64,000 bases of DNA from Octopus vulgaris (taxonomy: Eukaryota), in NCBI GenBank assembly GCA_951406725.2, contig OX597820.1:91946001-92010000 (forward strand), in the 5' to 3' direction. Shown one piece after another: positions 1 through 64,000 of the stretch. The notes under the pieces were generated by a model, which saw only the letters and a program-made list of their open reading frames with translations, was not told where the DNA came from and made no database searches. Positions within the stretch are counted from its first letter, which is position 1. Every line of letters starts with the position of its first letter. The position numbers and the translations under genes were made by a program.

Positions 1-405
1 AAGTACTTCTAGAAGTCATTCTCTGGTCTCAATTCTTCCCTGCAACCGCCAAAAAGGCATTTATTCATGAGGAATATTTGCAGCAACCAAATCATAAGTC
101 AGGAGTGGGGTGAGAGCTTCATAGGCACATTTTCATTCAACAAACACAATAAACAAAGTAACGAAATATATTTAAATACAATGGGCATTAAATGTAATAG
201 GTAATTGATTTCATATTATTGGATAAGTGGCCTGTAAATGTAAGGAAAAGCAACGGTAACCTCATTTCAACTGAGAATCGAAATGCTTTCAAGGTATTTA
301 GTCGAGCGTGATGATCTCTCCGCTGTCTAATCGCTTAAGAATATGAATATAATTATTGTTGTTGTAATTGTTGATATTATTATTACTACTACTACTACTA
401 CTACT

Positions 406-616
406 GAGGTCAGCTGGCAGAATCGTTTGCACTCCGGACAAAACGCTTATCGGCATTTCGTCCGTCTGTACTTTCTGAGTTCAAATTTCGCCGAGGCCAA
501 CTTTGCCTTTCAGCTTTTCGGGATCTATAAAATAAGTACCAGTTGAGTACTAAGGGTTGAGGCAATCGACTTACACTCTCCCCGAAACTGCTGGCCTTGT
601 GTCAAAATGTGAAACC
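406..616 (+). mobile_element. tRNA-derived SINE, short family (family B)
   Basis: GAGCTGGCAGAATCGTT...CTGAGTTCAAAT (A/B-box-like), body GCCTTTCA...ATAAAATAAGTACCAGTTGAG. Repeated at 911, 10701, 15005, 42745 and 46598. Flanked by (CTA)n. Confidence 0.85.
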
Positions 617-618
617 AT

Positions 619-668
<50 letters not shown>

Positions 669-720
669 ATAATAATAATAATAATACTAATACTACTACT
701 ACTACTACTGCTACTACTAC
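619..720. repeat. (CTA)n/(AAT)n microsatellite
   Basis: Direct reading; source of the poly-T/poly-L ORFs. Confidence 0.95.
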
Positions 721-910
721 TTCTCATATGCACTCAACTGATTAGAATGCTAGAAAAGAAAAGAATCCTAACATTGAGCTACAAGTAGCCTTAGATGCCA
801 AGAACCTTCCTAAGTACTCTATCTGTACCTATTTTTATTATTGTTATTGTTATTGCTATTATTATTATTATTATTATTATTATTGTTATTATTATTATTA
901 TTATCATCAA

Positions 911-1092
911 GTGGAGCTGGCAGAGACATTAGCACGCGGGGCAAAGTGCTAAGCGGCATTTCATCCGTCTTCTCATTCTGAGTTCAAATTCTGCCAACGT
1001 CGATTTTGCCTCTCATCCTTTAGGGGATCAAGAAAAGAAGTACTAGCTGAGCATTGAAGTCGAAATTTTAGGCTTTGTGCCTATAACAGAAA
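911..1092 (+). mobile_element. SINE family B copy (diverged)
   Basis: Colinear with 406-616 (GAGCTGGCAG...CTGAGTTCAAATT...TCATCCTTT); sits in (ATT)n. Confidence 0.75.
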
Positions 1093-1573
1093 AGATTATT
1101 AATATTTTTATTATTATTATTTTTAGTGTTGGATGAAATTCTGTGCCGTACTCTTTCCAACTCTTTACAAGGTGATTTCAAATCCTGTCATATTCAACTT
1201 TGACTTTTTACCGTTTCGGGATCAATAAATAAAGTACAACTCAAATACTAGAGTCAATGGCATCGACTAAATCACTTTCTAGAAAATTGGTGGAGTTTTT
1301 TAAAATATTATTAATATTATTATTATTATTATTATTATTATTATGATTAAATTTTCGTTGTCTATGCATACGAGGTAAAGACTATGAAAGCATTCCGGTG
1401 GACTAAAGGAAAACAATTGACACGCATATATATATATATATATATCTGTGTGTGTGTATGTGTGCATAAGCACAACACATACATATAGGTATATGAAAAC
1501 AAAGCGTTTCCCTTTTCTTTACTAGGATATAAGCAGATATATGCGTATTTGCGTAAGTATATGAATATATATA

Positions 1574-1697
<124 letters not shown>

Positions 1698-1706
1698 CAT
1701 AAATGA

Positions 1707-1972
1707 AGGCGCGTGGCTTCATGATTAGGGCATTTGGCTCACGATTGTAAGGTCGTGAGTTCCATTCCTGGCGAGACATTTAATTTCCGGTTGCTCTAGT
1801 CCACTCGGGTGGCAAAAATGAGTTGTACCAGTATTTCAAAGGCCGGCCTTGTCACGCTGAATCTCCCTGATAAGTACGTTAGGGGTACATGGGTCTGTCG
1901 ATTGCTCAATCACTTGCACGTTAATTTCATGCGCAGGCTGGGACTTTCGTCGCAACCGACGGAGTGTGCTCC
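1707..1972 (+). mobile_element. tRNA-derived SINE (family A)
   Basis: Head GGCGCGTGGCTTCATGATTAGGG...GAGTTCCATTCCTGG (A/B boxes). Body CACTTGCACGTTAATTTCA is shared with the inverted copy at 21745-22028. Confidence 0.8.
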
Positions 1973-1992
1973 CCTCTCTCTCTCTCTCTCTC

Positions 1993-2044
<52 letters not shown>

Positions 2045-2047
<3 letters not shown>

Positions 2048-2320
2048 TTCTGTCCCACTGAATGTCACCTTTGGCAAGGCACTTCTTCTTTAGACTCGAC
2101 CTGATCCAATACTTGTGAGTGGATTTGGAAAGCAGAAACTGAAAGAAGCCTGTCGTGTACATAAATATATCTACGTTTGTCTTTGTGTCTGTGTTTATAC
2201 CATGTCACCGCTTGACAACCAGTGTGGTATTGTTTCCGTCCTCGAAAATTAGCGCTTCGGCAAAAAGAAGAACACACGTACCAGGCTTTAAATTAGGAAA
2301 AGGGCCTATTCACTTGACTA
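2045..2320 (+). mobile_element. tRNA-derived SINE, long family (family C), 5'-truncated
   Basis: GGTTCTGTCCCACTG...GTGAGTGGATTTGG...GAAACTGAAAGAAGCC...CGCTTGACAACC matches the inverted copies at 10983, 53655 and 61465. Confidence 0.8.
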
Positions 2321-2386
2321 AAAATCGTTTCATGTATGTATTTTGATATAACTATTATCTCTCCTCTATCTACGGCTCTTTCTCTC

Positions 2387-2432
<46 letters not shown>

Positions 2433-2667
2433 CAAATCTTTCTTCAGCTGCGTTATACCCCTCGGATGCTTTCATCGTTGGACTACTATTTATGGACACG
2501 CCAACTTAACAGTAATATAATGTACAATGTAAGAAATTGGTTTCCAATGCTGTGTCACAAAAGTATACTTAAACGCATATTATTCAAACGAAACAAATTG
2601 ACTAAGAAGCGTATTATTGTTCCCATTTATTGCTATCAAATATTTCAAAGTTTATATTTCCACATAG

Positions 2668-2734
<67 letters not shown>

Positions 2735-4722
2735 TCACCTACTGTAGAGTAAAAAGAAACAATAAACTCACACACACTCGCATACATAGTTATATACATA
2801 TATAATACTATACATTCATATATATATATATACATAGATACATACATACATACGTATAGATATATGTGGATGTAGAGAGATGACAGAATCATTAAGCTTT
2901 AGAAAGTAAATATTTCGATATATCGTTAAGTTTGTTTATTTCGGTACTTATTTTATATGATATGCAGTTAAATAAGACCTAAGTAAATGTCATGACAAAC
3001 AGAATGATATTTAATCAGTTAAAATGGCACGTCTAGTAAGGACTAAAGTTATTAGCATTAATAAATCTTCTCGAAAACTTAAAGGGAGACAACTTGGCTA
3101 CTTAAATTGGTTAAAAATTGAATGGGTAAATGCAGTCAGCATTGAGACTGATCTTTAGGATAAACAGTGACATTACTGGATATGATTCAACAAATAAAAT
3201 TACTTCAAATAAATACATGGACCAAATAAACATTTCCTTCTATTTGAACAATTTACTTTGTGCCTAAGCTGTGTATGAAAGACTTTCATTTTTGTGTTGT
3301 ATAAACTCAATATTATTTATTGAAGATTATTGCCTTTATTCAAAATTGCGAAACATTTTAAAAATTTCTTTTGCTCTGTGTTATTGTTTTTGTTGTTGCT
3401 GTTGTTGTTGTTGTTGCTGTTGTTGTTACTGATATTTAACCAAAAGACAACGCTGATCGAGCTGTGCAATGGTAAAAACAAACATTCCAGCCACATCCGG
3501 AACTTTGGTGTACTACATTATCTAATATGTCCTGTTTAATATTTTTTTCTTGTATGCTTTATTTTCATTCTAAGTTCATCAGAATTGTGATATCAACATA
3601 AATATATAGTCGATACAGTTACAAATACATTCAAATATTAGAGCAGCTGTTTGTTTCTTGCGTGCAATACACACACACACACACATCCACATTCACACGG
3701 ACACACAAGCATATATATACATATTCCTATATATACATATATTGGTATGTGTGTGCGTGTATATATACATACACATACGTACCTACGTATGTGCATGCGC
3801 GTGTGACCATATATATAAAGTTTACTAAATTGTTTACTTTTTGACTTTATCTGTGTGTGAACGTGCGCGTGTGTTCGCGAGCAAGTGTATGCGCATAAAT
3901 CCATTAGAAGCTAAGTCGTCTTGAATAGTTATTTTACCATTGATGCTTACCAATCTTTGAAACAACTGAATGAACTATATGTAAAGTATAAAAAAGAAAA
4001 ATATTCAGAATCATACAAGAATATTGTAGGCTTACGAATCTAGTCTAATAAGCATTGAGGAAAGGGTTCCTATTCGAGAACTAATTCTTCCGGCGTACCT
4101 GGCTCGGAAGCAAATGGTCCCTGCTTAAATTTAGAGAAGTTATCATGATTTAAATCACTACCAAAACAAAACCGCTTAAAAATGCATTATGACATTCTTT
4201 TTTTCAATTGTTGAAAAAGAAGCAGGAACGTAATATATTCATGCTTCTATAAATAACAAATGTTGGCGATATTTCCATGTCCTCCTTTTTGTATGTGTAA
4301 AATACATAAAGGCAAGTAAGGTGGGTAATGTTCATCAATTTTAAGCGCTGAACAATATTTCGCTCTTGTGGAGACGGAGAGTGTAAGAAAGAAATTCAGC
4401 TTGAGTGATTTAGACGACAGCAGTTGAAAGTATCACTGGTCAATCACCGCTGTAAATGATCGACTGTTGAAATTTACATGGTATGCTGTGCTTGCAGTAT
4501 GTAAAACTAAACATTCCCTTCCTATTGGCAAGCTTTCCGATATATATATATATATATATGAAAGGTTGTCAGTAGCAACTGGATAACGGGATTTGCATTC
4601 AGCCACCACAACACTCACACATACATACACACACACACATACGAACACACACACAAAACACACGCACATGTATAGGTATTTATATATGTGTGTGTAAATA
4701 TATACATTTATATGTATATATC

Positions 4723-4785
<63 letters not shown>

Positions 4786-4790
4786 GTATA

Positions 4791-4938
4791 TATAATCAAA
4801 ATAAGCAACAAGAATATCTTCGGTAATTTGGTACGATCGTTTCACGCTATATCATTTTACAATGTTTAATAAAATGATGTAGCGTGAAACGATCGTACCA
4901 AATTACTGAAGATATTCTTGTTGCTTATTTTGATTATA
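4791..4938. repeat. Fold-back element: 69-bp inverted arms, 10-nt loop, next to (TA)n
   Basis: 4791-4859 is the reverse complement of 4870-4938 with 2 mismatches; contains GAAAC-GATC-GTA. Confidence 0.95.
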
Positions 4939-5069
4939 ATCACCCCATGGATTTATATGGATAACACCGTACAAAATTCTGGTGCATCTGACTTAAGTAC
5001 TATATTCATTTGAATCTAAATTTTGCTGTATGTGTATATATATATATATATGTATATATAAATAAATAA

Positions 5070-5114
<45 letters not shown>

Positions 5115-5127
5115 TGCATATATATAC

Positions 5128-5161
<34 letters not shown>

Positions 5162-5382
5162 ATGTAACTCAAAACTATTTAATTCGATGTTCAACAACTG
5201 AAAAAACTTAATAAAAGCATCTAAATATAAAACATCATAAAACATTTTCAAACTGAAGTCCTTCTAGAGTTATACATTAGTCCATTCGAGTTAATACAGA
5301 ATTACAGACAATATTTATAGAATTTTGATTTACTCTCGGGCCAAACCTGTATAGCTATACATATATGTATGTACATATAATC

Positions 5383-5413
<31 letters not shown>

Positions 5414-5539
5414 GATATATATATATACAGTTTATATGAATATTATATATATGCATTATATATGCGTGTGTATATATATATATTTACATATATATTGTAT
5501 ATATGATATGTATATTATATGTATGTAATATGCATATAA

Positions 5540-5591
<52 letters not shown>

Positions 5592-5600
5592 ATGTATATG

Positions 5601-5825
5601 CAAAACAGAACAAAAGATGGAACAGGAACGCAACAGGCGACAACAAACATCAAACAGTTAGACGATGCACAAAAGGACAGGAAAAAACAAGGACGGGTCA
5701 TTCGGAGATCGCTATACACAGTGGAGTTTCAGATCATCTTAGCTGTTTTCGGTTGCACAAGAATCTGCTCCAATCTGGCCGACCCAGATCTTGGAAAATA
5801 GCAAGCGAATGCATACGAAAACAAG

Positions 5826-5828
<3 letters not shown>
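5601..5828 (-). mobile_element. (TA)n-flanked PLE-like terminal fragment related to the 54814-55827 element
   Basis: Shares ordered motifs (GACGAT, GGAC...CATTCG, GATCATC, TTTCGG, GGCC, GAATGCATACG) with 54840-55070. Confidence 0.5.
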
Positions 5829-5892
<64 letters not shown>

Positions 5893-5920
5893 AAGGGTGA
5901 AAAGGAACACACGAGTTGAT

Positions 5921-6397
5921 ATATATGAAAAAACAAGTCAAAAATAGAAAATGCTAAAATAATTTTATAGTGAACATTTCAGTACCGGTTTCGGTCATTT
6001 TGAGACCTTTTCAACTGTAACGATTAAATAATTAAATTTAGAAAAATTAGAGGAAAAGTTTTTTTAAAAGAATATTTCTATAGTAGTGTTCAGATTTAAG
6101 TGGCATTCTGCCTTTCACTGACTCACTTGTTTGCACTTGTGTGTTCGAGGTAGTTGTGTACACAACTACCTCGAACACACAAGTGCAAACAAGTGAGTCA
6201 GTGAAAGGCAGAATGCCACTTAAATCTGAACACTACTATAGAAATATTCTTTTAAAAAACTTTTCCTCTAATTTTTCTAAATTTAATTATTTAATCGTTA
6301 CAGTTGAAAAGGTCTCAAAATGACCGAAACCGGTACTGAAATGTTCACTATAAAATTATTTTAGCATTTTCTATTTTTGACTTGTTTTTTCATATAT
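5921..6397. repeat. Spacer-less palindrome, about 239-bp arms, (TA)n-flanked
   Basis: Centre TGTGT|ACACA at 6159/6160; arms identical except one indel in a T/A run. Confidence 0.97.
6301..6338 (+). ncRNA. Minimal type I hammerhead ribozyme, U3-A8 core variant (mirror copy at 5980-6017 on -)
   Basis: CAG-TTGAAAA-GGTC(tcaaaat)GACC-GAAAC-CG-GTA-CTG: stem I CAG/CTG, stem II GGTC/GACC, palindromic stem III ACCGGT, GUA cleavage triplet. Confidence 0.7.
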
Positions 6398-6433
6398 ATA
6401 TATATATATGGACATGCATGTGTGTATATATGT

Positions 6434-6505
<72 letters not shown>

Positions 6506-6512
6506 GCATGTG

Positions 6513-6554
<42 letters not shown>

Positions 6555-6558
<4 letters not shown>

Positions 6559-6656
6559 TTCCAAACAAGAAAACACAAAAAGAACGAAAAAACACAACAA
6601 CGCGAGGACGTGGAAAAAAATAAAATATTATTGGACGCTCAGGAAAGAAGGGAAGA
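6555..6656 (-). mobile_element. PLE-like 3' terminus abutting (TA)n
   Basis: Reverse complement of 54693-54785 and 61971-62064 (GAGCGTCCAATAATA...TTTTCTTGTTTGGA); all three end at (TA)n. Confidence 0.75.
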
Positions 6657-6695
6657 CACACACATATATATATACACACACACATATATATATAT

Positions 6696-6730
<35 letters not shown>

Positions 6731-8677
6731 CGTATATATTTATGTATGTGTATATTTATGTATATATATATATATGTGTGTATATGTATATATATGTATA
6801 TATACGTATATATTTATATGTATATATATATATGTTTATATATATGAATATATATATTTATATATAAATTTATGCCTATATGTATACATATAGGCATATA
6901 TATAAATATATTTATATTATCAATAATAACAAAGGGTAAAATTAATTAATTAATAATAACAAAGGGTAAAATAATAACAATATATTTATATATACACACA
7001 CTCACGCAAACACACGTATGATATATCTGTACACTGTTATATAATGTACCATGAGGTGAAAATCAGACATCATACTGCCGCTGTCCAGAGTTCAAATGCC
7101 CACAATCCCTTAGTATCACACCTGAGAATCTAATTCAACTATTTTATAGAAGACCCAACATCACGGCAGATGCAGTGGCTTCGAAATATTCTGTTTATTA
7201 ATACTTAAGTATTTCTTAAGCATTACTAATTATACGAGATGAGTTTCTTTATTGTATGAGATACTTTTATGAGCGCTATTAGCATACCTATTGAGAGTAT
7301 CAGTTTGTATACCGGCTAGCAGATCAGATGGAGAGCATTGTCGGAAAGGGATAAATTAAGCAGACATTTGAAAGGCAAGTACATTTGCCAAATCTGCATA
7401 TCTCTGCTTTGCAACATATTCGGAAGTGGTCCTACAGCCCCTATATGTTATTAAGTACTCTGAATTCACGATATTCTCTGCACTTACTCTCAAACTATTT
7501 TTTCACAATTACATTTTTTTCTCTAGCCTCTTATAGCTTATTGGGCTTTTCCACACTTAATATGTCTTTTTCTTTTTTGAATTCTTGAGGCAGTCACAAT
7601 GTCCTCCTTCAGCTAACCATACGTTACTTGTTTTGGCAATCCAGTTTTTTCAATGCGTAATATGAGACAAGGCCATCAAAGACGTTTTTTTTTCTTTCTA
7701 TATGATCATAGGCTCTAAACTTTACAAATTTTCTTACTGGACCAGTTTTTGGTATCTGTCCAAATAACGTCTGAGTCACATCGTCACTCTGATTATTAAA
7801 CTAAACTCTTCACATACTAAAGAGATGCAGTCAGCAATGGATATCAGCTTCGGTGTCACAGATCAGACGTCAGTCATGTGCACATAGTAGTCACGAATGT
7901 GAATGATGAATTTCTTTCATGAGACAAGTAATAAACAGATTTTTGAATGTTCGCATATTGTACGATATCTGAAGTAAATATCAGTACCGTAGTGTTATCA
8001 GCAAATGATTCTTATATATCAAAGTTAAATATGGCAAAAGCATTGACAGGCCATCGTGGGTTTTGTTTTCTTTAGCAGACATTGCTTCCAGCAGTTCACT
8101 TTTAAAGCAAACACTACATTTGCAACCGGTGGGTAGTGTTTCAAATTCCACAATTTAAAGAGTATGCTCACCCCACCTTATATATATAGCTTAACTTAGA
8201 AAGGTTTTGGCCAGTATTGGCCCAGGCCATGTCTAACTTAATAGCACCACCTGGCAAAGTCTTTCAATTCAGGATTTGGGCACCAAGGCCCATTCGAGAA
8301 GAGAGTTATTTTTGCGGAGACATATCCGGGTGTGGGTGGCTTGTGCGGGACTGCTTGGAGGAATTTGTCCAAAGAATTCTTGAATTTTGTATGGTGAGTT
8401 TCTGTTTTGACGTGAATTAATTGAGGTGAAAAAATTGTGCTGTATTGTTGTTATGAGATGCGATTTAGATTTTTGTTGTGAACGGATGGCACGGGATCCA
8501 AGTCTTGGGTGTATTTTGAAGGTGATGCCAACATCATTTGGACAGTGCTGATGGAATATTTTCCACATCATACAAATAATATACCGTTCATATATATATA
8601 TATGTAGGTCCTGGGTTGAGTCGGGGTTAACCACAGTAAATAAGGTACTCAATACATAGCAGAGTAAATTAATTTAT

Positions 8678-8794
8678 TTTATAGAAGGAGCTTCTACAGG
8701 ACTAGAACTGTTTCATTCAAAAGAAATCATCAGGAAGCCAGGCTTCCTGATGATTTCTTTTGAATGAAACAGTTCTAGTCCTGTAGAACTCCTC

Positions 8795-8800
<6 letters not shown>
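8678..8800. repeat. Palindrome with 1-nt centre (8740), (TA)n-flanked
   Basis: 8692-8739 and 8741-8788 are perfect inverted arms, extending with small indels to 8678/8800. Confidence 0.95.
8690..8738 (-). ncRNA. Type I hammerhead ribozyme (mirror copy at 8742-8788 on +)
   Basis: GCTTC-CTGATGA-tTTC(tttt)GAAt-GAAA-CAG(ttctagtc)CTG-TA-GAAGC: canonical core, 5-bp stem I, GUA site. The first stem II pair is a U-U mismatch. Confidence 0.75.
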
Positions 8801-8861
<61 letters not shown>

Positions 8862-8873
8862 TTATTTAATTTT

Positions 8874-8982
8874 TTGGGAGAGTTTATGAAAAGAATCAAA
8901 AGGCGAAGACAGGTGGTGTACAAAACAAACAGATGTATTAGTAAAACGCTCAGGAATAGAAAGTCTTACACGTTTCGTGCCT
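8874..8982 (-). mobile_element. PLE-like 3' terminus abutting (TA)n (same family as 50115-50286)
   Basis: Reverse complement of 50185-50286 (GACTTTCTATTCCTGAGCGTT...TGTACACCACCTGTCTTC). Confidence 0.8.
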
Positions 8983-9373
8983 AACACACATACGTATTAT
9001 TCTAAAGTTACGCACACGTACACATCGCTTCGCACAAGGCACGTAATTAGACACAGACACACACACACAGAGGCACACACGCTCCCATTCGGACACACAC
9101 ACAGGCTCACACAATCTTGCTTGCCCACAAATACATGCACACGCGCTCGCCCCACCCACATACATATACACTTATACGAATCTCCTTCATACAAACACTT
9201 GCGTTTGCGCGCATAAAGTTTGGCCAGGTCATTGTTATCTCTTTCTCCATTCAACCTCTTCCTTCTATTCATCTGGCATGTGTTACCCGAAATCCAGACA
9301 AGAGATTTTCCTCTCTTCAATTTTTGCCTCTCTTCCTTTTCTTTCCTCTTTCCTTTCTGTCGAATGGCGTATA

Positions 9374-9512
<139 letters not shown>

Positions 9513-10700
9513 GGGGGAGAGAGGGAGAGAGAGAGACAGACAGAGACTGAGATAGATAGATACATACATGCATTCATACATACATACATAATCTATACAC
9601 ACACACTCACACACATAATTATAGCAACATTTTTCAATGATGTATATGAGTGCATACATCTCAAGCTTAATAAAAATGATTGATCATCAACAAGCATCTA
9701 AGTAGCAAGAACTTGTTCTAACAGCAGGAATGTCCGAATATTGGAGCTTCCAATTGCTTCATAGCTGCCTACCAGAGGCCACAAAGGATGAGATACAATT
9801 AAGGATAGTATAAAATCTGCCAGGTCATGATTTTATGCGAGCCCTCAAAGCTACTGTGCATAAGGCTGATTTTGTATCCACTCTCCTACACCACTCTAAA
9901 TCTGTCAGATGTCAAAGCTAACATATTTGTTAAATTACTATGTGAAATGATATACGCAGCGTGACGATACCAATATTTGCACTGAGACCATAATTACGTA
10001 TCAGTGGCTTCTTTGGAGTGGCTATTTCTTTGAGATTAAATCTGTAGATCTTTCTCAGGCCTAGAGACGGACTTCGGGTCCATGGACAACAAATCGGGTG
10101 AAAAATTATCCTTGATCACGATGGAGTGTGACACCCCGTGAAATGAAGCCAAATACCTTGTAGCTCGTAGTTTCTATCATAACAGATAAATTTATCTTTT
10201 ACTTATCGCGGTACCGAAATATTAAATCATCAACATCTGAATTTAGCGAGCGGCAAAACGATGACATTTAAATATCCTAAAGTGAGAATGCCGATGCTGA
10301 GAGAAATAATGACAGTATATGTTAGACTAAGGCCCAGTTTCGATGACACTAAACGAATAATACTAATATTGATTTCTAGGATAGACATCATGTTGTATAC
10401 TTTTAGGAGTTAAATAAACGTTGATTTATCGACTCAAGCATTTGATAGGTACTTCTTTTCGTGAAATGAAGAAAATGAACGTCAAAATCGATGTCGGCAG
10501 CATTTGAAATCAGACGTTAAGTGGGATAAACGTAAGTCAACTTTTTCCGATGCTCTACCGATTACTCGAATTTACTTTTCCAAATAAAGACATGATTATT
10601 TATCTTCTTTTACACAACAACAAACGGCAAAATTTATTGAATTGTCTCTCGTTCAAAGCACTAATAATAGATAAACATATATAAACGTGTATATATAAAA

Positions 10701-10885
10701 GGCGACGAGCTGGCAGAAACGGTAGCACGACGGGCGAAATGCGAAGCCGTCGACTTTGCCTTTCATCCTTTCGGGGTCGATAAATTAAGTACCAGTTACG
10801 CACTGGGGTCGATGTAAACGACTTAATATGTTTGTCTGTCCTTGTTTGTCCCCTCTGTGTCTAGCCCCTTGCGGGTGGTAAAGAA
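10701..10885 (+). mobile_element. SINE family B copy with internal deletion
   Basis: GGCGACGAGCTGGCAGAAACG...GTCGACTTTGCCTTTCATCCTTTCGGGGTCGATAAATTAAGTACCAG. Confidence 0.85.
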
Positions 10886-10982
10886 ATATATATGAACGTG
10901 TATTTGTATGTATGTATGTATGTATGTATGTATGTATGTATGTATGTATGTATGTATGTATGTATGGATAGATAGAGAGATA

Positions 10983-11212
10983 TTCTTTTGTTCTTTTACT
11001 TGTTTCAGGAATTTGAGTGCGGCCATGCTGGAGCACCGCGTATAGTCGAACGAATCGACCCCAGGGCTTTTTTGCAAGCTTACTACTTATTCCATCGATC
11101 TCTTTTGCCGAATCGCTAAGTTATGGGGATGTAAACACACCAACAGCGGTTGTCAAGTGATGGTGGTGGACAAGGACAAACACACTAACATATACATTCA
11201 TATATATATATA

Positions 11213-11243
<31 letters not shown>

Positions 11244-11264
11244 TAGAAGGGTTGGAGATGATGT

Positions 11265-11310
<46 letters not shown>

Positions 11311-11445
11311 ACGAAAGTCTTCTTTCAGTTTCCGTATACCAAATCCACTCACAAGTCTTTGGTCGACTCGAGGCTACAGTAGAAGACACTTGCAGAAGGT
11401 GCCACGCATGTGATTAATAAGCAAGCTACTTACCACACAGCTTAC
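10983..11445 (-). mobile_element. SINE family C, near full length, with internal (TA)n expansion
   Basis: Tail GGCCATGCTGGAGCACCGC, body CTTTTGCCGAATCGCTAAGTT, head ...TACCACACAGC. Confidence 0.85.
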
Positions 11446-11638
11446 ACCTATATATATATATACATATATATATAAGCGACTTCTGAATGCTGGGAAGTAG
11501 ATTTTGACATTGGAATAATAAGAAATCTAACTGCGGAGAAAAGCACGGAAAAAAAAAGTTTTATACGTATTTGTTATTATACTACTACTCCTAACTTTCG
11601 ATCAATAATTAAATTGATGCTTACGATTATTATTTTTA

Positions 11639-11698
<60 letters not shown>

Positions 11699-13858
11699 GT
11701 TTTTTTTTTTAGTTTTTTTTTATTATCATTGTTGTTGTTGTTGTAGTTTCGAATATGTCGGCTGCTACTAGACTTATTTTACTAAAAGCGACTTATTAAG
11801 AATGGAAAATTTTAATTCAGTTACAAATGTTCTAATACCAAAATAAAACTGAGATTATGTATCATAGGCTTCTGGCAAAGAAATAATAACGCTGAAACCT
11901 CTATTTTGAAGTATATATATCGTCTTATTGATAACTAAAGTGCTGTCTGAAGTGGAAACAAGATGTGATAGTTAAACTGGGGCATTAAACATCTTTCAGT
12001 GACATGGGCCATAAATAAGCAGCCATTGTGCACAAAGTCATCTAGTTCAAGTTTACTTTAACCTTGTTCTAATCAATATTTTGACATCTGTATCAATTCT
12101 TAGCGGCTATTTCAGAGATCAATATTTGGACGACCTATTCCAATTGTCTTTAATACCTACCTTGATTGGTTAATAAGAGTGGCGTGTCAGTTATTGCATT
12201 ATCGAATCGGGCAGCTGATGCTACAGCTGCGAGATCATTTTGCATTGATTTTCCCCATACTTCACTGGGAAACTTTAATTTGATAGATTTAAGCACATCA
12301 TAACTACCGGGAATGTTCAAGTGATTGATTGAATATAGGAATATTTGCTCCAAATACCTGCGGCAACATAGTATAATGTAAGAAGGACATATTATCTTAG
12401 CGGTGTCAACAACGAATAACTACTAGATATTTTGTGTGTGAATTTTTTTTCTAATTTGTTTGACATTCTTTGTTTAAAATAGTAAAATGTTTTCAACAGT
12501 AAGATGTTCTAGTAAAAATATGCTTCACTTGGTTTCTTTACGAATGCTGAAATTTCTTGAAAGATTTTAATACCTCGCTATTTTCCTTGAGTGTAAAAAC
12601 ATGGAGCACCGAATGTAATCGAATTTGTCTTTTCACTTTAGTAGAATATTTGAGGTTCAATTAATCGATCAAATCTCTCCCATACCATTTTTGGAACTCT
12701 GCATAGCTACAAAACGTAATCATTATTTAAACATTGCAAATCAAGAGATTTAAATGATTTTATATGCAAGCATACAAGATAAAACCTATAATTACTAGGC
12801 AACTACACCCAGTAAGTGATAAACATAATTTACAACCTAGAGAGACCCATAGGATGGACACTGTCAATCAATGTCTGTTGCTGGATTCAATAATAACGTT
12901 GCTGCTTGAAATTAGACTGTAGAGTAATTTCATTTGATATAATTGTTGATGAACGGTATAGTCTGTACTTATAGCTATGGCTAGACCTAACTGAATTCTC
13001 TCTCTGAATTATTTTCTGACAGTGCCTGAAAACGTTACAGGTGTTTAAGTTCATGTTTCCGGCTAGCATTTCAATACTTGTCTGCTGGTATGAGATGCCT
13101 AAGATGCATAATTGTTATATAATATCTATAAGCCCCAAATTTCCCTTTAAATAGAAGGGGTTTTAATGAAGAATTTAATCATGTGATGTTTACAAACATT
13201 CTAGCTATAGAGAGAAAACATCTTCAAAACATCTCCCATCCACGTTATCAAATGGGATGCACTTTCCAAGGAAATTATACTGTTCATTCAAGATAAATGA
13301 AGTAAGAATATCACATATACTAGGATATTTTAATCTTATAACTAAGGTAACATCTACAAGCAGAAGCGTCCGGCGCAGTTATGAGTCAGCAACAAGTAAG
13401 CTAAAATGATATTTGATAGTTACAATAAATGTAGCCGATGCTTGGCGAAGGGGTAATACGACTTTCTGAGTTAAGATTATATCTAGAGCTATTTTATGAA
13501 ACGAGGTAAAATTTATGAAAATAAAGTCACTGAAATAATATTTCAGATCTCGATCTGTTCTAGGTGATCAGGAAAACACACAGATAAAAATATTAACTTA
13601 CAATATCCTGAACATTATCAGCTATTTTGGCTCCTAGAAGAGGTAAATCAGAAGAACTGCTAAGCTACTTAAGTTAATCGTCGTTGTCATTAATACTGTC
13701 TCTCAGTGGATAAGTATTATAGATTCAAATCTTTTGACATTATATATGTATCTACAATTATGACAACCACACATTTGCACATAGACATATTACATACTTA
13801 TATATGTATATACATACATATGTAGTTATATATGCATAGATATATAAACATAGAAGTA

Positions 13859-14056
13859 TGCACACATATACACAAACATACACACTCATATATATATATA
13901 TATATATATAGTCAACATTTTATTATGCACACATATACACAAACATACACACTCATATATATATATATATATATATATAGTCAACATTTTATTATGCACA
14001 CATATACACAAACATACACACTGATATATATATATATATATACTCAACATTTTATT
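13859..14056. repeat. Three tandem copies of a 60-70-bp unit containing (TA)n
   Basis: GCACACATATACACAAACATACACACTC(AT)nAGTCAACATTTTATTA x3. Confidence 0.9.
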
Positions 14057-15004
14057 AGAATTGATAAAATATCTTCATCATCATCACCTGTCCCATCGGT
14101 GCGATAGATCTATAAAATGATTTCCGCAGGAAATTTATCCTCGTTGTGTCACACTGCGGGTAAAGATGATTAAAGGTGGTATTAAAACAATGGTAATGAA
14201 ATTTGTAATTGTTATGTAATAATAATAACTAGAAAGATTGCTGAAATGACGATCAATGTGAAACGCCAGCAATGACCGCTCAGCATATATATTAATAATG
14301 ATGTTAAATCAAGATTATTATTACTCCAGTTATTATAAAAATAATTATTGTCATAATTATAATAATCATAATAATAATACGAAAGCATTTATATATCACT
14401 AGTAATAATAGTAATTATATTTATTGCTATCATTTCAATATATTACAAATGTCCTTGAAATATTGGACAGTGATTAGTTAACGCAGAGAATCGCTTGTTT
14501 GTCAAAAAAGTATTTGGTGATATGATACATACTTCTGTAGGTTCTGAGTTCATCCTCCTGAACTTTCAACTTCTGAGATTTGTGTAAATAGAAGCAATGA
14601 AGTTGAAATCGGTTTCTTACAGCATAAGTGAATATGTTTGTTCACTATAACGAAAGTAAAACTTCTTATTTGGTGATTCCATTCACGTATACCTTAGAAA
14701 TCATGCATAAAATATTTAATACATCTCCGAGCTGCTTTGTCCCCAAGGACAGATATAGCTATGTTATGTGGACGTTTATCGTTCTACTTGTAGTAATTCA
14801 TTATTATTTCTAACATACAATTTATACGATACAACAATATTTTAGATAAAATAATTAGCATTATAAACAAAATCGAAGGTTACATCGTGTGCTTTGTTCA
14901 TGTGTTTCATTGCAATCATGACTTATCTTTAGCCTCTCTCTTGTCTGGATAGTGATGAGACAGAATTGTAATTATTAGGTTAATAATTATTATTATAGTT
15001 CGTT

Positions 15005-15195
15005 TATTTGGTACAAAACCAGTAATTTTCAGAGAAGTGTGGTTTAGTTGGATGCATCGATCTCAGTACTTGACAGGTTCTTATTTTGTCCCGAAAGTTA
15101 CTCTCGGCTATATTTGTACTCAGAACGCAAAGAGCAGGAAGAAACCCTGTTAGCATTCTGTCCGACGCGCTAACGACATTAGCATCGCATCACCG
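15005..15195 (-). mobile_element. SINE family B copy (diverged)
   Basis: TCGATCTCAGTACTTGAC...CTCAGAACG...TCCGACGCGCTAACGA, reverse complement of family B. Confidence 0.65.
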
Positions 15196-16383
15196 TGAGT
15201 ATAATAACAACTACCAAATTTTAAAAAAAAACGATAGTGATGTTGATTAAGTTGATGATGCCAAATTTTCTCCCTGTTTTTAACAATTTTACTCGAATTA
15301 CCAGTCTTTGTTTTTATTGTTTTATATTTATTATCTATGATGAGATTTACTATATATAATTACATCTCGGCTCCATTATAGATGAATACTTTGTCTAGCT
15401 TAAGGACGGATGCAAGTTCTCTTAGCTATGTAAAGACATTATGATTTAAAATCCCAATATCATTTGCTTTATTGAAATTCAGGATTATTTATGATTATAT
15501 TTTCATTATTTTGATAAATTTACAGAAAACATTTGTGTATTGTTCGGTTGAAACAAGTTACGTTGCAAGTTGCAGACGCCGCAAAAACAAAATAAAAAAC
15601 AAATGTATCTCATATCTAGTGAACTCGATATGTATACATAAATATTTCAGTTACGCGAGTCATGTCTGATTTTGAATGATAAACCTAGATTTCAAATAAA
15701 TTTTTGAGATAATACAACGCATGAAGGCATTAACCAAAACAATAATAGGGACAATCTAAAACAATTTAAAATTCGTCTTCGCAATTCCAAATAAATTAAT
15801 ATATAATTGATGATCATAAAACATTACGATATAAGCGAGCTCCAGATTTGTATTTTGATTTAAACGTGAATTCTAGCTCTCTATATCGAACTAATTCAAT
15901 ACCATTTGGGGAGTATTTGCTAATATATTAAAATAATTTATTTTGTTTACAATAACTGATATTTTTTCTTGTAAATACAAAATACAACCTAATTATCTTA
16001 ATGGATTTTCTCTTGTGTTTCTTACATTTGTCTAATCTATTTTTGCGGCTAAATCTTGTCAAAGCTATATATTTATGCAGACTAATAACATGGCTAAATT
16101 ACTATCCAATTTTCGAAAGCAAAAAACAGCAACTTATTCACTTCGGTCCCTAAATCCAATTGTCAATAATTCTTAATGACATGTCTTTTTTCTCATGCAT
16201 TTTATAAATCAATGTCTACATTTTGCCTTTTCACCGTTTGTTCTATGGACAAACAGATTCCAGAGTACGTATATTATTTTATATTATACAAGATGTTAAC
16301 AAACTTTCTGATCGGTTACCGTTGAATATATATGTATAAGTAAATGTATTTGCAAACATATATGTATATATGCGTGCGTGTGA

Positions 16384-16421
<38 letters not shown>

Positions 16422-16478
16422 GACATATGTATGTATATATGTATATGTATATATATATTATATAGCTATATGTATGTA

Positions 16479-16582
<104 letters not shown>

Positions 16583-17626
16583 TTTGTTGATGCACACAGC
16601 AAAATGGAGCTCAAAACATGGGTATGGAAATGTTTCCTATTGATGATCGGCAGAAATTGCCGAATGATTCAAGCATCGAGAGTGTGGTGCTAAGGCACTT
16701 ATCAAACTGCTTTCCAAACAACGGGCATATTTTAAGAAACCGGCGATAGTGCTATTTCCCTGGATCCTTCGGAAATAAATCATAAAATCATTTAAAGTAT
16801 CACGGGGAGAATGCAAATTTTGTTCAAATAATTTACTCCTTGCGCCGTTCAATAAATAAATACTTCAAGAAATACATAAATAAGGATAAAATATATATTT
16901 TATTTTGCGGCTGTTCATCTGAAAGTTGTATAGCTGCGCGTATGTATGTAAGAAAGTGTGTGTGTATGAGTGTGGCTGTGTGTGTGTGTGTATGTGTGCC
17001 TGTGTGTGTACACGTGCGTGAAATTGTATATATGTATGTATGTGGATGTGTATGTATATGAATATGTTTAAGTGCATTTCCTCACTTATGTATGTTTACA
17101 CTTCTGTGTTTTATATTTATGCATATATGTGTGAGTGTGTCGCCATGATTATGCATGTATATATATATATATATATATATATGAATACACTCAGAGACAC
17201 AGACACATACACGCACATATGTATTATGCATTTCTATGTATTAAGGTACATATTGTACTGATATTCACCGGCACACTAAGATTTTCGTACGTAAGTATGA
17301 ATGCATATTTTTAAATGTTCCTTATTTATTTATTAAATGGAGTTACGGGCAAACCATTTCAAAAGTATGCATTACTCACGTGATATTGTAATTTCATTTT
17401 TTATAAATGCTCTAGAACAATCCACTGAAATGCTATTATCACCGGTATATAAATATACCTGTGCTTTGACACAAGGTTAACAAGGGTCAAAGCACAAAAC
17501 TCGCGGCCCATCAGTCTCTCTGTAACTTCTGCCAATTATTAGTAAAAACAACGTATGTACATACACACAAATACATGTACATGAGTGAGGGTATATATAT
17601 ATATGTGTGTGTGTACGTGTATGTTG

Positions 17627-17694
<68 letters not shown>

Positions 17695-17976
17695 TATGTG
17701 TATATATAATTATATACACATACATACTTACATATATTTATATATATATTTCAACGTAGGTGTGGATGTTTATAAATAAATATTTCCTTTGAATACACAT
17801 ATGCACATTTTTTGTTTATCTAAAGTGATTTATATATATATACATATATACATACGTATCAATATATATATAAGCTTGTAGAAATATGCTGTGTATATGT
17901 ACATACATATGTATGCACATGTGTGTAGATATAGATGTATATATATAAAAGTGTGAATATATATATCATATACGTT

Positions 17977-18049
<73 letters not shown>

Positions 18050-18533
18050 TTATAAATACATGGATATATACACATATCACACAGTCTCATACATATATGT
18101 GGATAGATGTGTGTGTGTGTGTATGTGTGCGTAGGGGGGGGGTGTTTACACATATCAGAAAAAATACAGACGATTGTTACTGTACACTTCGCTGTTGTTT
18201 CGTATACCATGTGGTATATGTAGAAGAGGAATACTAAAGGCTCATGTAAACTAACAACTAAGAATGTTGGATAAAATCTGGTACATAAAAATGTAAATAA
18301 ATTTATGTAGTTATTCACCGCTACAAACACGTTATTATGCTTGCGAAGACACTGGTTTAATCTCAAGCATATGGACATTTATCAATTATGATGATTAGAA
18401 AATAATATACCTGTATTTATACATGTATGTCTACAAAGGAATATTCGTGCTTTTATCCTGCATGTATATATATACATATGTGTGTGTGTGTGCGTGTGTG
18501 TGTGTGTGCGTGCGTGTGTGTATGTGTGTGTGC

Positions 18534-18588
<55 letters not shown>

Positions 18589-18591
<3 letters not shown>

Positions 18592-18828
18592 ATAAAAATG
18601 ATAAGACAACAAAAGAATGAAAGAGACCTCGATATTATGTAAATAGAAGAATTTATCTGTAAATGTAATATGTGACAATTTTTCGGTAGCCATGGTAAAA
18701 CTCCGAGTTTCGAATGCCGAGGTGGAAATCCACGCCGCCATCTCTGCAGTTCTCTGGCCTGATTTCCACCTCGGCATCCGAAACTCGGAGTTTTATCATG
18801 GCTACCGAATAATTATCACATATTACAT
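18589..18828. mobile_element. (TA)n-flanked fold-back element: 68-bp arms (18663-18730 / 18761-18828), 30-nt loop
   Basis: Arms are reverse complements with 4 mismatches; CGAAACTCGGAGTT motif present. Confidence 0.9.
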
Positions 18829-18841
18829 ATATATATATATG

Positions 18842-18877
<36 letters not shown>

Positions 18878-19687
18878 TGTATGTATGTATGTATGTATGT
18901 ATGTCAGACAAATTAGAAAAATATCGACGCATACATAGCGTTCTGAACGATGGCGTATGATATTAAGCCCTTGTTTGGATTTGTAACGTCGGTAGAGATT
19001 ATCATATTTGGCCTCCTGTAGGCCACTCTCCTTGTATATTAGCACAATATTTGTGAATCTTAAAGAAACAAAATCCCGCTTTGTTGAAATTTGCTATTTT
19101 GGCCGTCTGTCGATATTTAGATGCAGGGTTATTCCAGTGATTGCCATGATTTGTTATTGTGATTTAGCAGAAGAAAGATTTTTAAAGTGTTCCGATTGGA
19201 AAATCAGTGACTAGAGAGTAATACATCGACCATAGGGCCAAGCCATAGTTTTTCTGTAAATTTGATATAATTCCTAGCTATATGGTGGTAACGAAATATA
19301 GGAATCAGTTCAAAAGCACAGTTTTTAGAACGCAACACACACAAAAATACTGAGTAAACCTGATTTATCAACAAAAGCAACGTAGAGTCGCATGCTACTG
19401 AAATACGTTAGTTTTATCTCTTTGACTATGCTTAAACAAGTAGAATTCACCCTTCCCGCATAAATATGATATTCTACGGCATCTTACATTTTACACATTT
19501 GTACATTACGATTGAAGGAGGACAAACAAATACTGCACGCGTGTGACTATACACACACACACATACAGACACACATATATTCATTTATATTGATGCATAG
19601 ATGTATATATGTATGTAAAATAAATATATGTTAAAATTAAATGTCTGCACGTATATAGCTATATATATGTGTATATATATGTATATA

Positions 19688-19734
<47 letters not shown>

Positions 19735-19982
19735 GTATATATGTATGTATATATATATACATTTGTGTATATACACTCACAGGTACACGCGGGCCGCATG
19801 CACACAAATATAATTTCTGCCACAATTTGTTGTTTGTCCATAGGGAAATATCAACCGAAGTGAATATATATATATATATTGGAAAATGTTTAAAAGTCAC
19901 TATCGACCCGGGTAACAGGATATTTAGCTGTTCGAAATGCGCATAAATTTCTCTTGAAATGGATGTGAATACCCATACATAA

Positions 19983-20058
<76 letters not shown>

Positions 20059-20149
20059 ACACATACATGCATGCACATGTTGAACAAACATACTCATGAG
20101 AATAATCATCAGCATACACAAGCTTCTTATGTCAGTTCTTAGTGCATCG

Positions 20150-20345
20150 GAAATTTCTCGGAACTAATACGCTTCCCTTCGGTTCTGTCATCTATGAAAT
20201 TCCTAAGGTTTTGGACAGTGCATCCAGTGTCTTCTAGCAACTGGTTGGCGTAATTCTATTTTTGTGCTACCTCTTCCCATTTTAGCATGTGAAGGTCACC
20301 ACAGAAGAAATTATGCTGTTAGCTACCCCTTGTTACGCCAGCATT
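20150..20345 (-). pseudogene. RTE-clade LINE C-terminal remnant
   Basis: Minus-strand translation LLW*PSHAKW...NYANQLLEDTGCTVQNLRNFIDDRTE resembles the RTE C-terminus (LLWxPxHG...YxxQLxxDTG...MxDR); contains stops. Confidence 0.55.
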
Positions 20346-20417
20346 GGCCATCAAATCTCAAATTGTATAATACACAGGATATTTAAGGATAGCTTTTTGT
20401 GATTCATGCGTTGACGC

Positions 20418-20458
<41 letters not shown>

Positions 20459-20512
20459 GTACACATACATATATATATACACATGCATACTTACATATAT
20501 ACATACATACAC

Positions 20513-20549
<37 letters not shown>

Positions 20550-21027
20550 CACACACACTGACACAAATATATATATATATATATATATGACTATATACAT
20601 ATATTCATTCATTGCCATGCATACACACATACACACAGTTATACATGCATAACCTTACATACGTACACTAATTTATGCGTTTGTATATATATTTGTGTGT
20701 TTGTGTGTATATCTTAATAGAAGCATAATTATAATAATTTTGCTCCATTTTTCTGATCTGAGCAAGATGTGATAACAATATTCAATATAGCTGAAATCAA
20801 CATATAAATCTAATGCTATGTTTCTTCTTTTCCCGAGTTACTCGAAAACATATCTAGGAATTTTATTTAGGTATTGCCATTGTTTTTTCATAAGGTTGAA
20901 GCTTGTCACATTCACTTTAAATGCAGTTAGCTGACTGACAAATATGCACGTATGAAACACGAAGTAAACTCTCTCTGTGTGTATGTGTGTGTGTAGAAGG
21001 TTGAAAAGTAAAACATGATTTAACATT

Positions 21028-21352
21028 TATAAGGTAAATATAACAAGGTAGAAAATGCTAAACTAATTTTATCATGAAATACATTTTATTACGGTTAGTA
21101 CCGGTTTCAGGCTTTTCGACTTTTTCAACTAAGAGTAAAACAAAGGTGGATATTAATTAAGAAGGAGAAAAAACAATTGAATTGAAGAAAAAAATTAATT
21201 AAATGTTTTGTAAATATTTCCATAATCTTCAAATAGGTAGGACATTTTCCTGTCACTCCCTCTTTTTCTTTTTGAAGGCTCGGTAGATAGTAGCAGCTAC
21301 TGTCTACTGATGAAGTTATTTAACATTTTCTACTTTGTCTTATTTTCCTTAT
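21028..21352. mobile_element. Older fold-back element of the 5921-6397 family, with a U3-A8 HHR at 21095-21132 (-)
   Basis: Termini 21028-21075 and 21308-21352 are diverged inverted repeats. TAGAAAATGCTAAA is shared with 5945. Minus strand reads TTAG-TTGAAAA-AGTCGAAAAGCCT-GAAAC-CG-GTA-CTAA. Confidence 0.7.
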
Positions 21353-21744
21353 ATATATATATATATGGGCAGTTTCATGTGAGTATTCGTCAATCTAGTG
21401 CTTGCCGCCTTTAACTAGAGGAGTTAGTCGATACAGTGTACATTATTTTATCGAGCCGATTTGGATGAAACGGATTAGACTTCGCCGGGATTTGGACTCT
21501 GATTATAAACGAAGCAGAACAAATATAACAAATATTTTTCCAATTTGTTGTGATGCGCTAACGTTTCGGTCTGCACGTTAGCCGAAATAATTTTAATAAT
21601 AATGATAATACAAATGATGACGATTTCTTTATTAAAGCATTTGTGAAATCTTGTGTTTGCGGGATGAGATGGCGTGTAAATGCTCTTGTCAGTATGTCTG
21701 CGCGCGTGTATATATGTATGTAGACATACGTACAACGATCATGA

Positions 21745-22028
21745 TTGTTCCCTGCTTATCCGCTCAACGGAACAGCCAGCTCGTGAATGAAATTAATGTA
21801 CAAGTAGCTGAGCACTCCACAAGTACACGCACATTTAACGTGGTTCTCGAGGAGATTCAGTGTCATACAGAGTTTAAAATGGCTAGCGCTTCGATGTACA
21901 GGTACTTCTTACATTTGCCTGCTAGTGAACATGAAATAAAGAGTGTTGCTCAAGAACTCAACGCACTGTCGGTTTTCGAACGTACTACCTTCCGATTGTG
22001 AGTTCAATACGCTAACCACTAACACGCA
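21745..22028 (-). mobile_element. SINE family A copy
   Basis: Reverse complement of 1707-1972 motifs; tRNA-like head ...GCTAACCACTAA at the right end. Confidence 0.75.
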
Positions 22029-22072
22029 CACACGCATATATACATATATATATATATGTATGTATATACACA

Positions 22073-22125
<53 letters not shown>

Positions 22126-22149
22126 GTGTGTTTATAGATACAAATATAC

Positions 22150-22234
<85 letters not shown>

Positions 22235-23278
22235 TATATATGTATATATATATCCAAGATGATAAGGGACAGAAAAAACATATTTCATAGGTAAACAATT
22301 AACTTGTAAAACGCACAATGTCCGTTTAGTTAACCCTCTAGTCCGATTACCTATTATTTGTTTACATTGTTGCCACGTGACGAGTAAATGATTCGACAAT
22401 TCAGCCATATTATAAATGGCAATTTGAAATAACTCATCAGTGAGATCAATTGTTAGTACCCATAAAAGGAGAAAGGGTGGGTATGTTTACAGATGTCATA
22501 TATTTTCTGAAAGAGAAAAAAAGTTAGGTAGGGAGCAAAGAAGCTGAAGATGACAAAAGGGAATGAGAAGTCTCGAGGTAGAGCAATAAAAATCCTTAAC
22601 TTTGGCGTCGTGGAAGTAGTTGAAGGTATACAAAAGTCAATGATCATTAAGCTACACGATATTGCAACACGGCTACGATAGGTAATTCATGGTAACATTC
22701 TGAACACAGAAGTAATAAATTGCCCGCATAGAACAGTCACGGGAAAAATATATAGACTTAAAAATACTAAGCCCTGGGTTCGATAAATTCGACTATAAAT
22801 TCTTTAACGCGGTACTCCATGACTGAAACATGTAAAAGATAATGAAATATAAAATATATTTGAAGGAAAGTTTCTATCTTAGGAATTATGCTTTGTGATT
22901 GTACATCTAGGATTGGATTTCACTATGGGGCCAGTTTAACAAATATTGTTTCTATAGCTTAGGATCGACAGGAGTTATTTGAGTGAAACTGGATAAATAT
23001 CTTCACTGTAGTAATTCGTCGACTGGACTGAACTTGTACTTTCAACTGTCCATCCTTGTGTCCATTCGATGTCCATCCAAATGTTCATTCAAATGACCAT
23101 CGCTATGGCACAGCGATCCCATTTGAGAACTACTTCAGCTCTTTACGTTTATATGTATTATGCTCAGGCACTTGGAAAGGCGTATTCATTGCTTTGTAAG
23201 TTCACTTGTTCGAAACCGACAGACCAGTCTGTTATAATACACATACTAACATACACACACACACACTCGCAGAAACAC

Positions 23279-23319
<41 letters not shown>

Positions 23320-23572
23320 AGTTATATATAGTAAAATAAGGATTCAGATAGAATCAGTACTTGAAAAGATATGACAATTAGCCATCGTATGTTATTGTTC
23401 ATTTGATTATATGTGTGTATGTCTGTGTATGTCTGTAACATACGCACACTTACAGACATATGTATGTAGGTATTTATGTATACAGATAATTATCTAGCTT
23501 TAGAAATATAGTTTTAAGTTGTGCCTTGACTAAAAACGGTGCCTCTATAGAAAGGTTGGAAATGAGAGTAGA

Positions 23573-23639
<67 letters not shown>

Positions 23640-24014
23640 TGATGAGAAAGCAATCCTGCAGGGAAATAGCTAAAAATTAAGTAGTTCAGTGAATGCGGAC
23701 AAAAGTCGCGGGCTATACTGAACTATAATGAATCAGTGAATAGAGAATTAATATAGTGTAATTTGACTTCGAATCAAACTTTAGAAGGTAAGTTGTGCTA
23801 TGAGTACACCAGAAAAAAAAACTGTTACATTGCATAACATCACAGAAAAGGATACGAAAGATGCAATCTAACTAGAAGTGTTTAAACTGAAATAGAGCAT
23901 TTAAAAAAAATTAAGCAGGAAAGATCTCTTTCTCCCTCTCTTCTTCTCGTTCTCTCTATATACATAAATAAATGTATGCATACATATATACATACATACA
24001 TACACACTCACACA

Positions 24015-24067
<53 letters not shown>

Positions 24068-24073
<6 letters not shown>

Positions 24074-24358
24074 GTTCTTTGACATGTTTCAGCCCTAAGG
24101 TTATGGTCATGTTGGAGGACCTCACTGTACTGGTCCCTTTAATGCCCAATTCTATGCGATTGGCTTTTGGTGAAGGAGTTCAACATTGTTGCCCTCTTTT
24201 GAGTCTCCTTCCTTGATAGTCATTCACCTGTGACCATGGATAGCAGGAGGTCAAGTTGTTTTTTGAAAACATATATCCCTACTCCATGAAGATTCATCAG
24301 CTGTTTTGGCAAGGCGTGAAATAGCTGTGGCCTCTTGAATTCCAAGTTATTGCAGTAC
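24068..24358 (-). pseudogene. CR1/L2-group LINE 3' end (ORF2 C-terminus plus 3' UTR)
   Basis: Minus-strand translation YCNNLEFKRPQLFHALPKQLMNLHGVGIYVFKKQLDLLLSMVTGE resembles the CR1-group C-terminus (P.LFN.LP...FK..LD..L..VPDEP). Confidence 0.7.
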
Positions 24359-24690
24359 GTGGTCGTCAGAGAGAAAGCGTTTGTGTTATGGACTTCGTTG
24401 GCTCGCAGCTTGTCATCTCATTTTCTATTATACTCGTCAAACACTTCTATATACTCGTCAAACTCATCGTTCTGAAACATTACTATATTATGTTCTACAC
24501 CAAGTTATTAGTTTCGCAAAGCCTAAACGAAATATTAAAACACACACACAAACACTCACACACATAAACACACACAGAGACACACACACATACGTGTACA
24601 TATTGTTATTTATTTTCTATAAATATATGTGTGTGTGCGTATGCATACCAACCTAGAACACACCCGCACACACAAACACGCATATGTATC

Positions 24691-24725
<35 letters not shown>

Positions 24726-24805
24726 TTTATCTAAAAATATATATAAGTAGAAATTTATGTGCGTATACACACACGTACACAGACGTATATGTGCGTAAAC
24801 ACACA

Positions 24806-24862
<57 letters not shown>

Positions 24863-25186
24863 GCACGCACACAAATACTCACACACATGTGCGGAAATTA
24901 CATGAAATACATGTTTATATTATTAGTTCTTCCGATCTTTCCTCCCCTATGGTTACTGGGTTACTTACATTGGGCGTTCTGCAGGCATTTGAAACCTTTC
25001 AAGCAACCACCATGGGGAAATGTACGTAAGAACAAGTAATATAAAAGTGTATGAGTCGTAATTTTTACAACATTTAATCTGCATTTCATAAATACAAGAA
25101 GTAAACTGCACTACTTAAATCTACATGGAGCTCGAACCTTAGCAGCGGTCCTATATATCTTCGTACCTAAAATATACACTAAACAC

Positions 25187-25218
<32 letters not shown>

Positions 25219-25297
25219 ATACATACGTACATATATATATGCAACTAAATGTATATGTATAAATATACATAACTATCAATATTATATACAAACATAA

Positions 25298-25330
<33 letters not shown>

Positions 25331-25432
25331 AACATATATATATATGTGTGTGTGCGTGTGTATGAACCCCTTATTCGCAAAATCACCGAACCTGGAACTT
25401 AACTATGGTATGTCTATAGAATTTATTCAGTA

Positions 25433-25827
25433 CTAGCAGTATCGCCCGGCGTTGCTCGGGTTTGTAAGAGAAATAACTATATAAGCATTTTCAGAGATGT
25501 AAAGTATAATAGCCATCTCAATATGGCTAACCACAAAGAGGGGTGTTACTGTAGCTTTTTACGTTCTGAGATTTAATAATACATTTTTAGAGAGTTACTT
25601 CCCTTTATATGCCAAAAATGCATTAAAAATGGGAAAAAATTATGGTAATTTTGTTTTCAATCGTAGACTCATCGTAGATGCGCGCTAGTACCCAGAAGGG
25701 CTCGATATGAATCACGACTATAAGATACCCGGTTTTGGTTAAACTGCATCGCAAAATGTGGGAGTAGTTAGGAATCTAAATCGTAGGAGACAGACACCAC
25801 ACAACCTCACTTTTATATATATATAGA
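25433..25827 (-). mobile_element. Complete non-autonomous Helitron (395 bp)
   Basis: Minus strand: A|TCTATATATAT... 5' end, subterminal hairpin CCCGAGCAACGCCGGG, 3' CTAG|T. AT target, no TSD. Confidence 0.85.
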
Positions 25828-25844
25828 TTATCTGACACCATTTC

Positions 25845-25890
<46 letters not shown>

Positions 25891-25901
25891 TAGATAGATA
25901 T

Positions 25902-25988
<87 letters not shown>

Positions 25989-26380
25989 TAATGATGTAAG
26001 AAGTAAAGTAGCAGCTGCAATAGTAAGGTGTCAACAACGGTTCGAATTGAATTTCAGGGATTTGAGGTATAATAATATTTCCGCTCTCGATTTATTTCTT
26101 ATTAAGTATTGGCAGCAAAATCGAAGTGGCAGGCGGGAATGAAAAGATGCATGCAATATTAAATATTGGATTTTGTGTAGCTTTTGTATATTAATTATCC
26201 CTTTTATTATGCTATTATTCTTTGGTTGCGGTTGGACAAATCACACGATGAGGACTTTAAGAAATTAATCATATGATATTAAACAAAATTTAATAAACTA
26301 TTGTGTAAAGTCAATGTATTGTAATATAATATAATTTTATGTATTATCATGTCTACAGGCATTAACATATATTAACATCA

Positions 26381-26433
<53 letters not shown>

Positions 26434-26780
26434 CTCTTCCACGTATAAGCGAGCATATGAGAGCGAGAAACTAAAAGTATAAACGATAGTGTGCATGACT
26501 GAATAGTGTAGACACAATATTGTCGATGTTTAGTTTATTGCAACAGTATCTGCTTTGAGTCCATGTGTAAGACACCATGTTTCGCCCATGCAAAAAGTGG
26601 TTAATCACAAATCAATTAAGATAAAGAAATTTATGATGCAGGTAGTGGACTAAATAAACCATAACTAGTATTTCTGCACTTGAGCGTGAGCTGTTGATGA
26701 ATGTGATATTTACGAGTATACATACGTTCACATATACATACGCACACGTCCGAATGCAGACACGCATATAGGTATAGCTG

Positions 26781-26980
<200 letters not shown>

Positions 26981-27274
26981 TCTGTCTGTCTGTCATTGTA
27001 TCTATCTACCTATATAAATTTATATAAATAAGGATAAGTTCGTGATATAAAATAACGATCTTATCACGTGGCCAGCATGGGAGTAAAAACCTCAAAGGTA
27101 ATGATTGTAATTATAACTATAATTATAATTAAGGATATCTAAGAGATACTAACCATGCTAGATATAGCAGCCAAAACTTGACTCTCCAACCACATTAAAT
27201 ATCTACCTATATATAGTCATTACAGTTATAGGGGGAAATATAATTACAGATATATGGTTTCAAAAAACCCTTAT

Positions 27275-27308
<34 letters not shown>

Positions 27309-27339
27309 GATATATATATAGATACAGATACACACACAC

Positions 27340-27382
<43 letters not shown>

Positions 27383-27934
27383 GAGAGGGAGAGAGAGAAC
27401 AATTATATATTCATATATTCGCATGCATATATAAAGATGTATATTTCTATGGGTCAGAGAGCAAACGAGGGGACGCTTAAAAGTGCAATAAACTACTTCT
27501 TAATCAATACGTGGAGCTTTATTACCTGAATGGAGTTCAAAGTACTTTAGCCCCTTTAAGTATACAAAAATAAAATATATTTTGGATAGTAAGATTTAGA
27601 CGCTTCATAGATTTTAATTAATCTCGTTCGGTTCAAACAAGATGTATGTGTGCTATGAGCTATGTATTTTAGAACAGATTGGGTTGGGAGAACTGGAGAA
27701 AAGAAAGGGATAGAGTGGTAAAGTGGAAAGTATAGAGAATCGATTTCCGCATTAGCCCCATATCGCACGTTCCACTTCCTTGTCTTCCATTTTCACTTCC
27801 CACTCTCCTATTATAGACATACATCAAGTGCCATTTCATATTTCATGTCTTAACGTCGAATCGAAAACGACCTGTTGCATACCTGTATATGTGTTGTATG
27901 TGTATGTATATGCGTATGTATGTGTGTATGTTTG

Positions 27935-27997
<63 letters not shown>

Positions 27998-28025
27998 ATT
28001 CACACATACATAGACATGCATCCTA

Positions 28026-28075
<50 letters not shown>

Positions 28076-28202
28076 TATACGGTAGCCCCTTGTGGGTAAA
28101 AAAGAAACATATATATGCACATATACGTACATACATGCATAGACACACACACCATACACACATATACGCACATATATATCTATACTTTTATTATGTATGT
28201 AA

Positions 28203-28259
<57 letters not shown>

Positions 28260-28488
28260 ATCTTTGATTTCCTACATACTCTGTGAAATTAGAATGAACA
28301 TTTTACAAAACTTATGCTTAAAGATAATTGAAACATCTTCAGGAATAAGCGCATACAAATATACACATTGCAATATACTACATGCGTAAAGCAGAACTAG
28401 TTACGAGCTGTAATTGATGAAAAATGTTATATCATTCATGTTGCATGCTTGTGTATAGGATATGCCTTCCGTTAATGATAATGTCAAA

Positions 28489-28527
<39 letters not shown>

Positions 28528-29788
28528 AAAATTAACACAGCTGCAAAATTAACATAGAACTGTTACTTAGAGTTTCACATTCCCGTTCGGCGGATAGTTG
28601 TAGTGAATACTGAATTTTAGTCATGATCACAATTGTCCAAGAAACGGGAGTTATGTATCACGATGTATATTTGAAAGGAGCTGCTAATTGTTTACTCGAC
28701 TTTCAAGTAATTGACATCTAATCTTTCTCACAATACATTTTTGTTTTCTTTGAGGAAGAAGTACTCGAGAACATACTGAAAAACATAAATTAGGGTTAGT
28801 AACAGCTACGATACCTATAATCAGACGCTCGCTAGAGCTGGCACAGAAGTTAAGCAGCATCAATTACGTAAACCATATTATGTATATGTATAACACGCAT
28901 GTTTGGGCTCTTGCACAAGGAACTTCGTCGCTATTGCATTGTTTATTGTCAGCGATGTTTTGCATGAATAGAATTAAGAGCACACATTTTCTTTCCGCTA
29001 CTTTCGATTATTGGCATACATCATATAAACACATAGGTTTCAATCAGTCGCTAGATCAAATAACCTTTTATGCTACTCGGAATATATATACAAAATATAT
29101 TCTACAATTACGGCTCAATAGTGGTGAATATTAATGTTCCCTCTAACAATTCTCAAATGTGTCATTATACTTGTTTCGCCATTTTGAACGCTTTATCATA
29201 TTTTCAATATTGTTGGAAGTTTCCACTTCGAATCAAACAGATTCAATTTATTTCTTTGCATTCTCCAACTCTTGTTTCTTGGTTAAAATCGTTTGTGCTT
29301 TATGTTACGGAACGGATAGATACAGATTTTGCTGCAGATGAATTTTTAGCACCCATGGCTTATTGCGATTTTCCCTTCGTATATACTGTTTGCTAAATGA
29401 ATATTATTTCTTACACAGTAATAAATTGAGAAGGAAAATTATATATGGAAAACTATTTGTAATATCCGCGTTTGCTCCTGACGTTCAAACAGGTTAAATC
29501 AAATCACAGTGTGTTTTAGAAAAGAAGTAATTTGTTATTATACGGACAGGAGCCTCAGAGCACAGAAAATTTGGTACAAAAATATATAGCGAAAATTGTC
29601 TTGTTCGACATACAGAAGATATTTGATAGTAAAAGAACAGCGAGTACAGATTATCGCTAACTAATTAAGAATAAAATCAGTCAGTAATAATTTCAAAATA
29701 ATTTTTTCTCCGCCTAAAATTGTAAAAACTTTCATTTATATTTTCCTCTTAATCATTATGCTTCACGCATGACAAACACACCGGCACT

Positions 29789-29849
<61 letters not shown>

Positions 29850-30042
29850 GTACATGTATATATATTTATATACTTATATCAATATATAAACGAAAATGTT
29901 TGCAGCCTCGAACTTTAGAAATAACAATCTTTAAACGACGAGGGGTATAATTATTATATTTTGTGGAACACATAATACAAATAGAGCATACAGACATTTA
30001 AAATAATAAATAAAGGTTTTATGGTTTCTGCGAAATATATGC

Positions 30043-30082
<40 letters not shown>

Positions 30083-30194
30083 TTCGTTTATTTACCGTAC
30101 ACTTATATATATACATATTTGTGTGTGCGTGTGTGTGTATACATATATTATCTATCCATCAGTTTATCATGAGTTAAATACGCAAATTACGAGA

Positions 30195-30480
30195 GAAAAA
30201 TAGGACAAGTAATACAAAGTACAACGCTTAATCGGTTGTCGGCTGTCTATCTACTCTCCATTTCGAGCAATCAATATATAGCTATAAACATTTCACTAAA
30301 GCTGCAAAATAATCACAGAACTGTTAGGCAGAGTTCCACGCTTCCCTTCCTCGGACTGTCCGACGAACGGGTACGCGAAATTTTGAGTAAGAGTTTTGCG
30401 ATAATTTTGTAGCTTTAATAAAAAGCATTTTACTCTACCCCGGGTATTCGCATACTATTTTTTCCACCTAGATTTGCTCT
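30195..30480. mobile_element. Decayed composite of PLE-like termini with internal inverted repeat
   Basis: 30297-30326 and 30388-30418 are inverted with about 5 mismatches. HHR-like ACTGT-CCGACGAA...GAAA-TTTTGA-GTA-AGAGT at 30355-30394. The left part resembles 57120-57190. Confidence 0.5.
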
Positions 30481-30557
30481 TATGTGCTCATCTGTGTATG
30501 TATATATATATATACATACATGCACACACACGCGTACACGCACATACACACACACAC

Positions 30558-30620
<63 letters not shown>

Positions 30621-31041
30621 TAAATAGATAGATAGATAGATAGATTGATAGATAGATAGATAGATGATAGACAGAACAGACATTTATTTATTTGTTTATA
30701 TATGACATGTGCGTGTGTATATTTGTGTGTGTACTTGCGTCCATATTTGTAAAACATTTTGGCATGCAAATATGTCAGTTTCACTTATCTCTGCAGATTG
30801 AAAATATGAAATATCTTAATCGACTTGCAGCCCTTAGGCTTGTCTCTTAGAAGTGTGTATGTCACTTGACCAAGCTCAGAGAGTCAAAGAGCAATTTTGT
30901 GCTTATACACTCCAAATCCAAGAGTTTTGCATATGCAAATCCAATTTGCATATCAGTAACGTCTGATACTTTAATATCAGTGGCAGTATACACACACATA
31001 TAGCTACACACGTACATGTATACCTATGTATATACATGCAA

Positions 31042-31081
<40 letters not shown>

Positions 31082-31286
31082 TAGATAGATAGATAGATAG
31101 ATATATATATGTTCACAAACATGCACACTCGGACAGTGGGAAAAGGTGAAAGCTGGATAGATAGATAGACATATGCACACACAAACATTCACCCCACATA
31201 CTTACATACATACATACATACATACATACATGGATACATACATCTATATATATATATATATATATACACATATATATTTATAGATG

Positions 31287-31326
<40 letters not shown>

Positions 31327-32448
31327 TGTATCTCTACATGTTATACATGTATTCATACGTACATTTTATACATGCATACATGTATACGCACATGTACACA
31401 GTAGTATATAACAGATATCTGGTATTCATGAAAGCGAAAGTTGATTAATTCTACTCCGAGTTTGGATGCTACTAAAGTATAAAGATTTCACTATGTACGG
31501 ATACGATGATATTAAATATGTTGAATGAAACTAGCCCCAAGTATTTCAAATTGACTGAAGAGAAACAATATATATTATCAATTATAGATTTTTATGAGGA
31601 TATTTTGTTTTAAGAAGTTATAATTTTGTACGTGAATTGCCGAGTGACGTTGCCACTGTTGAACTTGCACATATACAGTGTATTTTCAACGTATATTTCA
31701 GCACTCATAATTAAATTACTATTAAATAATTTACAGTTACGTAAAGTCTATAGATAACATATTCTAAATTTCAAGAGAAATCATAAAGCTAATTTTGCTA
31801 TTAATTGAATTGAACAAGTATTGCACATCATTTGACGCACCACTTAAAAATGCAAGAATATCGAATATGAAATCAAAAACCAGAAATTCGCACTCTTCTA
31901 TCCAGTACACATTCGTATTTGCATATCAATGTAGACTGGGCGATTTGATTAGAGTATTCGGTAAACATTGTTTTCAATAAAAAGTAGTAGAGCTCTGCAA
32001 CGTTTATGCTTTGTGAACGTTTCAATTTCAAGTTTGCATTAGAAATGAGATGCCCATTAGACACATTTCGTATATACTTCTTAAAAGATTCGTAAGCGGA
32101 TCCGTTATTAAATATCATATGCATACGCACATACATTCCCTCCCCATCGTGCAAACACAAAGAAACACTATTCCATGCTTGTGTGTATGTGTACATTTAT
32201 GTCTGCAAATATGGAGTCGGAGAGTGTATATCTAAAAGCGAATGCGTTTATATATGTGTGAATACACACAGACACATACACACATATGTATGTATTTATA
32301 TGTACGTTATGTATGTGATATATATATATATTATATATAGTATATATCTATGTATATTTATATAAACACATCTATATATGTGCATATATATATAGATATA
32401 TATATATATATATATGCATATATATACACATATACATGCATACGTATG

Positions 32449-32487
<39 letters not shown>

Positions 32488-33745
32488 GCTTATATATATA
32501 CCTGTATATATATGTCCTTATGTATACATATATATGCATATATAAATATATATATATACATGTATTAATGCATATATATATATATATACATACACGCACA
32601 TACACACACACACAAACACATATATATATACACACATACGCACACACGTTTGCGCCCACACACACACACACACACATTCACACACACATATATTAAAACA
32701 TATATGTTTAATTTTTTCTTTATGTGTCCGTTGAGGTATGAGTGTATCTGTAATACGGGGTAAAATTTATCTTGTATTTACAGAATTATATTCCACCAAA
32801 TATGTATTATTCTTGCACCTCTAATATGTATCAGTTGCTATTTTCGAAACATACATTTGTTTTGTATTTAACGTTTTCTCTGTTGAAATCTATACAAGTC
32901 TAATGAGCTGTAAACAAATTGTCTTTTCTTTTCATTATTTTTAGATTTTTCAGACGCTTATAAATTTTACATAACGTTGCTTTGTACCTCATTTTCTAAA
33001 CTTCGATGTTCTTGCTTTATTCTTTTCTTTTATACATCGTTGCTTGTCTTGAGCTTTGTTAAATAACTTTCCATTTTGGCAGCTACAGCATATTATATCT
33101 CTGTATATAATGTATTTTAATTCAAAATCGTTCTTTCTTTATTTATTTATTTATTTCATAAATATCAGTGTAAAATATTTTTAGCATAGTATAATCAGTA
33201 TTTAATTTTTTTTTTTAACTAATTACTGTCACTTTTTTATGTTAAATACATTTCAAAACTGAAATGTTTTAAAAGCTCTCGGTGGCAATGTTCAGCTTTA
33301 CAGGAGACCATGTGTAAAAATGCATTAAATATGATTTTTACATATGTTAATAAAGATAAGGTTAAACTAAATGCTTCTTAAAATATATTCTTTCGGCGTT
33401 AATTATCATTTTTAAGGAAGAGTAATCGTTCTTTAAACAAAACGGGGAATTATCTTATGTAGACAAACCAACAATAAAAAACTAAATCGTTTACGTGGTT
33501 GATACAAAATGTTCCCCGAATTTGGAAACGCATAAATTTGTTTAGCTATATATATATGATCTGTCCTCTATCGTAATGAAAATCACTTTTTTTCCTGGCT
33601 GAATTTTCATTTGTACAGCTAAACTGTGGCTGTTGTCATTGAACAGGCTTTCACTGTTAGCTATTAACAATAATGCACTTTTAACCAGGAGTAAGTGACT
33701 GAAACAGCTACATCATTTATTCAATTAACAAATCATTGTTATTCT

Positions 33746-33794
<49 letters not shown>

Positions 33795-36700
33795 ATTATT
33801 CCAATCACTAACAGCTGTGTTTCCCCAACAATTTAATAACATGTCATTTTGTTTGTTTAAGAATTAAACAATGCTACTTTAAACCATTGCTATATTTTCT
33901 TAAAGGACTATAATATTCAGAGTTGCTCTAAAATCTAAGATTTCGAATGGAAGTCGTTTTTCTAAAGTAATGTTTAATAATTAGATACGGAAATATATTC
34001 AAAAGATTAAGATCTCGAAATTATCGAAATCGTAGATTGAATTTATCAAATATGGATAAGTATTAATGTTGATTTTGCTTAATGCTAATTCTAGTTACAG
34101 AACAGTGTGGTCGATTGAAGCATATTTAACCAACGAGTTCATGACAAGAACAAAATCCATCTGGCCTACAGTCTTAAAACCATAGCACAATTATCCAGGA
34201 CTTTTTGTGATGATTACATAAATCAATTAGACCATCGATTCTATATCAGTGGTAATTCATAAAAATTACAAACGCAATTAGTAGTTTATAATTATTATAA
34301 AATGAATATATAATACCCAATAAATAACAGAAATATAATTATCAGATTATGTTATATTTCAGTGATATATGATTAAGCCCATTGAATTGTAAATAATTTT
34401 CTATAAAACGTCAATATCTAAAAATACAAAATATAAATGATCACTACTGTATATATGTACACTGTATATATATATGTAAAATATCACTACTATATGCCTG
34501 TATATTATATACATGTAGATTTTATACGTGTAGACTGTATACATATATATATATATATTCATTCAAAGTACATGATTTCCCTCTAAACAACACTTACAAC
34601 TCACTTATATGTCTTCGTTTAATTAGTTCAAAAGTTTTAATTATGTGTTTGCATATTGTATATATGTATGTATATATATGTGTGTGTATGTGCGTATATA
34701 TGTATATTTGTATATGTGTATATATGTATGTACATATATACATATATATATATATATATATACATGTATCAGTATGTATGTATTCACAATATGTTCACAC
34801 TTGATACATCAATATCATTAATGATTGCTAATTAGTACAGAAAGCTTGTAACTTTATAAAAGCTGATGTACATTAGGCTGAAGTACTATCATACACATTC
34901 CTACTGAATGTGAAATAAAAGCAGTTTCAATATATATATATATAATTCTGTTAATTATCTCTTACCTGGACTATCTATACAGTACAGTCTAACCTCAAAA
35001 TTCCCAAACATCAGTTGAACGACAGCGACACTTTATTTCTCATTGAAGCATCTTCTAATCTGGCATCGCTGACTAAACATTGAGTTAAATAACAAGAACA
35101 CCATTCATTTAACCAATGGAAGCCACATGATGTAAACGGCTATTGCCCTTACCCTCAGTGTCTCGATCTGAATCTACCAAGAAACAGATATTTAATGATT
35201 AATAGAATTTATGTTCGAAATAACATGATTTTCAAATAATTCTTTTAATTCAAGATATAATTCAAATCAATATTGACTCGCATCAGCATTTCTCTGAAGA
35301 GTCATATTATATATTCCAAATCAAAATATTCTTACCTCCATGCATCTTTGAAGACGGGAAAATATTCCCTATATGCCGAGGTGATCGCTTAAACATTAAT
35401 AGCATTAGATAATATACTACTTTTCATTAACGACTAAAACAATCAAAAACGTTCTGCTCTGTAACAATGCTTTTGATATATGGTAATATCGAAATTACAT
35501 TTTGGTATATTTATTGCTCATTTTCTTTGTGTGTGTGTGTATGTGAGGGTATGTGTGTGTGTGTGTGTGTGTTAATGGCTAATATAAAAATACACAAAAT
35601 GTTATTTCGGAGAATGATTTTTCCCTTTGAACAGTTGTATGCATTGAACGGATCTCTCAATATTCAGACATTTGTTCATCAGTAAAGGTTTGGAGTTTCC
35701 TCAGTTATCTTCCAGACAATTTGCTTTAAGCTTGATATTCATATCAGACAGCTACGTGCCTTTATGTCCGAGGCTTGGTATTTATATCAACGGCTTCATG
35801 TCTCATTGTCCAATATTTCAAATTTATGTTTTAATGCCTTTGTACCATTTTGCCAGACGTTTGATCCGTATATCAAGAAAAATGTATGTTTGAGGGTTAA
35901 CATTTTAGAAACCAATAAAATGTTATCTGTCTTTTATAAAATATCGATTGTATTTATTTGATGTCGGATATGTAAATTAAATACTATCTAAATGCTAAAT
36001 GCTTCATAGTTACATTCCCTGATACTTATTAATATAAGATTTAGAATAATATCTATACCAAAGCAGAAATATAAAAAAAAGTTTAAAATTATTATTCCTA
36101 TCAATGTTTGTCGTCGAAAGCTTTAATATCTACATCTAGCAAATTTTGAAATTTCGTTTCAAGATTTTTTTTTTTCCTAAAATGTTAATACTTTGCAAGT
36201 GATTTTAACTTACCTGAAAATAGTTTGCTTGCTATTTGACAGTTAACGTGAAACACTATGGAACATCTGAAAGACTACTGTGTATATATATATTTTCAAA
36301 ATTCTTGGCGGAGCAGTCTGATAACTGTTTATTTTATACAAAACTTTGCCAAGAATGAATATAAAGAAAACTTTAATAATTCATGCATACTACTGAAGGA
36401 TTTAGTGGGATAATCTTTGAATTCTGAATGTATTAATATTTTTCTTAAGTTTGCATCGTATAAAATACATCTTAAATTATACGAGAAATGATTGATAAAT
36501 TTCAACATCTTTTTTGTGACAGCTTTATTGGGGTTTTTAAATATATCTTGAAATTACGAACATACTGCCATTATTATATCTACAGTGATACGTATTCTAT
36601 TGTTTACTACTCAGAAGACAAAATAAAACAATTCTGAAATAAACTTTTTTTTTTGAAAATGGGAACAAGATTTGAAAAAAAAAAGCTCTATACACAACAA

Positions 36701-38182
36701 AATTTCCCCACTATAATCACAATCTAAAACAAAGAACTGTTGATATTTTTAACGTTGAGGTATAATAAACTGTCCGTTACATCTACTTATTTTAATAACA
36801 ATTTTATACTTGCGAAATTTTATCTTCATTAGCTCTTGAACAAACCAATGATTCTTCTGATATTGGAAATACATTGTTAAAAATATTCTAAGATGGCAAA
36901 TATACAAGGAAAATTACAAAAGATTTTCATAAGTATTTTTAAGTCCGTACGACTAGAATCCTTTATTCTATGACTTTCAAATATTACTGCATGTGGCTTC
37001 CATATGAAACAACTCTTTAATGCATGATCGCATGATCTTTCTTAAACTCCAGTCGAGTGTAACGTCCTGAGCACTCGATCTTATATCTGTTCGAAAGGAG
37101 AAATATTGTACAGTTAATCATATAAATCTAGAGACAGTCTTTATCAAAATAAGCCTTAAATAAAAATTGCTTCAACTGACTGTTTATTGACCAGGAAATT
37201 TTCCCTAAATGTATCATTGTAGTAATTTTCAATGTCATAGTGACACCTAAAATCATCTCAAAGCAAAGTGATGTATAAAAGTCATTTGACAGATACTACA
37301 AGATATTTTACTGGACAGAGTCATTCCTAGAGAAAGCAATCTTCATAACTTATCCAAGGTATATAGCTTCAACTTTTACTCTGTTGGATAACCTACCAGA
37401 ATCAGGTGTGACTGTCAAATTAAGTCTCTTTTTATATTTATGCTTTGTCTGTTATTTTTGTTAATACTTATTCACAAGATTTTGTTTATTATAATTTTGG
37501 TTCTAGTCGCTGATTTTATTCAGCAGGTTTACTAATAATGGAAATAAACAACCTCATACGAAACCATTATTGACTTGGATCTATTTTCCAATGTGAAGTA
37601 GGTAGATGGTGCTATTTTCTTTCATTCCCTCCTCGGTGCCCATACTGGCATTGTTTTATTACCTTTTATTGATGTTCAACGATTGCATATTTTAGCTTTT
37701 TTTTTCTTGAATTATTTATCAGAATAAAGCCTGTTAACATTTCTAACAAAATGCTTTCTTGTCTTTCTTATTTATCTTCATATTTCCAGGTACATGATTT
37801 GCAAATACTGGAATACATTTAGGCATTCAGTACCAAAATATACTTAGGAGACACAGTTTTCAACATTAAGAGACTTTCTTTTCTACCATATGCCTGATAC
37901 GGAACAAATGATATTCGGCTACATTAAGGCTAACTATTATTCTTACGTAATCTCGAATTTTCCTGAAGATATGAACTTTCTAAACTATACAATATGACGA
38001 ATCATGTGTTGAATCAAGTGAAATAGCATCTTCCTAAAGTACTATCAGCTTCACCATAAGGATGTTTTTGTCCAATTGACACCATGACATTATTGCAATG
38101 TAACTCAGGAACACGAACCTGTTTTAAATTTATGTGCAACTTTCAATAATTAACCCCATGCAGAAGTCTTCGTAACATCTCT

Positions 38183-38220
38183 GTATGTTCTTACATACAT
38201 AGATGTATGTAAGAACATAC
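38183..38220. repeat. Perfect 18-bp hairpin within local TATGTTCTTACA repeats
   Basis: GTATGTTCTTACATACAT-AG-ATGTATGTAAGAACATAC. Confidence 0.9.
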
Positions 38221-38839
38221 ATATGTTTATGTTCTTACAGCATCTGTGTAAGTATCATCTGTGTATGTTCTTACATCGTCTTCCTTGCCCATCTTATGAA
38301 TGACTACATAATAGTTGTCCTTATGGATAACTACTATGGATCACTCGGAGTGGGTAGAGTATCCTGACGGTCCGTTTAATATTATGTTCACGGCTTCTCT
38401 GAGAAAACATACTCAGTTACTTATGTCAATTAATAAAATACTAAACTGCGAAATATTAAACAGTCGTAAATTTGTATGACAACGCTAGGAAAACTGATTC
38501 TTTTTATCACACTTCAGAAAGAAAGAAGAAATATATTGACATCCTTGACATCGAAATGTTTTGTTATATTTAAGGTTATCTCAGTTAGCATTCACGTTAT
38601 TGTCTACATACGTTAGGTGTTGGTCAATGACTGAGATGCTGTCCTAATTAAGAATATATCAATTCGCTAATCCACTATGGTGCTAAACTATATATGCTAG
38701 TTTTGGGCGAAAGAAATTAAAGAGCCCCATGAAACTTCCTCGTTTTTTCGCACATTGACAGCATAGAAGAAAGGTATCTATTATGTAAATTTACTTTAGT
38801 TCATATTCACATTTCACTCTACTTCCTATATACTTACAT

Positions 38840-38886
<47 letters not shown>

Positions 38887-39078
38887 TATATCATATATAC
38901 TCCACTGTCATTTGTAAAAGACGAGGTTACTTCTGCTTCATTCAAGTACATCCCTGACGAAAGAATTGCAAAGATATATGACACAACATCATGAAACAAT
39001 TTCTAGTGTATCCTGTAGATTACATTATATTATGCTACACACGCGTGCACTTACACACATATACTTGAGCATACATAC

Positions 39079-39110
<32 letters not shown>

Positions 39111-40575
39111 ATAACGTGTCAAATGTTGGAATAAACTTGGTATCTTTAAATTCTTTCTTTGAAATCTTATAAAACACATTGATTCATTACACTAATTAAT
39201 CAACAAACCGATTCTTTATGCTGATAACTTTAGCGTAATTCTTCCACCACAAGTCGTTCATTTTAATGGCTAAGTCATGCAAATTTTATTCAACCAAATT
39301 TCGTTAATTTAAAATCACGTTTCCTTGGGAAAAAATTAAAAAGTATCTACATGTGTTATTTTTATGCAGCGTTTTGTAAAATGTTCTAAATATGTGCCAT
39401 ATATTATTTGTGTAAATGTTTTCAAGAAAACTAAAACCGCTTAATAAGTGAAATTCTAAAATTTCCATGTACATGAGTTCTATAAATAGATAAAGCTATT
39501 ATGAAACAGAATAAAAAAAAAGGCTACAATGAATCCTCCATGTATAATTTTTAAAGGAGAATTTAATTTAACCACAAATATTGGGAAAAAAACATTAAAT
39601 TATAATGTCAACAAATTTCTACGTGCGCCTTATTATACGTACAGTATCCAACAATATATTAACGACGGTGAGATATGAAACACTCCTTTCCAGATGAAAT
39701 GCAGCTGCGGAAATAAAGACAAAGGGATTTGCTGGAATGAGGTGTTTTTCAGAATAGTATGGAGAAAATTGTAGAGTAAACGGTGAGGGACAGTGTAATA
39801 GTCACTGATGAGAGAGGGGAACAGGCAGGGTTTTGAAAACATAAGCTGAGGATGTGTTTTATGAAAAGAAAAATGCAAATCGCATAAAGATATACATATA
39901 TATGAAACACTTGACAGCACCTACATTAACTAGTGTTGTAATTGCTAATATCCAAAATATAATGAAATAACAACTTTATGATGTTCATATATACAAATGT
40001 TATATTAACTGTACTTCTCATACTAATTTATTGAGAAGTAAATTAGCTAGAGATAGTTAGATGCGACAAAATGTAATGTAAATTCTTGAAATAGTGGAGC
40101 TCGATACATGGTGTTAGTGTTGTTAGAATTTAAACCTCTCGAACAGTGTTTATCATCAGAATGACAAAAATATAAGTCTTTAGAATATCAAATTGCAGAG
40201 AAGAAATTGAAAAACTTGTATGTGTGGTGTCGGGATCTAGATGAGGCGAGATAAAAGAAAGACAAGCAGCCTGTTATGGGATGGTATGAACTGTTACAGG
40301 AACTACACTGTAGAAAGGTGATGAAATTCGTAGCAAATTACAGGTAATTTAAAATGGAATAGGCTGCTGGATTACATGATGTTTTGTAAACAACTTGCAC
40401 ATGCAAATGATACCAGTCGAAAGCTCCGCATGCCGGAAGCTAACAAGTGCATGGAATCATCAAGAGAGAATGCGTGCCGTTTCGGAGCCTACCTCTCGAC
40501 TGAACCATTGGTCACCGGTCCCCCTTCACTGATATGAGCCCCCGCTTGCTAGATCAACTAGTTATCAAATAAAGC

Positions 40576-41305
40576 TCAATATTCTTCTAGCCATCGCTCA
40601 TCGTCTCTTTTTAGCCAAATCCATTGACAAGCCTTCTCCACTGTAGCTTGGATATCAGTCATGGTGTTATTTACATTACGATGAGTGTCCAACAAATTCT
40701 CTACATCCGACTTCGATTGGAAAATGTTCCGCTTTCCAGTCAGCGTCTTCACATTCCTCGAGGAGGTTTACATACCGGTCAGTCTTTCGAGCCCGAGCGG
40801 GGTCCATGAGGAACCGTTAACTCGACGAGATACATCACATTCTTTCTTTGACACCACATTGAAATGTCCGGTTTTTTCGTAACTGGGATGGAAAAGTGTC
40901 CCTGGCACCCTGGTAAATCTGCAGCCACCTCCCAATAGCCGTTCCACTTTTCATCGCTTACAGGAAGTTTCTTCTTCTTGGAACGGATCTGCAGTCCCGA
41001 GTACATGAAGTTAATGGAATCTCTAGTTGGTATTTTCAATGGATTTTTTCCACTGTTAAGATAAATTTGGTTTTTTATAGCATTGAATGTAACCTTCAGG
41101 GCCAGGCTGTGCCTCTATGTGCATCTATTCAATGCTAACGAACAGTTGGAAAGAATATGTTTCTGCATTTCGACCTTTCTGCATTTGCATATATCATTCT
41201 CTGAAACGTTCTATCTTACTAGATTTGTAGGTGATCGCAAGACATCATAGGATGAACGAATCAGAAAACTTACTCAAGATGTAGTCCACCTCCATATCTC
41301 ACTCC
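40576..41305 (-). pseudogene. Hero-clade (R2 group) non-LTR retrotransposon 3' fragment: CCHC knuckle plus restriction-like endonuclease
   Basis: Minus-strand frames give SFLIRSSYDVLRSPTNL, ICKCRKVEMQKHILSNCSLALNR, KPDISMW...YLVELTVP, WKAEHFPIEVGCREFVG and EKACQWIWLKRDDERW*, with stops and frameshifts. Confidence 0.88.
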
Positions 41306-41350
41306 TCAACATGTTCCTCCTATCTCTTAACCACTACACCATATGCTAAC

Positions 41351-41421
41351 GGGTATATGGCGTAGTTGTTAAGAGCGTGGGCTACTAACCCCAGGATTCC
41401 GGTTTCAATTCCTGGCAGTGA

Positions 41422-41425
<4 letters not shown>
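41351..41425 (+). mobile_element. tRNA-derived SINE head (family D) followed by (AAT)n
   Basis: TGGCGTAGTTGTTAAGAGC (A box) ... GGTTTCAATTCC (B box); acceptor stem does not pair. Confidence 0.7.
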
Positions 41426-41476
<51 letters not shown>

Positions 41477-42027
41477 CCTGATGCAGTACCAGGTAGTGGC
41501 TCTCATGGCTTCTGATCTTAACTGATTAGAAGCGTTATCATGTACATTGTTTTGTCTTGGTATAAAAGATGGGCTACAGCAAATATTCTGCTCAATACCA
41601 CAGATTTGCTTGTCAGTTGTTTGACCATAACCAGTTGACCATGTCCCTTAGTGGCTGATGATATGTGCATCTCTGATCATGAGCAGAAGTAGTGGGGGAG
41701 CAATATAGCCATGTGTTGAGAGGGATTCTTTGGGGTTTGAATAATTCACCTTCAAAAACATGGCTGGCTCGTTCAACATCCTTAAACAATCCTTATTCAG
41801 TGACCTTTTGAGCAGGATGGGTTACTCGACCTGAAGAAATTCTAAGTGGGCCCCACCTGCAAGGTCATGTGCTATTTATCTTGATATAAGATCACCATGT
41901 CACGCACATATGATTGTGATGCATGTGCCTGGTGTACCCTTATCAGACGGGTAGTCATGATGGGTATACTGGGCTTCGTATATTTTACTCCAGTGTCACT
42001 TTGATTGCATGCACTGCTCTCTCACTC
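41477..42027 (+). mobile_element. 550-bp insert in (AAT)n, probably the 3' UTR of a Dong/R4-type LINE
   Basis: Sharp boundaries with (AAT)n on both sides and no ORF. Dong/R4 elements are known to target TAA repeats; the family assignment is inference. Confidence 0.45.
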
Positions 42028-42090
42028 AATAATAATAATAATAATAATAATGATGATGATGATGATAATAATGATAATGATAATAATAAT

Positions 42091-42153
42091 AATAACATCG
42101 AAGAATACCTTAGGAATGAGAACCTGAGTTCTCATTCCCAACGTATTCTTCGA

Positions 42154-42160
<7 letters not shown>
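42091..42160. repeat. Hairpin, 33-bp arms, 4-nt loop, extended by (AAT)n/(ATT)n
   Basis: AATAACATCGAAGAATACCTTAGGAATGAGAAC-CTGA-GTTCTCATTCCCAACGTATTCTTCGATGTTATT. Confidence 0.9.
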
Positions 42161-42189
<29 letters not shown>

Positions 42190-42216
42190 CATTATTATTA
42201 TTCTATTTCTCTCTCA

Positions 42217-42317
<101 letters not shown>

Positions 42318-42534
42318 TACACATATATATATATATATACATATATATGTAGGTGTGTGTGTGCGCGTGTGTGTGTGTGTATATATATATATATATGAGA
42401 ACGTGGCCACACGATCGACCAGACAATGAGATGTTGTTAAACATCGCTAGTCACGATTCCCTTTGCATTGTTGTAATTTTGAATGGCTAGACTAGTAAGT
42501 CAACATTTTTCCTGGCCGAAACACTCGGCTACTA

Positions 42535-42672
42535 ATTTACAGCTGAGGAAACGAGAGCAATTTGAAATGAAGTGTTTTGCTCAAGAACACAACTTGCTGC
42601 TTGCTCCGGGAATCAAACACACGGTCTAGCGATCGTGAGTGCAACGCCCCGACCATTTAGCCGCATGCCTTC
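42535..42672 (-). mobile_element. SINE family A 5' part
   Basis: GCTCAAGAACACAAC...CCGGGAATCAAAC...CGATCGTGAG...GACCATTTAGCCGCATGCC is an inverted tRNA-like head. Confidence 0.7.
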
Positions 42673-42744
42673 GCATGTACGCGCGCACGCGCACACACAC
42701 ACACAAGCTGACAGGCAAGATCAACACAATAAATGAGAAAATAT

Positions 42745-42940
42745 TCTTTTCTACTCTATGCACAAGACCCGAAATTTTGGGGAGGAGGCCAGTCGATTAG
42801 GCTGATACCAGTACGCAACTGGTACTTAATTTATCGAACCCGAAAGGATGAAAGGCAACGTCGACCTCGGCGGAATTCGAACTCAGTAAGTAAAGACAAA
42901 GGAAATAACCGCTAAGCATTTCAGCCGGCGTGCTGCCTTC
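42745..42940 (-). mobile_element. SINE family B copy
   Basis: CTGGTACTTAATTTATCGA...GAAAGGATGAAAGGCAA.GTCGACCTCGGCGGAATTCGAACTCAG. Confidence 0.85.
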
Positions 42941-43244
42941 AAATGAGAAAACATTACAGGACTTAATCTAAGTCTCAAATGACAGAGACCATTACCGCAA
43001 TCGTAAGCAATCATACGTTCATACAGATATACGAGAATGCACATACTTTTTCACGCACACCCAAACCCGCAGCCTTAACATGTTCGCGCACTCACGCGTA
43101 TATAACAGGTACTAATGCGCATGTTTTCACACGTACACGAACACACACCCATACACCCAATAACACAGCTATAGCTACGCATTCATACATCTGATGTAAT
43201 CACACTCAATGGATTTCTTCTGTCAGCATCCAGACACCAAGACG

Positions 43245-43436
43245 TCACCGGTTTCTGTCCAGCGACGTGGTCCAAGAAAATTTCATTTCTAATGAACCTA
43301 GTGTCTCTGAATTACCGATCTTCCCTCTAACAATACATTGTGATCCGCCTTCGCCGTAGTAGTCAATTTTCATGTAGCCATCTTGGACATCTTGTGTTTC
43401 CCCATTCAGTAACCTAAGCCCGAACGACGTGGTTTT
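43245..43436 (-). CDS. Candidate coding exon of unknown protein (63 codons plus stop)
   Basis: TATTATAG acceptor, then open frame KTTSFGLRLLNGETQDVQDGYMKIDYYGEGGSQCIVRGKIGNSETLGSLEMKFSWTTSLDRNR*. GC-richer, non-repetitive; no homolog recognised. Confidence 0.25.
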   Translation of the reverse strand, partial: KTTSFGLRLLNGETQDVQDGYMKIDYYGEGGSQCIVRGKIGNSETLGSLEMKFSWTTSLDRNR

Positions 43437-43518
43437 CTATAATAATATCGCGAAATTTAAAGTTGTATGAAGCTGAATCAAATTGATGTAAAAACTACCA
43501 CCACTACTACTACTGCTG

Positions 43519-43578
<60 letters not shown>

Positions 43579-43649
43579 TTACTGCTACCACTCCTGCTGC
43601 TACTACTACTACTACTACAACTACTACTATCAATAATAATAATAATAAT

Positions 43650-44250
43650 AATAAACTCAGACCGTAGAAATGTACAATAATGAACAAAATGTTCCAGACC
43701 AGAACACCACAGATAAATATATGAATGGGAGGGAATACGAAACAAATCTAAAAGGTGGAAACAGTGAAGGTGAAACTAATGATCATGATACTCCAAAAAT
43801 GCGTATAATCAAAGAGTTGAAAGCCACTGATCTCAGTATGGACCACCAATTGTGCCTCCCGAAAATTAAAATTGATAATAAAAACAACATCAATAATAAA
43901 TAGCATGAAACTAGCCGTCACAGAACTAATAGCCACAGAAACAAATATCAATATGACCAGGTTAAATGATATAATATATGCAGCAGCCTCTGTGGCCACA
44001 AAAGAATCTGGATACTCCTAAAACCCATCCAAGCAAGAGTATCGCCACCGAAACAAACCCAGGGGATAAAAAAGTATGCAGAAAAGTAGAAAATAAGAGA
44101 AAAGATCTGTCAATCCTTAATGAAACTAGTAAACCATCAACGCTATTAAGCAACAAAAAGAGAAGACAAATATTACGTAAATACAAAATTACAGAACATA
44201 ATATACCTGAGGTAAAATCCGGCTGAAGCAGTATATCCTTGCTAAAGCGC
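43650..44250 (+). pseudogene. Dong/R4-type LINE N-terminal ORF fragment starting at (AAT)n
   Basis: Frameshifted peptides LPKIKI..., RLNDIIYAAASVAT and KVENKRKDLSILNE resemble the R4/Dong pre-RT region. Confidence 0.55.
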
Positions 44251-44384
44251 AGTTGCGTACTGGGGTCCGGCCAGGAAGAATGTTGACTTACTAGTCTAGC
44301 CATTCAAACGATACTACAATGCAAAGGGAATCGTGACTAGCGACATTTAACAACACCTGATTGACTGGTCGATCGTGGCCACGT

Positions 44385-44440
<56 letters not shown>

Positions 44441-44443
44441 ATA

Positions 44444-44492
<49 letters not shown>

Positions 44493-46597
44493 TTATGTGT
44501 GTGTGTGTGTGTGTGCGTGTGTGCGTGTATGTGTATGTATACTTACATATATTTATGTGCGTATGTATATATTCCACACTACATTAATATATATGTATAT
44601 ATGCTTGAGTACGTGTGAGTGAAAGACTAAGTTCTATTCTCTGTCATAATTTTGCTTTATTCTGATCAGCACAAATAATCTCTCCTCAGTCCAATTGGCA
44701 GCTGATAAGCAACGGAAAATAAATAAGGGAAATATAAGTCTTAATGATAATGTGTCTGTTACTTCAACATAAATCAATATTCAGTTTTTCATCTTACTGA
44801 TATTATAGGTTCCACATGTAGACTATGGCTATTAGCAAAAGTATTAGCTTGTCCAACATTGCATATTAAGCCAATATACATATTCGTCTTGTTTAGAGTA
44901 ATTTAGATGATATGGAACTAATATTTCCTGTAATTGAACACATGTAAACGGTGCCTAAGTTTTTCCTCATTAATACTGCTACTAATAGCCATAGTCTGCG
45001 GCCAGTGATTTTAAATAAGTATCAGAACTGGTTTTTATCCTTTTGCACGGTGGTATTTTTAATACTGCTAGGATAGCTTCATTGGTTGTTTAGAAAGAAC
45101 GTCATTATTTTTCGAAGAATGGTTGGATTGATTATGCTCAAATCAAATATTATCTTGTCTATTTTGATAATTGCTTAAAATCTCTGGTTGTATTTTACAA
45201 CTGGAAAAGGAGGATTAAACTATATGTTTTGTGTAGTATCTCTTTGAGGAAATCTCAGTACGAGTGACTCGGAATAAAGATGAGAGTGTTAGAAGTGGTA
45301 GATATGGACAGCAAGCAGCAATGTAGTTTAGATAAGTACTACAAACCATTTTAGTAGTGGTAAACATAGTTGATAATATGAAAAGAAGATTAATCGATAT
45401 CCTCACCATAGTTTCATTAAAGGTTGGCCATGTCCAAGTAATGTCCGAAATTAATAAGAGACATTTAGTGCAGGTATGTCAAAAATTCCGTTCTTGCACT
45501 GAAGCAGTCTACAAAGTTGAAAGAGGATTCATAAAATAATCTCATGAGAAAGCTTATCAAGAATATGTAAAGAATTTATTTATTTATTTATTAAAATAGA
45601 TTTTCTTTTTACAAAATTAGAGTTGTTTATTAAATTATCAAATATATCCACAAATACGATTCTCACATCGTACGTCTTCGCTGTACTTGTCTTTATAGTG
45701 TTAATGTGTAAGATGGAGTTGAGCTACTGCTTTCAGCACACAGTCTACATATCTACATCGATTAAACTCTCATATATTAGAAAAGTGTGCAGTGTTGCAA
45801 GCACAACTTTAGAAAAAATGTTTGATACTTGAGCGACAAAATTTATTTCATTCTTAATCTTTTCAATATATATATGTATATGTATATATATATTGTATGT
45901 TGTATGTGTGTATGTGTATGTGTTGCTCAAAATATCACTTTATGCCTGTAGACAGTGATAAAACAGGGATATCTTAAACGTGAATAAAATAAAAATTCTT
46001 TTATGTTTGTGTATAAGACTCTGAATTTATGAAAAAGCAATTAGATATATATCCCGAGTCAACAAGTCCATGTGGTCGTCAGAAGTATACGAGCACATCA
46101 ATTTACTTCCATTTGATTTGTACACAATTCAGTTAAGCTGATCTACAGTAACAGTTTCAAAACTGTTTCTGGCACTTATAACACTTATTCTTACAGCAAA
46201 GGTAGAGTAGTTTGACAATGTTTCGAATTGCATTTAATAAGCTCGAGAGGTAGAAATTACAAAATTAAAATTTTTATTATCAAATTTTATACTGGATGCC
46301 CTCCCTGGATATTTTATTCATCCTTATTAAATCAGCTAGAATGAAACACAAGTTCGCCAGAAGAAACAATAGTATATCGAGTCCAGGAAAATGAACGGTC
46401 TTATTGCATGAATTGAAATTTTAACCAGCAGTACCCTCAGTAATGCGAACCTAAGGAGAGCCTCATGATTTTTCATTACTACAATTTTCATTACATGAAT
46501 TTTAAACATTCAAAACGATTGAAAGAAAATATTTCTAATGAAAGAATGTTAAATGGTTTTTGCCAGTTGGAAATTACCTATAGTTACGGCAAATTAT

Positions 46598-46790
46598 AGG
46601 TTATTTCACAGAATTGTTAGCACGTCGGACTGTTCTTCAAGACTTTAGGTTCTAAGTTTTCTGCCAAATTCCACTTGTCTTTCATAATTTCTGTGGTCGA
46701 TAAAATAAGTACCAGTTAGAAATTGGCTCGATATAATGGATTTATCCTCGACTCCTAAACTTACTGTATTTTAACAAAAATTTGACACCG
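46598..46790 (+). mobile_element. SINE family B copy (diverged)
   Basis: CAGAATTGTTAGCACGTCGGAC...GTCGATAAAATAAGTACCAGTT. Confidence 0.65.
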
Positions 46791-47947
46791 GGGATAAAAT
46801 GCGGTCTACTGCATTTAATAATTAATATATTACTTTATCAATTAATATATTGCTTTAACAAAAACGAGAGTAAAAGTTTTTCAAGGAAATATAATTCATT
46901 AAAAAGATCAAGTATAGCACGAACTAACATTAATGGTTTTCGTCTGAAGAAAATACAGTCATAAAATAAAATACATTTTGGCGCTGAAAGAAGAAATGTT
47001 ATCTAATAGTTCTAACCAGCACATATTCTCCGATGACATAAAGATTATATGTTGAATGGGCTGTTCAGTTGAAAAGCACGCGGCCCGTTTCTCTTAATTT
47101 CTTTTGCAAAAAGCAGCCCCATTTTACATCTCAGATTTTGCTCGACTTACTACCTTGTCACCACAAAAATATATGAGATCGTGCAGACAGATGAGAATTC
47201 AGTACCCTAAATACTATTCAATAATTACTGGACCTTTACAAAATTGTCCTATATACCCTTCGTAACATTCGCAAGACTATTCGTATATATATATATATAT
47301 ACAAAACATTGTTAGGACTATCCCTCATAACAAGTAGGTAAATAAAATAAACAATCATTTTATCAATATATCAATATAAATTAGAAATAGAAACAAAATA
47401 AAAAGTTGAATAATTAAATGATTTAATCATTAAATGATAAATCCAATTCAATTTTATTATTTTTATGCAAACAAATGACAAATCTAGTTACAGATGTTTC
47501 TACATCATTAAAAACCACCTTTTCCCCATATTAACAAGTTACCGTTTTAAAATATAATGAGATTTCATCAGATGGACATATCTTCGTAAATATTTTACGA
47601 AATAGCAATTAAATATTGTCATAATTGTAAACGCTTTTTATAAAAACGGTTTTTTAAAGAGCGATCTCTGAAATTTCGTAAAATCTTAACTTCAAATCTA
47701 CTAGTATCTAGATCTATAACGGATTTTGTTATATAATACACATATGCATATACAACTATTTATATATATATATACACACACACATTCATACATACACACA
47801 CACACACACACGCACATACATATATATATATATTAAGACATATATAGATACATATATATACCTGCATACTCACATACAGACGTTTACGTATTTATATTCA
47901 TATATAACGACTGTCTCTATACCCTCAACTTTTTATTTTGTTTTAAT

Positions 47948-48318
47948 TTTACCTCTCTTATACCCGCTTAGTATTTTACAACTTTTTTCGATTTTTATCG
48001 TTTTTTATCTTTTTTACTTCTTATTTTACCCTCTCTTATACCCGCTTAGTATTTTACATTGTTACTTTATTTCGATATTTTATCGTTTTTTATCGCTTTT
48101 TCCGTTGAATTAAATAATTTTTTTTTATTGTATCAATTGTTTAAAATTGTATTAATTTTATATATATGTATTAATTTCTATTCTATCCCTTTGATTTTAA
48201 TATTTTAATTTTAATTTTCATCTTGTATCTGTTATTTTTTTATCCATTTTTAAAATTTTCCCTCTTTCCTCCATTTTTATCCATTTTTAAAATTTTCCCC
48301 CCTTTCCTCCATTTTTTA
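47948..48318. repeat. Two T-rich tandem duplications
   Basis: CTCTCTTATACCCGCTTAGTATTTTACA x2 and TTATCCATTTTTAAAATTTTCCC...TTTCCTCCATT x2. Confidence 0.85.
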
Positions 48319-50039
48319 TCAAGCTTATATTTTATTTTATTTCTGTATACAAGCACACATACATACACACACGTACGTATACACGCGCACTAACACGTAC
48401 GCACACACTCATAAACGCACATATAACTCACATATACTTCCCACACACACACACCACACATACCACACACATACACACTACAAGTATACATGATAGAATT
48501 TTACGTGCACACTATATTTTTTTTACCAAATATCCAGAGTAACGCACACGAAAGATAGAATTGAGTAATCGCAGTAACCTTTACAATACATGGTCTGATT
48601 AATTGTGTAAAGAAATTGAGTGTTACGTGGATAACAAGGAGCAAATAGATTGTAAGGGAGGTATAGGTTATATGATTCATATTCATAAGTGAAACTATTA
48701 GAAATCAATATCAGAAAATGTTAGAATTATAAATCAATATGATAAATATTGACTCAGAACTGAATACACCAACCAATAAATACAATCATACATCATGACT
48801 TTAAAACAACGATGTTAAATAATATTCTATAACATATGAATTGTGACTTATAAAAAGTAATATAGTATCATCATTGTATACTTCCGTTATAGTCCGTGCG
48901 TAAATTATTGACTAAATGTATGATTCGTTTAACACAGAAAAAATTCTATTTAAGAAGTTTTAATGGACTGCATACGATATTACTTTTAAAGAAAACGCGT
49001 TATATATGTCTGCGTGTATGTGTATATATATGTGTTACAGTGAGAGTATTTTACACAGTGGTTAGATTTGTACTCACGAACGTGAGACCCTGGCTTCCGT
49101 ATGTTACGTGTGGTGCACTGTACACCTGTTCATCGATTTGATGGAGAGATTGAGCTAACACACATCACGAATATTTGATTGCTATTAACGGATGCTTTGT
49201 GCAAGTTTGTTTCTGCAAGAAATTGCTGAAGCGTCTTTCTGGGATACGAGAGACTATCACCATGCGTATTGCGAAAAAAAACATTTAATTACACATGAAA
49301 CAATATTTCTAATTTTTAAACTTAGCCTATTTCGGTAAATTTCGGATTCATATAACACTGATATTGAAAATTCAGTTAAACTGAGGTAGTTCATCATTCT
49401 GTAATTACAAGCTGTTGGAAACTGACTTTCTGGTCAGATAATCTCTCTTATTGGGATAACCCCATTCACAGTAAGTTTTGAGTGCATAAGAACATATGGA
49501 TTATAACAGTGCTCCTTTCAATGACACTGTCTGGGATACATAAATTCGACACTTTAATATTTGACAAAAATACTGACAGTGCTGAAAGAAAGTAAGATAC
49601 AATGATCATCCAATAGAGAACATACACGCACACACATACTTCAAACTGCCAGTCAAACATCCATGTACTAACCATTTCTCTATGCACATGTGAAGAGACA
49701 CACAAGAACACAAAAGACCACCACTCCTGTTACCATGCTGCTGAATTCTTCCTATATTGCATTATACTCAAGATTATCTGATTTGACGATAAATAATCCT
49801 ACAAATGACTATTGTATTTTCCTCTTGAGTTTTAGATCGGTCCAGATGATAACAACTAGGGATCTTTTCAGGCCATCGCAAATTCTCCACATAACAAAGG
49901 GTGCACCACAATGACGGGCTTTCATTCTGGGATCTAAAAATATTTCACCTACAGTAACTACTAATCTCAACTGAAACCTAATATGGATACAGCTTATATA
50001 TCTTGTATGGTGCTGTTGATGCACACACACACACACACA

Positions 50040-50114
<75 letters not shown>

Positions 50115-50283
50115 CGTTAGCCACTACACACATTTTTTTCTCTCCTTGTTCTTTCTGTGTCCCTTTCTGTAGAAGAGCGTAGTCTCGAAACGTAAAAGAC
50201 TTTCTATTCCTGAGCGTTATACTAATACATCTGTTTGTTTTGTACACCACCTGTCTTCATCTTTTGTTTTTTTCGTAAACTCT

Positions 50284-50286
<3 letters not shown>
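50115..50286 (+). mobile_element. (TA)n-flanked PLE-like terminal element with degenerate minimal HHR (50163-50198)
   Basis: CTTT-CTGTAGAA-GAG(cgtagt)CTC-GAAAC-GTA-AAAG; (TA)n on both sides; second copy at 8874. Confidence 0.65.
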
Positions 50287-50338
<52 letters not shown>

Positions 50339-51524
50339 TGTAGACGACAACCTCACTTTAATCAAAATATTATAAACCAAGCATGATTAATTTCCAAGTC
50401 ATTAAACAATAGGTGTTTACAGCTAACAACACTGTGGAATACAAAATAATCAATCATTATACAACCATTAAATACACTTGATATACCTAAACGTAGGTTT
50501 TATAACTGTTCGATATTGAACGGGGGACAGAGAATATTCATTACGAAACATCATCAGAGCTCATATTTAGAGAGAACCTAGCCACATAAGTACAGTACAC
50601 ATAAACATGAAAATAGTGTTAGAAAACTAGAATCTAATATCGCAACATACTGAAAAACTTTGAAATGTTTCACCAAACTAGCACTTAGATATAATTTCAA
50701 TCCATAGTTGTGGAGCTAAGGTAACTGCTGCAAATCGAAACAATATATTTAAGCATTTGAATAAAAAGTGTGTTTTTGTATTTCAAAGTTTAGTAACCAT
50801 TAGCAAGAATTTTAATGCAGAATATAGCAAATCTTCTAGAGTCAACGAGAAATTCCGATCATGCTAGAAGCTGCTTCACTATTTCCAGATGAAGCATCTT
50901 GCAAGTTAAATATACTTTGAAACATAAAAAGATATTATATAGGAGACAAATGAGAATTAGCTAACGTAGAATAATTTCAGTTCATCTAAGCGAAATTTGC
51001 GTGTGACTAGACTACACAATGACTCAGTAGGTATTGGTATTATGAAATTATTTCTAAGCGAATTAAACAAATGAAAAGAAAGGACATGAAATATACCATA
51101 TAAATATGATGTGTGATATTTGCAACTTACTGTGCTCTGCGAACAAAGACAAAGGACCGGAACAACGAGCAGTGATATTATCGGGAAAACAAAGACATAT
51201 TCACAATAATTGGAAATCTTCCCTCGTTGACTTCCAATCGGATATCAATGTGATTTCAGTGTCTTAAGGTTGGATCACTACCTCTAGAAGAACCAAACAG
51301 CCTTAGAAGAAGAGAAATTGCAGAACACTGTTTGAAAATATATAAACAAAATGCTTGTAAACGGAATACACATTACCAGTTTACATGTTCCACGTAAAAT
51401 GCTAACTAAAAAGGGCACACACACACGTACCATCATTTACTCAAATATATTCAGTAATAGGATTTGTCAGAGGCGCCGAGAACAATCGGGTAGTGGGCTC
51501 AGTGCATATGAGTAAATGCAAACA

Positions 51525-51633
<109 letters not shown>

Positions 51634-51689
51634 TGTGTATACAAATATATATATATGTATATATGTGTGTGCGTGTATGTTTGTGTGTG

Positions 51690-51733
<44 letters not shown>

Positions 51734-51751
51734 TGAAGTACGGACCTAAAT

Positions 51752-52200
51752 CCTATTGGGCAGGAGATTCTGCACAAGTTACCCACAGTAGGTATTTAGA
51801 TTCCGTTAATGTTAGAGAGTGATTTTTCGGATCATGCTGGGGGTTTACACCGAGATGTCTCATTGTTCACCGTTAGGAATGTTTCTAATATGTAATTAAA
51901 TCTATATAGAAAGAAGCTGCACTGTTTTAAAATGTAATTTCGGTTTATATATCATCATAGTAAATGAAAATGAATCTGTTAACGTTCTCGATGTTAAGTT
52001 TAATTTGATTACTGGCATTTACGAACCTTATCATAAGCCTAACTCTCATATCAAATATATTAATTCAGGAAGTAATCATCCACGTTGTATTAAGAAACTG
52101 CTAATATATAATATTTCTAGAAGAATTTCTGCCATATCTTCGTAAAGAAATTTTTGATGAGAATGCAGATTACGATACTATCGCTTTTTATAAGGCTATT
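51752..52200 (+). pseudogene. Penelope-like element reverse transcriptase remnant (Naiad-like)
   Basis: Frameshifted peptides GDSAQVT..VGI, GGLHRDVSLF (decayed GLYRDD) and VNVLDVKFNLITGIYEPYHKPNSHIKYINSGSNHPRCIKK...ISRRISAISS. Confidence 0.8.
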
Positions 52201-53654
52201 CACAATAGGAAAATTGAATAGCTTAATATTTCTAGCCCTGAAGAATTATTTTTGATTTTATTTTCTAGAAGGAAGCTGCTCAATTCATAATCGATGAGAG
52301 GATTATTTTTGTGTTCATAGGAATAAATATGCATTTAAAAATTTTACATAAGTAGATCTTTTAAGGATGATTTATTCCATTTCATTTCATTAACCAGCTA
52401 TTGATATTTTGATAATTACATTTTCACCATTTGTATTTACTCCTTACGTAGGTTTTCTCTCATTGATTTTCCATTTCTACGTTAGCGCTGTGTTATGTTA
52501 GGTTTTTTTAGGTAAAGTTCATTCTAGTGTCATTTATTAGATTTAGAGATATTTATTCTAGTTTAATAAACTAATATAAGTATTAATTAAATAATCTGTT
52601 TTTAATTTATTACCTAATCCTATGGTTTGGATAATTTATAGCTTAAATTTTATGAATATTTCTTGTGTTGAGTGCATTTCTTCTTTCTCCCTTTTCTTCT
52701 CGCCTTTGGTTTCTTTGATACAGCGTCAACGAATGTCAGCTGACCATCCTGACCATCCTGTCAAATTTCCGCTTTATTACTCGCCAGTAGGCTATAGTAG
52801 CCAGCACCAGCTAACAGTCACTTGAGACTATCTAAGCTTCGACTGACCAACGGAGGGGAAGGGCACGTAGTTTTAGCCCGCGCCCTCTCAAAACAGTGTC
52901 GTGTTAGTTTCAGTTCCAGCAGCAAGAGCCGACCAGCTGTTTGTTGGTACAAGCCTTCGAACCAAGAGGAGGGGGCTCTATGAACGAGACCGCTACATTG
53001 GTACACCTGTCAATCAGCGATGCCAGCCTCACCAAGGGATACTATTTCCCAGTCGGCATTTTATGGCTTTCAAGACATTTTGGGTCTTCTCGCTACAGTC
53101 ATATATAAAAGCTGGCTTTTTTTATTACCTCCTGTAATCTCCTTATTACATTTCTCAGCTCTGAGCTCGAAAATGCAAACCTTCTTTTAGAAATAAATTA
53201 AATATTTATATATACTTACAGGATAGCAAAACGCAAAGACACAAATAAATATAAATAGCCCATATATCTCCGAAACAATTTCCGTAGCCTGCCTCAAGAT
53301 GTGCATTCGGTCACCACAGCGAGGTAGCTGTACCATCCCGAAGTGAATAAAATTTTCAATTTCAATAATTGAGGATAAAACTTCTAAACGGAAAAAAAAT
53401 ATCAGTGGCCAGTATATAAAATGAAACCAATTATTTATACAATTAAATTGTATCCATAATTATAAGTGCTTAGAAAATGTTTCTAGCCTATATTCTGAGA
53501 AATAGATTCTAAATCGTTTCACCACTTAAAAAAGTGAGAAACACAAGTTAGCAGAAATTTTTCTCAACATAAACGCTAGAAAAAATTTCTAAGCCATTAT
53601 AATTATATATATTCTATTTTAGATCGGTTTAATTTGTAATGTAGTGTAATATTT

Positions 53655-53982
53655 TATTCTTTTATTCGTTTCAGTCATTTGAATGTGGTCATGCTGGAGC
53701 ACCACCTTTAGTCGAGCAAATCGACCCCAGGACTTATTCTTTGTAAGCCTAGAACTTATTCTATCAGACACTTTTGCCGAAAAGCTAAGCTACAGGAACG
53801 TAAACACACCGGCATCGGTTGTGAAGCGATGTTGAGGGGACAAATACAGACACAAAAACACACACACATACATATACGACGGGCTTCTTTCAGTTTCTGT
53901 CTACACAATCCACTCAAAATGCTTTGGCCGGCCCGAGGCTATAGCAGAAGACACTCGCCCAACGGGCCACGCAGTGTGACTG
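53655..53982 (-). mobile_element. SINE family C copy
   Basis: GGTCATGCTGGAGCACCACCTTTAGTCGAGCAAATCGACCCCAGG...GGCTTCTTTCAGTTTC. Confidence 0.9.
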
Positions 53983-54639
53983 AAATTAAAGGAATTTTTC
54001 TGCAATTATATTCTCACTTGTTTTCATTTGTTAGTAGGTAAGGGAAACTACTCGGTTTTACTTGACGGGAGCCATTTGCAAATATACGATATTCTTTTCT
54101 TTTAAAATCCTCTTATTTAATTTGAATTATGATATTGATTATGTTTTAGAGGATAACATATTGGTTTTTAATATTTTAATTAGTTAACTAATTCTTATTA
54201 TTTAATAGATTATTTTTTCCATTGATTTATCTGTAGGTGGATTGTCGATTTTGTTTTGTATAGACGTTAAATGCAAATGTTGTTAACAAGTATTTATAAT
54301 TTGTGAATTGTCATTTGAAGTAACAGTGTAGTGTATTTATATATTTTTCTGTTTTTTAGTGGTCTGGCGTTCGGTTAATTGTTTTCTATCATAATTTAAT
54401 TGTTTGCTCCTTTATGGCCTATTATAAAGGTCTTTATATTTGTTGGTAGAACTCATTCATTCTAACAATGAATTCCAGAGGAAAAGCGTAATTTGCGATT
54501 TCAAAGTTATATTTCATTTTGTTTTGCATTAATTAGGCTTCGAAAGAACTTGTAGAATTTTTATTGGATATATGTACCATCTTGGAATAAAGTAACGTCT
54601 CCACTTATATTTTTTCTTTCCTTATACTTTACACACACA

Positions 54640-54692
<53 letters not shown>

Positions 54693-54694
<2 letters not shown>

Positions 54695-54781
54695 TTCTTC
54701 CCTTCTTTCCTGAGTGTCCAATAATACTTTATTTGTTCCACATCCTTGCGTTGTTGTTTTTTTGTTTTCTTGTTTGGATTA

Positions 54782-54785
<4 letters not shown>
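54693..54785 (+). mobile_element. PLE-like 3' terminus inside (TA)n
   Basis: Same family as 6555-6656 and 61971-62064. Confidence 0.75.
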
Positions 54786-54813
<28 letters not shown>

Positions 54814-54817
<4 letters not shown>

Positions 54818-55349
54818 GGTATGTAGAAAAATACAACATGGACAAGAACGTATAACTCTTAGAAGACGATACAATAAACACGGACAGGACATTCGAAACC
54901 CTCAGTCTTCAGTCAAGAACCGGATCATCGTAGTAATTTCGGCTGATTAATCTTGAGATTACTAGATCACGGCCAGCCCTCCAAGAAAAACTAAGCAACG
55001 AGCATTAGAAAAACTAAGCTGGGAGCGTAGATTTCCTGGAAGAAGGATCGAATGCATACGGACACCAGGACAGCAAAAGGGACGAATATAAAAAAACAAA
55101 AAAATAATGGAATACAGAAACATGAAATACAGAAGCATTAACGGTGAAAACAACAACAAGTGTCTTACGACTGATAACAAGCAAACAAATTTTTTCTCTG
55201 GCGCAAGGAAAGGAGCCTTATCGGCGATGCCTATAGCGGCGGACGAAAAACAACGATGTTAACACGACGCTGGTCAGAAGCTGAAAGGCAGATTTCGGCC
55301 AGCAGTCACGTGACAGAGAAGAGAGAAAAAGAAAAGAAAGAGAAGCAAC

Positions 55350-55413
<64 letters not shown>

Positions 55414-55827
55414 AGGAGGGACAGACGCAACAAAGAGAGAGAAGAGAGAGAAAGAAGGAATCAGAGAGGAGAAGGGATGCGTGTCGAAGATTGACCTGTG
55501 AGTGCAGAGCGAGACAAAGAATTAGGAGGGTAGTGGAAGATTAGACCAAAGAATCAGAGGAAAGAGAAGAGAAAAAGAGGATGAGTAGAGAGAGAAGGGG
55601 ACAGATCAAGTAAAAGTGAGAGAGAGAGAGAGACAAACAAAGAGTCGTACCAGTTATTAAGAATATGTGCTCACATTAATGTTAAGAGGGTACGTGGCGC
55701 CTGGAATATATGTTAAGGTATGTAGAAAAATACAACATGGACAAGAACGTATAACTCTTAGAAGACGATACAATAAACACGGACAGGACATTCGAAACCC
55801 TCAGTCTTCAGTCAAGAACCGGATCAT
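54814..55827 (-). mobile_element. Non-coding element: 899-bp unit with identical 115-bp direct repeats (pLTR/retrozyme-like)
   Basis: 54814-54928 is identical to 55713-55827; (TA)n on both flanks; internal GA-rich tract; no credible ORF. Confidence 0.8.
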
Positions 55828-55953
55828 ACCTATATATATATATATGCACAGTCTTGCACACACCCACACACGCACACGCACACACACATACGTGTAAGAT
55901 AAACTTACTTGGAGATGGATTCCTGGCGGGCGTTCCATTAAATGATAAATAGT

Positions 55954-56019
<66 letters not shown>

Positions 56020-56060
56020 AAAGTGGGGTTGTAGGGTACCGCACGAGTGGAATAATATAC

Positions 56061-56812
56061 GAAAGAAGGTTTGAAAATGCAATTTTAAAATATTTTTATT
56101 TACTTTACCGGTTTCACTCTTTGGAAAAAGATTGTCAAAAGTAACATGTAAAAGTTTGGTTATGTTAATTATTGGTTGTTACAATATGCTACATTACATT
56201 TATACAGTCTCTGGTAACAAGAACATGTTAAGGACATAAAAAAGTTTAACAAGTCCCTTAAAATATTGGGCACAAAAGATTGTAACATAAATATACATTC
56301 TCAAGAAACTGTTAAAGATAGTTTCCAGAAGGAATTATTAAAAAGTTCAGTGGGATATTGGTATTGTATCTGTATATTCAAATACGCACAGAATATTGGT
56401 TGTCACAGAGTACTACAATACATATATATACATTCTTTGGTGACAAGAGCATGTTAAGAACATAAAAAAAGTTTAACAAGTTCATTGAAATATTGGGCAC
56501 AGATACAATACCAATATCCCACTGAACTTTTTAATAATTCCTTCTGAAAACTATCTATAACATTTTCTTGATAATGTATATTTATGTTATAATCTTTTGT
56601 GCCCAATATTTTAAGGGACTTGTTAAACTTTCTTATGTCCTTAATATGTTCTTGTTACCAGAGACTGTATAAATGTAATTTAGCATATTGTAACAACCAA
56701 TAATTAACACAACCAAACTTTTACATGTTACTTTTGACAATCTTTTTCCAAAGAGTGAAACCGGTAAAAGTAAATAAACATCTTTTAAAATTGCATTTTC
56801 AAACCTTCTTTC
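56061..56812. repeat. Fold-back element: about 313-bp arms (56061-56373 / 56499-56812), 125-bp spacer
   Basis: Arms are reverse complements with scattered mismatches. HHR-like TTACTT-TTGACAA-TCTTT(ttcc)AAAGA-gt-GAAAC-CG-GTA-AAGTAA at 56100-56144 (-) and 56728-56773 (+). Confidence 0.92.
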
Positions 56813-56816
56813 TATA

Positions 56817-56902
<86 letters not shown>

Positions 56903-56946
56903 TTTGTATGTATGTATATATATATATATACACACATCTTTGTATG

Positions 56947-57040
<94 letters not shown>

Positions 57041-57057
57041 TATGTATACATATATAT

Positions 57058-57088
<31 letters not shown>

Positions 57089-57089
57089 C

Positions 57090-57845
57090 ATGCATATATG
57101 GGTACAGGACATCATGCTCGAGAACAGGACAAGTAAGGAAAGAGAAAAAACCTTTCATCAGTTGTATGCTATCTACTCCTCCTTTCGGGCATCCGGTGAC
57201 CATATGAGTCTTCAAAGACATTTGCTCCCATAAATTCTAAAATAAAATTTAAGATTTATGGAGGGTCAAAGCTAGGAACGAAAACATGACAGTGGAGACA
57301 AACAAGGAATCCGAACGAAAACTAACATGGAGGGACGTTAAATCAAAACGAGAGAAAAATAGTGAACGTTGTGAGAAATATTTTTTTAACAGGGGAAGGA
57401 TATAAAAGAGAGAGAAAAATGTCCGCTCTTCTGAACATCTGTGCAGGAAAAGAAAGAGGGTGAAATGAGTAAAAGAAAGATGGACATTGGTCTCGTGTGA
57501 GCAACAAGAGTGAGAAAAAGAGAAAGGGGGAAGAGACAGGCGGACAGATAGAAAACGTTGAAGCAGGGAGGCAGAGAAAAAGAGAATTAGAGAAGAATGG
57601 AGAAAGAAAATAGTAGAGAGAAGAGGGTCACGTCAAAAATGTGATTATAAACTTACTTGGAAATGGAGTCTTTCAAGACTCATATTGTTCTTGAAAGCCC
57701 AAAATGAGTAGTAGATATGTAGGGTCCCTGATGAAGGGTACTTTCTCTGGATTTACTTGTCCAGTTCTCCATTGTTTTCTCGTTGCTTACGTATTTCACG
57801 TTGTTTGAACCGTTGGTGACTCCTGTACCTACATATGCATGTGCA
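57090..57845. mobile_element. Element with diverged inverted ends (57090-57215 / 57670-57845) and GA-rich interior
   Basis: CTGATGAA.GG...TTACTTGTCC.GTTCTC...TCCTGTACC...ATATGCATGT occurs in opposite orientation at the two ends. Confidence 0.6.
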
Positions 57846-58441
57846 CGCCAATATATACAGATCCAACTTTGGGATTCTTCCAGGAATGACATTTGTATGA
57901 AAGAACAGGTGCAGAGTCTAAAAGTTCACAACAGCTGTTTCAGCATGTTTTATTAATGAATACTTTGATTAATTCGCTTACATCATCCAAAAATATCTGC
58001 CCATATCAGGTAATTTTAAACAAATAATCATATAGACAAGTCGAGGCTTATAATTGATGAGCTTGCTAAATGGTTATCATAATTATTTATGGGTCCAGTG
58101 GTGGCCAGAGAAGATATTCTAAAATAACTTAGGAAAAAAAATAAAGGTGAACTGAGAAAATTTATCTTCCCAAACATATCCTAGTACGTATGTGCATATT
58201 TTGAGAGGATGTATGAATGTGTATGTATGCGTGTATGTATGTGTGTGTGTATTGGCTTATATGAGTAGAACTTTGAACGACGAATGCATGTATTGTGGAA
58301 ATACATACGTCTGTATATAAATATATATGTATATACGTATAAGCTAAATCCATATGTATATGTGTGTGTTTGTGGATACGTGTAGGAATTTGTGTATATG
58401 CATGCGTGGATTAATATTGATGCACATATGTATGTATATAT

Positions 58442-58641
58442 ATTGTTGTATTTCGGAATGGTCATTTTGCCAGTTTAGCCAATAAAAACACATGCACTAT
58501 ATATTTGGTGTTACTTTGCTTCAGTGTTATTTATTTTTTACATTAATCTTAAGCTTATTTCGGCCAGAGTTCTTTCGTCACACTCCTGCGTGTGTTTTTG
58601 TTGGCTAAACTAGCAAAATGACCATTCCGAAATACAACAAT
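58442..58641. repeat. Fold-back element: 55-bp arms, 90-bp spacer
   Basis: 58442-58496 and 58587-58641 are reverse complements with 3 mismatches. Confidence 0.92.
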
Positions 58642-58698
58642 GTCTGTTTCAACACAATGACTTCACATATAAAATCTTGCACAACAAATATATAAACG

Positions 58699-58752
<54 letters not shown>

Positions 58753-59324
58753 GTATGTAGTATGTAAATGTATATATGTATACGTATATGTGTGTGTTTT
58801 TATAAGAATATGTATGTATAAGTATGAATGTATGTGTACATGTAACCATACATATCTGTAAGGATGTCTGTAGGTGCATTTTAGATTGTTTTGTGTATAT
58901 GTCTGGGTATATATTAATGCGTTGATAAACTGGTTCGCGCGTATAAGTGTGGTAATGTCCGCACTGATTGTAGTAACGCATCTAATTGGATCCAGGATAT
59001 ACAATGACGGTAAAAAACTTTAGTTATCTACGGTACGTTTGTGTAGATAATTCTTCTCAGTTCCTCTTTCTTCTTTTTCCTTTCCATCTCTAATTATAAG
59101 GTGTTTACTATGGTCCCCACTGAACCCATAAATAATTATCATAACGTTCTCTGAAATTTCATAGTTTCTAATCGCTGCCATTAGTGTTATTGACATGCCC
59201 TTAAATTGAACTGCTATATTAGGATATTCACTTGCCTTGCTAAACACTTAGCGAGCTGGTCAATTACAATTCTCTATATAATTATATGACTAGTTGTTTA
59301 AAAATTCCCCTGATGGGAGTAGAT

Positions 59325-59957
59325 TTTTTGCATGAACCGGTCAGTCAAGCGGCGTCCCGTTTGCCTGATGTATAGAAAAGGGCAGAGAGAGAGCACGAGA
59401 TGCAGGAGATGACATTGGTAGAAGTGCAGGTGAAGGAGTCGGTGATATGATAAGGTCGATGATGGGTGCCGGTGAAGAGGGTTGTGTTGGAGAGGTAAGG
59501 GCAAGTGCGGCAGCGTGGGCGGGAGCAGGGGAACAAGCCGGGTTGGGAGATTGGGTTAGCGAAGAAGCTGTGGACCAAGAGGGCTCGCAGGTTGTGGGCT
59601 CATTTGAAGGAGGGGAGGGGTCGATTAGGGAAGATGTGCGAAGTGTAGGGGCCAGATTGGAGTCGCCGGAAAGATCGGAGAATGGTGCGATGGAGAGGTA
59701 GGGTTGTGGGAGTGGTAGGGGAGAGGAAACGGGAGACGGGGGAAGGCGTAGCGGGTGAAGATGGAGAGCAGATGCACGGTCCACGGAACGTGCTCTGGCA
59801 ATAGCGATGTGGATAGTGGTGAGGGGATATCCACGTAGGATAAAGTGGCGAGTCATGAGTTGAGACTGAGTCACAAAGTCATGGTGGTCACTGCAGAGCC
59901 TGCGTAGATGGAAGAATTGAGAATAGGGGATGTAAAGCTTGGTGTGATGAGGATTGT
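59325..59957 (-). pseudogene. Penelope-like element (Neptune-type) ORF remnant: RT thumb, Cys linker, GIY-YIG endonuclease
   Basis: PHHTKLYIPYSQFFHLRRLCSD...FILRGYP; PCSRPRCRTCPY...FTCTSTNVISCISC; FLYIRQTGRRLTDRF (decayed YIGxT.R), spread over three frames. Confidence 0.92.
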
Positions 59958-60177
59958 TCTGCATTTAAATTGATGTAATGATTTCAGTGTTCAATTAAGC
60001 CGAGTTGCTTGAAACGATCGTACTGCATTACCTCTCGATATATTGGTTACTTATTTTGATTTTAATCATCTTGTTTTGACATTTTATGGATAATACCTTA
60101 TTAAATTCTGGTGCCTCAACTTAAGAACCTAATTCATCTGAATTTCTTTCTCTCTCTCCCACTCACTCACTCTCTCA

Positions 60178-60208
<31 letters not shown>

Positions 60209-60260
60209 TGGATACAAGACATGTCTCGACCCGTGTGTATATACATGTATATATATACAT

Positions 60261-60310
<50 letters not shown>

Positions 60311-60421
60311 GATTAGATGTTGTGTTAACCTCATGAAGGGATGGTTTCATCCCACAACATATTGGTTCAATACTTTGTATTTTCGGGGAATTATTTATTT
60401 AGGCATTCATTATACACACAG

Positions 60422-60472
<51 letters not shown>

Positions 60473-61464
60473 CACAGACATGCCCCCCCACACACACACA
60501 GGCATACATACACACGCATGCACATGTGTTGTGTGAAGCCAATGTAATCTACGTGAAAGTGTTCTACTCTTTCTAGTAAAATATTAGTTTGCCTATGTTT
60601 TCCAATAAATTTTGCTGAGTTTCTTTGTTTTCCGTTTTTTCTGAATTTTCAAATTGTAATGGTGATTTATGAACAACCTATATAATCATCACTACTAGTT
60701 ATATAATTTAGAGACTAATACATATGAGGTTTCTTAAATTAGATAGTTATAAGCTATACTTAAGAAACAAGATAAGAAAAATTCATAAACCTTAAGTAAT
60801 AACGTATAAAACGAAATAATTACAAAGAAATAATTATCGATAGATTAACTTATATAAACCTATATAAATAATTAAATACTAATTTCCGATACTGTCAAAC
60901 AAACTTAGAAAATAGTGTTTAACTTCCTTTGGAATATACTAACCAAAATGGACCACAAAATACAAGCGTATTAAGCTTGAATAGAATGTACAGCACCAAA
61001 TAAACAGGAAATAATAATAAATACTAAATTAATTTTTATAGATTATATACTAACGTAAAAAGCAAGAAACTCGTTATGGCAAATGCATAAAACAATTATA
61101 TATCTTACTACCGAAGAACAATACACCACATGTTTGACAGCTTTCTTACTCCCCCGACATGGCACCTTAGATCTTCTCCAGAATGAAAACCAGGATAAAA
61201 AAGATGCAACTTGTGTCACGGGAGGAAATTATACGAAAAGCAATGGCTTATCTCCATATCATTCCAAAAAGGCTTTCCAGAGGTTTTACCAGCAGTGGCA
61301 GAACCGTTAGGGGTGTGTGAATTCCCAAGGAAAGGAAGATTATTTTAAAATGCGATTGAATATAATTTGTCGCATGTAGAAAATTGTTTTTTTTATACAT
61401 TTTGAACGCACATCGTGCGTGTGTGTGTGTGTGTGCGTGCGTGCGCGCGCGTGTGTGTGTGTTC

Positions 61465-61840
61465 TTTTATTATTTTACCTGTTTCAGACTGCAGCCATGC
61501 TGGAGCATCAACTTTAGTCGAGCAAATCGACCCCAGTACTTATTCTTTGTAAGCCTAGTGATCATTCTATCGGTCACTTATTCCGAACCGCAAAGTTACG
61601 GGAACATAAACACATAAAATCAGTTGTTAAGCGATGGCGTGGGGATAAACATACACACACACACACACACACATATACGACAAGCTTCTTTCAGTTTCCG
61701 TCAACCAAATCTACACACAAGGCATTGGTCGGCCTGAGACTATAGTAGGAGACACTTGCGCAAGGTGCGACGCAGTGGGACTGAACCCAGAACCACGTAG
61801 TTTGTAAGCATGCTACTTACTACACAGCCACTTCTGCACC
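61465..61840 (-). mobile_element. SINE family C, near full length
   Basis: GCAGCCATGCTGGAGCA...CGCAGTGGGACTGAACCCAGAACCAC...TACTACACAGCCAC (tRNA-like head). Confidence 0.9.
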
Positions 61841-61854
61841 TATATATATATATT

Positions 61855-62059
61855 CAAAATGTGACCTCGTGTGTACCGTTGGCGATTCTTTTCCTCTGTC
61901 TTCCCTTCTCTGGATCTTTCCTTCTCCTATGTTTCCGACGAAGAGCTCCGCTCGAAACGTTAAGCCCTCCTTCTTTCCATCTTTCCAGAGCGTCCAATAA
62001 TACTATATTTGTTCCACGTCATCACGTTGTGGTGTTTTTTTGTGTTTTCTTGTTTGGAT

Positions 62060-62064
<5 letters not shown>
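61855..62064 (+). mobile_element. (TA)n-flanked PLE-like terminal element with minimal HHR-like motif (61931-61965)
   Basis: GTTT-CCGACGA-A-GAGC(tcc)GCTC-GAAAC-GTT-AAGC; palindromic AACGTT stem III; U4 is changed to C. Confidence 0.65.
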
Positions 62065-62097
<33 letters not shown>

Positions 62098-62247
62098 GTG
62101 AAATAGAAAGATGAATAATCTTGTAGTAGATTAATCAAAAGTTTAACCGATACCTTAGTAGCAAAAATCACAGCAGTAAAACAGCACGGTTGGAGGTACA
62201 ACCATATGGTGTTGCAACCGTGCGTTGGTGCGGATAATTGAAATTAG

Positions 62248-62794
62248 AACATTATTGGTGAATTGAAGAAATGGAGCTGAACGCAGATTGAACAGAAATC
62301 GTTTTATTTCATTCTACACGTGTTTCGAAAGGCACAAATTACCAAAATCCGATGGAATAATGGGACCATATTGTGTCTTTCTCTTCAGGAAGAAAATAGG
62401 AAATCCGTTGGAAAAACAAAAACAGAACAGAGGCGGAGCAAAAACAAATCGAACTATGCTCCTAAGAGCCCATGGCGAAACTGTTTATCAGTGTATGTTG
62501 AGAACCGATGCCTGACCCGTTGAATTCTTCAGCCACCGGTTCTCAACATACACTGATAAACAGTTTCGCCATGGGCTCTTAGGAGCATAGTTCGATTTGT
62601 TTTTGCTCCGCCTCTGTTCTGTTTTTGTTTTTCCAACGGATTTCCTATTTTCTTCCTGAAGAGAAAGACACAATATGGTCCCATTATTCCATCGGATTTT
62701 GGTAATTTGTGCCTTTCGAAACACGTGTAGAATGAAATAAAACGATTTCTGTTCAATCTGCGTTCAGCTCCATTTCTTCAATTCACCAATAATG

Positions 62795-62796
<2 letters not shown>
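62248..62796. repeat. Fold-back element: about 268-bp arms, 13-nt loop, ending in (TA)n
   Basis: 62248-62515 and 62529-62796 are identical except near the loop; this explains the mirrored ORFs in the track. Confidence 0.97.
62649..62737 (+). ncRNA. Type I hammerhead ribozyme with canonical core (mirror copy at 62307-62395 on -)
   Basis: TTTC-TTC-CTGAAGA-GAAAGaCACAA(...)TTGTGcCTTTC-GAAAC-ACGT-GTA-GAA-t-GAAA: all core nucleotides, long stem II, palindromic ACACGTGT stem III, GUA site. Confidence 0.85.
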
Positions 62797-62857
<61 letters not shown>

Positions 62858-63471
62858 GTGTGTATATATATATATATATATTGTTGACAACCGAATATGT
62901 ACAATCTACTGCAGAATATGCAGTTCAGCTGGAAGAAGATTAAGAAGACGTTAAAAGTCTTCGTACGGTGGCCCTGTTTCCTTCTGTCAGCTAGCACAGC
63001 TGTGCATTATGCAGTAAAATGTGCAAATCTTTGGCGGGCTCAGGAGACATAAGAGCCTCACACTGCATTATCAATGACTCATTTCAATGATTTTTGTTGC
63101 AATGGCTTTATACACACACACACATATATATATAAGTAGTATTAAATCTGAGTGAGATTTAAACAGTAGCAGCACGGAATCTTGAAGTATATTTGCCACC
63201 TAAATATTGTGGTCCCAGGAGGACAACTGCACCAGCTGGCTAATGACACACTGTCTGTGTCTGAACAGTATTTGCGAAGGGAAATCATCTTTCCCATCTC
63301 TATCCTAGCGTAACCCATCATCAGTCTGTGATAATCACCAACTAGCGATGAGAACTCATTACTAACGCAAAATACTATTTGCTTTTCCCAGTAACAAACT
63401 GTCGCTCACCTCGAAAACTGAGAAATAAGCAATATTAAATCTCTTCGCGAGAAGTTATCAGTAGCGGTCCA

Positions 63472-63582
63472 CTTTACTTGTGTCAGTCATTTGATTGCGA
63501 CCATGCTGGAGCACCGCCTTTAGTCGAGCGAATCGACCCCAGGAATTATTCTTTGTAAGCCTAGTACTTAATCTATCGGTCT
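63472..63582 (-). mobile_element. SINE family C 3' tail, truncated at (TA)n
   Basis: GACCATGCTGGAGCACCGCCTTTAGTCGAGCGAATCGACCCCAGG. Confidence 0.85.
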
Positions 63583-64000
63583 ATATATATATATATATAT
63601 ATATATATGGAAAAAAGTTAATTAGGTATTATATTATTTGATATTTAGTCAACTTTGTTATAGATTGTTATATCAAATATATAGATACTACACATGTATA
63701 TTTATTATATGGTTAGCTTATTTAAGGTGTTTGTCTATATTTGAACCAATTCTTATTTTGATTACAATTTAATGACTTGTACTAGATTTGTGTATTTTAT
63801 TTAATTTTAAAGTATTTAATAATTTAAGTATTGTTTTTGTTTTCACTTAAGTATATTTAGTATTTTCATATATATATATTAAATTATATTTATTAATTAA
63901 TTATTTTATTGTTCTAGTTTATTTTTAGCCTGATGAGTTGCTATATTTATATCGAAGTGATTTCTCTACTACTATAATCATTTCTTAAATATAGCCACGA

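What the first reader, a model, noticed from the sequence alone, without database searches (positions are those of the whole stretch)
6301..6338. Hammerhead family with compensatory U3-A8 catalytic core (UUGANAA)
Three loci (5980/6301, 21095, 56100/56728) have UUGA(A/C)AA in place of CUGANGA. All keep GAAAC-CG-GUA, while stem I (CAG/CUG, UUAG/CUAA, UUACUU/AAGUAA) and stem II differ in sequence but still pair. C3-G8 is a known Watson-Crick tertiary pair, so the double change preserves it. This covariation argues for selection on function, and standard CUGANGA searches would miss the family. The 2-nt stem III loop cannot close in a monomer, and ACCGGU is self-complementary, implying a dimeric ribozyme.
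Basis: partly seen in the sequence, partly recalled or inferred. Interest (0 to 1): 0.85.

Follow-up and report, generated by a model that had tools for sequence, protein, structure and literature searches.

The report
Penelope retrotransposon hammerhead with U3-A8 core
This is a hammerhead-ribozyme motif at the end of a Penelope-like jumping gene with thousands of copies in this animal genome; its swapped U3-A8 core and its likely cutting in pairs were already described for such elements in 2014, so it is a new member of a known kind.

Summary
The motif is real: a type I hammerhead with U3-A8, a GUA site and palindromic ACCGGU at 6301-6338. The genome holds 5,738 pattern matches against 10 for the reversed control. 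The identical motif lies in both terminal repeats of full-length Penelope-like elements (RT + GIY-YIG, Neptune/Nematis-type linker), 4.2-4.4 kb apart. The window loci are truncated remnants, two of them inverted pairs. Helices I and II covary across 11 subfamilies, so the fold looks selected; cleavage is untested. It is not new: Cervera & de la Peña 2014 report the U3-A8 core (~1,300 hits), palindromic helix III, dimer model and opposite-strand pairs in these elements. Caveats: the three loci share U3-A8 by descent, dispersed copies decay neutrally, the fold-back buries the motif in duplex, and U3 is predicted to pair with A17. Side findings: a 359-bp retrozyme-like family records U3-A8, C3·A8 and C3-G8 clades; the parent element has a conserved UUUUUUA ORF1/RT overlap, which this scan already noted on other DNA.

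The parts
6301..6338 (+). Type I hammerhead motif, family A: helix I 6301-6303/6336-6338 (extended 6296-6299/6340-6343 beyond an A·A mismatch), core U3-A9 6304-6310, helix II 6311-6314/6322-6325, G12-A14 6326-6328, palindromic helix III 6329-6334, predicted cut after A17 (6335)
5980..6017 (-). Identical hammerhead copy in the inverted arm
6160..6399 (+). 5'-truncated 3' end (pLTR) of a family-A Penelope-like element, running into (TA)n; 223 of 227 aligned bases identical to the 3' pLTR of full-length elements L113 and L114
5919..6159 (-). Inverted copy of the same pLTR end, joined with no spacer at 6159/6160; 240 of 240 aligned bases complementary, one gap
5885..5918 (-). About 34-nt 'tail' on one end only, matching the sequence that follows the upstream pLTR in full-length copies (ending about 25 nt before the ORF1 ATG), then (TA)n
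   Evidence: against L114
21095..21132 (-). Hammerhead motif of older family B (U3-A8, GUA) in a decayed pLTR remnant of about 21000-21296; helix II has one U·C mismatch in this copy
56100..56144 (-). Hammerhead motif of family C1 (U3-A8, C7, U·U at base of helix II, GUA) in inverted arm 56055-56373
56728..56773 (+). Second family C1 copy in arm 56499-56817 (arms 90% complementary); extra A after GUA

Best explanation
The motif is a type I hammerhead-ribozyme fold carried in the terminal repeat (pLTR) of an endonuclease-bearing Penelope-like retrotransposon, and in the intact element it likely cuts the transcript after GUA, weakly, by pairing with a second copy through its palindromic ACCGGU. 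Shown: the full core with the 3-8 pair swapped to U-A; the same motif in both direct pLTRs, 4.2-4.4 kb apart, around ORF1 and an RT + GIY-YIG frame; helix I and II covariation across subfamilies; and the window locus as a truncated inverted insertion in (TA)n. Inferred: a transcript from the upstream pLTR carries two copies, helix III forms between them, and cleavage defines the ends of the unit-length RNA used for retrotransposition. The copy at 6301 is a dead passenger: a transcript across the locus would fold into a roughly 240-bp duplex that buries the whole motif, and no same-strand partner was found nearby. Odds: hammerhead fold in a PLE pLTR about 0.95; selected in the mobile lineage about 0.85; measurable dimer cleavage in vitro about 0.6.
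For: Genome counts 5,738 vs 10, and 1,128 vs 10 for shorter helix II. All 4 inverted pairs 3.2-3.7 kb apart that I fetched enclose RT/endonuclease frames. L034 hits Pfam RVT_1 (E 2.9e-8, above cut-off) and GIY-YIG (E 1.5e-4, 22.4 bits, just under the 22.6 cut-off). 7 of 30 ORF-selected loci have a same-strand motif upstream; 6 of those 7, fetched whole, have two same-strand motifs 4,238-4,412 bp apart. DKG, YLDD and C-x4-C-x2-C motifs are present. Endonuclease ends also lie upstream of the motif, on the same strand, in family B (L162, L164, L175, L185 of 30 loci) and family C (L132, L139, L043, L252). Across 11 subfamily majorities, 32 of 33 first-three helix I pairs form against a permuted mean of 16.6 (0 of 100,000 permutations), 18 of 22 helix II pairs form against 10.8, and position 17 is A, C or U in every majority. 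Two-strand MFE is -25.7 against 2 x -9.1 kcal/mol. Published precedent: PMC4209133, PMC3088659, PMC8557442.
Against: No cleavage was measured. U3 pairs with A17 at probability 0.77 in the predicted monomer ensemble; the analogous C3-G17 pair is the presumed trap that slows minimal hammerheads at least 300-fold (PMC3884650). Core positions are no better kept than flanks among dispersed copies: family B 7.3% vs 6.6%, family C 0.6% vs 1.4%, neither significant (best-scoring copies only). The subfamilies are related and D, F2 and H rest on 3, 1 and 2 copies, so the permutation value overstates independence; 13 of 166 copies were unclassified and left out. Helix II is only 2 bp in families E and F and starts with U·U in C. 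A C3·A8 mismatch lineage of a sister repeat was copied to at least 8 loci. Published PLE hammerhead dimers cleave poorly in vitro.
Confidence: 0.8

Rival explanations
1. The fold is kept but is catalytically attenuated or silent: U3 pairs with A17 and extends helix I over the cut site, and the motif serves as a folding, dimerisation or protein-binding signal for the element's RT/endonuclease rather than as a cutter.
For: U3-A17 probability 0.77; C3-G17 trap precedent; A17 occurs with U3 in 7 of 11 subfamily majorities; weak helix II in C, E and F; an amplified C3·A8 clade; Cervera 2014 leave non-cleavage functions open; Naiad PLEs spread without canonical hammerheads.
Against: All catalytic positions and the NUH rule are kept in all 11 majorities, though the core was part of the search pattern. 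Tertiary-stabilised G17 ribozymes still cleave. U3-A8 is reported active in vitro. The sister family appears to have returned to a paired 3-8 state.
Confidence: 0.14
2. The three loci are an independent, locally functional ribozyme family selected in place in the host genome.
For: The motif at 6301 is intact and identical in both arms.
Against: It is 98% identical to pLTRs of full-length elements, one of thousands of copies, decays like its flanks in families B and C, and is predicted to be fully duplexed with the opposite arm (38 of 38 bases).
Confidence: 0.03
3. The motif is a chance look-alike inside a repeat.
For: Rfam score is far below the gathering threshold; the DNA is AT-rich.
Against: Helices I and II were not in the search pattern yet pair with different sequences in six unrelated-looking groups; the position matches published PLE hammerheads.
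Confidence: 0.03

Closest known systems
Hammerheads in pLTRs of Penelope-like elements (Cervera & de la Peña 2014, PMC4209133; parts 1-2 of 4 read, one supplement file searched)
   Same: Type I topology, position in pLTRs, U3-A8 core variant (about 1,300 hits in Schistosoma mansoni), small palindromic helix III, dimer model, opposite-strand pairs 100-700 bp apart, many solo truncated copies, G10.1-C11.1 pair.
   Different: At 6301 there is no extra base between A9 and 10.1, and helix II is 4 bp rather than 7-8. U3-A8 here marks a whole radiation (at least 11 subfamilies, thousands of copies), mostly with A17. I saw no mention of this host group in the parts read.
Natural U3-A8 hammerheads (Perreault et al. 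2011, PMC3088659; passages)
   Same: C3-G8 covarying to U3-A8 in nature; palindromic stem/loop III and hypothetical dimers for repeat-type hammerheads.
   Different: The passages seen do not tie U3-A8 to Penelope-like elements.
Small PLE hammerheads that cleave as dimers (Lünse, Weinberg & Breaker 2016, PMC5785218; not held, seen only as a citation and through the review PMC6765202)
   Same: Short palindromic stem III, PLE association, dimer cleavage.
   Different: I could not check whether their set includes U3-A8 cores or these families.
Neptune/Nematis-type EN+ PLEs (Craig et al. 2021, PMC8557442, passages and supplement search; Arkhipova et al. 2013, PMC3846280, passages; Frangieh et al. 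2024, PMC11167929, part 1 of 4)
   Same: RT followed by GIY-YIG, CX2-5CxxC linker, direct pLTRs, inverted 5'-truncated copy, 30-40 bp tail at one end, palindromic inversion junction, microsatellite targets.
   Different: The parent has a separate ~410-aa ORF1 overlapping the RT frame in -1 with UUUUUUA; canonical EN+ PLEs are described as single-ORF, although Craig's Fig. 1 legend says ORF1 can be separated by a frameshift (figure not visible, so the clade is unknown to me).
Non-LTR retrozymes (Cervera & de la Peña 2020, PMC7229834, passages; Li et al. 2026, 10.64898/2026.07.22.740005, abstract and first part of Results)
   Same: Type I hammerheads with weak helix III; a U·U at the base of helix II occurs in axolotl HHR_Amex2, as in family C. 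A 359-bp tandem family in this genome fits this class.
   Different: The window's families are ends of autonomous elements, not short tandem units.

Membership tests
Type I hammerhead ribozyme | Conserved core with a Watson-Crick 3-8 pair, G12 A13 A14, A15.1-U16.1 | tested here: met
   3-8 is U-A
Type I hammerhead ribozyme | Helices I and II formed and covarying | tested here: met
   pair probabilities 0.84 and 0.97 at 6301; 32 of 33 and 18 of 22 pairs across subfamilies
Type I hammerhead ribozyme | Helix III formed | tested here: inconclusive
   probability 0.0 in the monomer; 6-bp intermolecular duplex predicted at -8.3 kcal/mol
Type I hammerhead ribozyme | NUH cleavage triplet | tested here: met
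   GUA here; A, C or U at 17 in all 11 majorities; U3-A17 pairing is a caveat
Type I hammerhead ribozyme | Loop 1-loop 2 tertiary contact | tested here: inconclusive
   loop II and the 5' flank resemble the Rfam HH9 consensus, but helix I is 4 nt shorter
Type I hammerhead ribozyme | Self-cleavage | not testable with these tools
   needs in vitro assay or raw-read RNA ends
Rfam Hammerhead_HH9 (RF02275) | Gathering score 52 bits | tested here: not met
   19.7 bits, E 0.006 on a 101-nt search; no hammerhead among the 150 of 403 rows shown for the whole window
PLE pLTR hammerhead (Cervera 2014) | Located in both pLTRs of a PLE | tested here: met
   6 of 7 full-length loci
PLE pLTR hammerhead (Cervera 2014) | Palindromic 15.2-16.2 / loop 3 | tested here: met
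   ACCGGU
PLE pLTR hammerhead (Cervera 2014) | Extra nucleotide between 9 and 10.1 (typical of the minimal subtype) | tested here: not met
   A9 is followed directly by G10.1 at 6310-6311, so it is not filed under the strict min-HHR subtype but with the small palindromic helix III variants
EN+ Penelope-like element, Neptune/Nematis type | RT with C-terminal GIY-YIG and CX2-5CxxC linker | tested here: met
   GIY-YIG scores just under Pfam's cut-off
EN+ Penelope-like element, Neptune/Nematis type | Direct pLTRs, inverted truncated copy, one-sided tail, microsatellite target | tested here: met
EN+ Penelope-like element, Neptune/Nematis type | Single ORF (canonical description) | tested here: not met
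   ORF1 plus a -1 frame RT-EN ORF; optional per the Craig 2021 Fig. 1 legend
EN+ Penelope-like element, Neptune/Nematis type | Clade placement by RT phylogeny | not tested
   no reference PLE proteins were in hand, so Neptune versus Nematis is unresolved
Non-LTR retrozyme | Short non-coding tandem units of about 170-400 nt | tested here: not met
   window families flank 4-kb coding elements; met only by the separate 359-bp family

The most novel reading that the evidence does not exclude
U3-A8 with A17 is a tuned state, not a neutral swap: U3 pairs with the cleavage-site A and damps cutting in the most abundant autonomous families. The same genome also preserves the compensatory walk U3-A8 to C3·A8 to C3-G8 as three amplified clades of one 359-bp retrozyme-like family, which would give a natural series for measuring how a ribozyme crosses a fitness valley.
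Probability: 0.2. Interest if true: 0.55.

Novelty: new member of a known kind. Interest (0 to 1): 0.24.

Why it matters
As a class it adds little: U3-A8, dimer-type hammerheads in Penelope-like elements have been in print since 2014. It is useful as material. Young, near-identical elements with intact RT-endonuclease frames and thousands of copies make the open question of what PLE hammerheads do in vivo easier to test. It shows that CUGANGA descriptors miss much of this genome's set (5,738 + 1,128 U3-A8/GUA matches, against 2,862 loose canonical matches with 647 control). The sister family offers natural paired, mismatched and re-paired 3-8 states.

Tried and rejected
The whole-window Rfam scan was swamped by TA-repeat hits, with no hammerhead in the 150 of 403 rows shown. 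The repeat finder was dominated by microsatellites. My first strict scan found 6 hits: it missed the 56100 family because of U·U and gave 3 chance-like hits at 28747, 42540 and 45589. 3-8 covariation inside the GUA families was rejected: C3-A8 90, U3-G8 90, C3-G8 16 with control 9. Expression: no RNA holder listed on record. Contigs of 4 runs only guessed to be RNA were laid on L114:1390-3300; they cannot show ends or strand, so they say nothing on cleavage. The AG just before U3 in families A and B resembles a splice acceptor, as in D. virilis Penelope, but none of the 3 joints listed uses it, and families C-F lack the AG; not pursued. The same holds for TTTTTTAG as an acceptor at the ORF overlap. 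No fused ORF1-RT protein was found among 2,135 longer candidates (weak evidence), and ORF1 has no Pfam hit. No consistent structure follows the slippery site (MFE -0.2 to -10.5). A small group (L105, L126) has an unresolved helix I register and was left out. The first retrozyme tree was distorted by junction copies and was redone with a coverage filter. Lünse 2016 and Arkhipova 2017 are not held. Literature searches that gave nothing: C3U/G8A and 'programmed ribosomal frameshift' with Penelope-like. Earlier-finding look-ups by combined words, by place and by sequence were empty. The host species was not determined; 'octopus' as a search term was a guess from genome size and composition.

Full report
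Observation. The window reads, at 6301-6338 (+), CAG / UUGAAAA / GGUC-UCAAAAU-GACC / GAAA / CCGG / UA / CUG. Numbered as a hammerhead this is U3 at 6304, A8 at 6309, G10.1-C11.1 at 6311/6325, G12 at 6326, A15.1 at 6329, U16.1 at 6334 and A17 at 6335. The other loci are present. GAAACCGGTA has 8 window matches at up to one mismatch against 1.89 expected. In the 2.8-Gb genome, TTGANAA-N12-18-GAAACCGGTA matches 5,738 times against 10 for the reversed pattern, and the N6-11 version 1,128 against 10. Helix II is imperfect at 21095 (U·C in this copy) and in the 56100 family (U·U at its base), and the 56728 copy has an extra A.

What carries it. All 4 inverted pairs 3.2-3.7 kb apart that I fetched from the first 100 listed matches enclose reverse-transcriptase/endonuclease frames. 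The 784-aa frame of L034 hits Pfam RVT_1 above cut-off and GIY-YIG just under it. A search with the start of that frame gave 720 candidates, 40 scored and 30 fetched; 7 of the 30 have the motif upstream on the same strand. Fetched whole, 6 of these 7 have two same-strand motifs 4,238-4,412 bp apart, in direct repeats of 0.4-1.7 kb. The protein has DKG, YLDD and a C-x4-C-x2-C linker before GIY-YIG, which Craig et al. 2021 give as the mark of Neptune and Nematis PLEs (PMC8557442, passages). I did not build an RT tree. Families B and C also have endonuclease ends upstream on the motif's strand in some loci (4 of 30 B loci; L132, L139, L043 and L252 for C).

The window locus. 5919-6159 and 6160-6399 are reverse complements (240 of 240 aligned bases, one gap), 98% identical to the pLTR of full-length copies, and set in (TA)n. 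One arm has a 34-nt tail matching the sequence after the upstream pLTR. This is the published PLE insertion pattern: an inverted 5'-truncated copy, a 30-40 bp tail at one end and a palindromic junction (PMC8557442; PMC3846280; PMC11167929). A read-through RNA is predicted to pair all 38 motif bases with the opposite arm, so this copy is unlikely to act in place.

Is the fold selected? Across 11 subfamily majorities (153 of 166 distinct copies in hand; 13 unclassified and dropped), 32 of 33 first-three helix I pairs form against 16.6 when 3' strands are permuted, 18 of 22 helix II pairs form against 10.8, and position 17 is never G. Helices I and II were not in the pattern; the core and helix III were. 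The subfamilies are related and three rest on 1-3 copies, so the p-values are optimistic. Against selection on individual copies: homology-picked copies differ from their majority as often in the core as in flanks (B 24/328 vs 247/3769; C 2/308 vs 40/2823).

The 3-8 pair. With GUA, the genome has U3-A8 5,738, C3-A8 90, U3-G8 90 and C3-G8 16 (control 9). Independent decay predicts about 1.4 doubles, so U3-A8 at the three loci is one inherited state and not repeated covariation. Both paired states do occur in a separate 359-bp tandem family: of the first 100 of 211 matches, counted by eye, 53 are C3-G8, 36 U3-A8, 11 C3·A8 and 0 U3·G8. A tree of 40 copies with core and helix II left out places the C3·A8 copies (8 loci, near-identical) with the C3-G8 clade (FastTree support 0.986), inside a U3-A8 grade under midpoint rooting (C3-G8 sampled from only 3 loci, no outgroup). 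That supports eventual compensation, and it also shows that a mismatched core can be copied repeatedly.

Mechanism. Shown: anatomy and position. Predicted: helix III does not form in the monomer (probability 0.0), ACCGGU self-pairs at -8.3 kcal/mol, and the two-strand MFE is -25.7 against -18.2 for two monomers; a hand-drawn one-site dimer scores -22.3. Inferred: the two pLTR copies of one transcript, or two transcripts, pair and cut after A17 to set the ends of the transposition RNA, the model of Cervera & de la Peña. The equivalent C3-G17 pair is the presumed cause of at least 300-fold slowing in minimal hammerheads and 8- to 100-fold in tertiary-stabilised ones (PMC3884650, passages). Activity may therefore be low. 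No cleavage or expression evidence was obtained.

Prior art. PMC4209133 (parts 1-2 of 4 read) reports hammerheads in PLE pLTRs, a U3-A8 variant with about 1,300 hits in S. mansoni that its first descriptor missed, palindromic helix III, dimers with low in vitro activity, and opposite-strand pairs 100-700 bp apart. PMC3088659 (passages) reports natural U3-A8 and cites in vitro activity. The review PMC6765202 (passages) states dimer cleavage, citing Lünse 2016, which is not held. PMC7229834 (passages) reports a U·U at the base of helix II in an axolotl retrozyme hammerhead. I found no paper on the U3-A17 pair or on an amplified C3·A8 intermediate (searches; subscription papers, figures and one supplement file unseen).

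Side finding on the parent element. Full-length copies have a roughly 410-aa ORF1 overlapping the RT frame, which is in -1 and has no Met before its first conserved motif. UUUUUUA stands in the ORF1 frame in all 6 representatives chosen from 5 groups, whose RT frames are 42-57% identical to family A; copies with a degraded site exist, such as L125. It is the only T6 run in 3.5 kb of family A coding DNA and one of two in family E. Contigs of 3 of 4 runs bridge it without a gap, and 3 outside ORF1 homologues end in FL...DTRW. A -1 ribosomal frameshift is my best reading (about 0.65); a splice acceptor at TTTTTTAG is the rival. Craig's Fig. 1 legend already mentions an ORF1 frameshift, and two earlier scan notes describe the signal on other DNA.

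Verdict. The motif is real, well formed and probably functional in the mobile lineage, but it is a new member of a published kind, and the window copies are dead insertions. Interest 0.24.

Noticed in passing
L115:2761-2824 (also L123:3932, L211:5874, L214, L216:3353, L252:1814): Conserved UUUUUUA in the ORF1 frame where ORF1 overlaps the AUG-less RT-endonuclease frame (-1), with a GACAC motif 15-30 nt downstream; candidate programmed frameshift in an endonuclease-bearing PLE.
   Followed up: partly
L244-L251, L257-L276 (for example G000:C1:20002278-20004542, C4:80857196-80857949): A 359-bp tandem retrozyme-like family with C3-G8, U3-A8 and an amplified mismatched C3·A8 clade; the tree suggests U3-A8 to C3·A8 to C3-G8.
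   Followed up: partly
window 6296-6303 and 21129-21138: The 5' strand of helix I ends in TTACAG or CTTAG after an AT-rich tract, like a 3' splice site, as reported for D. virilis Penelope; absent in families C-F.
   Followed up: partly
L091-L110, L118-L124: Young family E has a hammerhead with only a 2-bp helix II next to intact RT-endonuclease frames; the E/F second pair covaries C-G to U-A.
   Followed up: partly
L112:1734-1855: A family-A element ends about 60 nt before a family-E hammerhead that leads into a family-E ORF1, suggesting insertion into another PLE's pLTR.
   Followed up: no
window 8694-8790: Another short inverted pair beside (TA)n with a canonical CUGAUGA start and a decayed helix II/III, probably the end of a different PLE family.
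   Followed up: no
window 59341-59964 (-): Open frame resembling a PLE RT thumb and linker (28% to the family-A protein, E 1e-6; no Pfam hit).
   Followed up: partly
window 62245-62799: A 271-nt, 99% complementary inverted repeat ending in (TA)n, with no hammerhead match to my patterns; likely another fold-back insertion.
   Followed up: no
genome-wide: Canonical C3-G8 hammerhead-like matches with mostly palindromic helix III (ACUAGU, ACAUGU, ACCGGU) number 2,862 against 647 control.
   Followed up: no
L209-L210: Three identical 4,036-bp tandem units of a decayed C-linked PLE with no hammerhead match to my pattern.
   Followed up: no

Follow-up and report, generated by a model that had tools for sequence, protein, structure and literature searches.

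The palindrome at 8678–8800 of the Octopus vulgaris window (the whole 64,000-nucleotide stretch of DNA analyzed, in whose coordinates all positions are given) carries a type I hammerhead motif in one arm and an inverted copy of it in the other, and the longer segment 8604–8800 is likely the 5′-truncated, folded-back 3′ end of a Penelope-like retroelement (PLE). Taking the evidence as a whole, we consider it probable that a cDNA of this 3′ end, likely ending 1–4 nt past stem I of the hammerhead, snapped back and templated the second arm. A sequence-only reading of the same DNA had reported the palindrome and suggested a structural block to reverse transcriptase (RT) as its cause; the observation was confirmed, and the interpretation was partly supported.

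Anatomy of the insertion and its hammerhead motif

Overall, the window is eukaryotic in its sequence, AT-rich and full of microsatellites. Self-alignment placed the center of the palindrome at an unpaired A (A8740) flanked by perfect 48-bp arms (8692–8739 and 8741–8788), with the alignment reaching 8678–8800 at 96% and two 1-nt gaps in the plus arm. Outward from A8740, each arm consists of one G followed by the type I hammerhead motif, such that stem I starts at 8738 on the minus strand and at 8742 on the plus strand, each two positions off center. The alignment bore out the extent and center given in the sequence-only reading, which had placed 8740 at 2 nt 5′ of stem I, as well as its statements that the minus copy has an intact stem I (GCUUC/GAAGC) and that in the plus copy the G of GAAGC is missing; a second 1-nt gap in the plus arm, five bases outward of the stem I gap, was absent from it. 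Each arm had also been described as essentially one hammerhead, and a hammerhead motif is indeed present in each, but the one-sided 74-nt tail at 8604–8677 and the terminal (AT)n had been missed. The parts of the insertion are listed below, with contig evidence drawn from four public runs of independent studies (X1, X3, X7 and X8).

8590–8603, no strand: (AT)7 microsatellite at the tail end; from sequence, with contig loose ends at 8590 in X1, X7 and X8
8604–8677, minus: PLE-type tail, a 74-nt 3′ extension of the long arm that the short arm lacks, running up to the (AT)7; from self-alignment and contig depth
8678–8739, minus: long arm, comprising the hammerhead plus 12–14 nt; from self-alignment
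8739–8741, no strand: inversion tip with center A8740, a 3-nt loop in hairpin form; from alignment and folding
8741–8800, plus: short inverted arm with the second hammerhead copy (core 8747–8753); both 1-nt gaps lie beyond 8788, and one shortens stem I; from alignment
8800–8857, no strand: ~(AT)29 microsatellite at the short-arm end; from sequence

The (AT)7 at 8590–8603 is the likely insertion target, and it parts the palindrome insertion from an older repeat at 8200–8590. Summed contig depth was high over 8600–8679, which includes the tail, in all four runs. The older repeat is a separate high-copy sequence that has diverged from most of the contigs aligned to it; judging from a loose end at 8216, its minus strand may carry the remains of a hammerhead-like end, facing (AT)n at 8180.

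With neither an RT nor a GIY-YIG gene assignable to the hammerhead family, the PLE identity of the insertion rests on its anatomy. PLE insertions are described as having an adjacent inverted 5′-truncated copy, a tail that is often one-ended, and (TA)n targets (PMC8557442); palindromes at their head-to-head junctions have been interpreted as self-priming (PMC3846280); and minimal hammerheads occur on opposite strands 100–700 bp apart (PMC4209133). The octopus insertion has the inverted 5′-truncated copy, the tail at one end and the (AT)7 and ~(AT)29 flanks, with a tail of 74 nt as against the 30–40 nt usual for PLEs. The palindrome copy itself contains no ORF, and searches for family loci that might hold the parent RT/GIY-YIG gene gave four matches in viral contigs, zero and three in metagenomes and none in prokaryote genomes, none of them a family locus. 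All seven matches in the viral contigs and metagenomes were dropped as chance, since only a short pattern matched.

Elsewhere in the window, a frame at 59760–59964 (minus) has what we take to be a resemblance to a PLE RT-endonuclease linker, and it stands head to head with a hammerhead-like end at 59985–60025 (plus). A search with 59341–59964 (minus) as a possible PLE linker returned no Pfam family, no homologue among 18 candidates and no Atlas match above 0.76, and the frame was given no weight in assigning the insertion to PLEs.

The hammerhead in the long arm, on the minus strand, has the following elements.

8690–8738, minus: type I minimal hammerhead motif; from descriptor match, folding and contig variation
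8738–8734 with 8694–8690, minus: stem I, 5 bp
8733–8727, minus: core CUGAUGA
8726–8715, minus: stem II region, 12 nt, with U.U at its base, 3 bp and a UUUU loop
8714–8712, minus: GAA
8711–8708 with 8699–8696, minus: stem III, 4 bp, with a CUAG palindrome in loop III
8695/8694, minus: predicted cut, at the triplet GUA
8680–8698, minus: predicted 8-bp hairpin over the cut site and the 3′ strand of stem I (−6.1 kcal/mol, in the minimum-energy fold of 8605–8740 minus); the short arm ends at its base

Both arms contain all core elements (C3 U4 G5 A6 N7 G8 A9, G12 A13 A14, A15.1-U16.1 and the NUH triplet, here GUA), and only the minus arm has a stem I within the 4–5 bp type (5 bp), that of the plus arm being 3 bp followed by a bulge. 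At the base of stem II, U.U takes the place of the conserved G10.1-C11.1, a pair that is highly conserved in PLE hammerheads yet lies outside the descriptor used in PMC4209133. Our own type I descriptor (CUGANGA, GAAA, NUH and a stem I of at least 5 bp), which was composed after the motif had been seen, matched once in the window, at 8733 on the minus strand, and, when the window was stripped of microsatellites and shuffled, in 2 of 100 shuffles. No Rfam hammerhead family was found at gathering score over the window, nor at E values up to 10 over 8400–9100. Rfam microRNA matches over 8400–9100 were set aside; they lay far under gathering score, and any long hairpin gives such generic matches.

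The active-like monomer fold was predicted at −5.7 kcal/mol and 5% of the ensemble, the best fold having a z score of 0.29, and the predicted hairpin at 8680–8698 competes with it. A dimer joined by a self-duplex of the loop III CUAG was predicted at −14.8 kcal/mol, and palindromic loop III sequences and dimerization through helix III have been described for PLE hammerheads (PMC4209133, PMC6765202). As RNA of either strand, 8678–8800 forms a single hairpin (−94.3 kcal/mol, z ~ −20) whose stability was equaled by none of 200 shuffles, and in the predicted fold of this double-arm RNA all seven core bases are paired with a probability of at least 0.999, so the hammerhead is predicted to be silent there. 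Among the 40 of 80 contig variants listed, two fell within the element, and the sole core variant was at N7 (8729), where it made up 26, 53, 78 and 71% of depth in the four runs; core variation confined to N7, among the variants listed, fits a conserved core and speaks to self-cleavage only indirectly. The reading of the motif as a PLE-type hammerhead, predicted to be self-cleaving, is supported.

Family abundance and junction sites in public contigs

Part of 8200–8797 was contained in 20 of the 24 runs listed, under five organism labels, with none containing half of its words and none of these 20 listed as an RNA run. In the three largest runs, summed contig depth over the element was 1e5–1e6, as against 4–100 for single long pieces, which indicates a high-copy family, although contig depth is no copy number; this high-copy family was seen under three organism labels.

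Contigs of the four runs contained two symmetric tips that are shorter than that of the octopus 8740 copy. The tip shorter by 5 letters, a loop-less palindrome, had depths of 81, 3127, 2963 and 68 in X1, X3, X7 and X8 (3, 4, 4 and 1 contigs, respectively). The tip shorter by 6 letters, a palindrome with a 3-nt loop, had depths of 696, 430 and 380 in X1, X3 and X7 (one contig each), and X8 had one piece with this tip, spanning 8668–8767 with 6 gaps. With the octopus copy included, three different symmetric tips fall within 6 nt at the 5′ edge of stem I, and because the shorter ones occur in four of four and three of four runs at the same edge, the site recurs.

The junctions considered were those listed, 24 of 862 loose ends and 15 of 42 main joints. 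Among the joints with letters between them (12 of 14 listed), eight involve the element: four at 8742, three at 8759–8761 and one at 8715. Upstream of stem I the reference has no sequence of the family; junctions there are visible only out to ~10 nt, and the pile-up at 8742 is partly forced. Two of the three joints at 8759–8761 are mirror-symmetric fold-backs in loop II (8720/8760 and 8719/8761), at single-copy depth. The stem I edge is therefore a recurring junction site, though not the sole one. As to how inversion points are distributed relative to the hammerhead across the family, a check called for by the sequence-only reading, recurrence at the stem I edge held up in the contigs, but junctions also lie in loop II and, in other fold-backs of the window, 122–230 nt away. 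In a search of the main texts of openly available papers, we found no publication linking inversion points to the hammerhead; the supplements of PMC4209133 and PMC8557442 may list the motif of this family.

The base before stem I is A in all five outside sequences listed (the four joints to 8742 and one loose end at 8738), which would give most family copies a self-complementary AGCT at the edge. The 8740 copy has G rather than A at this position, so this micro-palindrome does not account for its own tip. At one loose end in X8 (two contigs, agreement 0.84), the sense strand has a pyrimidine tract and UAG immediately before stem I.

Origin of the fold-back and competing explanations

In the sequence of events that we propose, the RT-endonuclease of a PLE, acting in trans, would nick (AT)n, and uncleaved RNA would be copied from the tail through the entire hammerhead; in vitro, uncleaved RNA is the dominant substrate of an anole PLE (PMC11167929). 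The cDNA would end just past stem I, probably at a template boundary and, in most family copies, at AGCT. Its 3′ end would then fold back with a 3–4 nt loop, extension along the cDNA would proceed as far as the base of the small hairpin that follows the cut site, and after resolution only one side would retain the tail. By our reconstruction, all three tips could be built from a cDNA ending 1–4 nt past stem I with a 3–4 nt loop, and the hammerhead would be a passenger in the fold-back rather than a roadblock. Two variants were rejected: snap-back through stem I complementarity in the cDNA, which would put the core in the loop and not in both arms, and truncation set by self-cleavage, since the junction is not at 8695/8694.

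A more specific form of this proposal, which we hold tentatively and rate well short of probable, is that the family is a non-autonomous hammerhead mini-PLE with a template boundary at the first base pair of the ribozyme (possibly a splice acceptor) and habitual snap-back, such that its ribozyme/antisense hairpins are born silenced. The intron of D. virilis Penelope ends at the 5′ end of helix I (PMC4209133), and this, together with the pyrimidine tract and UAG in X8, makes a template boundary at stem I plausible, if thinly supported.

The main rival, a possibility that we regard as somewhat doubtful, is a palindromic mini-element that spreads as a unit, its hairpin being transcribed and re-copied by PLE proteins such that one ancestral fold-back seeds many copies; re-copying would pass through the tip, or snap back again just past it, and so yield small tip differences. 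The PLE origin is unchanged under this explanation, and only the cause of the hotspot differs. In its favor, the depth of two of the tips exceeds that of single long pieces by a factor of tens to hundreds, a palindromic master that propagated would likewise be expected to leave many copies with the same tip, and a cDNA extending past an existing tip would have a perfectly complementary 3′ end. Recurrent, independent events are suggested, however, by the three different tips, the two symmetric fold-backs in loop II and the four asymmetric joints at 8742, and a perfect 60-bp hairpin (−94 kcal/mol) is a poor template.

The hammerhead lies near the 3′ end of a PLE, and the center of any very short fold-back would hence fall near it, raising the alternative that chance truncation placed the tip where it is. 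The window allows a comparison, as it contains nine self-inverted stretches, the hammerhead palindrome included. Read by eye, six of the others have a one-sided tail into (TA)n; three of these have clear hammerhead cores, two being of the U3-A8 type described in PMC4209133. These stretches, and a set of related repeat ends, are listed below.

5888–6391: palindrome without a loop, flanked by (TA)n; arms ~233 bp, tail of ~35 nt on one side
62096–62796: palindrome flanked by (TA)n; perfect arms of 260 bp, tail of ~150 nt on one side
56018–56817: inverted repeat with arms of ~320 bp, a complex spacer and a one-sided tail of ~40 nt
4795–5030, 18600–18840 and 58442–58700: shorter fold-backs, each tailed on one side and bearing a degenerate hammerhead-like motif
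42049–42202 (embedded in (TAA)n) and 38192–38254: small palindromes in which no hammerhead anchor was recognized
8860–8983 (minus), 50110–50290, 61860–62063, 54690–54790 and 6553–6660 (minus): related short repeat ends into (TA)n

The stretch at 5888–6391 has, at 6304 and mirrored at 6015, a hammerhead-like motif whose core is the U3-A8 variant; that at 62096–62796 has a full-core motif at 62656, in which stem II is long and interrupted and an ACGU palindrome occurs; and that at 56018–56817 has a U3-A8 hammerhead-like motif at 56734. The fold-backs at 4795–4934 and 18665–18826 have their junctions at the motif or within it, with inner arm ends 16 and 19 nt from GAAA, and 4857–5015 is related to 59981–60143. 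Of the five short repeat ends, two retain a minimal hammerhead-like motif that has a CG palindrome, a third is truncated within the motif, and the other two start downstream of it. Also present is a 115-bp direct repeat with identical copies ~900 bp apart (54814–54928 and 55713–55827), which could be a pseudo-LTR pair.

In seven of the nine fold-backs, the inner arm end lies 16, 19, 25, 42, 166, 189 or 258 nt from the GAAA anchor; 38192–38254 and 42049–42202, where no GAAA anchor was recognized, were excluded from this count. The 8740 palindrome accounts for the 25 nt, and the three degenerate motifs, which were assigned post hoc, for 16, 19 and 42 nt. This spread is in keeping with chance truncation, as is the bias of junction detection in the contigs toward the stem I edge. 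We nonetheless think chance truncation unlikely, given two tips at one site with multi-copy depth under three organism labels.

In the sequence-only reading, the folded hammerhead itself was suggested to stall RT at its edge and to trigger the fold-back. The recurrence of junctions at the stem I edge in contigs speaks for such a stall, and the fold-backs at 4795–4934 and 18665–18826 likewise turn at or inside degenerate hammerhead-like motifs. RT reads its template 3′ to 5′ and halts on the 3′ side of structures. A roadblock junction would therefore be expected near 8690 (and one set by cleavage at 8695/8694), not at the 5′ edge, which RT, meeting first the tail and then the 3′ strand of stem I, would reach only after the whole motif had been copied. 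For a sense template, then, the junction is on the wrong side of the structure. The monomer fold is also weak, the fold-backs bearing the three clear hammerheads elsewhere in the window, which serve as controls, have their junctions 122, 141 and 230 nt away from the motif, and fold-backs of the family occur in loop II as well. In addition, simple truncated copies of neighboring families have their ends upstream of the motif in some cases and within it or downstream of it in others. The wrong side, the weak fold and the distant junctions elsewhere leave an RT stall a distinctly improbable cause.

An assembly or library fold-back artefact is highly improbable: the exact tip of the 8740 copy was not among the contig rows listed, and both 1-nt gaps, being next to a long (AT)n run, could reflect errors in the consensus, but contigs from four independent studies cross the same center with near-identical tips, and the palindrome ends after ~60 bp with a one-sided tail, as in six other elements of the window.

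Significance and relation to known elements

Taken by itself the locus has little weight, as hammerhead-bearing inverted PLE stumps are an already known kind of element, with several in this window alone; cephalopod hammerhead counts are given in PMC6962438. The useful part is the recurring junction at stem I, which is worth a genome-wide count. For PLE head-to-head inversion, PMC3846280 proposes self-priming on an antisense template, and PMC8557442 lists the mechanism as an open question; a high-copy family with a narrow junction and several tips would let genome data separate snap-back, antisense self-priming and propagation of a master. If the mini-PLE reading were true, a fixed hotspot with tip variants would provide a base-level readout of how PLE inversions form. 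If transcribed, the hairpins might also be ready double-stranded RNA for ADAR editing or small-RNA pathways, as has been described for a palindromic frog repeat (PMC5625713).

Among known systems, the head-to-head inverted pLTR insertions of endonuclease-bearing PLEs (PMC3846280, PMC8557442) share with the octopus insertion a palindromic junction to an inverted truncated copy, a tail at one end, a (TA)n target and a target duplication that is not visible. The octopus palindrome differs from them in having no ORF, arms of only ~60 bp and a tail of 74 rather than 30–40 nt, and the recurrence of the family's junction at the stem I edge is a trait without description in the accessible text of those two sources. 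With the minimal type I hammerheads of metazoan PLEs (PMC4209133) the octopus motif has in common a full core, a 5-bp stem I, a palindromic loop III and copies on opposite strands, whereas its stem II is short with a U.U base and its 4-bp stem III is longer than usual. U.U at the base of helix II is also found in axolotl HHR_Amex2, whose cleavage is weak in the monomer (22% in 1 h) and improves in the dimer (PMC7229834). Non-LTR retrozymes, HHR_Amex2 among them (PMC7229834; bioRxiv 10.64898/2026.07.22.740005) are likewise non-coding, PLE-related and equipped with a type I hammerhead. A retrozyme as defined in the latter source was rejected, because the only match to the element within the window is its self-inverted one, with no tandem copy: retrozymes are direct tandem repeats of 150–450 bp, each with a type I hammerhead, whereas octopus 8678–8800 is a single inverted pair.

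Follow-up and report, generated by a model that had tools for sequence, protein, structure and literature searches.

How did a 549-bp hairpin with a hammerhead motif on each strand come to stand in this part of the Octopus vulgaris genome, and does its fold-back serve to silence the ribozymes that it carries? In the stretch of DNA that we analysed (64,000 nt, hereinafter designated the window), positions 62248–62507 are the exact reverse complement of positions 62537–62796, confirming the hairpin described in the first-pass annotation, with 260-bp arms and a 29-nt spacer; the 271-nt arms given by an alternative repeat call extend into the spacer and the TA tract. The hairpin does not mark the limits of the element, as that annotation had taken it to do. 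Positions 62096–62247 are 152 nt more of the element, and the whole insertion spans 701 bp (62096–62796) between flanking (TA)n tracts. We consider it quite probable that the hairpin is the middle of one young Penelope-like insertion, in which (TA)n tracts flank two head-to-head, 5′-truncated copies of the 3′ end, and that it likely arose from reverse transcription primed at two fixed RNA sites by the two ends of a cut (TA)n target. The features of the locus are:

62064–62095, no strand: (TA)n tract at the tailed (T) end, read from the sequence
62096–62247, minus strand: 152-nt tail, on the T arm only, matching unit positions 1–155 at 99%
62248–62507, minus strand: left (T) arm, an inverted, 5′-truncated copy of the element 3′ end, exact reverse complement of 62537–62796
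62307–62395, minus strand: type I hammerhead motif, predicted cut after 62315, with its core from 62388, mirroring the plus-strand motif
62504–62507, no strand: 4-nt microhomology (ACCG) at the head-to-head junction, where the upstream element sequence of other copies diverges
62508–62536, plus strand: 29-nt spacer, element sequence on the S arm only, from sequence comparison
62537–62796, plus strand: right (S) arm, a 5′-truncated copy ending at the short 3′ end; 62504–62796 matches unit positions 3333–3625 at 99.7%
62649–62737, plus strand: type I hammerhead motif, predicted cut after 62729, from a strict scan, the fold and family conservation
62797–62854, no strand: (TA)n tract at the short (S) end, read from the sequence

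The sequence of the 152-nt tail recurs in tandem copies, where it follows the short end and lies immediately upstream of the ORF (the tandem junction was read in one copy). The insertion is young, as had been proposed: the best 40 of 1,229 candidate genome matches to the arm are all 100% identical, the 1,229 being candidate matches in the 2.8-Gb genome, of which 40 were scored, and not a copy number.

Copies longer than the arm run 5′ into a single ORF of 899 aa, whose predicted fold (mean pLDDT 74) finds telomerase reverse transcriptases (RTs) as its best Foldseek matches (E 4.8e-8). The ORF contains DKT at 126, YRDD, VYQC..YVG at 781–797, CNLC at 859 and CPH at 887. The VYQC..YVG stretch aligns with homologues, one of which (P0023) matches the Pfam GIY-YIG profile at E 0.001, below the curated cut-off. 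Pfam searches of two ORF copies and a PDB sequence profile search gave no useful match, and Pfam finds no RT domain in them. A genome search with the RT core returned 150 scored matches ranging from 100% to 75% identity. In tandem arrays the unit is 3,625 bp long and the ORFs are intact; two such head-to-tail arrays, at G000:C1:119514150-119526690 (three full units and a partial one) and G000:C3:111170476-111176747, both end at the T site and are likely source loci. The telomerase-like RT ORF, C-terminal GIY-YIG domain, tandem and inverted pLTR structures, 5′ truncation, one-end tail and terminal-repeat hammerhead are together those of an EN+ Penelope-like element (PLE). A MITE or DNA transposon was rejected, there being no fixed centre and an RT lying upstream, as was a non-LTR retrozyme, which consists of short non-coding tandem repeats, whereas the tandem unit here is 3,625 bp and encodes an RT and the locus is inverted rather than tandem.

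Among PLEs, the family comes close to the Hydra clade, for which DKT, YRDD, GIY-YIG, CxxC and CxH are listed by Craig et al. 2021 (PMC8557442). It has DKT in place of DKG, lacks CCHH, carries CxxC and CxH around conserved E and N residues, and inserts at (TA)n; the N-terminal RWK motif reads RWL, where homologues have RWK, RWR or RWM. Because the CxCX5C linker is absent, we would call the family on its sequence a Hydra-like PLE rather than a full Hydra member, its likeness to the published Hydra alignment being judged by eye. The linker motif is missing from the window family and from all 16 related copies in which the linker could be read (20 examined), is present in 12 of 15 homologues, and is replaced in the family by a low-complexity, disordered Ser/Asn-rich stretch (pLDDT <50). 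Hydra-1_Obim was rejected as the identity of the family on account of its listed hammerhead and N-terminus, which differ by eye. The CxCX5C motif has been linked to microsatellite targeting (PMC8557442); (TA)n follows 40/40 short-end copies, though the query held 3 tail bases, and 27/30 core-anchored copies end in (TA)n, two others continuing in tandem and one being left unassigned by the script. The sequences thus indicate that the zinc linker motif credited with (TA)n targeting has been lost and the targeting kept.

The family has two discrete 3′ ends: 15 of 30 hammerhead-anchored copies stop at the short end (S) and 12 after the tail (T), the remainder being two tandem copies and one unassigned. 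All 49 insertions with both outward ends visible pair one S end with one T end, in a set for which anchors on S, T and core were all used and S–S and T–T pairs were detectable. Twenty-six further ends are partnerless, where the partner lies outside the examined stretch, there is no inversion, or the cut falls within the tail; a minimum of three copies are simple direct insertions, flanked on either side by TA repeats. The same pairing appears in 64/64 arm-level calls of a separate truncation set, in which three S–S calls by the script were reassigned on inspection and some insertions are counted twice or shared with the 49-insertion set. Among 20 diverged loci, nine have hammerheads on two arms, and eight of these obey the rule, with one ambiguous. 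The insertion samples consist of best-scoring copies and are not random. The tail is predicted to form a long hairpin, followed by a 13-bp stem around the T site whose end, in tandem copies, lies immediately ahead of the start codon; hairpin and stem together are a candidate protein-binding signal.

These ends also bear on whether the locus could be an assembly or library fold-back artefact. The arms are perfect and, in four DNA-type sequencing runs, the family occurs only as short contigs, none of which bridges the junction (contigs are short in repeats), nor do the contigs of these runs contain an empty target site. An artefact is nevertheless hardly credible, since both ends fall at family-specific positions followed by (TA)n, and since the S/T rule holds at dozens of loci, including older subfamilies with diverged arms. 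The inversion is the family's normal insertion product.

The lengths of the arms carry information on how the two copies were made. From the 49 insertions, 48 were entered and, with one lacking the full tail skipped and one complex tandem left out, 46 remained. In 25/46 the S arm extends 5′ beyond the T arm by more than 40 nt, in 6/46 the T arm leads by more than 40 nt, and in 15/46 the two stop within 40 nt of each other; such near-equal truncation points average 2.8 in permutations, with a maximum of 10 in 20,000. Arm divergence within an insertion is 0.24% (56/23,335 sites) compared with 0.53% between insertions, and 31/46 junctions overlap by 1–12 nt. As only T arms carry the tail, the 25/46 insertions with a longer S arm contain no arm that could have been copied from its partner; nesting being the exception, RNA was likely the template for both. 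We weighed against this an origin in which one cDNA folds back, or an antisense transcript self-primes, with the tail arising from an endonuclease that resolves the intermediate. Such an origin would suit the 15/46 near-symmetric junctions and the perfect palindromic junctions at two self-complementary 8-mers (5 and 10 cases), and self-priming from such palindromes is favoured by Arkhipova et al. 2013 (PMC3846280). A fold-back copy must, however, sit within its template, which fails in 25/46 insertions, and at the window locus the spacer on the S arm and the tail on the T arm mean that neither arm templates the other, leaving this origin unlikely, though its antisense-RNA version might still apply.

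We infer instead double priming: two fixed sites on a single RNA served as starts, and the products were joined through microhomology. In the scheme that we favour with somewhat better than even confidence, an RT/GIY-YIG protein, probably dimeric, would cut (TA)n; one of the two DNA ends would prime at S, the short site, and the other 152 nt further downstream at T, a single RNA molecule probably providing both sites; the RT primed at T would copy the tail, often displacing the first cDNA; and the two cDNA 3′ ends would be joined via a microhomology of a few bases, ACCG at the window locus. Double priming agrees with what is described for the PLE of the anole, which has two internal RT starts, cuts both strands and is predicted to form a dimer (PMC11167929). 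The 6/46 insertions in which the T arm is longer by more than 40 nt speak against it and would need trimming or release of the leading cDNA. Gene conversion, or the dominance of one source locus, could also account for the similarity of the arms within an insertion. The tandem arrays are consistent with a circle as well as with a multimeric transcript.

A strict type I hammerhead scan of both strands over the whole window matches only at 62656 (+) and 62388 (−), upholding the earlier reading of one hammerhead per strand, and by sequence each motif has the CUGANGA / GAAA / NUH core and the three helices of the type. The motif occurs on both strands only because both arms include it. Most of the plus-strand anatomy proposed at first pass was recovered: the core is intact, with CUGAAGA at 62656, GAAA at 62718 and GUA ending at 62729; stem III is palindromic, ACACGUGU (62721–62728) being self-complementary; and stem I is bulged, with 3 bp, U62733 and 4 bp. 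The 11-bp stem II is really ten pairs with an A62668•C62712 mismatch, while its 33-nt loop is as described and folds into an inner hairpin. Calling the motif fully canonical was an overstatement, since stem III has only 2–3 bp, a dimer-type design, and Rfam gives no hammerhead match; nothing in the window reaches the gathering score, and the 20 weak matches, mostly generic miRNA hairpins, include no hammerhead family.

The monomer of the plus-strand motif adopts the active fold in about 0.06% of the predicted ensemble, and the intermolecular stem III helix is predicted at −12.3 kcal/mol; single minimal PLE hammerheads are reported not to cleave (PMC4209133). The core pattern is present in 17/20 diverged loci of the family. 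Over these 17 motifs and the window copy, 90% of 341 cells are paired compared with 37–48% in slid controls, 5/19 pairs have changed on both sides (0/500 shuffles reach as high), and stem III is self-complementary in 15/18 despite sequence change, although the 18 sequences are related to each other and were chosen by the core pattern, so that they lend support and not proof. RNAalifold on the same motifs recovers only the outer stem II and prefers an alternative pairing of the core 5′ strand, consistent with a poorly folding monomer. The hammerhead looks, from this conservation, to be under selection at the family level, and we predict that it is the family's ordinary 3′ ribozyme motif, working as a dimer in tandem transcripts. 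The recurring self-complementarity of stem III and the predicted stability of its intermolecular helix would also suit a model in which two RNA molecules are held together through the palindromic stem III and each templates one arm. Two equivalent RNAs should yield S–S and T–T pairs, of which there are none in 49, and the coupled truncation points and within-insertion identity favour one template, so we hold the two-RNA model to be quite unlikely and retain double priming on a single RNA.

Whether the fold-back silences the ribozyme is a separate matter. The antisense arm does precede the hammerhead on either strand, as had been pointed out, and the full duplex is predicted at −486 kcal/mol versus −13 kcal/mol for the hammerhead fold; a hammerhead in a read-through transcript is predicted to be buried in the duplex, as a side effect. 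The first-pass annotation went further, proposing that the fold-back would silence the ribozyme in read-through RNA and may thereby let insertions be tolerated in introns, a proposal that we weighed as one of a selected switch. In its favour, besides the duplex energies and arm order, the exclusion of tandem hammerhead retrozymes from introns, as reported in 10.64898/2026.07.22.740005, implies that cleavage can affect where copies persist. That the fold-back exists for this purpose finds no support, as inversion is the default product and also occurs where an arm is without the motif (12/47). One sense motif per transcript, together with the 0.06% monomer fold, probably leaves little cleavage to silence, in line with the inactivity of single minimal hammerheads in PMC4209133. 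Nor is double coverage enriched, both arms covering the motif in 35/47 insertions versus 32.9 expected if arm lengths were independent, a weak comparison on a biased sample. We regard a selected switch as very improbable. Window ORFs of at least 110 aa include no clear host exon, though short exons would escape at this length. A 260-bp perfect duplex could be costly in itself.

If the ribozyme acts in vivo, truncations at its predicted cut site may record it. We counted arms starting in 3-nt intervals at the cut site and at five control positions. A general excess was rejected: 22 of the 30 examined matches (34 in all) start at the cut site compared with 18, 17, 16, 21 and 5 at the controls, where the interval with 5 truncations spans a common variant and the other four (16–21) are comparable. 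Arms starting exactly at the last base of the interval number 12 at the cut site versus 4, 6, 3, 7 and 1 in the controls. Insertions in which both arms start no more than 5 nt apart number 8 (9 including one by hand) versus 0, 0, 1, 2 and 1, with a binomial p = 1.6e-4 for a statistic picked after the cut-site set had been seen. This p is too strong, as symmetric junctions are non-uniform: between the control intervals fall two hot spots at palindromes, where 5 and 10 junctions are perfectly symmetric. The cut site itself forms no palindrome, and no halo of trimmed products is seen at the same offset around the larger hot spot. We give slightly more than even odds to the reading that arms stopping together at the cut are the in vivo footprint of two RTs running off an RNA cleaved after GUA. 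Almost all arms cross the cut site, which implies that most templates were uncleaved or religated. The whole combination, in which one RNP, lacking the linker zinc finger, carries out programmed twin priming of a (TA)n break, using two fixed sites on the RNA that lie 152 nt from each other, and the both-arm GUA stops record hammerhead cleavage in vivo, is tentative and in our view somewhat short of an even chance.

Other repeats in the window also bear two arms or hammerhead-like motifs. Three more head-to-head hairpins, of other families, are present. The hairpin at 5890–6396, flanked by (TA)n tracts, is perfectly palindromic at its centre (6159/6160). Its left arm is longer by about 30 nt, and each strand bears a hammerhead-like motif whose core is the U3–A8 variant (6304 +, 6014 −). 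The short two-armed insertion at 8595–8800 is flanked by (TA)n at either side and has perfect 48-nt arms around a 1-nt spacer, the left arm carrying about 75 nt more, with hammerhead-like cores at 8747 (+) and 8733 (−). The two-armed insertion at 56015–56822 is older, with 90% complementarity between its arms; on the left it carries about 40 nt more, and a U3–A8 hammerhead-like motif lies at 56138 (−). The 3′ end of another repeat occupies 61854–62063 and contains a minimal, probably defective hammerhead-like motif at 61935 (core CCGACGA); the insertion studied here starts within the (TA)n tract of this repeat. The frameshifted fragment at 51788–52142 comes from an RT of this type that is more distant, with an identity of about 40%. 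Elsewhere, at L032:6748-8118, a copy of the present family has as its neighbour a different Hydra-like family, with an Asn-rich insert and a retained linker of the CNF..QC type.

Taken by itself, the locus is ordinary and its structure of a known kind; the family holds more interest, preserving as it does an unusually clear trace of the insertion process. Genomes of this sort may hold very many long perfect hairpins, which, if transcribed, could be substrates for RNA editing or small-RNA pathways. In L1 twin priming, two primers from one target produce an inverted 5′ part joined by microhomology. The present family differs in that its internal site is fixed and its arms usually overlap, so that the 3′ end is duplicated; about 5/40 copies, with an inverted part made of the tail only, resemble the non-overlapping L1 case.

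Inverted 5′-truncated copies, a tail at one end and hammerheads on both strands are already known, going by the parts of PMC8557442, PMC4209133 and PMC3846280 on which we draw. Penelope-13_HM includes a 5′-truncated inverted copy with a hammerhead on both strands (PMC8557442, Files S1 and S2), and opposite-strand hammerhead pairs 100–700 bp apart have been noted in metazoans (PMC4209133). The Penelope elements of Adineta vaga (Arkhipova et al. 2013, PMC3846280) likewise show head-to-head inverted repeats, a tail on one repeat, microhomology junctions and Asn-rich inserts between RT and EN, but there the tail is described as optional and the inversions are read as self-priming, whereas in the present family pairing is strict and arms are frequently non-nested. 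The Poseidon PLE of Anolis carolinensis (Frangieh et al. 2024, PMC11167929) shares two discrete 3′ ends around a tail, an AT-rich target and a predicted stem-loop at the distal start; its tail is 30–40 nt rather than 152 nt, its hammerhead overlaps the ORF start, and, in the sections consulted, no reads end at its cut site and we found no statement of a rule of one end type per arm. The metazoan dimer-type PLE hammerheads described by Cervera and de la Peña 2014 (PMC4209133) have the same short palindromic helix III, long helix II and G10.1–C11.1 pair, helix II of the window motif differing in its 33-nt extension.

The closest known counterparts are those of the Hydra clade, exemplified by Penelope-13_HM and Hydra-1_Obim in Craig et al. 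2021 (PMC8557442), with a single ORF encoding RT and then GIY-YIG, DKT, CxxC/CxH, no CCHH, a hammerhead near the 3′ end and (TA)n insertion. Unlike them, the family has a 3.6-kb unit (Hydra elements are generally <3 kb), a Ser/Asn-rich stretch for CxCX5C, RWL for RWK and a long stem II. In the portion of the literature searched we found neither strict S/T pairing nor a tail as long as about 150 nt, nor arms truncated at the cut site, nor linker loss with kept targeting; earlier studies of Penelope (Arkhipova 2006; Pyatkov 2004) may already treat some of these points. The family bears on questions that Craig et al. 2021 leave open in the text we draw on, namely the tandem and inverted structures of PLEs, the role of the hammerhead and microsatellite targeting. 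With intact tandem ORFs, two sharp RT starts, strict pairing, linker loss and a possible trace of cleavage, it makes these questions testable in one system.
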